From the NCBI GenBank assembly GCA_010093705.1, contig MU006097.1, forward strand, positions 1,092,715 to 1,156,714: DNA of 64,000 nt. The letters are read 5' to 3'. This stretch comes from Patellaria atrata CBS 101060. Taxonomy: Eukaryota. The notes under the pieces are model-generated. The model saw only the letters and a list, made by a program, of their open reading frames with translations. It searched no databases and was not told the DNA's origin. Shown in pieces: positions 1-64,000 of the stretch (the stretch's first letter is position 1; each line of letters opens with the position of its first letter). The translations under genes and the position numbers were made by a program.

Positions 1-82
1 GGGTACTCCTCCATTGCAATAGAATTGTAAATCCGAAACATCTCCGAAGCTGCTAGTGAGGACGAGGAAATGCAGTACTCAC

Positions 83-222
83 GAAATGCATCGAACGCTT
101 TCACAGACAGCCCACTGCTGGTGCCAAAATCTGTAAGTTCTGTCAACTTGCTCGATCTACCAATACGTTAGGGGAGCAAACATACTGCCTTCTTCAAGGC
201 CATGGTCCGCGAATCCGTTCAT
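83..222 (-). CDS. ERV41: 5' end of ER-Golgi COPII vesicle protein Erv41 (ERGIC2 family); gene continues off the left edge
   Basis: Exon 222-186, GTATGT...CAG intron, exon 130-83, then a GTGAGT donor. Spliced translation MNGFADHGLEEGNFGTSSGLSVKAFDAF matches the typical Pezizomycotina Erv41 N-terminus (MNGF..HGL.E..F......FDAFPK). Confidence 0.8.
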
Positions 223-692
223 GAGTACACTGTGAGGCACTGCAGGCCTGGAGCGACTCGTTCAAACTTGTGTTGCTATAGTTCTCTTGAAAGACATGTA
301 GAACTGAAGGCTGGTCACATCCGCATTTAGATACTTTGTAAAAGGACACATGTTTCGGAGGTTATGTGGTCTGTGCACTGAAATCATCATCTGTCCTCCG
401 CAGACACCATTAGGTATTTCCTCAAAATACTATTTCGACGAGTATTACCACCTTCCAGTTCAAATACTACACTTTTGTATGGCAGCAAAGTTGCAATTGA
501 ATGATTGTTCACCAAGTTCCTGGGGGGTAGAACGCCCCTTGATTGGAAGCAAATGTGGCAGGTTGCATATCGATTAACTAGACATCCATTGTCTACAATT
601 TACTTTCCATATAATACAAGACTTTAACCAGCCGGACCCATTCCAGCATATTCCCACTCAGATTTTCATGGTCCTCATTCAGGTCATACCCC

Positions 693-1496
693 TTAAGCGG
701 AGGTCTCATCTAAGTTATCATACTGTCCATCCGCCGCAAACGCTGGCTTCCTCGATCCAGCAGCATCAGCTCCAGCCTCAGCGTTTTGTCGTTGGAACTT
801 ATTCTCCGCCGCTCTTCCCGGATCATCCTTCGTGGCGATCTCACTGTTAAAACTCGCATTTGGAGCATCGCTATCGAAGTCACCTTCCGTGATATTCTTC
901 CCCTTAGGAGCAAAGACACCTTGGTTCTCTAAGACACCATCCGCGGAACCGGAATATGCACCTGTTGGCGCGATTCCACCGTTATTGGTACCGCTGCCGG
1001 TGGTTGTATTGTATGGTGTGGAGCCGGAATTCGAGCCTCCTTGAGTGTTGTATGTCGGACCTACACCTCCCTCCTTTCCGAGATTACCACCAGCCTTGAG
1101 ACTCGCGGATTCACTCCAGCCCTCTTGAGCTTGGCGTGCTTCGGCATCTGGAGCGGATCCTAACGTCGTAGCACCAGAGGTATCTGTGTTGTTCGTTGTC
1201 GTCCCCTTCGATGGCTGTTTGGACGCCGCTACCCCAGGATTCCCCGAAGCGAAGTCACCGCCCGAAGAGAGTGATTCTGCTGCTAGGGAATCTGATGTTA
1301 CCACACCAGTTCCTTCATTGACGGGGTTGCGAATTGATGCGGGATCAGTGGTGACCTATAGTATTTGTTAGTCAGTCCTCACTTTCAAGAGACAGATTAC
1401 GCTTCCTAATCATTCAGTGGCTCTTGAATCAGGAGGAAGCGACAATTGACAAAGATGTGAAGTAGTTCGTACCTTTGTTCCTTCTGAAGAACCCAT
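693..1496 (-). CDS. Conserved-looking fungal hypothetical protein, Gly/Ser/Ala/Asp-rich and hydrophilin-like (~228 aa)
   Basis: Exon 1 1496-1473 (MGSSEGTK), GTACGA...CTAAC...TAG intron, exon 2 1355-693 in frame with the 203-aa ORF. Contains motifs VTSDSLAAES and PKGKNITEGDFDSDAPNASF. Confidence 0.8.
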
Positions 1497-2002
1497 GGTG
1501 TTTGTGTAATTTGTGTAATATCAGTTTCCAGTTTCTGTGAGGTGTGAACTTCGAGTTTTCGAATGTAAAGTTGATTCTCTGAAGCTATACGGCGTATCGA
1601 GTTTCTGATGTAGAGTGTAAGATATTCAATGTTTATTAAGGGTACGGTAGGTAGCCAAGCAGTTTCGTACTTATGACCTAAGGGAAGAATTACGTTTTGT
1701 GGATCTAATGATGTCAAACATACATAGTTCCTTAGGTCATCGTTGATCGCGTGCGGCAAGTGGCAGACCCTCAAATTCAGCACAGGGCAGGGCATGAGGC
1801 ACAATTCTAAGGTTATCACTCTGGCTAAGCCCTTACATTGATAGCTTCTGTCATTCACTAATTTATCTTGATTTATATCTGCTTAAAGTCATATGACAAC
1901 TTCACTAGATGCATATAGCTGCAGATTTGGTGAGGATTTCATATTCCATGCCATCACCCATAACTCCTGAATTTATGCCCTCTCTCAGATCAGGATAATG
2001 CT

Positions 2003-2329
2003 TTACTTCAGTTCGCTCGAGGGATCACTCTTGTGTGGGTAGCCGTAATCCTTTCCCGTCGTCTGAGCTAGGCCAGCCTTATCCTTCTTGTCCCTGGTTA
2101 CAGCGTCGTTCGGAATGCCCTCCAAGCCGTCCTTTGCCGTCCTCCCAACATCAGCATCTGCAGTTACGGGTTCCCTCAAAGCTGAGGAGGCGATGTCACC
2201 CTCCTGAGCGCCAGAACCAACATTCACATTGCGAGCGTCGGCTGAGTTCCAATCTGATGCAGTAGGTGGTTGATCGGGAAGAGGTAGGTTTGACTTGCGC
2301 TCATCGATGATGTCCTGCTTTGACGACAT
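2003..2329 (-). CDS. Small hydrophilic fungal hypothetical protein (108 aa)
   Basis: ATG in good context (AACCATG), with motif NLPLPDQPPTASDWNSADAR. Apparent 5'-UTR intron 2468-2348 (GTAAGT...GCTAAC...TAG). Confidence 0.8.
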   Translation of the reverse strand: MSSKQDIIDERKSNLPLPDQPPTASDWNSADARNVNVGSGAQEGDIASSALREPVTADADVGRTAKDGLEGIPNDAVTRDKKDKAGLAQTTGKDYGYPHKSDPSSELK

Positions 2330-3257
2330 GGTTCAATTCGTGTGTATCTATAGTGTAATGTTAGCTCTAGCTTCTGAGAGCGCTAAAAAATTGAGCAGTT
2401 CCCCTCCATAAAAACTCGTTATGAAAACCAGGGTAGTAGGAATCAGAGGTTGAAGAGATTCAACTTACATTTTGAATTGCTAAAGTTAGTATTGAAGTCG
2501 GATGAATTGTTGAGTTGATGAGAAATTGAGTTGTGGAGAAAATCTTAGTGGAGAGGGGCAGAGAAACTGTGATTTATGAAGCAACGGATTGTGATCACGA
2601 ACGTGGGGCAATGATGTCATGAAATAATCACATTTTGTCGATGTCCCCATATTAACATCGAAGATCAATGAACGTCAGTGAAGATTCTTGAAACCCGACC
2701 TTCCTATCAGGCAAATAATCGCACCATGAAGGCGAAAGCCAAGGCACTTCCGCCGTTGTAAAGGCCGTGCTGTAGATCCATTGTGTGTGATTATTTTCTA
2801 CTGAAGTGACAACACAGACATCCTGGTCGTTGCCACGGAAATGTCCGGTTTGTACATGGGGCGCGTGGCACGTATGTTCGGAGGAGCACAGTAAAAACGA
2901 GCAGAAAATTGTGAGTAAATACTAGGGAACGACCCGATTGTTGACAATGTTGAAGACACTTAAACGTGGTTGCATGTGAGGTAGTCCAAGAACGCGATGG
3001 ATGACTAATAAATCGGTATTCTCCACCACATATGGATGCTATAAGCTGAGTGAGTCTAAAGGATGAGTTGAGTCACAGTTGAATAAAACCCATGTATAAA
3101 AAGCCTTACAACAACACTTTGACACCGTCGCGATGCACACAAATGCGAACTTGTCATCTGTTACCAGGAGACAGTGCAGCTTGGGTCGCCCCAAGATTTA
3201 TCGTTCCCGCATTAAATATCCCCCTAAAGAAATGAATTGAACCACGCAGAGGCAACG

Positions 3258-4442
3258 TTATTGGCCTACCCAAGTACGAGAGAGCCATTGTCTGAACGGT
3301 TCAGTCGGTACGCCGAAAATCTGGGGTGTAAGATTTGGGTGCGTAAAATCGTAACGTCCCTGAACTGTGGCGATAAGGTGGTGAGTACGGAGCAGTCGGA
3401 GTATGTCTCCTTGATGCTGTGCAAGTGTGAGTTCGGTTGTTAGATCGTTCATGGTAAGGTACGCAATATTGCCAGTTTCAAATGGGCCTAAAATTGTCAG
3501 TGTTGATAATATAATAAGTTGCATAGAAGGCAACCAGATTCTTACCCCTGACTTCCTGAATTGTAGCAAGAAGATCCCAAACAGATACCCGTTCACCACA
3601 CATCCTGAGTTCGCGCGGCCACTCGTCGAGATCGAGACATCTTACAACAAACCTAGCAACATCTTGGGCCGATGTCATGCATATGTAGACGAGGTTGTTC
3701 AAGGGATCGTATATAGGTGCTGCACCCATCATATTTCTTAAGTTGACCATATAGGCACCTTCCCCAGCAATGCCGGAACCGATTCCAAGTCCAGCTCCAG
3801 CAAGTCCATGAGGTGCGAAACGTTCGTAGAAGACGCCGCAGGTGAAGACGGTGGATTCGATGCTTCCTCGATAGAATTCTAAACGTTGTAAAGCAGCCCC
3901 TTTTCCACGATCTAAAGGATCACTTTGAGAATCGACCGGACGACGAGATATAGAGCCTTCGAACTCGGCCGGCATAAAACGACGTACGTGACATTGAACA
4001 GCTGCATTAATGAGGTTGAGTTGAGCATCTCCCGTGACGGTAGAAATGACCGTATCGACTCCTAGGAGGGCATGTTGAAGGCTTCCTGCATCATCGTAGT
4101 CGACCACCTCAACGTCGTATTCCTCAGCAAGTTGAGGTTTCTCCTGTTCACAGTTAATACACGATAACCATAATAATTAGCGGAGAGATGCCCTTTTTCA
4201 GCGAAGAAAAAGCCAATAAGATTGGAGATAAGGCGTTGAGATAGAAATGATGGATAAGGACGGTCACTCACTGAACGGGAAAGGAGAAGCAGCTGGTGAG
4301 TTGCTTCTTCCATAAGCCAGTATGCGATGGATAGTGCCAAGCCCCCCGTTCCTGCTACAGCTACCCTCATCATTTTAGTTGATGCAGCGGGCTTTTGGAC
4401 CTGTGCTTGCGTCTTGGGACGAGTACGGTCTTTGGGCGCCAT
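3258..4442 (-). CDS. NmrA-like / isoflavone reductase family NAD(P)-binding protein (3 exons)
   Basis: MRVAVAGTGGLA Rossmann motif, then VDYDD...LLGVDTVISTV and QLNLINAA...VRRFMPAEF. Introns at about 4270-4144 and 3546-3490. Start is either 4442 or the downstream MM at about 4372. Confidence 0.88.
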
Positions 4443-6886
4443 TTATCTGATACTTCTAATTGTCAGAAGAGAATTTTTGTTTACCTTGTTATTGAAAGTG
4501 GCAGGAAAGCCCAGGGCATTATCAATGTTCAACAGCTATCACAGAACACACCAGGCATAAGGAAGCCCGTGACTCACCAAACTAGGATGGTGAGTGCTGA
4601 GTGGCTCAAATATCCACGCAAGCCCTTCATATACCCCGTCGGGAGACCTAAGATGGACTCCTTGTAGACATTGAGGAGGTGAGGGATTAGACTGGATATG
4701 CTTCCACGAGGATAGCTGAAGGATATATGACCAATTAAGTTGATCTGAGGCGGATATACTTACGGCACAGGACGGTAACAAATGGGCAGATCCCCAGATT
4801 AGAGCGAGAGTGGAAACTTGTTGGTGCAATTCCCACACCCGAATGCTGCACCCTGAGTTCCGTCCGAAGGTCTCATGGGGCCCTGGATACCGTTACACGC
4901 TAGAGTCGCTCTGCCTACGGGTCTCTTCACCTTTCAGTCCAGTGGAGAGTTCCAACTCGGAGCTAATTGTGTGCTATGGCTGTTCGTGATTGTTTAAACG
5001 TCCAACGGCTTGAAGTGAACGCCGCGGTGGCTTTTTTGGATGTGGCAGATCCAGCATCCATATATTTGGCAGCCAATATATAGCACAGGAGGGCGTCAAG
5101 TGGTGATGTTCCTGAGGCTTTCCGGGCGGATGGCGTCTAGATGCCTGAGGGATATCGGTGGGACATCGACGTGAAAGTGGGGGCTGGAAGTTTGATTATG
5201 GCGGTCCATGCTGGATTCGAACAAGCTCCAATGGTTGTCGAGGATGGAAAGTTCCCCCAAGACTCAGATAATTGAGAAACCGGAAGTTGAACACTCGCAT
5301 TGAACTGGATTTCGTGAGTAGAAGCCGTGGGAGCCTTGTACTTGCTTAGTACAGTGTAAAGAAATCTCAGCCCTAAGAACCGAAGGACTGGTTATGGTTG
5401 CGTCTTAAGTTCTGGGTCATCTGCAGCCTTCACCGCATAGCTGCAGGCGAAGTGCATTAGAAATTAGGAGTGACTCTTTCGATGTTAAAGAAGTGCATAG
5501 ATCAGTAATGAGATATCCATACTGATCCCACGACGCTTGTACGGAACAATTTTCAGAACTTAACCAGCAGTCGATTAAGGACTTCTTAGGACCTGACCGG
5601 TTCAGTCATTGATCATTGAATCATGTAAAAAACAAAAGATAGAACGTGATTTGGGTAGGTCCGCATAGAGGATTATTTGTATTTGAACCTAGAGACTATA
5701 AAAGCTTAATACCATCGTATACAATCAACACGAATATCCGGACGAAGAAGACAAGGTAAATGAAATAACAGTCTGAAATGAGTTGGCGACGTCCTTCCAG
5801 TGGTTCTTCTCTCCACCGGGGTCTCCGCTCTTGTTTTTTAGAAAGCGAGATATAGAATGAGGGCCTTACATGTGCCCTACCTTACCTTACACTATCTCAA
5901 GGGTATGGGGTGCAGGTGTCACGAAGCCGACCTGTTTAGGAAATAGTGAACGTTTACCGGTCAATGGAAGGAACGCCCGAAAGAGACCCTGTATAGGTTG
6001 AATAGCTAGGGAAGGGTATGATCGTTGGGATCGGAGGTTGCGCCACGAGCAATTCCTTGGACCTTCACAAAACATCTGAAGAATTTGCTTGAGGAGTTTT
6101 GTTGTTACTGTACGGAGGATAGGCCAGGGCCAATGAGAGCATCGCAAGTACGCTGGCAGACAGGCAGCTTCCAAGCGCTCACAACCACCTGCCATCGATC
6201 CATCTTTGGCCGGAATTGCCGATTTGCTTCAGGTTATGGGCAATCGGATAACTGTGTAAGTCAGAGTGTAAGTGGTTGCCTGCTCCGTCACATGCGGACA
6301 CTGCATATTGAGTGCGGACATTACAAGGCAGACAAAGTGTATGTGCATTTGGAAGTTTCGTTGCCTTGTCCGGTGTAGAGAGGATAATAAAGTGGGAGGA
6401 CGAGAAAAAAAAGAAAAAGGTCATTCTGGGTTTAGCGGGATAAAACGCCAAGATCAGGTTGAAAATCACGTGAATCCGCGTTTCTAGAGTCTTTTATCGT
6501 CCGATTCCCTTACATTCCGTGTTCCTATGCATTTAATAAGCTCCAATTCCTCCGTTTCACGGAGAATCGATATAATACATTTATTCATGTCCAATTACAA
6601 TCTATACAGTTCTTTCGTATGTAAGAATGCTTGATACGGGTATCTGGTGGCTTGACTGATGTTGTCGGGATCGACTTCAAGAGGATTACGGCATCGCTGA
6701 TTACGACATGAGCGTTCCGAGCCGAGCGTTCGCTAGCTCGGACCTGGTGGACCACGGACCTCTGAACCTAAGCGATGTTCACATAACGCGTCTACAGAGC
6801 GCACTGGACCAGAACACCACGACCAACTACTGCACCATTTGTAACCCATTCTTTTGTTATACTCTCCACAGCCCGCAAACCTAGCG

Positions 6887-8822
6887 ATGAATAAATCCTC
6901 ATCTTCTCCATCCTCCTCAGCATCTTCTGGACATCATGCGTCTTCCAGCCCGTCAACAAGCCACGCATTCCTCGTCCACTCCCAAAACACGTTATCCCAC
7001 AACCTACCTCCCGATGTTGACAACAAACCTCTTGTGCGGCAGAAACGAAAGCGAACGAGGTATGTGAGAAAGTTTGACAAGTTTCCGTAAAACCTCAAGC
7101 TTTATACACGCGTCATAGAGCTTCCTCGCTCGCGCTTATGGATACTAATAATATGCCTTGATGTAGTCTCGAGGACCAACAAACTCTGGAAGCAGAGTAT
7201 CAACGCAATCCCAAACCGGACAAAGCTGCACGGATTGATATAGTAAGCCGTGTGGCTCTTGGAGAAAAAGAGGTTCAGGTTAGTCGAGATCCTCACTAAG
7301 AGTAACCCTAATACTGATGCCTGATGTCCTGCAGATCTGGTTTCAGAATAGGCGACAAACCTCACGACGCAAAGCCAGACCGCTTGTTAACCACAATGCT
7401 CCAAATCCACGATCCAGTTCGGAAAGCGCCGAAGCCGATAGTCCAGAGCAGATTACTAGGAAACCAAACCATATCGAACCTGTATCCGGAGATGGTGTCA
7501 CTTCGAGTCCTAGGAATGGACAACCACGGCTACCCATAAGTCCGTTAGACCAGATCGAGTTCAGTCCAAGAAGCAACACGTCACCAAATGTTGTTAGCAA
7601 CTTGCATCTGTTACTACATCCCACGGAAGAAGGTTCATCTGAGTCCACGCCAGAGAATCAAGTGAGACATGGCTATTCGCGGAACCATGAGAATTTGGCG
7701 AATGCTGCTGATACAAGCACTATTACCCAGCCTGTATCGTCCTCCCAAGAAATGGGTACTACGTCCACCGGAGTAGGATATCTATCCAATAGAAGAAACG
7801 CGTCATTCCAACGCTCCGCGGACGTCACTGAGGCGGATAATTCAGAATCGAACATATTGGGCCAGACTTCCCGTTCGTTACAACGGACGCGTTCTTTCTT
7901 ACGTCTCGCCATGACATCAGATGGGAAAGCCAAGGTCATTTCGAACCTAGAAGAATCTCCCTCACCGCCAAGACCACAACCCACACTCGAACCAAATCTC
8001 ATATCGACCGCTGGAATCCGTAGAAACTTTAACTTTGGTGCAGCAAGGGAATCGAATGATCAAGACGATGCGTTTCCCTCCAAACTTCAAGGTAGCACCT
8101 TGGGAAGATCTCGAGACTCACGTGCTTGGGAGTTCTGGTGTGACAGCGACCAGCGTAATTCTCTATCTGAAAAAGCGGACCAGGAAGGTAGCGGTTCAGC
8201 GGCTGACGCTATCGAGCTTCTTCGATCGCATAGTAGAAGTACCTTAAAATCTGCTTCGAGTAGAAGCAATCTCCTTTTGTCGAGACAAAACTCATCGAGG
8301 TCCTCAAATGGTGTTATCAAGAAGCAAGCCAGTCCACTAGCACGAGCAGCTTCGTCAGTTGCGCGACTACAGACCAAAACCTCAAGCGACTTTTTCGCCC
8401 CAGAGACGCACAATGTTTCTAAAAAGATTAAGGCATCCAGCGCAGAGGTTGAAGAAGGAGGACTCCCAACCACTGACTCCGACAAGGAGAACTGGGAGCC
8501 CAGCGTAAATGGAGTAACCGCGACTCGACGCGCTTCAGCATCCCGTCCAACCCACCCAAGACGCCAGATACTTGGCGAGAACACGCAGATCATCAGCCAG
8601 AGCAACAGTTTCGGCTCCCTCATGGACGCAGAGTGTAAAGTGAAGCGATTGAGGAAAGAGCGGACGTTCGACGCGGAGAACGCGAATCCGGAAGATGACG
8701 AGGAGATTGCTGCGTTCATGGGGAGTGCGAAGAATTCTGTGGTGAAGGAGGATGTGAAGGATGGCGACGAGATGGATTGTATCCAGGGCTTGCTGAGTCT
8801 GAGTCAGGGGAATTGGAGATGA
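6887..8822 (+). CDS. Homeobox transcription factor, Yox1/Yhp1-like (3 exons)
   Basis: Exons 6887-7059, 7167-7278 and 7335-8822 give the homeodomain RQKRKRTSLEDQQTLEAEYQRNPKPDKAARIDIVSRVALGEKEVQIWFQNRRQTSRRK. Downstream are WEFWCD, a KEN box (DSDKENWEP) and C-terminal DCIQGLLSLSQGNW. Confidence 0.9.
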
Positions 8823-9533
8823 TTGTATTTGTGTTGGATACTTGAGTGCGAGATTGGAGATGTCTCCGTTGGTGATTTAGAGAGTGTTGGGTAGAAGGAT
8901 GCTGCGATGCTGACAGTGGACGGCTGTGTGAGTAGTTGAATAATGACATTCCTTGATATATATTGAGCCCGTTCGAAGTGCTAGTACCGGGTGTGTGCTG
9001 TTATGATAGATGTGCGTCATGCTACTCATACGTCGGGGACTTTCAAGCTTCAATTCTCACCCAGATCTTATCTTACCGGTGAGCAAGATGCAGAATAGGG
9101 AAATAACTGTATTAATGACGGTGAACTCTCCGTACCAATTTTCAGGATATCAATAGGCCGTTTACCTGTAAGGGACTGAACTCGTCCCAATTATGCACTG
9201 AGCTACCTTACGCCCTTTGAATATGGGATTTCAAGCGTGAGCATTACCTCACCGTACAAAACACCATTGAATATGCACCATGTAGCTTGAGGAGCACCCC
9301 ATTCCGAGAGAAACTCAGGAACCCCCTTAACAGTACCCTAAGCATACAACTGCGAGCACACATACGCCATTACTATTCCTAACGACCAAAACGTAGTTGT
9401 TCTACCCCAGAACATTCTTAATAATACACATTAACGTCTCTTCCCCTTCTAATGGTAAATCCAGCTCATAAACCGTCTTTGCTCGACGTTGCATCATATA
9501 TGTAAAATATCCGGATATCTTGAACGAAACAAC

Positions 9534-10864
9534 TTATTTCCCCCTTTCTGTACGATTATACCGGTTAATTAATCCCCCATGGAGAAAATATATCGTGGTA
9601 GTGTATTCTGTTGGACCTATTACTACATTGAAAGGTATTTTATAACCATCAATTGTTGGGATCAGGTATTTGTTAGACCGCAACCCCAGGTCTGGCTGTT
9701 TATCTCTAGAAAACTTCAATGAGTGATATAGATCATTCCCGTCGCGAGAAAATACTAGATGCGACCGCTAGCAGACATAAAAGTCAGTACACGGATAACG
9801 GGAGCAGTTTTTAATAGGGTTCGACTGGTTCTAATAACTGACCTGTTTAAGGACAACCTCCAATACGATGCTCATAACAGACAACGGTATCTTGTCTCCA
9901 TCCTTCGTACCCCTTCCAATCTCGACATCACACTTTCTGGTCTCACCTGTAATAGGATGTGTGCACGCTACCTCTTTCCTGTTCCCGAAGAATAGTTCTT
10001 CCAGATCAACTTCAAGTTGAATTTGGAGCATCATTGAATTGTCGTAATCTGGGCCGTATAAACTTTCAGCAGGAGTTTCTAGCCTATCGTTTTTTCTGAA
10101 ATGTAGATAAAGGATGTTTGACCTCTTCCGAACCTAGGGGTAATGGACTGTATTTTGAAGGGTTTCGATATCCGCCCTCAGAAGTCATATCAACTGTTTC
10201 TATCGATGTTGACAAAATTTGCATTTGAATCACCGAGCTTCAGAGCCCCTACCAGGTCTTCGAGTTTTGTTAAGATCCTCTCCAGAACCACACTATTATC
10301 TGCAATGCGGAATTCAATCCTAGTGAGCGAAAGAGCGTTCAGTCTCGTCAGGAAGAGAATTAATTTGTCTGTATGATTTTCAAGTTTTGACTTAATTCCT
10401 TGAGCATGCCTCGTGCTAAAAACGAACCGATCACGCTTCTGGGGATCATTACTTTACAATGATTTGTACTTCTTCAACAGTCCCTTAAGCTCTAGAAGGT
10501 CTTGATGGCATCATTCGGTTATCTTGCACAGTTCTCGAGATTCGTCCGCCCCATGAGTCATAAGAGGAGATTTAGCATTTTCTATTTCATCCTGGATCTT
10601 ACGAGAAGTGGATTGGAGATTGTGCACTGTAAAGCGAGTTATTGGTGAGGACTTCTAAACAATACAGAGACCGAATCCATACCATCGTATGCAAGAGATC
10701 TGAATTCCGTTTCAGCATTCTTACCTGCAACGGTCAGCCTGTTATCTCAGGTCGAGACTCATCCCTCAAGCAGCCAAGGACTTCGTCTTACAGTCTTTAT
10801 ACAGGTTCCAGGCAAGATCTGAGACTAATATGATATCTCCTTTCGAAAATCTAAAGTTAGTCAT
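9534..10864 (-). pseudogene. Decayed gene: HeLo-like/fungal STAND N-terminal domain fused to a DnaJ C-terminal (peptide-binding) domain
   Basis: Exons 10864-10792, 10724-10683 and 10626-> give MTNFRFSKGDIILVSDLAWNLYKDCKNAETEFRSLAYDVHNL...LKGLLKKYKSL*...LILFLTRLNALSLTRIE. In-frame stops lie at 10513-10511 and 10456-10454. Downstream LEVDLEELFFG...EIGRGTKDGDKI (intron 9842-9768) HLVFSRDGNDL...IPTIDG...ERG is DnaJ_C-like. Confidence 0.75.
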
Positions 10865-11198
10865 GGAGGTTGGCTACGAGTAAAAGCATTGAAGGACATG
10901 AAGTTGTTGTGATGCTTGGAAGTTTGATAGGCTGTCGTAACCCTCTTAGATCCGGGCGGCTACAGGAGGCTGTGGTGTAGAGTTCAACAAGGCAGAAAAG
11001 TCCGATCAATTGCACTTTCTATAGCCCCAAAATATAACAAAAACCAACCTACATTGCCCCAGAAAACCGTCTCATTTCTCGCTATCCTTGAGCGAATATT
11101 TTTCCTTACAGAGATCAGAGGAATGTTGTTAAAGCTTGGAATGAACATTTATAGAATTGTACAGAGTTGCACTTATGTGAGGTATAAGTATACCCATC

Positions 11199-12031
11199 TC
11201 AGAGGTTACTCTTCTCTCTATATTCCGAACAGTTGGCCCACGGAGAGTGTGCCATCCCCTCCATATAATCTCCATTTAATGGTCGCCACATTGGCCAAAA
11301 CTTAAGCGGATAGAGCTTTTCCTCCATCGCCTTCCATGCATCGTCCGGATTCGACGTCTGCGGCTGTATTGATTGCTGTTGGAGAGGTATAAAACCGCAT
11401 CTCATATAGATTGGAACACCCATTGGTACTGAGGACTCTAGCCATACTTCTAATCCTAATTCATCCGCTTTCTTGGTGGCGTGTGTTAGGAACATGGTGA
11501 TGATTCCATTTTTTCTATACTCTGGATGGACAAAACCAGTATCTAGATCTAATCAAATTGTTAACTGTTGAACGAAAATAAAGTGGGTGTACAGTACACT
11601 GTACGGTACATACAAACATGAGGCTTCTGCATATACTTCTTGCGTGGGCCGTTGAATATGTCCATTGCCTTCAGTATGAACTCCCGTTCCCTCTCTTCAG
11701 AATACCAGTCTGGATTAATATGATCAACTTTTTGCTTCCAAGGGTTTGTTTTGAAAATATTCCACATTAAGCCTCCTGCGATTTTCCCGTTCTCCGTATC
11801 TGTCACTTTGCTCCAAACAAAGTCGTGTTCCGTAGAGCTCTCATAGTGTTTTAGATACATTTCAGCCTTGCGTTTCACGGCATCCTTGTGTGCGTGTTTG
11901 TCGTTACCAAAAACAGGACAAAAAAGACGATATATGGATTGGTCCGGGCTGGCAAAAGCCGTTAACTGACAATCCAGTAACTCTTCCAAATCCGTAAAAG
12001 GATCGACTTCTTCCACTTTAAAACGAGTCAT
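11199..12031 (-). CDS. GNAT family N-acetyltransferase (2 exons)
   Basis: Spliced at GTATGT (~11613)...TAG (~11550): KPHVYLDTGFVHPEYRKNGIITMFLTHATKKADELGLEVWLESS...GVPIYMRCGF, which contains GNAT motifs A and B. Confidence 0.88.
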
Positions 12032-13977
12032 ATCTGCGAATTTCCCAAATAAATGATAAAGGATAAATCTCCACTACTACAGAAACTTGCATTTATATGA
12101 TCATTCCCGGTCCCTCGCAGGTGTACTTTGAACGGAGCAATATCAGGACAGAAAGTGAACGACCAATCGGGCGTGATCTAGTAGCAATCTCCAACTGTGC
12201 TGACAAGCGTTGCATACAGAATGGTTCATTATATACCTCACCTCGAGCGTTACCTCTCATGATTTACAGTTTGAAACCGGATGATTTAACGGTCAAAGTG
12301 TTTGTTGTCGAGGTTAGGTTTCATTACAAAAGCGGGATCCGGTTATATAGCTGCTTCCCCTGGTGCGGAAGCTAACCAACATAAGTAAGAATAAGTTCTA
12401 GTTCGCCTGAATTCTGAAAGATCCTAGACCTCTCATACTCGTAGAACTTGAACTTACACAAATTACGCTCGAAGGACCCGATTCCGCACCAAGGGCCTCC
12501 CGGAGAGCATTAACTTTTTGGTCAAGCCGCACTAAATCCAGGTTAATCGATCTAATGGACAATGGCCATACTGAATGGTCGGGGTGAGTCTTCCGGATAG
12601 ACCCCAGACAGATAGGAGTATACGACAAGATATAAAAAGTGAGCATCTGGAAGACTGATAGGCGGACTGAAGCTAAGCACTGTTGGGATTTTACATTTAA
12701 ACCAACGTTCTGATAGAATGACTTCTTTATACGAGCGACTGGATATATACTTATTATGAAATCGCCTTGATGTACGAATCGGCTCGATGTTTGCAGCGGA
12801 AAAAATAAGCAACTAGATGCGAATGTTTAATTGCCAATGGTTACACGACATTATTCTGGTATTTGTCCGATTCGAGGGTGATTTTCCAAAGGATCCTTCA
12901 ATAGCCAAGTGAGAAAAGATATCCGAGCGAGGTTGGTGGGTCGAAGTTTACCGCACATTCAGGAGACGAGAATCCAATTTTCAAATCATTATCCCTCCTC
13001 CCGCGTTTGGGCATCTTGGTGAGGCTCTGTATTCAAGTTATAGATGTCTAGGGTAGGGACAAGAGATCTGCATTAGGGCTACGGGAAGGATGCGCGAAAG
13101 ACAAATCATAGAAGGATTACTTACAAAAAGACTCCTAAAGTTCATATTTGAACTGCTTCGGCTCTTGATATAGGGGAATCCCTACGGTACGGTCATGAGT
13201 TTTGAGACACTCCAGTATGATAAATTGAGGTTGATGATCCGGTCAGGACTAGCTCTTGACCTATATCTGCATAACGCCAGTTCCAGAACTAGATCTGAGG
13301 TTAGTCCTAAAATATACGGACTAACGACCGTGCATTTGAATCTTTATCGGTACGTCGATGACATCGTCGTACTTTTGTAATTACGCCTCAACGTTATCAA
13401 CGTGGTGTTAATTCTTGAATACTGCTGTGATGTCAGATAGAACTAACCAACAATTGTAGGTTATCCATCTTCTCATATTCAGCAGTTATATTTTAGCGGT
13501 AGCGAATGTAACGTTACTTGAAGTCCATTGTTGACAGCTTTGCCAATGGCAAACACGACATCGTCTTCATGCAAAACCGTGTCCACTGGAGTGATGGCGA
13601 GTGGCAAACCTGAAGAGGAAGTTGTCTGCAACTAGACATATATATCTACCGTTATCGCAAGCAACAGCATACTTTCTAGCTTGAGATTGTTAGGTGTTCA
13701 TAAGTTAACTCAGAGCCAGAGCCAGATCCCTTACTTCAACTGTTACTGCTAACAGTGCTCTTAATCTACAAACAAATCAAAGGTAAGCAGAACTATAAGA
13801 TGTCTCGACATCTGTGCAAGTTTTCTTCCAGATTCATATATCGATATGAAAGGCGCAGCTCACTATTTCTCTTGTCATAGAACGACATCATTCCGAGGAT
13901 CCAGGATCTCCCGAGATCTAGAAGAATTTCAAAGTACTCAAAGTACTCTATCGACTATTAGCGAGAGAGACGCCAAA

Positions 13978-15762
13978 ATGATCGATCGCATACTACGAAA
14001 AGGTAGTAGACCGCATGTATGCATCGTAGGAGCTGGAGTTGCGGGCCTCCGTTGTGCGGACGTGTTGTTGCAACACGATGTCAAAGTGACGATATTCGAA
14101 GCAAGAAATCGAGTTGGCGGAAGAGTGAGTTTTCTCTATGTTAGGAACTAATGCTGTACCGCTAATAAGATAGTTATACCAAGGAAAAGTAGGAAAGCAT
14201 TTAGTAGATCTGTACGTTGAGTCCACTCTTTGCAAGACCATCCAAGCTGATATACTAAAAATGAGACTTTAGCGGCCCTAACTGGATACATGGAACCCAT
14301 CATAACCCCATCCTTGACCTAGTCAAAGAGACGGATACATCAACTCATAGCTGGGATTACGCCGAAGCAGTTTTTAATCGTATGGGCAGCCTCATCCCCG
14401 ATAAGCGTGCCACAGAACTGAATGAAGTGCTCTGGGAAATTATCGGTGAAGCTTTCAAATATAGCAATAAGAATTCCATATCTATACCAGTGGGCCAGAG
14501 TTTGAAAGAATTCATCGAAGAGAAATTACTCGAGAGATACCCGGATTCGGACACCCGGATTGATAATGCCGCAGAAACTCGAGCAATACTTATGGATATG
14601 GCAAAATGGTGGGGAAGCTTTGTGGGCAGCCCATTCGAGAAACAAAGCCTCAAATTCTTCTGGCTAGAGGAAACTATCGATGGAGAAAATCTTTTCATAC
14701 CTGGGACATATGAAAAAGTACTCACAAAGATTGCGAAACCTGCGATAGAAAAGGCGTTGCTAAAGTTTGATAGTAAAGTATCGAAGATAACATCAAACAA
14801 TGGAGAAAACGATACTTGTATAAAGGTAAAGACAGTTAATGGTCAGATCAAAGAGTTTGATGAGGTTGTTGTGACAACACCTTTAGGTTATCTTCAGAAG
14901 AATAAGACTCTCTTCGACCCACCATTGCCAAAGGACCTGCAAGAATCGATAGATGCTCCACATTATGGTGCTCTTGATAAGGTATGTCCTCTTATGCTGT
15001 ACCGAAGAATCTCTTCTAATACCTTAGGTTTACGTTACCTTCAAATCGGCATTTTGGAATACTGCGGGTTTATATTCGCATACCAATGGTAGTGAACTTA
15101 CATCTACCCTTGTACAGCACGCCGTACCTAACCTGACGGCTACAACAACCCAAATTCATACTGTACCTGAAAAACTTAAAGAGAACTCCGCTGAGAGCTG
15201 GCCTGGATTTACTCATTGGCTGACGCCTGAATACGCCCTCCCGACGAACCCTCATCACTGGAACCAGGAAAGCGTGAACATGGCTTCTTTCACGAACGGG
15301 CTTGGCCACCCAACCCTCCTCTTTTACATCCACGAGCCCTGCTCACGCTGGCTTGCAGAGAAGTTGAAGTCAGATCCAGCCGGACAGCAAAAGTTCCTGG
15401 AATCGTTCTTCAAGCCATACTACTCCTTACTTCCGGGATACGATGAGAGTTCTACCGACTGCCAACCGTTGGACTTCCTGGCAACACAGTGGGCCACGGA
15501 TGAGTTGGCGGGAGAGGGTAGCTATATGAACTTCCAGATTGGAGTGGAGGCCGCAGATAAGGATATTGAGAGGATGAGATACGGGATGCCAGAACGCGGA
15601 ATTTGGTTAGCTGGAGAGCACACTTCGCCTTTCGTGGCGGTTGGGACGTTGACTGGAGCGTATTGGTCTGGTGAAGGTGTTGCGAAGAGAATACTAAGTG
15701 CTTATGGAATCACCAGCGATGAGGATTCGGAGAGTAGTATGGAGAACACACCGAAGCTGTGA
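13978..15762 (+). CDS. Flavin-containing amine oxidase (polyamine oxidase/FMS1-like), multi-exon
   Basis: [15 protein letters not shown]...[13 protein letters not shown]-binding motif, GPNWIHGT exon, [12 protein letters not shown] and [23 protein letters not shown]. An in-frame upstream ATG at 13846 is an alternative start. Confidence 0.92.
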
Positions 15763-16956
15763 GCAAACAATAAAAAGAGGATCAAATCTAATGCCCGCTA
15801 CGATTTTGGATACGAAGAAGCTTAGGGGCCAAGGGTAGGTAAGGTTTGTGTATACAATACAATGGACGATTCCCCATTCCAGGTTATACCTTATCATTGC
15901 CCCTTCCCGAAGTGGAAAGATATATCTTACCTGTTATGGGTCATTTGTCTGAGGGATTAACAACATTCTTTAGTAGTCTTCTTAAGTATCATCGAATCCA
16001 GATGATTTCATACCTTAAGTTTTTGTAGCTATACTTTTCCTCTCTTCTGTTCTCTTATGATCGTCTCGTTGTTGACTATTGTCAGTTGTGAAGACGCCGC
16101 TCTCCCGTTTCCCCGACTTCGCTGAGCTCTCCATTCCGCGCTAAAGCATCTCCTGCCGTATATGGAGAGAACAACAGATACCCAGGCTGACAAACTCAAC
16201 ATCAACCTAACTGGAATACCGTCAAGTAGAAGTACTATAATGTACCTCCTATTTCTTTAACTTTCCAATGACACTTCGACAGTATGTCACCTTACACCAA
16301 GGACATCAAACGAGGTCTCGTTAACCTCCAGAAGATACCGTACGGAAGATACGGCACACCTTGAACACTAACGTCTCATATTAACAGCCATGGAAAGCTC
16401 GTCTCTCTATCCGACCTTTCCCTTAAGCTTCTCGACACGCACATGGAGGGCAAGCCTTCTCCACGTTTTCCGGATCTTTGCTACCCGCGCCCAGCAGTGG
16501 AGTCGCTTATCTCGTTCGAGGGTTATCGTGTCGACCTGCCATTTGCTCGACTCTATCCTCGAACAGCCCGTACTGTATACGGTTGCAACGCTATCACACT
16601 TTCACAATCAGTTGTACGGGGTACAGTACGACTCGAAGTCCACGCGCAGCGTACAGCACGGTAGGTTTAGTAACCTCCCTTGTACCCGTATGCCGTGAAC
16701 CGAAGCTGGATGCTTCTCCACATCTCGCATACGCACCCGCGTGCCGTGCTACTAGACCGGTATTGTATTCTCGCGAGCTTCTCCGGCACCTCCATGGTAT
16801 CTGGAACAAGACGGCGACCTGCCTAGCACGACCCACACGAGCTTCTTGCTGGGACTCGATCCGGTTTGCGAGGTCAACTTTCGGTCGAGGTTCCACAGCG
16901 GGCAGGATACTAAGGTAGCTTGGCTGCCCTTTTTCGCGATCGCATGCGGGTATTTC

Positions 16957-16989
16957 TAAGGTAAGGTAAGGTAAGGTAAGGTAAGGTAA
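16957..16989 (+). repeat. (GTAAG)n pentanucleotide microsatellite, about 6.5 units
   Basis: taag gtaaggtaaggtaaggtaaggtaaggtaa read directly. Confidence 0.95.
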
Positions 16990-19554
16990 ATTCACCTACC
17001 TACTTGTATCACCAATGGGTCAGTTCCTGTGCGTACCACCTCACCACCCTCTACGTCTGCAGCTTGTCAGCTTGTATACTGTCGCACCCAAAACATGCAG
17101 CCAACCGTAAAAAGGATTCCACGGCAGAGAACCTAAGAAAAAAAAAATGGCCCAAGCGTCTCAGCCGCCCCGCGCCAGTGCCGGCTTCCGTAGCGATATC
17201 TAATCTCTTGGCCCTCGCCTCCCTGCAGCTCAAAACCCCGCCACTGACGTACCCCTACCTCCGTCAGAGAAAGATTTGGCCGCAATGCAGGTGTGGTGCC
17301 ATCTTCCGTCAACCACCTCACCTAGCTCGTTCCCTTTTCCTTCCTGCGCCATGCGGGAAGGAGAGATCTCCACTTCCTTTCGCTTTCTAAGGTTGTACGT
17401 GATGGGGGATGGCATTGGTGACGACTGTTCGCGATATGGTTGGTTGAGATTGTTGATCTGGTTGAGGGTCGGGGTGGAGGGGGGGAGAGAACGGCTCTCT
17501 CACCTCAAGATGGAGGAGACTGCGGTGGGGTATCAGGGTCTTTGATAATTTTTGGTTCATCGCGACGACGTATCACTTTCCTTGAATGACACTGACGAGT
17601 AAGTACTGAGGAGTACCCGACGTGACGATGAGGTGTTGAAAGACGAGTGAAGTCAGCACAGCCTCGAACACTAAAGGTACTAATAGAAAATCCCATAACC
17701 AGAAGCACAGCATCCATGATAATCGTCCCCCGTTTCAGCCTTTTGCAGAGCAGACCCATTCCATTGTTGGATTCCCAGTAGTGACTCCCGTCCGTACCTT
17801 AAGAGATATCTGCAAGTTGATATTCTAACAATACCCCGACTCGACAATGATTGATCGAAGAGATCAACGCGCACGTTCTCCCTCCTACAATCCTACTCGC
17901 GCGGAGATCACGGCGGTGGTGGAGAGGGATCCGAAGTCTGTTGTGGATCCATTCCCCTCCGCCTTCGATTCTACTGTTTTTGCCTGTGATATTATCATAA
18001 CGTGCCGACCGTAATGGAACGCGGTATGCTGCTGGACTACCTTATGCTGTGCTGTGGTGTATCATAATCTAGCATACTACTGTACTGTACTCTACCGTGC
18101 TGAGAATGGGACTGAGAGAGAGACTGCGCAGATACCGAAAGCCGTCGGGTGCTATACATCGCCCCCCAATAATTTGATGCAAAACCTCACAAACCGTACC
18201 CAAACCGATCAGGTAGAGACTAGAGAGTACCTTAAGATAGTGTAGGAAAATAGGAAAGTATCCAGCACGGTAAGGTACACAAAGATACTGCACCCTCCCA
18301 ATGCATCGCCAAAGGTACCCAATCAATCCCCAACGAAGACTCGAAACCGACCTTTCGAGCCTCCTGCAGCGGCAGAAAAGCTGTCGTGTAACAAGCCAAG
18401 GGACGGCGGCATGGGGGAAAGCGGGTGAGTGCGGGATCTGCGATTGCGGGTCGGATGTGCTTGGTCGGGTCTGTCTGGGGGAGATAAGGGGGAAAGGGCT
18501 GGGAATCGATGTGAAGAGTTATTTCTTTCGGGGGAGATGGGACAATGGGGCAGAGGGAGTTGTACTTGGTCTCCTAGTAATTTGGCAGGTACGGTAAGCA
18601 CCTTAGACAGTCGAATTGCGGTGGACGTGATATCCGGACGCCACTACGTCGCTTGAAAGGGGGATGATGAATATGTGAGTCTTGATACACCAATAGCCTT
18701 GTGGCTTCCTTGTGATTCATCTACATAATATGTAGCGATACAAAACCCCCTAAAATACCGAGAATTGAGAAATAAACGAGGAATGAAGATGTAAAAAAAA
18801 AAAGAACTGGCTGCTTTGGGGCCGTTGAGAACGCTCTACTCGGTCTCGAACGATCCAGCACTTGGATTCGTGAGACATGAAATAACGATGGAAAGATTCT
18901 GCCATGGCGAGAAGGTTGGGACATGATGCGGGAAATAATCAAAGCGAGTGTTAGGAATACAGGGTTATGAAGGGGGTTACAGGACCGGCCATTCAGAAAT
19001 GAAGTCTTCTAATGAGCCGTTCTTTCTAGTGGTATATCTTAGTTTGTTCGTTCTGATACTGGCCTGACAATGTATGAGAAAAGAAAAAGAGTACAATGAC
19101 GGAAGAACAACTTCCCAAACTAAGATGTTACATTCCTTCCTATGAAAGCTAAGTAACTTTTAGTAGGTTCACAGTTGACGAAAGAAATGTCATCGGTTCA
19201 TGTTTTGGTTCGCGCGGTGAAGAATCAGGTATTGGGTATCTTATGCTGGTGTTTTCGTTTCTCGCTGTGTATATGTGGCGGCCGTTAGATGTGTTGCTAA
19301 ATCGTCGTCTCTGGGTACTATTATGTTGCGTTGCGCCGGCGCGAGTTGACACGATCCAGACTGTTCTTCCTTGCCATGATGTAGAACACTGAAATATGAC
19401 TCTTTAAGGAAATCCAAAACACAACCAGTACTCCAGCCAATGCAGATGATGATTCATGTATCGCCCTTTCCGGTGCATAATTTTTCGATCATTTTCTCAA
19501 TTCCCATCTAATCTCTTCACCCTCATCGTCCACTTGTTGAAACCAGGAGGTAAG

Positions 19555-20121
19555 TTAAGAGCCTCCCACAGAGGTCGACGTCGACGTCCGCGACATTTCT
19601 CCTCTCCTCTTAGCTTCCTCGCGGATTAGCTTCTCGATCAGGTCTCCCTGCGTTGGTTGGCCCGCGCGAGCTGCTCCCGCTATGAGATAACCACCCTGCT
19701 GAGCTTCAAGCTCCAAGGGGGTGACTGGACCAGGACTACCCATCGGAATGAGACGCGGACTAGTTGGCTTGGGACCTCCAGCCTGCTTGGCGGAAGGTGA
19801 TCTCTGGTGTCCTGCGGCGAGAAGCTCTCGTTGGTAGAAATAGAGCTGTCGCTGCGCTTCTGAGTACTGACGCTGCTGGGAACGAGGAGACATGGGTGGT
19901 TGCGGGCTATTGATACCGGAGACAGGAGTATTGGCGGCGGAGGGACTCTGAGATGGAAAATTTGCCGGGTGGAACCTTGGAAGAGACGGCAAACGGAGTG
20001 GTTCGTTGGAGGATGTTGCATGAGGAGTTGGTCGAGGGCGCTTAGCTGGTACGCCTAGAGAGTCCATACGGTTGTAACGAGGTGATGGTGGTTGAAGGTG
20101 TGCTGAGGTACGAGGAGACAT
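19555..20121 (-). CDS. Conserved-looking Pro/Ser/Gln-rich fungal hypothetical protein (188 aa)
   Basis: Single ORF with ATG in ACAATG context. Motifs LPSLPRFHPANF and KPTSPRLIPMGSPGPVTPLELE resemble a Pezizomycotina family I recall. Confidence 0.8.
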   Translation of the reverse strand: MSPRTSAHLQPPSPRYNRMDSLGVPAKRPRPTPHATSSNEPLRLPSLPRFHPANFPSQSPSAANTPVSGINSPQPPMSPRSQQRQYSEAQRQLYFYQRELLAAGHQRSPSAKQAGGPKPTSPRLIPMGSPGPVTPLELEAQQGGYLIAGAARAGQPTQGDLIEKLIREEAKRRGEMSRTSTSTSVGGS

Positions 20122-22222
20122 TGTTGCTTAGTTTGGTTGGGGACGAGAATGAGGTTGGGATTTGAGGTTGAGGATGAAGTAGAGGGGAAAGTTCAGATAT
20201 TGACCACGGGTGGTTATGACTGGAGATATATCCGAGCCCTCGAGTCGCGAGCGAGTGCGGCGTGATTAGGTGAGTGGAAACAAAAATAAGGCAGAAGCTA
20301 ACGTGATGTTGTACCTGAGGCCGCCTTGGGACTTTTTATGTCTCGGAAGAGAGTCGAAGCGAGAAAGTCATGTACGGTAGACAGTTAAAGTGGTGGGGTG
20401 GATCCTAATTTATCTAGTAGCGGGAGACGGGAGTGATAGACGTCTTGCAGGATATTCCACCACGGTACGGTAAGGCCTTGAAGTCTTGAAACGTTCTCGT
20501 TTACAGTGCGAAAACGCGAAGGGAAATTGAGAAGAATTTGGAAGGGCAACCGGAATGTTTAAAGCAGGCGTTGCAGGGTGGTGGGATGTATGTATAAGTT
20601 GGTATAGGACGGTTGGTGGGGAATGATTCGATTGGCAAACTACACGAGTACCTAGGTTGACTTGCAAGTTTGACGATTTTGGGTAATGCCTTTTGATGAT
20701 CTCAAGCGCTTACCGCAGAAGCCGCAAGATCCGGAAATGGTAAGAAAACCTGTAAGTAATAAGGATAGTGGAGTGTGGACAGGTACGAGATTCTAAGATA
20801 TGGCGCGAAACCCTTTTGATTAAAGGGTTTTGTTGGCAGTGGTCGGGTGGAAAAGTGTGGAAAAGGGTAGTTATAGAAGTACTTGTGACTACGATTAGTG
20901 TTTGCTCAGTTGGTAACTGGAAAACGATTTTGTCAGATCCAATTTGGCCTAGAACTTACCACTGTGACGGGAGTGATAGTAATGCGATCTGTGATTGATG
21001 AGAAAAACACGGCCGGTACTTCTTTCCTCCCTCTAGAAATACAGAGGTTTGAAGTGCCTGATTTAGCGGTCGTGGCGGGGTAGTAACAGCCCAGGTACCT
21101 CTCGTTTGCTTATAGACGGTGGGTCGAGACTGGATATATCGGAACGATAGGATGTCCAAGGCACATTCAGGGTTTATCGGATGGAAGAGTTTATCGGATG
21201 GAAGAGTAGTGATGGATGTTAACGTAAGGGCAACGAGCAACCAAAGAACTCTACGGAGACACGGGAGGTACTACCAAATAATGACATCTTGAGAGTACCT
21301 TACAGTAACAGCACGTAGCTTCGCTTCTTTCCCCCTTTGTCCAACCAGAACGGGCATGGGAAGACTTGGGATTCTAGATTTTGCGTTATAGTAGAACGAA
21401 TATAAGAATAAAACGATTCATTTAAACAACACATCACTGCCATATGCAATATGAGATAGAAATTTCTACCAACGTGACCCATCATCCAGCTCGTCGCGCT
21501 TCGTCTCCCATCCAACCAGCCCCTCCGAAGCGTGATGGGATTTACAACCAGAAGGAACAGAACAACCCACTTCAAAACTTAAACTTGTTTCTCATTGGTT
21601 TGGTATCTTTACCGATCACGTGTTGGTTTGCAAAACACCTTTAGCGATGACGCCGAACAAGCCGGGTCTTGGCGGTGTTACGGTCAGTTGCTCCTGCTTT
21701 CTTTGACCTTTGGACATGAAATGTCAAAAGCGTACAAGTCCCTTGACCCCCCTGATGGTCCGATTATTCTAAGAAAAGGTCCGGTGTGATGCGCATATAG
21801 CATATCCATGATGAGATCATACCCTCAAGAATCGCCATCCTTTTCAATTTCCGTGAACTCCAGTATTCTTTTTTCTTGCGCAAGATTCCCAATCACACGA
21901 TCCATGACGATTGCTGTACATTAGGCCCAAATCTCATAATTCATCACTTCCGACGCTTGAGCAAGGACCAGCCATCAATTGTGGTTATTGGGATATTATT
22001 GAGATGCAGCAGTCATTTTAGGGAAATATTCTCCGTTGAACCCCTCCAGAACCGAATTCCCAGCTCTGTGGGGAAAGGAATCTGAAAGGGGTCTTTTTTG
22101 GGGTGATACAACCTTATCGTTCTACCTTAATGCTTTGCAAAGCAGCTCAACATGCCCGTTCCTAGCATACCTTAACATTCACCAACTCCTTTAGCTTTTC
22201 ATCTTTCTATTGTGTAATCCCA

Positions 22223-23717
22223 TTACCGTGCGCCGAGCTTCTCCAATGCTCTCGTCCCTTGCTCCTCCCATTCCTGCTTCGATATCCACATGTTGTCCTT
22301 GTCCGCCATCTAGCAATTTCATGATCAGCGCTCCGGGTTCGGAAATGGCGGTCTGCGACTTGAACTTACAATATTTGCCAAGACAGCTCCACCAAGGAAC
22401 ACCATATGTCGTCTTCGAGGGGGATCTTCAATTCGGACTTTGAATTTCTGCAATGATGGTGTGAGCGCCTGATGTGCGTGTAACGTCGCGGATACTTACA
22501 TTGAGTCGCTCTGGGTTCCCTTGCAAGACCTTCGTCAACCATAACTGCTTCAACTCTTTTTCTAAACGACTGGGAAGGCCAGGATACATGCTGCTACCTC
22601 CGCTGAGCACTATTGCTTTGTACAAACTGCTCCTAACGTCAACGTCTGCGGATTGGATCGTGTTGAACAGGAACTCGGCGATTCCGGGTTGCTCAACATC
22701 CACGAGATGTGGTTGGAATAGACATTCTGGCGCCTCGAATCTTTCACTACCCACGCGGATAACTCTTCCATCGGGTAAAGTGTATGATTCGACCAGGACC
22801 GTCGTATCTTCACTGAGACGTTGATCTAGTTCGAGATCGTAAGAAACATAGCATAGCTTTTCTTTAATCTGTCGGACAGTCTCAAAGTCTGCGGTTCGGT
22901 TGAGAGCGTAGCCCCTTCGCAGTAATAGTGCAATGAGATTCTTGGTAACGTCTCGGCCAGCAACATCCAGTCGTCGTGTGAGGTGGTTTAGGACGGTGCT
23001 CTCGTAGACGGGAACGATATGTGTAACACCATCGCCAGAATCAACCACCACCCCAGAAGATAGACCTTGTGCATATAGTGCCAACACCGCTTGGATAGCG
23101 ACGTATACACCGCCGAAGTTATATCGCTCAAACATGACCTCACACATCTGCTCTCGATTTTTAAGCGGGTTCATCGGAGGTTCTGTTAAGAGGATTTTAC
23201 GGCCAGTCGGGTCTATTTTCATCTTTTCTGCGAATGTGTAGTCCCATAGATGTTGCATGTCATCCCACCGCTTTACTATGCCGTTCTCCATCTACACCCA
23301 TGAACAAGTCAGCCTGCCGTTGTGGATAACTTCGGGTTGTATGTGACGATAATTGCCAACCGTGTAGTGGATGATAGTCGTACAGGATATGTGATTTGAA
23401 GCATTGAACGCGCCGCTGCCGCCTCGTCGCCGCACATTATGTCTTTTACCACGATATCTCCATCTCGTTCCTCGGATCGCAGGATCGGTCGCCCGACGAT
23501 TGAAGGGTACTGGTGATCTGGAAAGTTCTATTAAGTCTATTAGACATTCATATAGTCGAGGAAAGCGTAATGTGATATGCTGATCTCGTACCTGTCCGGC
23601 ATATCCTGCCTTCAGGAACCCAGTGCCTCCGTCGAGGACTGTGAGCAAGCGGAGGTTAGCAATTCAGATGTGACTTTACGCATTGGTTTCAGATTTACCT
23701 ATTGGAACTTCCGCCAT
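22223..23717 (-). CDS. ARP2: Actin-related protein 2 (Arp2/3 complex subunit)
   Basis: [22 protein letters not shown] start, [44 protein letters not shown] and end [16 protein letters not shown]. Several canonical introns. Confidence 0.97.
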
Positions 23718-24331
23718 CTTTTGGGGGGGAAAGAGGTTAAGAGGGAAGGGAGAACCTAAGTGTAAGTATTTTGAAACGGTCAACCGTCTACCTTAGCTAC
23801 CTATTTTGGCGGGGTGTACGTGAGCGTCGTGAGCAACGTCCAGCCATTTCGGCGGGCAATTTAATCCGCTCCTCTTCAGCCTCCGAGACATCTGAACCTC
23901 AACTTTTCTCCAATGTATCCTTCCCCTGTCACAATGGCATTCTTCCCTCTCTGTACGGTTCATGAAGTACTACTGAGATGCTGTTTGGCTTTTGAATACA
24001 GAAATATCTCCACTATGGCTACTGTCAAGTCTTTTACGACTGCGAGGCCTTCAGACGTCTTGACTTTCCTGTATAGTACCGTTAAGTATACGTTAGGGGA
24101 CTGCTTGTACAGTAGCTGCTTTACTATCCATACTTGATTTCTACGTCTTACAATTCCCGGTATAATTCGTTCTTTCTATACAGTGAGGTTAAAGATAGCT
24201 TAATAAAGTAACCCACAGTAGGCGAGAAATCCCCTAAACAGGAAAAGGGTCCCTGCTATTATCACTTCATTATTCATATATTGCAGTCTGTTACGCGTAT
24301 TTCATTGATAGCCTTACATAAAGAGCTGATG

Positions 24332-25045
24332 CTATTGACGTTCTGTATAATATACACTCAATCTCTTAAATATGGAATTGCCTATGATCCAAATATACAA
24401 TATCCAACCCCACACGTCTTCCTCCTCCTGGCCGTCAGGGGTTAGGTCTTTCGGCACCTCCAAGTACTCATTCTCGAGTTCGTACCATCCTTCCAGAGGC
24501 ATGTCCTCATCAAAGTGCTCCTCGAATTTAGAAACATAGGGTTGGAACTTCGGAATATCCTCAATATGTCCAACCCCTTTCTTTGAAACCATATCGTTAT
24601 TCTCAGTACTTTCTCCGGATTGTGTAGCTTGCTCGGTCGTATCGACCACGTCATTGTCGTCGGCGTGGTGGAGACGGTACAGCTGGTACAGGTCGTACAT
24701 GGTGATGAAAGATAGTACGGAAAGGGAGAGGGAAATAGCGGAGATGAGGATGATGAGGAGAATTTGCCAGAATATGTCGCTGGAGACGCACCAAAATATG
24801 GGATTTTCCACCGAGCCAACTTCAGCCCGTAGGCGTGGACCTTGTGCTGCGTCCCACTTTATGAGAGGTTCTTTGGTCGGCGTACTGGTATGGATTGGGT
24901 ACCCAGTACGGTCGATCGCTTCCTCGAGGCTCATCTTGGTACAGCACTGATCTTGAACGCGACAGGTGGTGCCGTGAGTTTGGGCTTGGACAGCGAAAAA
25001 GATTGATATGGTTAGAAGAACGACAAAGGCCACTGCGAGCTTCAT
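24332..25045 (-). CDS. Orphan-like membrane protein: signal peptide, Cys-containing ectodomain, transmembrane helix, acidic tail (237 aa)
   Basis: ATG at 25045 (MKLAVAFVVLLTISIFFAVQAQ) lies within the 331-aa ORF. Hydrophobic segment IFWQILLIILISAISLSLSVLSFITMY, then a D/E-rich C-terminal half. Confidence 0.6.
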   Translation of the reverse strand: MKLAVAFVVLLTISIFFAVQAQTHGTTCRVQDQCCTKMSLEEAIDRTGYPIHTSTPTKEPLIKWDAAQGPRLRAEVGSVENPIFWCVSSDIFWQILLIILISAISLSLSVLSFITMYDLYQLYRLHHADDNDVVDTTEQATQSGESTENNDMVSKKGVGHIEDIPKFQPYVSKFEEHFDEDMPLEGWYELENEYLEVPKDLTPDGQEEEDVWGWILYIWIIGNSIFKRLSVYYTERQ

Positions 25046-25914
25046 GATGAGAGAAGATGTATGATGTTGTGATGTGAAATAGTTATTGTGTTCGGAAGTA
25101 TGTTGTCGAGGTGTGGAGATGTGGGTGTTTCGGATGTTGTAAACAAAAGGAACCAGAAAAGTTTGGAAGTGAAGGAATTTATGTCGTCTTACTTCGATCC
25201 GTTTGCACTTGCACATGTCACGAGAGCGAATATACAGAGGAAGAACTTCGGCGGATACGCGTATACAAACAGAGATATAAAGCGTGGAGTGGGTTTGGTG
25301 AGAATTGTGAATACTATCCGTGATCACGGTGAAGTATATCCTACCTTACCTCCTCCACGACTACTCGGCCACTCTAGAAGCTTCACAACAGCCACTGACG
25401 GGCTGGGAATCCAGTAGTATCAACCAATTTGGATGTCCTATTCGGTGAAGTCTTACTTGAGCTTAGGAGCTCTCCGTACATTCATGCTTGTCCTGTACAG
25501 TCAAGTTAGAGACACTCTGGGAGGTGGGTACAAACCTCCTAAATTAATATCGATAGGCTATTAATATAGTTGGGACATTGTCGTACACTTCATCCTTTCT
25601 TTGATCGAAGAGGTGGAGAGACGCTGGAAGGTAGGTAAACCGCTCCTAAACAATATCGATATATTATTTTTTGACCAGGACCTTCTCGTACATTCCGATC
25701 TTCCTATATAGTGGGAGTCAGAGATAGCTTTACAAGGAAGCGTACAGTAGGTAAAGGACGTCACACCGGGGAGCGTGACTGGGTAGAGGGAGATATTATG
25801 TAGCAGTGCTTATCCAACTCTGCTCAACTAGAACAACAGAAAACCACGGACCTATTCCAAACCCCAATCCCCGGATAACTAAGCACAAATCACTCTCATC
25901 CTCATTCACACCCA

Positions 25915-27010
25915 TTATCGCTCAAACACCCCTGCACCAACAGCCAACACGACAGCCAAACTCGCAACGACCAGTGCACTCGTGATACCCGCCACAAGCA
26001 CTATGCCCAGTCTACTGGCAGGAAACTTGCCGCGGATGATATAATACTGTGCCTCGAAGTACCTATGGAATCCAATAAAAAGGATGATGAGGGCTACGAA
26101 CAGAAACGTTGCGCCCAAAGGTTTACCGACATGACGGAGACGGGCGAGGTGAGGCGCTAAGGGATGAATCGGACCCGAAGGACCTAGGAGATGGATCAAA
26201 GACGGGTCTTGGAGAACTAGAGGATTGTTTTGAGGTAGGAGGGGAGAGTTTGGGAGTGTGGAGAGGATGGAAGGGACAAGAGAAGGGTCTGATTTCGCAA
26301 TCGTGGTGTTGAGGCGGAAAAGTTGGGTAATGGCGATGCCGATGGAAGCGAAGGAAAGGGAGGTCCGGACCCAGGCGAGGAAAGTGCGTTCTTGAGGGTT
26401 TCAGTATATATAGGATGACAAGAAGTTTGAACTCACCCAAAGCCAAATGATCCCTCGCTACACTCCCTTTATTCTCCAACTCTACGCTGCCATATTTCTC
26501 CACTGTGCGGTGCCACCAGCTTCCCTGTTCATCCTCTTCTTGATCAGTTTCGTTCCCAGCCCCCCCAATGCTTCTCCTGCTGCCTCTCTTCCGCCGACTC
26601 CTCACAGCATCCAGAATTCTCTCCTCCCCTCCGGTACCTTGACTCCCCTGTGCGCTTGCAGTTTGGTAATCCCGCCTCTCTCCTCTCTCAGATTCGACAA
26701 TAGCGGTCCGCTCATCTGCACTGTTTTCCTCGCCTTCTGCGCTCCTGCGAACAGGACTCATACTCCGGGATCGACTGGAGCCACTCTTGGATATTGGATC
26801 CTCCCGAGGGCCTTTGAAAGAGACGGATTTCTTCTTTTGTGGTTGGGGCTCTTGCTCTTGCTCTTGCTGCTGCGGTAGAACTATTTCCTGATGATTTTGG
26901 AGGGGATGAGACACAACACTTCTTTTTCCATGAACTCTAGAAGAGGAAGTAGATGTAGCATCATCATTGCTAGCTCTAGATATCATTTCAGCATCCCGCC
27001 GAGCATCCAT
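25915..27010 (-). CDS. DUF202 domain membrane protein (2 exons)
   Basis: YGSVELENKGSVARDHLAL|ERTFLAWVRTSLSFASIGIAITQLFRL...GKPLGATF...GFHRYFEAQYYIIRGKFPASR. Intron GTGAGT (~26437)...AAG (~26392). Confidence 0.9.
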
Positions 27011-27688
27011 CGTACTCGTAGCTCAGCAGTTCTACCTTGTTCCGCCCAGTGCGATCCCTTGGTACCTTCGGCAATTTATTTTCAAGGTATAAGCTCAGCC
27101 ATACCGTCAATCCGCACCTACAATGTCTGTGGTGATTCTGCCTTCGTGATTTCTGCGACGGTTGACGTGCTCGAGATTCCAGGGTTGGTGTCCTCGGAAG
27201 TTACAGTATAGATTGGGCTTAGCGGGTTGTCAGAGTGGAGATTTCTTTTTTAGGTATGGTCGGTAATTTGGTGGGATAGAAGTTAAGGTATGCCCTTTCA
27301 ATATTTGCTCGATAATCATAAAAGGTAGAACTACTGTGGGCGAAGAAGATGATGGACCTTCTGATTGATGCAAGATGCCAAATGATTCGGCTATATCACA
27401 GATAGAACAAATTTGTGTCAGGTTTCAGAACACTAAACGTTCTACATTGATCTGTCTAAGCTTCTGAGCTCCAAGATCTGGATATCCCCATCTCTAAAGT
27501 TTTCAAAGTATGATGAATTGATGATCAACCAATAAAACATAACCCTACGCATGCGTAAATGCCCCAATGATATTTGCCCTTCCGAAATTCCAGAGAGCAC
27601 AACCGCTTGCAGAAACGCCGGGCCGCCTTCGCTTGCATGAGAAAGACATCAAATCCCCAACGATACATCCATCATAACTGAAAATTGT

Positions 27689-29246
27689 TCAAGCAGAAGA
27701 ACCATCCATTTGCATCTCATTCGTCGTCTTACCAGCACGCTGGCCCTTGATGACCTTTTTGATAACCGTCTCAACTGCATCCCAATCCGAAGTATCCAGA
27801 CGCATTAGTTCTGTGTCGAAATACTTACCAATATCTTGCAACACCTTCCAAGAGTGTTGGTCGTGAACAAAGGAAATTGCGACACCAACACGGCCGAAGC
27901 GACCAGTGCGTCCGATACGGTGAAGATAAGTCTCTGGGTCAGGAGTATGATCGGGATGTTCGGGGATATCGTAGTTGATGACCATGGTAACAGATTGCAC
28001 GTCGATACCACGAGCTAGAACATTGGTGGTGATGAGAACCTTAGCTTCGCCTTTGCGGAATTTGTCGATAATTACGTCACGCTCAACCCCTTCAAGCGCA
28101 CCACTAAGTTGAGCGACTTGATGACCCTCTCTGATCATACGTTGCTCTATTTCGAGAGCAGTCCTACGAGTCTAAAGAGCTATGTTAGCTTGTCCCTTGG
28201 AAATTCTGGACAGCAGCTTACCTTGACGAAGATGATGGAAGACGCGATGGTCATTAGGCCGTAGAATCTGACTAAATCTTCATACTTCGCTTGTTCATTC
28301 TCACAGTCAAGATACAATTGTTTGATACCTTCGACCGTGAGCTCTTCATGTTTAAGAGTAATCTGATTTGCGTTCGGCGCGAATTGTCGTGCGTAGTTTA
28401 CAACATGATCCGGAAATGTCGCAGAGAATAAGACGAGTTGAACAGTCTTTGGTAGGAGACTACGAACATGTTAGTGAATCCGTGAAGAGAGTGGAATTGC
28501 TGAACTTACGCTTTAACACGCTTGCATTGATCTCCTAGACCTGTTTGATCCAACATATTGTCGGCTTCATCAAGTACCAAGACTTTCAGGTTCGTGACAT
28601 CGAGTAGACGCCTCCTGATGACGTCCGTTATTGTGCCCGGTGTACCAACAATAATCTGACCTTCAAGCTTCTTTCCTCTTTGACTTGGATCCGGAATTCC
28701 AGCTATAACCTTGAGGTTTTCAAGAAATCTTCCCATGGTCTCTACTACACCAATGATTTGTCGGGCTAGTTCACGGCTAGGTGCGAGAACCAAAGCTTGA
28801 GGTTGGAGTGTGGAAAGGTCGCATCGCATAAGGATGTTGAGCACAAAAGCTGCTGTCTTTCCGGTTCCGGATTGCGATTGTCCAATCATATTCGTGGGAG
28901 GGTTGAGGAGTAGAAGAGGTAGGGCGCGCTCTTGGATCTTTGACGGTTTGAGAAAATTCATTGCGTAAATACCTTGAAGGATACGCTGGTCGAGCTTAAG
29001 ATCTTCAAATTTCTTGATAGAGTAAAGAGGATTATTCGGGTCACCTTGAAGATCGCTCAACTTAACGTCGACGTCCCACTCAGGTTCTTGTAGTTGGTTC
29101 CCGCCCTTTTCGACGGAGGCTCCATCTCCCTGTGCGGCTTCGGATTGAGCTGGGGCAGGGTCGGGCTTCGTAATGCGGCTTTCCAGTGAGCCAGCACTGG
29201 GCGTAGGGTTTTCAGTAGGAGTTTCGGTGGGAGCTTCAGAAGTCAT
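27689..29246 (-). CDS. DBP5: DEAD-box mRNA-export RNA helicase Dbp5 (3 exons)
   Basis: [70 protein letters not shown] and [13 protein letters not shown]. Confidence 0.97.
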
Positions 29247-29567
29247 CTGGAGCAAAGATTTCTTGAATTAGTTAAGTAGAGCGCGTAAGTTTAAGGTCGA
29301 AGCTGGCTCGAGTGAGTGCTGGGTGAACAAAGAATGAAGAAATGAGAGAAGAAGTGGAGGAGAAGATGAGTAGATATAGTACTAGACGACAATAGTAAAA
29401 ATTGATCAATAGCAACTATCGAGCAGGTGATAGCTCAATGGTAGGGAGGTTGCTAACTTGCTATTGTGGTGAAGTTGCCTGGGGGTCTGGGAGAATTCAT
29501 AGCGGGGCTGGGCGAAACGAGAGCCGCACAAGCCACCCAACAACCCCTCGCCAAGTGCTATGCCTAA

Positions 29568-29627
29568 GTTTGCATTATTTGCGTTTTTTGTATTATTTGT
29601 ATTGTTTGCATTATTTGTTGAGTTTGC
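29568..29627 (+). repeat. Degenerate 9-bp tandem repeat (TTTGYATTR-like) in the DBP5/BZZ1 divergent promoter
   Basis: gtttgcattatttgcgttttttgtattatttgtattgtttgcattatttgttgagtttgc shows 9-nt periodicity. Confidence 0.7.
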
Positions 29628-29969
29628 AGTTACTAGCGGACATTTTTTGAAGAACGAATCAAGAGATGCGCCAGCTCGAGACATTGAATCACTTCCTGAT
29701 GTTCAGACTGAGACCCTGGAAATTAGATGAATGATACAAGAAGACTGTGTCTTTCCATATTAGATCTGATACCGATAGGAAACAATACACCCTGACTTGA
29801 ATCGTAAACTGCCTATACTTAGTAAGCCCCACTTGAGGATACATTGTGCGGGTTCCTATTCCGCTTCCTTGGAGCCCAAGCAGCCGCGCCTATCCATACG
29901 AACTCATGTCTATTGCCCATTATTTGTATTCTTTGGACACTCATCAACTCCCGACAGTCTTTTTGAATC

Positions 29970-32788
29970 ATGGCTGAAGTTGATATTGCCCCTAACTTCG
30001 GTCTCGAATTGAAGGTAACCCGCGTCGCATACTGCCACTTCAGGAAATTTCCTCCGCTGACCTATAACGATTATTTAGGATGGCTTTAAGCCTGTCAATG
30101 CCTGGGTACTGCTTCCCTCCCCTAAAAGTATCGGGTGTACTTGTTCAAGGCCAATACTCCCCACAGATTTGGCCGACTACCGCTAATATGCTCTCCAAAA
30201 GGTCGCAAACGGGATTGCTTGGCTCGAAGATATACAGCAGTTTTACCGAGAACGTAGCGCAATTGAAAAAGAGTATTCGGGCAAATTAGCTGCTTTAGCA
30301 AAGAAATACTTCGAGAAGAAGGCTCGGAAGACTTCACTCCTAAGTGTTGGCGACACACCTACCGTATCCCCTGGATCGCTGGAAAGGTGTGTTATTAGGA
30401 CATATTGTTGCTTGCTGGAGCTTACAGAAAGATCCCAGTGCGTCTATGACCACCTGGACGGTCCAACTTAATACCCTCGAATCTCGAGCCAATGAGCACG
30501 ATACATTTGCCACGCAACTTATATCTCACGTCGCGGAGCCTTTAAGAATATTAGGGACTCGGTACGAAGAATTACGGAAGTATCACGCAGAGTATGCCAC
30601 AAAGCTAGAAAAGGAACGGGACTCGGTATATACAGATCATAGGAAAACTAAAGGCAAATACGATGCGGTTTGTCAGGAAGTTGAGAACAGAAGGAAGAAG
30701 ACAGAGAGCTCCTTCGATCATGGAAAGACTAAGGCTCAGGTCGCTTACCAGCAACAGCTGACAGATATGTATAATGCTAAGGTCAGAACTTAACTGTAGC
30801 TCTATGTATCTATACTAATAAGGCACAGAACACATACCTGATCAGCATGAACGTTACGAACAAACAAAAAGAAATGTACTATCATGAATACGTTCCAGAA
30901 CTACTAAATGTAAGTCGAAAGAGCAAAGCAACTACAACACCCACTAACCCCTTTGTCTAGAGCATGCAGGACCTCTCTGAAACGAGAATTTCGAAAGTAA
31001 ACTCCATATGGTCTCTAGCGTCCCAGATAGAAACAACAACTCTCACCCGTAGCACTGAACTTATGACCCATCTTTCGTCTGAAATCCCAAGAAACAACCC
31101 TCTACTTGATTCCATGATGTTCGTTAGACATAATGTCTCACAATGGCAAGATCCTGCAGATTTTGTATTCGAGCCAAGTCCTGTTTGGCACGACGATTCC
31201 TCTATGTATACAGATGATGCGTCAAAGAACTTTCTACGGAATATTCTAACAAAGAGCAAAGGCCAATTAGTCGAGCTGCGTCGTGATACGGAGAAAAAGA
31301 AACGAGATGTTGAGAATGCAAAACGTGCCAGGCAAAACATCAGAGAAGGGAAGGATAAACGAGATGAAGTAGAAGCCGTGCGTGCTATTTTCGCGCTTTT
31401 AGGACTTGCTCACGAAAGTGAGAGACAAATGGTTACAGCGGAAGTTGAAGTAACGACGATCACGCAAGCAGTCGGAGACGTCAGCATAGGTGCTAAGAAT
31501 CACAACTTCAAGTCGCAAACGTTCAAGATACCTACGAACTGTGACCTATGCGGAGAGCGGATATGGGGTCTATCTGCGAAAGGGTTCGATTGCACAGACT
31601 GCGGATACACATGCCATAGCAAATGCGAGCTGAAAGCTCCCGCAAATTGCCCCGGGGAACAGACCAAGGAGGAGAAAAAGAAGTTGAAAGCATCTCGACA
31701 GGCACAAGCAAGCGCAGCACCCGCATCTAACGGAATGGTCTCACCAACTACAACCGCAACCCCCAGTTTGACGCGCAGTGATACGATAAACTCAATGAAC
31801 ACACTAAGTTCTGGGTACTCCGCAACGGCCCATCGCTCCGTATCAGGAGTGAGCACAATAGCCCCTGATCCTTCACCCTCTATGGACGATGCACCAAAAT
31901 TCAAACCTGCTCCCGCTACGAGAAAGAATCGTATCGTCGCTCCCCCACCTGTTCAATACATCAAAGATACCGGCAGCGATGTTGGTAGCAGTAACGGTGA
32001 CTCCAATAAGCAACGAGGGAATATGATGTATCCGTACCAAGCGAATGGCGAGGGTGAGATCTCACTAGAGGAGGGGAGAGAGATCACGGTACTAGAACCA
32101 GATGGTAAGCTCGAACCCCTTTTTGATTTCCTCCTATTCTTTCCCTCCTATTCTTTTCCTTCTGTGTTTTTCCTCCTCTCCTTTTCCTCCTCCCCTTTTC
32201 CTCCTCTCCTTTTCCTCCTCTCCTTTTCCTCCTCTCCTTTTCCTCCTCTCCTTTTCCTCTTCCCCTTCTATGCCTCTCTTTTTAATTCTCTCTTTTGTTT
32301 TGTTGCCCTCTCACTGCTCCCTTCCAAGGCCGTTACATCATAGTACTTTGAATCAGCCTACAATTTTCCGTCCACTAACTTCTCCAGACGGTGGCTGGAT
32401 CAAAGTCCGCGCCGGCTCTCTCGAAGGCCTTGTCCCTACCGCATACGTCGATCTCACCCCATCCTCTCCACCTCCAACCGCCCATTCCCTAGACGGCAGC
32501 CACGGCGCGCGGCCCGGCAGCACTTATTCCGCTTCCTCCGTCTCCCTCGCGGGCTCCATAAGCAAGGAAAAGAAAAAAGGCCCGGCCGTGGCACCGAAAC
32601 GCGGCGCCAAGAAATTGAAATACGTCGAGGCGCTGTATGATTACGACGCCAGGAGTGAGGCTGAACACTCGATGAGGGAGGGAGAGAGGTTTGTGGTTAT
32701 TACTAGGGATGCCGGGGATGGATGGGCGGATGTTGAGAGGGGCGGCAAGGTGGGAAGTGTGCCGGCGAATTATGTGCAGGATGTTTGA
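29970..32788 (+). CDS. BZZ1: Bzz1: F-BAR + C1 + two SH3 domains, actin-patch/endocytosis protein
   Basis: MAEVDIAPNFGLELK start, F-BAR FYRERSAIEKEYS, C1 domain HNFKSQTFKIPTNCDLCGERIWGLSAKGFDCTDCGYTCHSKC, and SH3s (EPDDGGWIKVRAGSLEGLVPTAYV; YVEALYDY...GSVPANYVQDV). Confidence 0.96.
32168..32265 (+). repeat. Seven 14-bp homopyrimidine tandem units (TTTTCCTCCTCTCC) in the last BZZ1 intron (32105-32387)
   Basis: Units counted directly; two carry minor variants. Confidence 0.95.
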
Positions 32789-33250
32789 GTTTGGTTTGGG
32801 AGAAGGGAGTTGTGAGGGAAGGGGTTTTGTAGTTTGTGGATGTTCAGACGGTTCGTCTAGATGGTGGAATGACGAGATGATGGGCGTTGGGGCGAGCGCG
32901 GTGTTTGGGTATCTGGTCATGTCGAGCCTTTCTCGTGTTTGTTCCTCCACCCTGCTTTCTTCCTAGACTGGTAGATCGAGAGGGTAGCTGAGCGTAGAGA
33001 TTGAAGATGACGTAGTACTACTCAATCGAATCCTTGATACCATAACACATACAACCTATCAACCCATAAAAATCACGCGTCCATTGAACGCACTTAAAAA
33101 GCGTGACATCCATGACCCACACACGTGCCCCGTAACTCACAACTCACAACACCCATCCCTTCCACATATGCATCCACGACACTCGCCCCTTCCCAATCCG
33201 CCCTCAAGTCCCATACAATATATTCCATAAAGCCCACTGCACCCTTCAAT

Positions 33251-33427
33251 TCCGCCGTGGTGCAGTTGGTTCTTTCCTTTGTCAATTTTCTCTAGTCAAT
33301 TTCGTAATTCCTTCTGTTCGAACCTCACCAACACTAACTTCATTTCACGGCGGTAGATAAAGCAAAATCGCTTCGCGCGGTTTCCTTGGCCCTCCCTAGA
33401 GGAGGGTGATCTTTAACATTTTTTTTT
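33251..33427 (+). ncRNA. Candidate RNA polymerase III-transcribed structured RNA (H/ACA-like layout, tRNA-like promoter), family unassigned
   Basis: A box TGGTGCAGTTGG 33258-33269, B box GTTCGAACC 33316-33324 and T9 terminator 33419-33427. Stem CCGCCGTG (33252-59)/CACGGCGG (33346-53), AGATAA (ANANNA) at 33355-60, hairpin CCCTCC-CTAGA-GGAGGG and ACA at 33416-18. Confidence 0.55.
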
Positions 33428-33762
33428 CTGCTCTTTTCTTTTTTTTTTCTTTTTTTTTTCCTTTTTGCTCTTTATGCATGATTTGTTTATAGAGAGGTGG
33501 TTGATATTCAAGGGTCTAGGTTAGAGGAATAAGTATATCATCACCCTTTATATTGACATCCGTAGTGATTTCGTCAAGAAACAGTCAGAGGAGAGATTCA
33601 GGTCTCTTACCCTATTATTGTTGCTGTCCAAGAAGTAAAATCAACCCACACTCCAATCTAATTCATATGCATATCGTTTCTCATCATCACATATCACATT
33701 ATCCCCCTCGAAACAACCGCATTACAATCTCCGCATATCCAAACTCAACCACCATAATCCCA

Positions 33763-36700
33763 TCACTCCACAGAACCCTCCGCACTCCCCTCCGCCCTGA
33801 TAACCCGGCCCCCACTCAAGACAACACTCCCCTCCGCGCCCCTAACCGCCTCAACCCTATGTGCAATCGTGACCACTGTAGCGCCGCCCAACTCCTCCCT
33901 CAACACTCTCTGCACCCGCTCCGCGGTCTTGCGGTCAATACTCGCGGTTGCCTCATCCAGGATAACAATACTGCTCTTCCTTAGCAGCGCTCTCGCGAGG
34001 CCGACGAGCTGGCGCTGGCCTTGCGATAAATTGCGCCCGGAGGCCTCGATGGGGGTGTCGAGGGTCCAGTTGTAAGAGGGATGCGCGACGAGGGCGAGGA
34101 CTTGGGAGAGTAGGGGGGCTGGGTAGAGGGATAGGGGGTCGAGGTTCGTGTGGAGGGTGCCAGGGAAGAGGATGGGGTCTTGGGCGAGGAAGGTGATGCG
34201 TTGGCGGAGGATCTGTTTGTCGACTGTTGAGATGTCGATGCCGTCGATGAGGATGCGGCCGGACGTTGGGGTGACTTAGATGATTTAGTATGGAAGGGTT
34301 ATGTGAAGGACATTGGTTGACGTACTTGTAGCGAGTAGTGAGAGTGCGAATGTACTCTTCCCAGAGCCTTCATCGGGCGTTAGTAGATTCTAGTACGAGA
34401 GAAGGATCACTAACCAGTTCGTCCCACGATGGCAGTATTGCGGCCAGCCTTTAGTGTTAGGGAAACATTCGATAGTGCGGGTTCGAGAGTTGGAGCATAT
34501 TTGATGGTCACATCCTCAAACACAATATCGCCGTTCTGGCTAGGCCACCATGCTGGTGGTGTAACATCTCCGGGAGGTTCCTGTTCGAGATGAAGCAGCT
34601 CTACTACGCGTTCGACCGAAACAAAGTCCATTTGTAACTGGCCGTACTGCCGGCAAAGGGAGTGAGTTGCATTGACAACTGGGATCTTGTCAACTTATTA
34701 TATATTGAAACATAAGAGAGTGACCTACACTTCGAAGCTGCTATAAGAACAAATGCTGTCAATCCAGGAGATATTCCTATATAAAGTGCCAAGCAAGTTA
34801 GAACGAAAGTAGACGTAGCTGACAGTGCGTCGAAGCGGTACATCAACCACGCCTGCAAACTCCAGTAAAAATGGTCCATTTTCTGGAATGCGTCCGTGAC
34901 TTCTATAACCCGGTCCTGAAACCGAGACTGTGTACAGAAAGCTACATGCGATAAGCACCCAATCCAATATATGGGCCCCATTACGTACCTCTGACAGTAG
35001 TCAAGCCCTCCACTAGAGCACCGAAATTCGACATCAACGGACTTAAAGAAACCATCTAAGCGACCCCTGATTAGTGTGTCTTGCGCGATACACAAACTGA
35101 GTACTCACCTCTAGTCTTCGCAAGCTCTGTGAGGTCGGTAGGAATCTCTGAAATATGTATATAAATCCAGCAGCCAGCGAAAATGAAAATACCAGGAAAC
35201 TGGGAGTAACCGAAGCAATCACTACAACTGAGAATATGAGTGTAACCGAATGTCGAGCGACGTTATAGAATTTCTGACTGATGTTCCCGTCGATGGTGCT
35301 AATATCCGATGTCAACCGATTCATCAGTCGACCAACCGGAGTGACATCGTAGAATCGAAATGTTGCGTGACTGACCCGTTGCATTACGTCCTTGAACATT
35401 TGGCGTCCAGCAGAATACACGATGACAGCCATAAAGATTTGAGCGACTACCCAGGTGGTGGCTTCAGATATCACTATGAAGAAATACCACCATAGCCATG
35501 GCTTGACGTTGTCTTCGGGGGGAGGTAATCTCTTCAGTGGATTCGAAATGGTTTCTTGTCGGTCAGATTCTCCATATGCTTCGCCCCAGTACTTCAGGAA
35601 CCAGTTTTCACCCGTACTACTAGCCCTATATAATACTATGGTGAGGATCAGAAGAGCCCACCACCTGAGTTTCCCTGCTTTTACATACTCCCAGTATATC
35701 GAAGCCTGGACGCCTCCATGTGACCTATGCTCATCCTCGATGAATTTATCAGGGATCGCAGCTTCCATTTCGTCATGATCTTGGGTATGGAGCTGTTGGA
35801 TATGCTCTTGTGATGTTACGCTCTGAAGGTCTTGCAAAGATGTCGTTTCCGGATCTAAGATGTTTGCCTGACCGTCGGTAATCTCAACAATCTGAGTTGC
35901 AATCCCATGGCAGAGTTCTGTTCGATGGGTGGCGAGTATTACGGTTCTACCTTCTAGTAACCTACCCGCAATGCATCTCTTGACGATGAATTCTGCAGTC
36001 TGATGGTCAAGTGCCGAAATAGGATCGTCGAGAAGGAGAATCTTTGCCCTACTGTAAACAGCTCTAGCCAATGCTACTCTCGCCCTTTGACCGCCACTTA
36101 AGCCGACTCCATTCTCGCCAATGTTAGAGAGGTCTCCGTTCTGGAGATTAGCCATATCGGGCATAAGAGCACATGCCTCTAGGACTTCTTTGTAACGGAC
36201 CTCGTCGTACTGGGCGGAGAATAGGATATTTTCTCGGATACTCATACTCTGCAGCCACGGCATTTGCGCACAGTAGCCGATCATTTCGTCTGGTCGTACC
36301 AGCGTTCCCTCTTTTAAGTCCAATTCCCCGAGCAGAGCTTGAAGCAGAGCAGACTTGCCGGCTGCTACCTTCCCGCACACCACAGTGAGTCCCGGCGGAA
36401 ATGAAAGGTTAAGATATTTGAGAACAAATTCGTTGGCGCCCGGCCAAGCGAAGGATGCATTCTCCAAGGCAAGCTCAGTAGCATTTGTATGCCGCATCGT
36501 AGAGTTGTCTTTATCTGGTTCGTTCATAAATGATTCCAAACGACCAACAGCTATGCTAGCATTGAGCAGTACAGTGATTAAATTTGGTATCTCCCGCAGA
36601 TTGGATTCCAGCATCGAAAATAACTGCAGCGCGGGGAATGCAATATCCACTCCTAAGGTCTGACCAGCCCAAGCAGTGTAAGCGTAGAACGCTACAAGTG

Positions 36701-38701
36701 GAAATAAGGTGCTCCCGAATGCATTAGAAAAGGTGATCATTATGTTCCATGCGGCTGTGATAATACGAATGTTTAACTCATGTTGTCTAGCCTCGAGAAT
36801 GTGCTTTAGCCAAGCATCTTGCCAGCCGTACCAGCGGAGGTGACGGATTGCTTCCACAAACTGAGAAGTAACTTTAAGTTTACCATCCGTTGCTCTCCGG
36901 CGAACTACTTCCCACCGCAATAGTATCCTCACAATGAGAGCGTTGAGGACCTGGGCGACCATGACCGTAAGTATGCCGACCAAACAGGACCAGCCCAGCA
37001 ATCTCCATATCAATAACACAGAGAATATTAGACCAAGGGGTTTCGAAGTGAGCATTTGAAAGTCCCAGAATCTTCACTTTTTCTTAGAGAAGTGCCATAG
37101 CTCGTCGAAGATTTTCACGTACCTCTGTGCAATTTCATAAACATCATTCCTAAGTATCCAGTCAGTAAACGTTATTCAATTTGCTAAAGTGGCATACCTC
37201 ATCAGGTTCAATATCTTGCCCATTGAAGCGGGTTGTTTCGAATCCTCCTCAGTTTGCGAAGAAGTATGACTCGGAAGAGCTTTCTTTATTAGAGTAGAAA
37301 ATTGTTTCCACATAACCAAGGGATGAAATCGGGACCGGTCTCTTATGTTAGCAGTGTTACTACTTATTGGTCTTTCATCTGCATGATCTGGTTGTTTCAA
37401 CTTGTCCCCGATGATCTTTCGGCTCAAGGTCTTCTCGTAGAGCATCGTAATCATTTCACCACGCGATCTCTCGTATGCTCGCCTACTATACCATACTCCG
37501 AAAACTGCAGCTTGACTACTTATCAACCTCGCAATCAAAGAGAATGAAGCATATATCAAGGCTGCACGCTTCGGAACTTCTGGCCTTTCCATGGACCGAA
37601 GAAGTTGCTGCAGGGTAACCGGAACGGCAAGATCTATCTAAGTCAGCAGATGCCTACCAGCTTCTCGGTACCTTTGATGGCTTACTAGCAGCCAACTCCA
37701 CAATGGCCAAAGCTGAGATAATCAGAAGATCTATCCCATTAGCTTTGATAAGTCGCCTTACGACTGATCCCTGCAATTCTCGGAATGCATGATGGAGCCT
37801 TCTATGTTGGAATTCGTAACCCAACTTCCATACGTCTTCATCATGCAATTGTCTAAGTGCTCCGATACCAATCAAAGGTGCCATCCAGGAAACTGACATG
37901 AATTGCCATGGTGTGAGGCTATCTTCAGGACTCCGGAGCTCAAACGTTGGGGCATCAAAAGTTGCGCTAATCTCAGCTCGAGACAGAGAAGGGTGCCTTA
38001 AAGGCATATTAAGAATTACTATGACGCTGATGAGCGCTGCCATACAACTGATTAGGTTGGGTATGTCGGTTCTTCGTAACGGTAACCGATCGTGGACAAT
38101 GATAATCAGTTGAGTAACAAATATTGCAGCATGAAGAATCAATAATGAGATTGGAGCCGTTTGAGGAGGGAGGATAAGAATCAGACTGATAGACACAGCC
38201 TACCAAAAGATGAGCAATAATACATCCCATGGCTCTAAAGACTCACCCATGATGCAGCTGGATAAACCTCGAAGACCTCGAATCTTGGCCAAAAGATGTT
38301 GAGGATCTGGAGAATGAGGGCCAAAAAGGACAAGGCCAATAAGATCCGCGAAGGGAAACTGAATCGATATCTAGATTTCCGTGATCCCTCATCATGTTCT
38401 TCATTGGTTTCAGTTATAAAAGCTAGCAAGGATCGCGGTTGAGCCTTTGGAAACAAAATGCGGAGAAGTTGGATCAGAAGTAACAAGACAGCTAGAGCAG
38501 CTGGAAGCACACGAATTATCGAGAGGGCGCATGGTGTAAATGTAGCCTCCGTGGAATCCTAAGCAAATAGTCAGAGCCTAAGGATTTATTGAACGCAGGA
38601 AGGAACCCTACCCAAATCGCATGACAAGATATCCTCTCTTGTGGACGCTGTATTTGTCTAAATTTGCTAGAAAGCACATATTCCTTGATAAAGTTCTCCA
38701 T
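33763..38701 (-). CDS. ABCC/MRP-type ABC transporter (Ybt1/bile-acid-transporter-like), multi-exon
   Basis: N-terminal CHAIW|DSTEATFTPC. NBD1 has VCGKVAAGKS, LSGGQRARVALARAVYS and LLLDDPISALD. TMD2 has FYDVTPVGRLMNRLTSDI. NBD2 has IVGRTGSGKST, LSQGQRQLVGLARALL, ILDEATASID and TIAHR. Stop TGA at 33765-33763. Confidence 0.93.
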
Positions 38702-40088
38702 AGTAGATCAAAAGAGAATTTCTGTCAAGGAAATATTGATCTAGCCATTCTCTGTGGTAGGAACAAGGCACTCGACTTTGCAAAGTACTCTGAAGATGTA
38801 ACGTGCTGCTTCATTGAAAATCAGGATCAAAAGTGTCTCTGCTGACTTGGCTTAGAACTAGTGTAAGGTAAAGTACGTGTCAAGGGCAACCTAATGACAG
38901 TGGAGGATCCAGGAGTTGCTGGCGCTTTCTGCTCCTATCTACTGGTAAGGTATACTGTAAGGTAAGGTATGTGCTCGCTGTGCCTTCCTGAGCTGTTGTT
39001 GTTGTTCGAAAGCGGTGTGGCAAGCCGTGGCAGTTGTCCACATCCCTTCCATTGTCCGTTTGCATGTTAAAAGGACTAAAGACTGGTGGGCAAGCGAGCT
39101 CCGTTCGAACTCCGCAACGAACAACAAGTACGTAGTGTAACTTACACCCCGTCGAAATTGTTTGTATAGGACGTTTAACATTTGACCCCTATCAAATACA
39201 AGTTCGTCCCTTTAGTACTCATTTGTGGTTACTGTCAACTCTGTAGATAGATCAGCTGTGCGGCCACCTGCGCCGTCGAGTGGATCATGACTTAGCGGTG
39301 TAAGACTACCTAGAACACTCGTGTTGTTCTTAAGTCCGTAATGCGATGTTGAATCGATGTCTCAACGAGACTCGGAGACTTCACTTCGCAAGTAAAAAAG
39401 ATAAGTAATATGGATGGGTGCTATCGGACGCAATGCCGACGCGAACAACTTCATTCATACTTGATCGTTGCAGAACAATCGAACAAGCGTAACTATCTGT
39501 TCCCTGAAACAACCTTCCCTTGCGATATCCCAACTCAACTATAATCTGCCTTCCGACTTCTATCCCCCGATCCAAGCCCTTAGTCTAAAACCCATCATCC
39601 AATATGGAACAGAACGTAATAAGTCATCAGTCCGAGCTGACGAGATCGGATCCACCGTAGAATCGAAGTCAGAACGAAAAATTGAATCGTTCGCCATCGA
39701 CGCTCCGAAAAATCGAATTTGAAATAGAAAAGAAAAGAAAGAAAAGAAAACAATCAAGTGGAGAATTCTATCTAAATTGGGGATGTTTGCATCCCTGCAA
39801 CATGAGCGTGTTCTCATCATCAGGATAAAATCCCAAAATATCCCTTTACGCCTTTGAAGATTCGGGGTATCTCGAAGAGTAACGACAGGGTATGAAATAC
39901 AACAACGAATGACCTCCCAATGCTGTCATGACCAAAAGAAGAAAAGAAAAATAAAACATTCCTTATGTTGCGCGTACGGTATATTACAAGAAAAATACAA
40001 AGTTGATGCGACGGTTAATGACGTGTCAAAGACGGAATAATGGAATTCGTGATGGTATGTGAGGTAGACGTGCCTAGTACAACAACCT

Positions 40089-43000
40089 TTAACGGTCGAG
40101 CGTGTTGCTGCGGCTGAAGTTTCCACGCTCTTTCTTTCGCCCAGATGGTGTGCGGCTGAGAAGTTTTTGGAAGATTCCCCTGCTGGACTCTTGCCCGGAA
40201 GGACTACTTGGATTTTCCTCAAGATTAACAGGACGTTCCTTTTTGATCTTAACAAAAAGACTAGAGAACATGTATGGTGTACCAGTCGCATCGTACAGCC
40301 GAAGGTGTCGGTAACCTTCTCTAAGGCTACTCAATTTCGCCGTGTATGTCGCCAAGGGGACACTTTTATCCTCGAGATGAGGAAGACGATTCTTTTCTGA
40401 TGAGTTATAGATTGTCCAACGAACGAATATGAGGCTAGGGTTTTTGGTTTCGACACTCATAGCGATTGTCTCGTTAAACATAGGGTCGAAGCCGTTGCCC
40501 TCGGCGATGTGAGTCCGCCTACGAAGGGGAGAGTCGATTCCAGACACGTTGTCGTCTTTTGGCCAGTCATCAATACCACCCTGGCTGTAAGCGTTGGCAG
40601 AGCCTTTGTCCTCCGCGCTGTACATCTCAAACATGACGTAGGGGTTCAGGTTTGCGTCATGATTCAGATTCCGTGGCCTGGGAAGCTGCTGCACGGAGAC
40701 GATTTCCACGGAAAACTTAACCTGTGTCTTTATTTTTCTTCCGGTGATCTCCCTTAGGATGTCTTTAGCGTCTTCTGGAGGTCGAAGTTCCTTCGGTTTG
40801 AGCACATAGCCTGTTCTATCGGCACCGGCTGCAAACATGGCTTGATTGAGTTGCATAGGAATATCATATGTCTGCCAGTTCAGGGCCGACATCTGGACTC
40901 CATGGCGCCATGGCTTGAGCGGATTGAAATTGTCGGAACTCACACGGTAAAAGCCGGGATATACCCGCATCAGATGGTGTTTGTTGTGCTTCTCCAGGCA
41001 TGCAATTGCATCCTGTTCATTGCCAGCGGCCTTCTTGAAGGTTCCCTCGGAGAGAGAGAACACATGGTTAAAGGTCTTCGCCCCGGCGTCCTTGAAACTG
41101 GAAAACGTGACACCTTGGGTGTAAACCCCTAATTCTCCGAGCACTTTAGTAATTTTGCTCGGTTTTGCCTTCTTCCTCGCTTTCGGCGGATTTAGGTAGT
41201 CGCTGTCTTCGGCAGAGCTGACAGGACTGCCGACAGAACTGGCCCATTCCCGTGGCGTAGCAAAGAAGCTACCGGCCCTCTCCGGCGGACTCATGTTGTA
41301 AGGACTACCGAGGAGCGGCGAATTAGGACCCGTAGACGTGTCCATAATTATTGGACGTGAAATAGGCGAACTAAGGCTCCGTTCGCGATTACTTAATGCG
41401 CTTTCAAGTACTGGTGGATATTCTTCTTTTGCGTGACTGCCCTTGACCTTGATTAAAATCTTCCCCTTTAGTTCTTCTGGAGACGGCAGTGCAGAGGACT
41501 TTTGTTCTATCGGTTTTGTCAGCAACTTATCGCCAAAGACGTCTTTCATTATCCTGGTCATGATTGTTTGTTGCTCGGGGTTACAGTGGACTTCGAGAGA
41601 GATTATAAGTGGATAAGGAGATGCCGAGAATGCATATCTTGCGATGACTGCGATGCAGTCGGCAAATAGAACTTTCGATGTGAGACTACGCCCATGCGTT
41701 ACCAGTGGTCTGCCATCTGGACCGTCCCAGCAGTCTATCTCGATGCAACGACAGCCATTCTGTAAAGCCATTATGTAGGCTTCTGTGCTGGAGCGGTCAG
41801 CAATTTGTCGTCCAGTCAGGTAGGTATTATGAGAGCTGTTGATGAAATATTCATTGAGCGGCCGGTCAAGCTTGAAACTTCCGGATTTCGGGACTCCTTC
41901 AAGGACGGAGTTTTCATCGGATAGGAGGAATGCTTGGAACCCGGCATTATTCATGCTCAGAGGAAGCGTCTCAGAAGAATCTTGGAGCGAGGAGCCTTTT
42001 GGTCTGCATCGGAGCGCGAACTTTCTGAAAACTCCTTCCCAATAAGTTCGTCGCGCATGCACATCCACGCCTTGGCTTCGTTGGAGGAAAAAGAAGAAGG
42101 AATCCATATCCATTTCCAAATCCTTGTCATGCTTAAAGGCGTGATAGATTCGTGTGATGTCTTTCCGCTCTTTGAATTGATCGACAAAGCACTCAAATTG
42201 TGGGAAAGTGAGAAAGCCGGACCCATCTGAATCGGCATTTTCGAACCGATACTTCAACGTACGATCCGCACAATTAATCTCTAACTTCCGACAAAGTTTC
42301 CTCACCGTTGCTAAGTCAATCTTTTCTTCCTCAACGTCGAATCTGTTGTATGTGCGCTCCATTTCTGACCGCCAAAGTTTGCGAATAGCTTCTTTACTAC
42401 CTTCTGCAATTGCAACCATGATTTCAATCCTCTCACGAGAGACTTTGTTCAAATGAGTGGTCCATAATTTGAACGTCAGATCATCGGGAGCTATGAGATT
42501 CATGGTCTTGGTGGTTCGACCTTTGGATTTATCCGGATCAGTGTGCACTATAGTGAACCATCCCGACTCCATTGTAGCATCTACTCCACATTCTTCGCGA
42601 TTCACAGTTGCTTCTGAACCGACGCGAATGTCCGAGATGTCATCAATATAGATGGACTTCACCTTTCTTGAACCTTGCCAGCTGACCTTAGCAGAGTCAT
42701 AATCCAACCAGAACACCATGGGTTTTCGCTTGCGTTTTGTGACCTTGACGAGCACCATGCCTTGCTCTAAAGCTGGGGATCTCGTAGGCCCCTCTGGTAG
42801 TGAGGCAACACTGGCTTGGGGACTGTTAAATCCGCTCAGACCAACAGAATTATATCCGTAATCTGAACGGTATGGTCCAAAGGAGGAATCCTCATCCTCC
42901 TCGTCGGGATGATCAAGCTCCAAGTCTGACATATCTGCTGGAATATCTGAGGTACCTTTGCTGTCACTTCGCCTTCTAAGCATGACAGGGCCACAGCTTT

Positions 43001-43469
43001 GGTCTCTGTTGGCTTGTGAATTGGAAGATCTCCTTTGAGTGACCCGTCGCGCCCCATGAGATATCCTCCGGATCAGATTTGGGCTTTTGGTCATTGCCAT
43101 AGCCTCAGACATAGCGGTGGGTGACGAGGTGGGGGGTGATGAGGGGATGAATGCAGGTGATATGGGTGTGTCAGGTAAGATGAGATGACTTGGTAAGGAT
43201 GATCTTGGATGGACCATGGGGTGGAGACAGTCTGGAGTGTTTTGGAGAGATCTATTTGTGTCTTTAGGAAAGAGGGAATAGGTAGGAGCGTTGCGTGACG
43301 AAGGTCCGTTGACAGTAGATGCTTGATTGACCGAATGGGGAACTGAGGTAACAACATTTTGATCTTGAATAGAACGCGCAGACGTTGTTTGGCAAGGTGG
43401 TGTCATGGAGACTGCTGTTCCATTCAGCGTTGGAGAGGGATGAGACGGATTAGTAGTTGAGTTAGACAT
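40089..43469 (-). CDS. PLC1: Phosphoinositide-specific phospholipase C (PH, EF-hand, X/Y catalytic, C2 domains)
   Basis: Intronless 1126-aa ORF with RPLNEYFINSSHNTYLTGRQ, GCRCIEIDCWDG, YPLIISLEVHC, LMRVYP, SDNFNP, GVQMSALNWQTYD and GYVLKP. Confidence 0.97.
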   Translation of the reverse strand: MSNSTTNPSHPSPTLNGTAVSMTPPCQTTSARSIQDQNVVTSVPHSVNQASTVNGPSSRNAPTYSLFPKDTNRSLQNTPDCLHPMVHPRSSLPSHLILPDTPISPAFIPSSPPTSSPTAMSEAMAMTKSPNLIRRISHGARRVTQRRSSNSQANRDQSCGPVMLRRRSDSKGTSDIPADMSDLELDHPDEEDEDSSFGPYRSDYGYNSVGLSGFNSPQASVASLPEGPTRSPALEQGMVLVKVTKRKRKPMVFWLDYDSAKVSWQGSRKVKSIYIDDISDIRVGSEATVNREECGVDATMESGWFTIVHTDPDKSKGRTTKTMNLIAPDDLTFKLWTTHLNKVSRERIEIMVAIAEGSKEAIRKLWRSEMERTYNRFDVEEEKIDLATVRKLCRKLEINCADRTLKYRFENADSDGSGFLTFPQFECFVDQFKERKDITRIYHAFKHDKDLEMDMDSFFFFLQRSQGVDVHARRTYWEGVFRKFALRCRPKGSSLQDSSETLPLSMNNAGFQAFLLSDENSVLEGVPKSGSFKLDRPLNEYFINSSHNTYLTGRQIADRSSTEAYIMALQNGCRCIEIDCWDGPDGRPLVTHGRSLTSKVLFADCIAVIARYAFSASPYPLIISLEVHCNPEQQTIMTRIMKDVFGDKLLTKPIEQKSSALPSPEELKGKILIKVKGSHAKEEYPPVLESALSNRERSLSSPISRPIIMDTSTGPNSPLLGSPYNMSPPERAGSFFATPREWASSVGSPVSSAEDSDYLNPPKARKKAKPSKITKVLGELGVYTQGVTFSSFKDAGAKTFNHVFSLSEGTFKKAAGNEQDAIACLEKHNKHHLMRVYPGFYRVSSDNFNPLKPWRHGVQMSALNWQTYDIPMQLNQAMFAAGADRTGYVLKPKELRPPEDAKDILREITGRKIKTQVKFSVEIVSVQQLPRPRNLNHDANLNPYVMFEMYSAEDKGSANAYSQGGIDDWPKDDNVSGIDSPLRRRTHIAEGNGFDPMFNETIAMSVETKNPSLIFVRWTIYNSSEKNRLPHLEDKSVPLATYTAKLSSLREGYRHLRLYDATGTPYMFSSLFVKIKKERPVNLEENPSSPSGQESSRGIFQKLLSRTPSGRKKERGNFSRSNTLDR

Positions 43470-46400
43470 GTCTGGTCAATAAGTAGAAGTGGCCTTAATG
43501 CGGTATAGCGGATGAAGGCATGATCGAGAAGGCAAACAGTAGGGAAGACGTGGTGCAACAAGGCCAACTTCAATGTGAGAGAAAGACGGCGAATTAAGTG
43601 TAGATCGACCTAGTTTAATTGTCAGGCCTGTCGGACAGAAGGGCAATTGGGGGGGAGAGATGTTATGTTTACCGCATGGTAATTGTGGTAGTCAGGTCTA
43701 ATGCACGTATGGAAAGAATGCAATGTGCGCCTCAAGCGCGGCGGGATGAACACTGCAGAGACAAAAACCGAGAAACGATGCAGGCGGTCAGCTGCTGTGC
43801 TGCGGGTATCGAATCGATTATTGCTTGCAGTGCTTTGCGTTCTTACAGGGTGTTCTGCAAGAGGGTACGAATTGGTACCGTTTCAGCAGGGCTATCGACT
43901 TGTACCCTACGGCAGGAATTTGCCAATCTCTCTGAAGGTCGAACTGGTGGCTTAACAGACGCGACTGGACGGATTGATCTCTTTTGCGGTTAGCTAGTGA
44001 GTAAGAGCTAAGTAGATGGTCGTCTTGCAGAGTGTCGTCTATGTTGTGCGGGTTGCGGCGTGAATGGTGTTGGTGGAAAGGGAAGGTGGTGAAAAGGTGC
44101 AGAAGCGCAGGTGGTGGAAAATCTACAAGAAAGTTTTTAAAGGAGGGTTGGAGCTTTTTTTGATTCCTCTCTTTGGCGCTACAGTTAACCCTTAGTAGCA
44201 CTAAACGGCGAGGGGAAGAAATTGGGGAAAAGGCTCGAAAAAAATAATTAACAAGGGAGAGAGATACGTGGACGTCTGGGTACAGACGCAACTTTCTGGT
44301 CACCGTTTAGCGCAGGCCTTGCCCGTCGTGCCCGTTCGTACTTGACTGTACCAGTAGTAGCAGTTGCCTTAAACCTCCTCAAGAAACTTTCCTTGATGCT
44401 TGCACCTCAAGCCGTTGCCATCCCTGAAGATCCTCTTTACCGGGTTTTCGCATCCTCTGATCTTTTTTCCAAAATGATAATGTGTGTGATACGGCCAGTT
44501 TACCGCTGTGCCACGTTACTTTTGCCGTTCTTGGAATCTGTCTCGTCGTCTTACTTATCGTTGCGGCGGAATTTGTGTCATTCCAAGTCATCTCAATTGC
44601 CCTGACAAAGAACACCAATCTCGCATTATGACCTCAGCATCACGATTGGATCTGGTGATATCACACCCTTTCTGTTATCAAATATCGCCCTGACCTTCAC
44701 AGCTGCAGGTCATCTAAAATCCATACACCCAGCAGTACGGTGCAGTTGCTGCAGATACATAACGGCCGTCTCCTCGAGTCCGTGCCATACGGAAATAATT
44801 TACGCAATAGAGCGGATTCCACTGGCTTTTACCTTACTCCGTGCAGTACGAGTTTCCCGCCATTATGGAAATGCCCAAAAGGATGGATAAGGGTTAGCAG
44901 CTTTTAGGGGCATATGGAGCCGTTTGGGAATAGGGGGGCTAAGATTCACACACCGTTATACTGAATCAGGAACCCAGTCTCCTAGTCTGTCTAATGACGG
45001 GTGAGGAGAAGGGCAAGGCGAAGTTCATTCTGCACTGCTGTTGTCCTACTGGCTCCGTGTCTTGACCTTTAATTAGGTCCCGTACGCGGCCCCGAAACTA
45101 TCGGCACTGAAGACAGAGATCCTAAACCTTCATAAAAATCATTCCTTCGCGCTTTTCTAGAACGTCATGCTCAGTTGCTCAACCGGGTCAAGCCTTGTTC
45201 ATCTCATCTCTTCTCCAAGCGACAGAAAGAGCGGTAATGGTCTCAAATGTCTACTACCAGTCATTCCATTCTCCATCTACCTATCGCATGTAACTACTGT
45301 GACGGGTGATAAGCATGCTGTACCTTTGCACGGCAACAAGAGTTGCTTTACTCAGTCAATAAGATATTCGAACCTCGGTCTCTGATCATCAAAATTTGAG
45401 AACCTATCAAAAGCAACTGCGCAAAGCCATCAAAAGACTAGGGAAGAGATGGTTTGAATTGTTGGATGCAACTTGTCCCTACCTTGGAAGATACTTCTAG
45501 CTGCTTTTCAACCATCAGACCACTTTATAGACTAGCTTTACGTCAAATCGTTCCGGGACAGCCGTGAAGATAGCTTTAGATAACCGCTAGAAGCAAGTTT
45601 CATGGCAATAACGAAATTCAGCCCTGTGGCTTTAGCAGAAATTCAACAGCACGACATGTCCTAAACAAATACGTGTTACTCTGTCCTACGGTACCTCCGG
45701 CTAGGTAGGCAAAATACACAATTCAGAAGAAAGTAGGAGGCCGACATGGTAGCGAGCGCTATCAGCAGCAGCATCCGAGATACCCACCTTTCGCGGTAAG
45801 CTCCCTTTTCCGTAGCTTTTAATGGGGAAAATTGACATAGATTACGATACAATACCGAGTATCCGTACCGTAATCTGACACCTCCACAACTGGGGCACAT
45901 GGGCCAAGGGGAAACTGCACGTGGGCTGAGGCAAGCGAGCCGGGGTTGTGTCAAAACGCCTTCGTCATGGCTTTTCTCTTTGTTTGAAACGATGAAACGG
46001 CCCCGGCAGTGTGGTTAGATGGCACACTCTAAGAAACCAAGACTTGATGATCGACAGGGATCATGGCAGGCTCAGCAGCTTTCAGACCTTCTGGGTGTGC
46101 TGAGAAGCCTGAGATCACACACACCTCACTTTCTAGTTCCTTACCCCACCGCATCCCACGCCAATACCTGCCCTCGGCCTCAAGACGATAGGACCTTGAG
46201 CCGGAATCGTGAGATCCAGTAAGCAACCGAGAAGAGATACTTCGAGTGACACGAACGGACGGCACGTACTGTACCTGTCACTCTCTTTGCTGTGCCTCTT
46301 TTCCGGCGAGTCCTGTTGGATGATGAGGATTCGATGCTACATACCTCCTCCTGACGGGAGTCCTGTACTTGCAACTATAATTGGCTATTTTCATTCTTAA

Positions 46401-47940
46401 GAGTCCGGTCCTTGAAGCGTTAGGTTACTCGTACTTGTAGTCAAACTACCTCAGCCGCTCTGGGACATCGGAAATTATTTTGTGCGGACAGCAAGCGAGG
46501 GAAGATAGGTACATAAAAGTACCCCTTTTGCGATGGGACAAAGAATTCTCGGGATACGTAGTTCAGCACCCGTCCTACCCGGCTTTGCCAGTTTTTCCAA
46601 GCTCTTCTGTGTGCTGCAACGCATTCATTTCCAAGCTACCGTCTAATTCTCTATCTTGAGATCGGAGCAGACCGTCTATATGCAGATGCCGATCATGTGG
46701 TGCGATTGCATTCGTATCTAATTTCGCGATGCAATGATGTGTCGACTCATGCTTGTTCCCAGCACTCTCGCGCATAACTCACGACATGAGGCTTTCCAAA
46801 CCCCCTTGTTTCCAGAAGGTTTGGAAGAGAGGAAAATCATTGCGGAAAACGAATCAAGATAAAACCCCTGATTGTGTCAGCATCTCTGCGAATGAAAAGG
46901 ACAGCACCCCACACAATCTCACGTACAAGTACAGTAGAATGAATATAGGCACTTATGCGCATGTATTGTAAGTCGTCTTGCCGCAGGTCCAGATGCGACA
47001 ACTGGGCGAAGAAAATGAGAGAAAGATGATCAGCTGACGACAAGCGGTGAGACGTGGGGATTAGTATGGGACATGGTGTGCCTAAGGCTATCCAATAAGC
47101 GCAACGGATATTGACGATACAATCGATAACGCTTGACGACTTTCGGTTCAAGGTCGCTATGGAGGTTGTAATCAAATTCAAAGTAACGGCGAGATACGAA
47201 CAGGTCGACAAGTCAAAAAATCGCGGAGTATTATTCTTTTCTGCAGCGGTGATATTATTATTCTCGTGCCGCGATATAATTGACCCCGTCTTGCCGCATC
47301 ATATTCCTTATTGGATGCCCTCTTTTCAATTGAACTTAACTGTGGGGAGTAGGTATGCATAATCTTTGCGAGGAACTACCTTCTCCAGACGCAGATTTGA
47401 GATTTCACAGAAGCAGGTCGAGCCTGATGTTTCCGAGCCGCTGCAGCACAGATACCGTACAGTACATACCAATACCTCATCTCAACATCCCCCCTGGCCC
47501 AAAACGGATACATTTATTTTTGATACTGCACAGCATTTGAACCATCTCGATGATCTAGCCCTCGCAGAAGCGGCCTTCGTGAGAGCCGTTATAGGATTAC
47601 AGTAAAAGTCAAAATTCGACAGGCACGACAGGATGCGGGTGCTCGTAAAAAAGGGAAGCGACGAAGCGTAGAGAGCCGGTTGGCACCTGGGGACCCTCTT
47701 TGTGTCACTGTTACACGAAGTAACTGCCTCGAAGCTACCATGCTGGGCGAGATTGTGATGGATTGAGATGGATTGGGGGATTTTTCATCAGCCTGACCTG
47801 CCGATTGTGCCTGCCAATTATGATTATGCCATAGGCCCAAGAGGTCGATAGCCCAAAATGGACGTCACGATAGAACTTCTAGTTCGCTTTATTGCGAACC
47901 TGCTGGATTTGCTGGGAAACCTCTCAGCACCTTATCTAAC

Positions 47941-48059
47941 ACAACGAACAACGAACAACCCACAACCCACTACCCACAACCCACAACCCACAACCCACAA
48001 CCCACAACCCACAACCCACAACCCACAACCCACAACCCACAACCCACAAACCACAACCA
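47941..48059 (+). repeat. (ACAACCC)n heptanucleotide tandem repeat, 17 units including degenerate flanks
   Basis: 13 units ending in CCC at 47955-48045, flanked by ACAACGA x2 and ACAAACC/ACAACCA. Confidence 0.97.
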
Positions 48060-51000
48060 GTTCTTCCAAGCTGGAAACTCAACAACCTAAGGTCATCCTG
48101 TACCTCGATACACCAAATCACCCCTATCTCTAAACATTCCAACACAGTTCATTCATTTACGTTTTGTGTAATCATAGAGGACATGCGAGTTGAGCATTGA
48201 AGAGCAGTTTTGCTCACGTTGCTCTACATGTGCTTCGCATGATCTTCTCTTCGCATCTCGACGCCCTTGGCCCCACGGCTTTTATCCAAACTCGTCAGTA
48301 TACTTTTTCCCTTTGCCTCAACAGCCATGCAACCTCCTCTTTTCTCCACATCTACCGCTTGCCCTTACGCGATCTCTGTGTCATCAACCCCCCCAATAGT
48401 GCTCTTGTTGGATCGTATTTCTTTGCATTAGTCCCTTCCTAAAGTTCACCCGAAGCAAGTAAGAGGATTCTGTACTGTCAAAGCTCGGCATTGCTCTTGT
48501 TTCCAAGAGGACGGGAGGCTTGTCCACTCCAATAGTAAACACCTATTCTGGCCGTTCAGCTACAATCTTGCTCTTCGTCGTTGCACAACACCTATAGGGA
48601 AGCTGCGGCTAACTGAGTCGAGCAGTAGGTTAGGCAACCTCACAACGTCCGTGTTACTTCAACTTTACTTTCTCCCGTTACGGCAAGGGATTACTTGTCC
48701 CTGTTATTCTAGAGCTGAAGAACATATCCCGCTGTGCTGCGATAATGATTCAAATCCTTGTTGAGGTATTATTACCTCTAGACAAAGGCCGCGACAACCG
48801 TTTTTCGATAGGAACGCTGAAAACTATACAAAACTCAGGCGTCCTATTCTAGTGATATCTGTAGGGTGCACAGGCTACAGCTGCTTCTTTGTACCCCCCT
48901 TTTCCAAGACGCAAATTTCCCAATCAGGGAGCGATCACGATGCATAACACAATACATGACGACGATCACGCTGTAGATTTAACTCCAGTTCCAGAGCTCC
49001 CTCGGATATACGCTGACAGCCGTACGATACTTGAACTGACATGGAAAGAGTTCAGTCGCATCTATTTCAAGTTAGATGCCGGCTTCCGTGACAACACAGC
49101 GTAGCTGTCGAGTCATCGGCAAGATCGCCGTGGTCTTACCATAACTACTGACTATATTTCTGCTATCCGCCACACTGGTGGAAATATTCTTGAACTTGTC
49201 CCATACAACTACCCATGGTAATCTACAGCTGCTGTGTTATCGCTCCGGTTGAGATTCCCCGAACCTTGCTTGCAATATGAACCCCACGAGCCTCCAACAT
49301 TTACATTCCCTACCTCCCTATCATGTGGTTGATGTTATATTATAACCTTCCGCACGGGCCTCGTATGCTATTGCTGATGAAAGATCTCAAATTCAGTTCT
49401 CGTCTCGATATTGTCCTGCTCACGATAATTCCTGGGAAATATCCGTCTCGAACAAGGCGATAAAGGATTCATCGGAGCGCGCCTAGCGAGTGGCTGATAA
49501 ACTAAGCTTCTCTCACTTGAAACCACATGAAGCACTTCCACGAGAAAGTATCGTCCAAGCGAAGTGGACGACTGAGAGAATCCTCAGTTTTCTACGGTAA
49601 ACCAGCAACGCAAAGAGAGACGATGGATTGCGAAAGCGAAAGTATTGACGTTATCGCAACTCCTTCTAACGCAATTATCCCCACTGATATACGCCACAGG
49701 CCCCGTTATCATCCCCATCAGGAACAAACTCCTAAACCCCAACATAGCAGCTTAGACCACACCTCCCAAGGTCCCCAGGGTGGAGGAGCCCAGTCCCAGC
49801 ACGGGTCCTCATAGACGTAGGGAACCATGCACCCAAAAACCGGTCGCACGTGTGTGAAGAACGACGACGGTGCACGGCTTCACGCACCGCACTGGCTGCG
49901 GCATCAGCTGGGAAAAAGCAAAATAGCAAACATTCCACAGGTCCCCGCGCCCCCTCCACCTCTCGTCGCCGTCCTGCTATACTCTCACCTCAGACACCCC
50001 TTTCTCCCCTTTCCCCGCAAAATACAGGACGCACGGTCGGTGCGCCATGCATGTCTATCATGCACTGGGGCTGGCCGCATCGAGTCCTGGACCCCGCTCG
50101 TGGGTCGGGGAACGGGGAATATACGCGTAACAAAAGTTTAAAGACGAGGCGAGAGTCTCAAGAGCAATATCAACGCGTAATTAAGCTGCGGGTCAATGTG
50201 GGTCTGAGAATTTCAGCAAACCTTGATGTGAGGTGAGTGAAGATAGAGTGGAGCTGGTTTAGGCGTGACTTTGGCTGCATATATGTATGTATACCACGGG
50301 AGAAGTATTTACAGTACATGAACAAGGTACTCTTCTGTACAAATAACAAGAATCAACAAAAATACAATACTAATATTATTATCATAAGTGAGAGTTGGTA
50401 GTTCTAGTACTGCGGATAAAGCTACTTTTCCACCTTTAGCTGGAGTTTTAGCGGAAGAACCGAGAGCGAAGATAAGCTTAACGCAGCCTAGTCCCGTCCG
50501 CCCTACCGTTTCCCGTCACATCTAACAGTAAAATACCTTAAGCGACTGATAAATCGTCTGAGCCCCTAAAATGGATTTTTCGGCGGCAATTTCATCATTT
50601 ATTCAAATATTCCTGGGACGCTAACTGTAGGACTTTACAGTACCTTTTTCTGAAGTACACTAAGGCCATTCCTTCAGAGGCACGCCGCAGCGCCGCTGGG
50701 TTCCCACACTTCTATTAAGGGGACTTTAGTTCTAAATAACCTCGAAGTTGCTCAGGTATTCTTTCATCCCCGGTCCAATAGCGAGATCTGGAACCTGAAA
50801 TGCGCTCCATCGGTGGGGGCTCGTTGGTTGTGTTTTTTTTTGCGGTTGGGAGCTGCATATTTGTAGGTATGTAGGGAGGTGGGGATCCACAGATAGGCCA
50901 AACGCGGACACAGACAACATACATATTCCAAAGTCAATATTTTACTTTATTTGCCCGGAGTGTCTTTGTCTATGGAACCCTGCGTAAGGCTGTGGAGCAC

Positions 51001-51515
51001 ACATTTCTACTTATTTCGTTGAGTTTTCTGGGGGAGTTTGTGTGCAAGGGAAGTTGGTGGATGTGATAGATCACATTTTGATTTTTGGATTTTAATTCTA
51101 CAGCGCCACCGGGATTTTTACATTTGTTTTATCGGGGCATCACGAATCAGGGAGTTCCCCATCATTAATAGACGCATTACACGCACAAATGATATTGACC
51201 GGAAATTTCTGCTGTACGTGGTACTGTAGAAGCGTGGTATTATAATGATACCGTGACGGAAGATGTTGTGTAAAGTCTCTACTGACTAACTACCTTAACT
51301 CCATCAACCCTCCATCCCAGCACAGCTCCCCGATTTCGCCTCAACCTGCCGATAGAGTTATCGTATGAGGAGTCTCAGAGGGTGTGTCCTGGAACAGGTG
51401 GAGACCTGATGGCTGCTTAGCTGACAGTACATTACCCCTCGATTCCATCAGCCTCAAGCGCGTCGTCCTCATCGCTGCTGACCGGAATCGCGAAGGCGTC
51501 TCTGGTCGACGCTTC

Positions 51516-54227
51516 TCACTTCTTCGCCCGTCTGGTCGCCGGTTCCCCAAGCCGCCGTAACTTCAAGGCGTCCCACCATGCTTCCCTCCCCGTACCATCG
51601 AACCGCTTCGGACGCCTGAAGACGGGCCTCGGACCCTTCTCCTGGCGGTGCGGAGCCCCCTCAACTTTAGAGTTCGGCCTCTTGCGGGGTGCAGGCTGAG
51701 CGGTGTGGTAGCAGTCAGACATGCCGGTCGCGGCCGGGGTGTCTCCATCTGTAGCGGCTGCCGAGCGAGCCGAGTCGGTGACTGCCTGGGGCGCGAAAGT
51801 GGGGGATCTGGACCGGGATGTCGAGGTCCAGGTTGACGTGTTGCTTACCTGCGCTTCGAGCGAGGGTGCGAGAGCATGAGTCGTCGGAGCGTTACCAGGA
51901 TAGTGATAGGGCAGGGATGCCGACGGGAACTCGGTGCGATGGACTTCGGGCCGTGAGCTTCCCGTGTTTCCCGCTGAGGAGGCCGGATGAGGTGGAGTAG
52001 TGAGGATTAGGGGTGTGGATGGGGATGAAGATGACAGAGCCGCGGAACTTGTCTTTTGGGACAGCCCTACCGCGAGTGAGGAGAGATGGCGAGGCGGTGA
52101 GGGAGAGGATGCTGGAGATGGCGTTGTGGAGTCGGAGGTGGGAAAGACGAACGCCTTCCAGATATCATCTACTGATCGAGAGGGGGCTAAAGCGCGAGTC
52201 TGCAGGGTTGAGTAAGGCTTAGTTGATAAGGCCTGGATTTGCTGGAGTGACGCTGAGGGAGATTGCCGGGGTGCGGAGGAGCGTGCAGAAGGATTCGCTG
52301 ATTGTGGAGATGCGTATTCGGAGGGATCATCAGGGCCTTGCTGACACACGGCAGGATGACTGACGACGACTTTGACGGATGCAATGTCATGATTTGAGGG
52401 TTGTTGGATCGAGCCGTTCTCTGCTTTGTTGGAATAATTTTCCTGATATTCCTCATTTCGCGGTAAGTCAGCTTTATTCTGGTTATCATCAGTCTCTGTG
52501 GATGGATCCACATCGACGTCCAGTAGATTTTTCCAGTAGATATCGTCACCAAGCGGATCATGAGGCGCCTTTGAGATGTGAGTATCTTCCAAATTCTCAT
52601 CTATATCAGTTTGGGGTAAAATTTCAGCACCATTCTCCACTTTACCATCCTCTTCTTCTTTTTGAACCGAAGGAGAAGAACGAAAGATTAATCGAAAGGG
52701 GTGAACATTCCAATTATATCGATCCTCTACTCTGGTTGGTGTGTTTCGAACTCGCTTTTCATATTCTCCATCGCTATCCCCATCTTGACCTCCGTTCCCA
52801 TCTGCGTGTTCCTCCGTATAGCCCGCTGGCGAATGCTGTGCGGCATTGATTTGAAAGTCAACGTCTTCCTCGGATTCATCAGAGTCAACTTCGGATAAAA
52901 TCAAAAGAGCTTCTGAATTAGGTTCGACCCACTTCTCATGTTCTCTCCGAAGATTCTCCTCCTTGCTACCTGCACCGTCCTTGACTCTCTGAGTAGGCCG
53001 ACTATGATGTTCTGCTAAAGACCCATAAATCGAGGTGCTACTGAGAAGTTGTCGCAGACAGTCATCTTCTTCGCGCTTGCGGGGAGCTCCTTGCTGCTTG
53101 TATTCGGGTACCTGGATAACCGGCTGTTGCTTCTCATGGAACCCTTCCGTTTCCTCGGGTATGGGATGGATTTCTCCAGATCTGAGATTAAAAACCCTGT
53201 TAAACCTCTGCTGCTCCTCGTAAAGTGCTTCAGTTTTATAAGGTATAGGTGTAACAACTTCTGATCCGAGAGGAGGGATCTTGATGACCCGTTGTTGCAC
53301 CTCGTCAAACATCTCATTTTCCGCGTCAAGGAGCATTGAATCAGATGATTCCAACCCTCGCCTCCGATCCTTTTGCTGGTCCAGGACTATGTCCACACTC
53401 TGACGCACCGATGTCTGACTGTTCAGAGCTTCAGTCCCTATTCTGATGCGAATGTCATTTGTATCATTACGAAGATTCAAAGCTCCGCTCATAAAGGGAT
53501 CATCGTCTTGCGGCAAACCTTTGCGTAAGACGTCGCGTCTCAGCGGAGGCTCACCACTCATTCGGAAAGAATTGCGAGCTACCTTCCTCCTTTTGCCTAT
53601 ATTTTCCTCGTCCTTACCATTGCTGAAGCTCAATCGCAACGGGCGCGTCGGGGCAAGTCCAACCCAGTCACGTTGTTGAAGAAGTCGTTGACGACTCAAT
53701 TCCAGCTGTTGCCCACCACCAATTGAATCTTTATCATGAGTATCGTCGAGCTCACCCCTATCTTTCCGCTTTTCGCGATGTCCATGTATATGGCGACCCG
53801 GCTCGTCTCTGTTTTTCTTCCGAGATGAACCGTGATCTTCTGCGTGAAACGAAAAGTTTGATCTCTCTCTAGTGTGGAATTTTTTCTGTTTCTTACGACT
53901 ATCTTTCGAATCTGGGGATGATGTGCGGTGCTTCATTGAGCTAAGGCGTTTTGCTAACGGAGCCACATTTCCGTAATCCTCAAGTATACTCTGGCGCATC
54001 TTCGAATGCCCCACGTGTGTACGGGTTCCCTCACCAATCGGAAGGTTGACATTTATACTATCATCATTCCCGAGTAGAAATTCCGGCTTGAAAAGTATGT
54101 GACCTTGATTCATCGAGGTATCGTTTTGAAGCTTCGTTCGAACTTTGCTAAAGTACTGTTTCTGGCGAGCCACCACGGAATTGTTATTCTTCGCATGCCT
54201 CTGCAGTCTTCCACCCGTCCAATTCAT
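51516..54227 (-). CDS. Large, mostly disordered protein with a HEIP1/REDIC1 (C12orf40)-like N-terminal motif; putative meiotic crossover factor
   Basis: Intronless 903-aa ORF starting MNWTGGRLQRH...RQKQYFSKVR. This resembles the MxWxGG...RQKxYF N-terminus of plant HEIP1 and vertebrate C12orf40. The rest is low complexity. Confidence 0.7.
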   Translation of the reverse strand: MNWTGGRLQRHAKNNNSVVARQKQYFSKVRTKLQNDTSMNQGHILFKPEFLLGNDDSINVNLPIGEGTRTHVGHSKMRQSILEDYGNVAPLAKRLSSMKHRTSSPDSKDSRKKQKKFHTRERSNFSFHAEDHGSSRKKNRDEPGRHIHGHREKRKDRGELDDTHDKDSIGGGQQLELSRQRLLQQRDWVGLAPTRPLRLSFSNGKDEENIGKRRKVARNSFRMSGEPPLRRDVLRKGLPQDDDPFMSGALNLRNDTNDIRIRIGTEALNSQTSVRQSVDIVLDQQKDRRRGLESSDSMLLDAENEMFDEVQQRVIKIPPLGSEVVTPIPYKTEALYEEQQRFNRVFNLRSGEIHPIPEETEGFHEKQQPVIQVPEYKQQGAPRKREEDDCLRQLLSSTSIYGSLAEHHSRPTQRVKDGAGSKEENLRREHEKWVEPNSEALLILSEVDSDESEEDVDFQINAAQHSPAGYTEEHADGNGGQDGDSDGEYEKRVRNTPTRVEDRYNWNVHPFRLIFRSSPSVQKEEEDGKVENGAEILPQTDIDENLEDTHISKAPHDPLGDDIYWKNLLDVDVDPSTETDDNQNKADLPRNEEYQENYSNKAENGSIQQPSNHDIASVKVVVSHPAVCQQGPDDPSEYASPQSANPSARSSAPRQSPSASLQQIQALSTKPYSTLQTRALAPSRSVDDIWKAFVFPTSDSTTPSPASSPSPPRHLSSLAVGLSQKTSSAALSSSSPSTPLILTTPPHPASSAGNTGSSRPEVHRTEFPSASLPYHYPGNAPTTHALAPSLEAQVSNTSTWTSTSRSRSPTFAPQAVTDSARSAAATDGDTPAATGMSDCYHTAQPAPRKRPNSKVEGAPHRQEKGPRPVFRRPKRFDGTGREAWWDALKLRRLGEPATRRAKK

Positions 54228-54944
54228 CTGAGATGCTTTTGCTGATGGATGATTTGAAATTGAATGGTTATGCCTTCATTATTACGAGAAAAAAAGATCG
54301 AGATAGAGATGGTTTAAGTAAGCTCTAACAAGATCGCCCGAGGTCTCGTCTGATCTACTTTACCTTACCATCTTAAATCGATATGTATCGTAAGATAAAA
54401 TCGACATAATACCGTGTAAAACGCGTATATTTAATCCAATGTTTGTTTGGTTAGAGCGAATTCTTTTGCATACCTTCCATAGGTTACCATTTTCATATAT
54501 ACACTGCCTTAGATTATTACTTATCATTCTATACTTCACTCTAACCTGCTCATTGTGTAAACTAGAAGATGTGTCTGCATGATTTTGTTGATCCGTTTGG
54601 GACTCATAAAGCGCTGAAATGGGGATGGTCCTCTCACTGAGATGTTGGATAACGGTGACAGAATCTTGATGTGCTAAGGTAAGATAGATTCCAGGTTATC
54701 TTCTAGTGATTATTCGGATACACTATGTTCTTTACGACTGGAAACGGGATTTTGTGGATACGTGATGATGTTTGGAAAAAGGAAGTCGCGATAGAACTAC
54801 TTAGTGCGGAAATACTTCCGTTGATTTTAATGTCATAGCTCCCAACTTCTAACACTAATTGTCACCAAAAGTAACGTCCATCCTTCTTCATTCTGTTTCG
54901 AGCACACAACTCACTTTCTTCCTGGGCCTACCTTTTTTAACGAC

Positions 54945-56222
54945 ATGACAGCCAGAGGTGCTTCAAAATCGCGATCCCCCTCGAATTCTGCCCCGGATAT
55001 TCCTCGACTAGTCCCACGATCCCGTCCTAAGTCATCTCCTAGTCCCAAAGAGCCCGCTCCAGAAACTCCCCCTCTCCCTCCGCCACCAGCCCTGGAAGGT
55101 TGGAAGTTTGTTAGACCAAGTCGGAGAATCTTATCACAGCGCGATCACGACGTATTTATCTCATCACCCACTTACATACTCTTGACATCCTTTGTCTTCA
55201 CGCTTTGTGATTGCGTTCGCGACACTCCGATATCCTCAATCAAGCCCGCCGATCTCGACCCTGCCGTTACCGCGATTCTAAATGTATTAGACGAAGCAGA
55301 TGAGGTATTGAAACGATGTCCACCAGAAGATACTGGGGGATCACGTTTTGGTAACAAAGCATTTCGGGTGTTTCTTGAAAGAGTTGAGCAGGCTCAGGAG
55401 TCATGGCATCGAAAACTTTCCGTTACGGACTCTCAAGCCGTTCAAGAACTCTCTGCGTACCTACTCAACGCCTTCGGGAATGGTACTCGGATTGATTACG
55501 GCTCCGGTCATGAGCTGAACTTCATCCTTTGGCTCCTATGCTTAAACCGACTTTCTAAGCTGCCACAATCGACATTCCCGTCACTAGTTCTCTGTGTGTT
55601 CACTCGATATTTAAGATTAATGCGGTCCATACAGAGCACGTACTATCTGGAGCCGGCTGGTTCGCACGGTGTCTGGGGGCTCGATGATTACCAATTTTTA
55701 CCATTCCTTTTCGGTGCTGGCCAATTATATCATCATCCCTTCATTCGTCCAAAATCCATCCATCAGTCAATGGTCCTAGAAGAATATAGCAAAGATTACC
55801 TGTATTTAGATCAAGTGAGCTTTGTGAACAGTGTCAAGAACGTGGAAGGTTTACGCTGGCACAGTCCTATGCTCGATGACATCAGCGCATCGAAGAACTG
55901 GGCAAAGATTGAGGGTGGAATGAGAAAAATGTTTGTCAAGGAAGTTCTTGGCAAGCTGCCCGTTATGCAACATTTCCTTTTCGGTTCGCTAATCCCAGCT
56001 GTTGAGGGAATGAGCACCGAAGAACAAGCTGGAGTTGCCAATGAGGAGGAGGAGACCGAAGGTGGAGAAATTGTCGTTATGAAGGATGGTATGAAGCACG
56101 TGCATAACCCAAGCTCCTGGGGCGATTGTTGTGGCATCAAAGTTCCAAGTAGTGTTGGAGCAATGCAAGAAATGAGAAAAAGAATGGGCGTGGAAGGACT
56201 TAGACGAGTACCCTTTGACTAA
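54945..56222 (+). CDS. RRD2: PP2A phosphatase activator (PTPA family), Rrd2/Ypa2-type
   Basis: SRFGNKAFR, FGNGTRIDYGSGHELNF, YYLEPAGSHGVWGLDDYQFLPFLFG, WHSPMLDDIS, EVLGKLPVMQHFLFGS and WGDCCGIKVPS. Confidence 0.93.
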   Translation: MTARGASKSRSPSNSAPDIPRLVPRSRPKSSPSPKEPAPETPPLPPPPALEGWKFVRPSRRILSQRDHDVFISSPTYILLTSFVFTLCDCVRDTPISSIKPADLDPAVTAILNVLDEADEVLKRCPPEDTGGSRFGNKAFRVFLERVEQAQESWHRKLSVTDSQAVQELSAYLLNAFGNGTRIDYGSGHELNFILWLLCLNRLSKLPQSTFPSLVLCVFTRYLRLMRSIQSTYYLEPAGSHGVWGLDDYQFLPFLFGAGQLYHHPFIRPKSIHQSMVLEEYSKDYLYLDQVSFVNSVKNVEGLRWHSPMLDDISASKNWAKIEGGMRKMFVKEVLGKLPVMQHFLFGSLIPAVEGMSTEEQAGVANEEEETEGGEIVVMKDGMKHVHNPSSWGDCCGIKVPSSVGAMQEMRKRMGVEGLRRVPFD

Positions 56223-57660
56223 CAAAGGGGTTTATAAGAGATCACAAAACTGGTGCATTGCAGAAGGATTGATGAGCTTTCATCGTACTGTTGTATCTCG
56301 TCTATCATGTTAAATGAGCAAAGTGTTTAACATACTGTGGTACTAAACACCCTCGTACTGACTGTTTATAGGATCAACAAGTATCTCTATTACGGGCATC
56401 AGTGATCAGAATATGAACTGGAAGTGTGTGCTCGCCTCATAGATAGGGAAGCAGATTCCATTCTCGTCAGATTTTATCGGAGGCTGCAGTTTGTGAACTG
56501 AGACTTTGAGTTATGCACAGGATCAAGAAAAGTCTCTAGAAGGGGAATCTTGCGACACCTGCTATAGAAAACAATTAATAGTCGTACGGTCTAGTCCATT
56601 CTCCTAGCTTGTGATTATGACTCGATAGAGTCAATGATTCCATTTCCTATCAGCTCATAGTGCTCTTTTCATTCTAAGTCTGATTAAGCATGACATAGCC
56701 ATATCCTAATATCAGTCGAGCAATTTCCTTTCTTTTCCTTCAAATTACCGCTTAGTTCGTAACATGAAAGCTATTAACACCTTCCCCGTCGCGGTTGTAT
56801 TTCCTCGTCCCCTATACCCTTCAAAACACCTACTGGCGAATATTTGGCCCTGCAGGATCAACCAAACTTGATTGCCTATATCGTCCGATGCTATGTATGA
56901 TTGGGCATTGTTTGCATGGTTTCTACTTTGCTGTACTAAGGATCCGGGGCCCAAATGGAGAGCGAGCGTATAGGGAGCGAGGAAATCCACGACGGGAAAG
57001 AAATAGACTTAAGTTCATCTTCAAGCCCCATATCAACCCACATTTTGAGATTCTGTTACGTGCTACAGCGTCAAGAAAGATATTTCAAATAGAAATTCTC
57101 CCGGTTACACCATTAGCCTTTAATGACTGACTGATCACACCTCGCTCCTCTATTCATTCCAGTTGTCTCAAGAACACCCTATAGCTCCAAGTATCCAGTA
57201 ACTGGTGTTTTCGAGGATTGTAACCCTCTACTCAGGATTACCTGCAGTTCTGGCCGTAGCAACTCTCTTTCCTTCCTTAGAGATACATTAAGAATTTCAG
57301 GTCAAGTAGTCCATGGAAAATTCCCCAGATCTTTCTGAAGTGCGTCTACGAATAATCCAAATGCTTCCTGCTTGAAATTTGAAGCTCAATTGAAGAATTG
57401 AAAAATCCCGAAATCCTTGTAAGCTTTGGCGTGGGATATTTCTAGGGTTTGCCAATAATAAGACTACCGGGACAAACCCCTCCGCAAATGATCAGCTTTG
57501 CCAAAACAAGCAACCGCCCATCAAGGTCTCCACCAACCCGACCCGATCTAGGCGTGATAGCGGGGTCTAGTTGCCTCATATTAGTTTATTATATATCAAC
57601 AATTTCTTCTCACCTTTTTCCTTTCCTTCAGCAACACGTAGAGTCAATCGTCCTAGAATC

Positions 57661-59286
57661 ATGTCATTTGGTAATAAAGCTCGCCTCAGCTCAGGTGTAG
57701 AGATCCCGTGAGTTTGGTGAATCAATTTTGAATTCATTGCATTGCTCTGATATACTATCACAGTACCCTCGGGTTCGGCACATGGCAGAGTGAACCAGGT
57801 AAAGTTGGTGAAGCAGTTTATGAGGCTCTGAAGGCCGGATACCGCCATCTAGTAAGTAGTCTTAGGGCAAAGGTTCTTCAGTCGTTAGTACTCGATATCT
57901 CTAACTGCAATTTTACCAACAGGATCTTGCAAAGATGTAAGATATTCTAGCGTAGGCCACGAGATTCGTTACTAAGCGAAGATTATAGCTACGAAAACCA
58001 ACCTGAAGTAGCACAGGGTATCAAGAGAGCGTACAACGATTTTGGCCTCAAGAGAGAGGACCTGTTTATTGTGAGTAGCATCACACCGTACGGGATGTTT
58101 TACTAACCTTAAGATACAGACTTCCAAGCTATGGAACACGTATGGCTCACATCGATGTTGTTGAATGTCCGCATTTTTACTTGCTCTACAGACATCACCG
58201 CCCTGAAACCGTTGAGGGGGCATTAGAAGATACCCTAAAGGAGCTTGAACTTGACTACCTAGACGTAAGCTGGTTACTGATTGTTACGATATCCATCGAG
58301 TGCAGAGCTGATATCCAGCATAGCTCTACCTTATTCACTGGCCTGTAGCTTTTGTTCACAGTGACAACCTCTTCCCTTTAGAAGAAGGTGCAAACTTACC
58401 CGATGGAGACGTCGCGATTGACGATGACGTCTCGATTGTAGATACTTGGAAAGGTATATTTCTCGCAGAGTAATCTCTGAATACTTCATTCGTCTGTTAA
58501 CTAGGCCTCTTGTAGCAATGCTCAAACTTCCTAAAGAGAAAGCGCGAGCAGTCGGTGTATCCAACTTCTCCATTGAGCACGTAAGTTTCTAACACATCAA
58601 GGATTTAGTTATATGCATTGAGCGCTGATATTGAGTTCTTTAGATCGAGACTATCATCAATGCTACTGGAGTTGTACCCGTCGTGAACCAAGTAGAGCGT
58701 CATCCACGTCTTCCAATCCGCGAACTTTCAGCCTATGCCAAGGAGAAGAACATTCACATAACCGCCTATTCTGTGAGTAAACCCTATATCCTGGTGTTCC
58801 TAGAGATAAAGTATCCAACTTATGGGCCTTTAGGCATTCGGAAACAACTTCTTCGGACTTCCCCTCCTCGTGGACCACCCTGACATCAAGGCTGTTGCTG
58901 AACGCATCCAAGCAACTCCAGCGCAAGTCATGTAAGTCTTTGTCTCTTTGCTAAAACAGCTATAATAGAGAAATTAACACCTCTTAGTCTTGCATGGTCT
59001 CAACTAGACGGCAAGAGCGTGATCCCCAAATCTGTCACGCCATCCCGCATTCGTGAGAACTTTCAAGAAGTCAAACTCTCGGACGAGGATATAAAGGTTA
59101 TTGATGCCATTGGCAATGATCCGAAGCGGATGAACGTCCCTTACACTGCGAGTAAGTTTCTCGGTCTTTAATCCAGTTGTGAAGGAGTTCCTAAAATGAT
59201 CATTAGATAAGCCGCGCTGGGATGTGAACATCTTCAACGACCCGAGCGAGCAACCAGCGAAGCATCAGATCGTTTTGGGTACTTAG
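57661..59286 (+). CDS. NADPH-dependent aldo-keto reductase, GaaD/LarA/Gld1-type (L-glyceraldehyde/L-arabinose reductase), about 12 exons
   Basis: Spliced MSFGNKARLSSGVEIPTLGFGTWQSEPGKVGEAVYEALKAGYRHLDLAKIYENQ...DLFITSKLWNT...LYLIHWPVAF...AVGVSNF...VNQVERHP...SAFGNN...SVIPKSVTPSRIRENF...PRWDVNIF. This resembles A. niger GaaD as I recall it. Confidence 0.92.
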
Positions 59287-61529
59287 ATGGCCGGGTAGAA
59301 GGTACATAGACTAAGAATACCCGAAGTTCACGTCTGAGGACAATACCTAAAAACAGTAGCTTAAGGAATAGATTATATAATCCAATCATACAGTTTCTGG
59401 TGCAATCTTACTTGAGGAATTGACCTTGACCCTCAAAATATGCTTGAGCGCACATGTACTGTATAACCACCACGAAAAACTCGTCGACCACGTTCTCGGT
59501 TGGGAGCTCATACTTGCCCTTTCCTTCCTTGTCTCAACAATTATGCAAACGCAGCTAGACGAAAAAAGGGAGAATTAAGGTAATCCAGGGAGGCCCGCAC
59601 TATGAGAAAACATCATACTGTTCTTTCTTCAGTTGAGTTGTTTAATAATTCTAGGTCATGTCTGAAGTAACGCAACTCATATACTTATACTAAAAGAAGA
59701 TTTTAGCAAAACAAACTACATCCGGTGAATGGAGACTGGGTATCCAGTCCTATGAGACTTGTACACTATACAGTGGGGTCAATAGGCTACAGCTGACGTA
59801 TACAGGCCTTACTGCATACCGCTGATAGCGCTTCTTCCCGTTGTATATCATCAGATCCTCTCCAAGGAATTAAGCTTCCTTTATCGTATCAAAGAATACC
59901 TGATGAAGTAAGACGTGTAACTACGAGAAGGAACAGTTCTGTATTGCGAAGTTGATAACTGTGTCACTCTTATCTTGCAGATCATCAAGGATCAGAGATA
60001 AAACAGTCCGTCACTTTGAAAACTAGTAAGGACAATTTCATGCAGATAACCCCCTTGAGCGCAATATCTCACTGGGGGCTGATTGCAATGTTTCACTACG
60101 GGGACGTACTGGACAAGGGGAGCGTGGCTAAAGCTTAATTGAAGAGCACATATCCGATCGACTACTGTCGGTGAGATAAGATGAATCAGTTAGATGGCTA
60201 TTGGAACATCTCAGAGGAAACAATAGGTGGGTGGTCTGCACGAACTCATTGCCAATTTCACAATAGGAAGGAAAATACAATATTCCCGGCTGAGGTGTCA
60301 CAACAGACTAGATAGATCCTGTACAATAATGATATCGAAAATCCGATAGTATGGAGTTCCAATCGACTGAATTTTGAGAAAAGGGTTGTACATCTAGCTG
60401 CGTAGAAGAAGTCGACGTCGATGGTATTAGATCACGAAAATACTTATTCGCCTGACATGTGATCGCTGTAGGAAACATTAGAGATAACGGTTTTTTGTCT
60501 TGAGGCGAACTGTGACATGCAAGGCGACCGTTCAAGGATGGCTTATCATGCATTCTGAGAAAACTCCTGCCAGTTCTGTGCCCGTAGCTTTTGTGTTGAG
60601 AGAAAATCAGAAGATTGAATACATAAAACGGAGATCTTTGGTATAAGGAGGTTTTTCCACGCGGATCTGCGGCAATTATAACTGCAGGTAGCTGACACGT
60701 CTGGTGTCGCTCAACGAGCAAACCGCTATCCGTTCTCCCGAATGTAATATCGTTATTGGCGGAGGAGGAAAAAATTGGGGTTTGAATAGAGCTTTCAAAT
60801 GTGACAATTTTGAGACTAGCGCCCCACCAAGATGAAACGTCATAGGGGTCCAATTTTCCGCCCTCCAAAAACCTCAACCTCCACTTATCTTTGCATACAG
60901 AAAAGTGCCATTATTATTATTGGTACCTGGAAAGAGCTCTCCATAACCCGACTTCTAGTGAGTCACTACCTTTCTACCTTACTACCTTACTACATGCCGC
61001 AATATCCTCTTCACCGAGAGTTCGTATCCTCTCTTGATTCGTATCCTGCGATTGCCTCCAGATGGCCAATGCATCAGCTTTCAGGGGTTCCATAGGTTAT
61101 GGATAAGATTCAATCCAAGAATGGATGCATTTATTCAATTGGGGAATATGTATTAAATGTCCCGTTGGCCCTTTGGAAGCTCCTACTCTATGTTGAGTTA
61201 GAAGGGCAACACTACGGATTACTACCCCCTATTTTTTCTCGCGTCTTGCAGTATGACGCCATAATACGCGTGCTGTATGTTTCTGTTATCGAAGTAACCT
61301 TGCTCTCTTGCTTGCTGTCTTTTAAATCGGGCTGCAACACCATGTTAGGGTCTTGGTACTTGACCCACTGTGTTGACCTACAACGGGAGGTGATCCTGAT
61401 ACTAGGACGCGGGTCTATCCACCAGTCCGAATATGGGTTTGTATAAATCAACTGGGTCCGCCCTTTAGGTCAATTGCTCATTCAGAAATTCTAATCTTAC
61501 TTCTCTCAAACACAATATTAGTCGGCAAG

Positions 61530-62877
61530 ATGAGTGCTCAAACCCTAGGAATGCCTCGCGACGAGCGTTTCGTGCGACGTCTCAGTTCAAAGAGTACCTC
61601 AACCACGGATCTCAACATGGGTCCTACCGTCGTTGTACCCCCAAAGCATCTAACGGCGCCATCAGATGCCCATGAGATTGCGGCCGCCATGGAGATAGCA
61701 AGACATTCTATCGAACTACCAATAACACCTCCATCGGCTCCTGGGACTCCACTAGAAACCACTGTCACGGGCAAGTATGCCTTCGCCTTCGATATTGATG
61801 GAGTTCTCATTCGAGGTGGCAAGCCTATTCCAGAGGCTATTGAAGCAATGAAGGTGCTGAACGGCCAAAATGAGTATGGTATCAAGATGTGAGTATCGCT
61901 AAGTGTAACCTCCTGAGACTTTACTAATTTTCATAAGACCATACATTTTCGTAACAAACGGTGGAGGGAAATCAGAGAACGAACGTTGTCTTCAATTGAG
62001 TCAGCAGCTCCAGATCGAAGTCTCTCCCGGCCAGTTTATCTGTGGTCACACTCCTATGCGAGAAATGGCAGAAAAGTACCGTACCGTCCTCGTCATCGGT
62101 GGCGAAGGCGAAAAATGTCGACAGGTAGCTGAAGCATACGGCTTCAAAGACGTCGTAACCCCTGGCGACATCATCAAGGATAACCAAGACACTACCCCTT
62201 TCCGGAAGCTTACAGAAGACGAGCACAATAACTCCCGTCTGCGCAACTTTGCTGAGGTCGAAATCGACGCCATCTTCGTCTTCGCCGATTCTCGTGACTG
62301 GGCTTCGGATCAACAGATCATTCTCGACCTCCTCATGTCCAAGAACGGACGCCTAGGCACTCGCTCGGAGAATTTCGACGAAGGACCTCCCGTATTCTTC
62401 TCCCATAATGACGTCGTGTGGAGTACCTCGCACGATCTGACTCGAATCGGAATGGGTGCCCTTCGTGTATCTCTCGAAGCCATGTTCAAAGCTGTGACCG
62501 GCACAGACCTCCAAACCATTGCATTCGGCAAACCACAAATAGGTACCTTCGAATTTGCTACTCGGTTGCTCCAGCAGTGGCGTAAGGAAACCCATGGGAT
62601 TAACGAACCTCCCGAAACTGTGTACTTCGTTGGCGACACCCCCGAGAGCGACATCAGGGGGACCAATGAGTTCAACAATGAGGCTGAAAATACTTGGTAC
62701 TCTATTTTGGTTAGGACAGGTGTGTTTAGGGAGGGCACCAAGCCGAAGTTTCAGCCAAAGGTAACGGTTGATACTGTATTGGATGCTGTGCTGCATGGGC
62801 TTGAAAGAGAGCAGAAGAAGGCGTTGAAACGCCGGGTTCTAGAAGCGAGTATCGAAGCCGAGACGATTGAGGAATAA
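61530..62877 (+). CDS. HAD-superfamily class IIA hydrolase (CECR5/HDHD5-like), 2 exons
   Basis: AFAFDIDGVLIRGG motif I, PYIFVTNGGG after intron ~61889-61937, FGKPQIGTF and YFVGDTPESDIRG...SILVRTGVF. Confidence 0.93.
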
Positions 62878-64000
62878 TTAACGATCTTGAACGCTGCACT
62901 GCATAGTCTTTGGCGTTGGCGTTTCCTCTACGGTAGAAGAGCATACGCGGAGTTTTTTCCTTGTCGGCATTCTAGAAAATTTCTTTTACTTACTTCATAG
63001 CAAGATTCCCCCTTAGAAAAGAACAGATTGAATGGTATCAAAAAGACGACCATTGGTCTCTTGGATTGAAAGTATCTCAATTGTCTCTCTCTACTTACAT
63101 ATTTGACGCTAGTCCCATCTCCAACCCGAAGTCCTATGTTACTTGGGACGTCCTCCCATTTATGCCCTTTCATCTTTTCCCGTCCACACGTCCATCTCCA
63201 TCTCCAGTTTGTGTGACGACGGACCAATCCCTTTACCCACTGACTGGGAACCTACCGGTCCTCTCCATCCTCCAAACCAACCGCTCGATGACCTTCTACG
63301 GACTTCTCTTCCTGCAAAAGTCTCTCAACACTCTTATCGGTGTTGCGACACTCGCGCTAATCCCGCAATCTGCGCGGGATGGAAGATAACGTGACCATGT
63401 AAGTGACGATAGCCTGAGAGGGAATTCCATGCGATTGTGAAATTCGTCGAGTCATCTATGGAATCGGTAGGCGCGGTCGCTGAAACGGTGGTTGAGTTCA
63501 TGTTAGATGCAGACTGAAGCGCGCCTCGTGGAAAGGCGGTTCGAGATGAGGCTAAAATGCGCAAGTCCCATCGCAAATAGATACTGTATTTGATCGGAGG
63601 AGCTCAGCACCTTTCGATCAACATCGCGCATCGCAATTAGAGAATGATACCTGTAGGCCTGCAGCGTTACTCATAGAAAGTCAATGTTGCCTTGCCCAGG
63701 TCCGCGTTACCCCATTCCACGTGGCGTGGCAGGGATAGCCACGGGAATACTAGGCCCAAAGTGGAAGCTTGCATTGAGCAAAGTTTCGTCGAACGTCGGA
63801 ACAAAAATGAGTAAAAGTAAATAGTCGAAAATAAAAGAATACTTTTTAATTACTTCGGATGGGGCAAATGCAATTCTGAAAGTTGCATTCAAATCACCGT
63901 GTTAAACTGCGTCCATATACACCATTTAGAAGGAGTCTATCAGCGGTGGGGGTGTTGTAAACGTATTCAGTCGGAATCTCTATAGTGATTGTGCCAAGAC

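What the first reader, a model, noticed from the sequence alone, without database searches (positions are those of the whole stretch)
33213..33470. Unassigned Pol III-type structured RNA gene with H/ACA-like architecture between BZZ1 and the ABC transporter
Seen, promoter: an AT-rich element (33213-33231) precedes a tRNA-like start TCCGCCG-TGGTGCAGTTGGT (A box 33258-69). A B box GTTCGAACC (33316-24) and a T9 run (33419-27) follow, with further T-runs behind. It is not a tRNA, because the D-stem partner, anticodon arm and T-stem are missing. Seen, structure: 33252-33353 closes a long hairpin (CCGCCGTG/CACGGCGG, then TGCAGTTGGT/ACTAACTTCA). It is followed by AGATAA (H-box pattern), a second domain with hairpins AAATCGC/GCGGTTT and CCCTCC/GGAGGG closed by AAAG/CTTT, and ACA-TTT. 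Upstream ACTGCACC (33236-43) can alternatively pair with GGTGCAGT. The B box also lies inside an intron-like segment (GTTGGT or GTAATT...CTAAC...TAG 33356), reminiscent of the S. pombe U6 intron. Known: H/ACA RNAs are normally Pol II products, and Neurospora milRNA precursors are Pol III transcripts. Inference: a ~170-nt Pol III ncRNA, possibly a Pol III H/ACA RNA, a milRNA precursor or a spliced RNA. I could not assign a family or an rRNA target.
Basis: partly seen in the sequence, partly recalled or inferred. Interest (0 to 1): 0.78.

Follow-up and report, generated by a model that had tools for sequence, protein, structure and literature searches.

The report
Orphan tRNA-like Pol III-type unit
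Between two converging genes of a wood-dwelling fungus lies a short stretch with all the signals of a gene read by RNA polymerase III, but it is not a tRNA or any catalogued RNA, and nothing yet shows that it is expressed or conserved.

Summary
It lies in the 970-bp gap between two convergent genes. BZZ1 (+) stops at 32788 and an ABC transporter (-) stops at 33763-65. BZZ1 is 100% identical to an NCBI protein named from Patellaria atrata CBS 101060.

The Pol III-type constellation is rare in controls. These are an A box, a B box 45 nt later, an in-register 8-bp acceptor-like stem and a T9 run. A loose A+B pattern occurs 4 times in 1.6 Mb of fungal DNA, and only this one has a T-run behind it. 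Of 428 decoy A boxes, 2 have an in-register stem of 8 bp or more.

The rest is weak. Overall folding energy is ordinary for this genome. ARAGORN and Rfam assign no family. No homologue appears in 80 related BZZ1 loci, where synteny is lost. The H/ACA reading fails for the 3' half. No read evidence could be obtained.

My best reading, at about 0.45, is a tRNA-related type-2 Pol III unit of about 170-180 nt. It resembles yeast ZOD1 and RNA170 or the Aspergillus AfuSINE2 elements. The main rival is a chance constellation in a terminator region.

The parts
33213..33231 (+). AT-rich, TATA-like element about 20-35 nt upstream of the predicted start. It could alternatively be a yeast-type poly(A) efficiency and positioning element of BZZ1.
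   Evidence: Sequence read. The role is inferred.
33252..33259 (+). 5' arm of the 8-bp closing stem (CCGCCGTG). It is in the register of a tRNA acceptor 5' strand, abutting the A box.
   Evidence: pair I17. Searches show it in the MFE.
33258..33269 (+). A-box-like TGGTGCAGTTGG
   Evidence: Pattern control. The consensus used is recalled, not taken from a call.
33316..33324 (+). B-box-like GTTCGAACC (GTTCGAAC is a palindrome). No T-stem flanks it.
   Evidence: GTTCGAANC occurs 23 times in 1.6 Mb and 3 times in the window.
33346..33353 (+). 3' arm of the closing stem (CACGGCGG)
   Evidence: I17.
33355..33360 (+). AGATAA, which fits ANANNA (H-box pattern), one nt after the stem
   Evidence: ANANNA occurs at 0.016 per position.
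33365..33383 (+). Small hairpin AAATCGC / GCGGTTT
   Evidence: MFE.
33389..33407 (+). GC-rich hairpin GCCCTCC / GGAGGGT
   Evidence: MFE.
33416..33418 (+). ACA directly before the T run
   Evidence: 3 of 264 T>=6 runs are directly preceded by ACA.
33419..33427 (+). T9 run, the predicted Pol III terminator. Further T10, T10 and T5 runs follow up to 33466.
   Evidence: family D1. Terminator lengths from passages of PMC5356446.
33231..33243 (+). Upstream complement of the A-box segment. It forms a competing hairpin with 33259-33271.
   Evidence: I10; 33228-33275 folds at -17.2 kcal/mol, z = -3.36.

Best explanation
This is a single-copy (within the window) tRNA-related type-2 RNA polymerase III transcription unit that has lost the tRNA cloverleaf.

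Predicted mechanism, all inferred:
- TFIIIC binds the A box (33258-69) and the B box (33316-24).
- TFIIIB sits over the AT-rich element (33213-31).
- Pol III starts near 33240-33250 and stops in the T9 run (33419-27).
- The product is a 170-180-nt RNA with an oligo-U end.

The 5' 104 nt of that RNA close into a long hairpin through an acceptor-derived stem rather than a cloverleaf. Two small hairpins follow.

I think it most likely behaves like yeast ZOD1, iYGR033c and RNA170, or like the low-copy Aspergillus AfuSINE2 elements. That means a weakly transcribed descendant of a tRNA gene. Its Pol III/TFIIIC complex may matter more than its RNA, for example as a roadblock between the two converging Pol II genes.

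Shown: the motifs, their order and spacing, their rarity in control DNA, and that the element is not a tRNA or an Rfam family.

Inferred: transcription, the RNA ends, tRNA ancestry and any function.
For: - Motifs lie in the right order and spacing.
- The loose A+B pattern is found 4 times in 1.6 Mb of fungal DNA, and only this one is followed by T>=5 within 200 nt.
- In-register acceptor-like stems of >=8 bp occur at 2 of 428 decoy A-box-like sites.
- Together these give roughly 1e-3 to 1e-4 expected chance cases per window. This is my arithmetic from those counts.
- The hairpin gives z = -3.92, with 1 of 200 shuffles as good.
- T9 is well above the 5-6 T needed in yeasts (passages of PMC5356446).
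- A. fumigatus AfuSINE2 elements are low-copy, 140-493 bp, with A/B boxes, a tRNA-unrelated 3' part and an oligo-T tract. 5 of 8 are transcribed (passages of PMC5063351).
Against: - There is no expression or occupancy evidence of any kind.
- No homologue was found: 0 exact-pattern hits in the metagenome contigs, and no blastn or nhmmer hit in 80 related BZZ1 loci. Those relatives share only 49-68% BZZ1 identity and none has the ABC gene next door, so this test has little power.
- The donor tRNA could not be identified.
- The tRNA model gives no hit even at E<=10 on 201 nt.
- The 18-mer over the acceptor/A-box part occurs in more than 120 prokaryotic loci, and 0 of the 120 examined are tRNAs.
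- The first T-run lies 65 nt behind the stem, not right after it as at a tRNA gene.
- The overall fold is no better than the genomic background, and both strands fold equally well.
- The AT-rich element could be a BZZ1 poly(A) signal.
- The A-box segment also pairs with upstream sequence.
Confidence: 0.45

Rival explanations
1. This is a chance constellation inside an ordinary terminator zone. The stretch is the pyrimidine-rich spacer between the 3' ends of two convergent Pol II genes. The 'TATA' is a BZZ1 polyadenylation signal, the T-runs are the usual poly(dA:dT) of a 3' nucleosome-free region, and the box-like motifs and the stem are coincidences.
For: - The genes are convergent.
- The + strand is strongly C/T-rich from 33000 to 33450.
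- 8-9-nt perfect inverted repeats are common in this 1.2 kb (pairs I12-I18).
- Decoys with an A box plus an in-register stem exist, for example L041 with 9 bp, which is not a tRNA.
- The fold energy is ordinary.
- Lack of T5+ inside the body is uninformative (597 of 805).
- No homologue was found.
- The finding was picked out of very many windows.
Against: The joint occurrence of an A box, a B box, an in-register 8-bp stem and a T9 is expected at only about 1e-3 to 1e-4 per window from the control counts. None of the 3 A+B decoys has a T-run behind it.
Confidence: 0.3
2. This is a retroposed or decayed copy of a tRNA-derived SINE-like element, a member of a dispersed family in this genome rather than a unique gene.
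For: It has the layout described for the Aspergillus AfuSINE2 elements: a tRNA-related head with A and B boxes, an unrelated 3' part and an oligo-T tract (PMC5063351 passages).
Against: - There is no second copy in the 64-kb window; blastn gives only the self hit and T-rich low-complexity hits.
- There is no target-site duplication. The longest shared flank word is 6 nt, reached by 243 of 500 shuffles.
- There is no A-rich or LINE-like tail.
- Genome-wide copy number could not be tested because no genome is held.
Confidence: 0.1
3. This is a box H/ACA guide RNA, made by Pol III or by Pol II. The 5' hairpin would be a pseudouridylation guide with pocket strands GUGC and UCAUUU, AGAUAA would be the H box, and ACA would lie 3 nt from a trimmed oligo-U end.
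For: - ANANNA lies one nt after the stem, against 0.016 per position by chance.
- ACA sits directly before the T-run, as at only 3 of 264 T>=6 runs.
- In the MFE the base of the upper stem (33339/33340) lies 15 nt from the H box. This fits the recalled 14-16-nt rule.
Against: - The 3' domain folds as two adjacent small hairpins without a pocket.
- The upper stem ends 8 nt from ACA.
- The proposed AAAG/CTTT closing stem overlaps the H box and is absent from the MFE.
- The 5' pocket is mostly base-paired in the MFE and is topped by a 62-nt poorly structured loop.
- No Rfam H/ACA family matches the + strand even at E<=10.
- No rRNA was available, so no target could be sought.
Confidence: 0.08
4. 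This is a spliced Pol III RNA or a milRNA precursor.
For: GTTGGT or GTAATT, CTAAC and TAG motifs lie in order inside the hairpin.
Against: The same loose intron pattern occurs 13 times on the + strand and 10 times on the - strand of the window. There is no small-RNA or splice-junction evidence. No long perfect hairpin of the miRNA-precursor type is present.
Confidence: 0.02

Closest known systems
S. cerevisiae ZOD1 and iYGR033c (tRNA-gene relics) and RNA170 (orphan Pol III transcript)
   Same: These are non-tRNA loci with tRNA-type internal promoter elements. They are occupied and weakly transcribed by Pol III, have no known RNA function, and are unique in the genome (passages of PMC5356446).
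   Different: For those loci, occupancy and transcripts are shown and the donor tRNA is known. Here neither is known. This element keeps a perfect acceptor-like stem and adds a 65-nt 3' domain. There is no sequence relation.
AfuSINE2 tRNA-related SINE-like elements of Aspergillus fumigatus
   Same: They occur in a filamentous ascomycete, are low-copy and 140-493 bp long, and carry degenerate A and B boxes. They have a tRNA-unrelated 3' extension ahead of an oligo-T tract, and some are weakly transcribed (passages of PMC5063351).
   Different: Those elements have target-site duplications of 4-14 bp and tRNAscan-recognisable heads. Here there is no duplication and no tRNA call.
Rodent BC1 RNA (recalled, not from a call)
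   Same: It is a Pol III transcript of about 150 nt. Its tRNA-derived 5' domain carries the A and B boxes but folds as one long hairpin instead of a cloverleaf. An unrelated 3' part and an oligo-U end follow.
   Different: BC1 is a mammalian, neuron-specific RNA with an A-rich middle region and a known donor tRNA. No homology is implied; this is an analogy of design only.
Box H/ACA snoRNAs
   Same: Both have a hairpin, an ANANNA motif, a second structured domain and ACA near the predicted 3' end. The 5' hairpin has 15-nt spacing.
   Different: The 3' domain lacks the single-hairpin-with-pocket design and the 14-16-nt spacing. No family match and no target were found. I know of no Pol III H/ACA gene with tRNA-type boxes. 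The listings of searches show none; one search used the term 'snoRNA', not 'H/ACA'; in one search none of the 12 listed papers holds 'box H ACA'.

Membership tests
tRNA gene (Rfam RF00005) | Cloverleaf with D, anticodon and T arms | tested here: not met
   ARAGORN finds 0 genes in the window, with and without introns. Rfam gives no tRNA hit at the gathering score or at E<=10 on 1,301 nt and 201 nt. By eye there is no D-stem 3' strand, no anticodon arm and no T-stem, and 21 nt lie between the T-loop motif and the 3' arm.
Type-2 (tRNA-type) Pol III transcription unit | Internal A box and B box at a workable spacing | tested here: met
   TGGTGCAGTTGG lies at 33258-69 and GTTCGAACC at 33316-24, with 46 nt between them. 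It is one of only 4 loose-pattern matches in 1.6 Mb. The consensus is recalled.
Type-2 (tRNA-type) Pol III transcription unit | Oligo-T terminator downstream, none inside | tested here: met
   T9 lies at 33419-27 and the longest internal T run is 4. The lack of an internal T5+ is not informative (597 of 805 windows).
Type-2 (tRNA-type) Pol III transcription unit | Pol III/TFIIIC occupancy and a transcript with an oligo-U 3' end | not testable with these tools
No listed run is on record as RNA.
Box H/ACA snoRNA | H box ANANNA in the hinge, and ACA 3 nt from the 3' end | tested here: inconclusive
   AGATAA lies at 33355-60 and ACA at 33416-18, directly before the T9. The real 3' end is unknown.
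Box H/ACA snoRNA | Two hairpins, each with an internal-loop pocket whose top lies 14-16 nt from the H or ACA box (rule recalled) | tested here: not met
   The 5' hairpin gives 15 nt in the MFE. The 3' domain is two adjacent hairpins, with 8 nt from the upper stem to ACA.
Box H/ACA snoRNA | Guide complementarity to an rRNA or snRNA pseudouridine site | not testable with these tools
   No fungal rRNA sequence could be fetched. The request gave no usable answer.
tRNA-derived SINE | Dispersed copies, target-site duplication, LINE-related or A-rich tail | tested here: not met
   There is no other copy in the 64 kb, no duplication beyond chance, and the tail is T-rich on the promoter strand. The whole genome could not be searched.
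Any Rfam 15 family | Covariance-model score at or above the gathering threshold | tested here: not met
   There are 0 matches in the window. At E<=10 there are only noise-level hits of 10-18 bits.

The most novel reading that the evidence does not exclude
This could be a Pol III-transcribed, tRNA-promoter-driven H/ACA-like RNA. The acceptor-derived stem would serve as the lower stem of a guide hairpin. The Pol III oligo-U end would supply the three nucleotides after ACA. That would be an H/ACA gene born from a tRNA gene in a Dothideomycete.
Probability: 0.05. Interest if true: 0.75.

Novelty: new member of a known kind. Interest (0 to 1): 0.3.

Why it matters
If transcribed, it would add an orphan to the very short list of non-tRNA Pol III genes known in filamentous ascomycetes. 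It would be a clean example of a tRNA gene remodelled into a hairpin RNA. Its place between two converging genes would make it a natural test case for Pol III complexes acting as barriers to Pol II read-through outside budding yeast. If it is only a chance constellation, it shows how far box-plus-stem patterns can mislead in T-rich terminator regions.

Tried and rejected
- Whole-genome search: no genome is held for this window.
- Sequencing runs: no RNA holder is listed. The two runs that hold the stretch are contigs of uncertain kind.
- Exact A-box...B-box pattern in the metagenome contigs: 0 hits.
- 80 BZZ1 loci fetched from metagenomes:
  - The best blastn hit of the 221-nt candidate is 20 nt at E = 0.44. 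The best hit of the 977-nt spacer is 25 nt at E = 0.049. nhmmer finds nothing at E<=10.
  - ARAGORN makes only two spurious calls with 2.5-kb 'introns'.
  - tblastn with two ABC-transporter fragments gives 0 hits at 1e-10, so synteny is lost.
  - Rfam at the gathering score on 12 of the 80 loci (130,046 bases) gives 0.
  - An all-against-all comparison of the 1.8 kb downstream of BZZ1 in 66 loci plus the window gives 89 pairs with similarity, none involving the window.
This gives no lead on a donor tRNA.
- Fetching tRNA genes from the large fungal contigs behind the loci: those records are not held.
- Relaxed ARAGORN (ps80) gave 115 calls in 64 kb, which is noise.
- Vault-RNA or Y-RNA-like panhandle and RNase P or SRP leader readings: I considered these from memory and dropped them. 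The T-run is 65 nt behind the stem and no Rfam model matches.
- Literature searches show, in their listings, no paper on ncRNA of this fungus and none on Pol III-made H/ACA RNAs in fungi. One search used the term 'snoRNA', not 'H/ACA', and none of its 20 listed papers holds both 'snoRNA' and 'filamentous fungi'; in one search none of the 12 listed papers holds 'box H ACA', so the H/ACA point rests on weak listings.

Full report
**What is in the sequence**

- the AT-rich ATACAATATATTCCATAAA (33213-31)
- TGGTGCAGTTGG (33258-69)
- GTTCGAACC (33316-24)
- the perfect 8-bp inverted repeat CCGCCGTG/CACGGCGG (33252-59 and 33346-53, pair I17)
- AGATAA (33355-60)
- two small hairpins (33365-83 and 33389-407)
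- ACA (33416-18)
- a T9 run (33419-27), followed by T10, T10 and T5 runs

The upstream complement of the A-box segment is also real. It is 11 nt long and 91% complementary (I10). It forms a competing hairpin: 33228-33275 folds at -17.2 kcal/mol with z = -3.36.

**Context**

- Stop-to-stop ORFs show that the BZZ1-like gene on the + strand ends at 32788.
- The ABC transporter on the - strand ends at 33763-65.
- The element therefore lies in a 970-bp spacer between convergent genes, not between a promoter and a gene.
- The BZZ1 exon is 100% identical to an NCBI protein named from Patellaria atrata CBS 101060. The next-best proteins are about 70% identical, so no close relative is on hand.
- The + strand is markedly C/T-rich from about 33000 to 33450.
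- From general knowledge of yeast-type 3'-end signals, which was not tested here, TATATT plus CATAAAG at 33219-32 could be a BZZ1 poly(A) signal. Similar motifs lie on the - strand at about 33553-33468 for the ABC gene.
- The candidate thus fills the gap between two plausible poly(A) sites.

**Known families**

- ARAGORN finds no tRNA in the 64 kb, with or without introns.
- Rfam 15 gives no match at the gathering score.
- At E<=10 on 1,301 nt the only hits are two weak C/D-box matches on the opposite strand, outside the finding.
- At E<=10 on 201 nt there are only hits of 10-17 bits, all with E>1 and none to tRNA or to an H/ACA family.
- By eye the D-stem 3' strand, the anticodon arm and the T-stem are missing. 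Also, 21 nt separate the T-loop-like motif from the 3' arm.
- It is not a tRNA gene, and it is not a tRNA with a canonical intron.

**Is the constellation more than chance?**

As control DNA I used the window plus 80 fungal loci fetched,635 bases read on both strands.
- A degenerate A box, 25-70 nt, then a degenerate B box matched 4 times. Three matches were decoys, and only the candidate has T>=5 within 200 nt downstream.
- Of 429 A-box-like sites, 7 have a perfect stem of >=7 bp in the tRNA register (6 decoys). Three have >=8 bp (2 decoys, L041 and L051).
- The L041 decoy is not tRNA-like on inspection.
- Multiplying these rates gives about 1e-3 to 1e-4 chance cases per window. This is my arithmetic from the counts. 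It is small, but not negligible for a finding picked out of very many windows.
- ACA directly precedes only 3 of 264 T>=6 runs, and ANANNA occurs at 0.016 per position.

- The 171-nt fold of -42.9 kcal/mol (z = -2.24 against shuffles) is matched or beaten by 24% of 1,535 GC-matched genomic 171-mers. The reverse complement folds at -43.3.
- The 3' domain gives z = -1.59.
- The 104-nt hairpin does stand out: z = -3.92 on the + strand and -3.23 on the - strand. This is mainly through the GC-rich 8-bp stem.
- Lack of an internal T5+ is seen in 597 of 805 windows of 169 nt in the spacer.
- The loose intron pattern occurs 23 times in the window.

**Relatives**

- An exact-pattern scan of the metagenome contigs found nothing.
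- A BZZ1 alignment of 27 proteins brought 80 fungal loci with 49-68% BZZ1 identity.
- None of them shows similarity to the candidate. The best blastn hit is 20 nt at E = 0.44, and nhmmer finds nothing at E<=10.
- None has the ABC transporter nearby.
- None has a believable tRNA.
- 12 of the 80 loci were scanned with Rfam, with 0 matches.
- In an all-against-all comparison of the downstream 1.8 kb of 66 loci plus the window, no pair involves the window.
- Because synteny is lost and the relatives are distant, this says only that the element is not an old, position-conserved gene.
- The 18-mer spanning the acceptor-like strand and A box occurs in more than 120 prokaryotic loci. None of the 120 examined is a tRNA, so I could not tie the 5' part to a donor tRNA.
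- There is no second copy in the window and no target-site duplication.

**H/ACA reading, worked by hand on the MFE**

The spacing rule used here is recalled, not taken from a call.
- In the 5' hairpin the 8-bp lower stem is followed by the strands GUGC and UCAUUU, then by a 7-bp upper stem.
- The base of that upper stem lies 15 nt from AGAUAA, which fits the 14-16-nt ruler.
- However, those strands mostly pair with each other in the MFE, and the upper stem carries a 62-nt poorly structured loop.
- The 3' domain is two side-by-side hairpins.
- The upper stem ends 8 nt from ACA.
- A defining feature is therefore not met for the 3' half.
- The target test could not be run because no fungal rRNA could be fetched.

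**Literature**

- Passages of PMC5356446 describe ZOD1, an ancient tRNA-Ile gene weakly transcribed by Pol III. They also describe YGR033C (from a tDNA-Arg), RNA170 (function unknown) and TFIIIC-only ETC sites. They state that 5 T suffice for termination in S. pombe and 6 in S. cerevisiae.
- Passages of PMC5063351 describe eight low-copy tRNA-related AfuSINE2 families in Aspergillus fumigatus. They have A and B boxes, a tRNA-unrelated 3' part before an oligo-T tract, and target-site duplications. Five of the eight are transcribed.
- PMC4228148 appeared only in a search listing. Its title and abstract start concern effects of Pol III complexes on neighbouring Pol II transcription.
- Searches listed no paper on ncRNAs of this fungus and none on Pol III-made H/ACA RNAs in fungi. 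One search used the term 'snoRNA', not 'H/ACA', and none of its 20 listed papers holds both 'snoRNA' and 'filamentous fungi'; in one search none of the 12 listed papers holds 'box H ACA'. I saw listings only.
- BC1 RNA, the S. pombe and Neurospora upstream TATA requirement and the box consensus sequences are recalled.

**Verdict**

The perfect boxes and stem beside a completely unrecognisable interior argue against plain neutral decay of a tRNA gene. They argue for either selection on promoter and stem or a remodelled gene.

There is still no evidence of transcription, occupancy, conservation or a donor tRNA. A chance constellation in a T-rich convergent terminator zone remains a serious rival (about 0.3). 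The H/ACA, spliced-RNA and milRNA proposals are not supported.

It is best filed as a possible new member of the known kind 'tRNA-derived orphan Pol III units'. Interest is modest until an RNA is shown.

Noticed in passing
window 33582-33692, minus strand: There is a C/D-box-like stretch 70-180 nt downstream of the ABC transporter stop, with GTGATGATGA near its 5' end and CTGA near its 3' end. The Rfam snoZ30 match is 18.5 bits at E = 1.4, against a gathering score of 50. By eye there is no terminal stem. This is probably noise inside the 3' UTR.
   Followed up: partly
window 33228-33275, plus strand: The A-box segment is also the 3' arm of a second hairpin with upstream sequence (ACTGCACC / GGTGCAGT core; -17.2 kcal/mol, z = -3.36). 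This hairpin is mutually exclusive with the long hairpin. It could form only in a transcript that starts further upstream.
   Followed up: partly
L001-L080 against window 33763-37073: In none of the 80 related BZZ1 loci is the ABC transporter found within the fetched flanks. The BZZ1-ABC convergent arrangement is therefore specific to this lineage, or at least not shared with the sampled Dothideomycete-like relatives.
   Followed up: partly
window 33145-33253, plus strand: There are three imperfect direct repeats of a 19-nt CA/CT-rich unit (CACAACACCCATCCCTTCC and variants), spaced 30 and 60 nt apart. The last one runs into the start of the candidate (family D2).
   Followed up: no
L081 and following (120 loci): The 18-mer CCGCCGTGGTGCAGTTGG occurs in more than 120 prokaryotic genomes of many phyla, and none of the 120 examined is in a tRNA. 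It probably lies in GC-rich coding sequence. What it lies in was not examined.
   Followed up: no
L006, L008, L009, about 420-450 nt downstream of BZZ1: A 31-nt stretch is 81% identical to window 33182-33212, at a similar distance behind the BZZ1 stop (E = 0.6). It is C/T-rich and probably chance.
   Followed up: no
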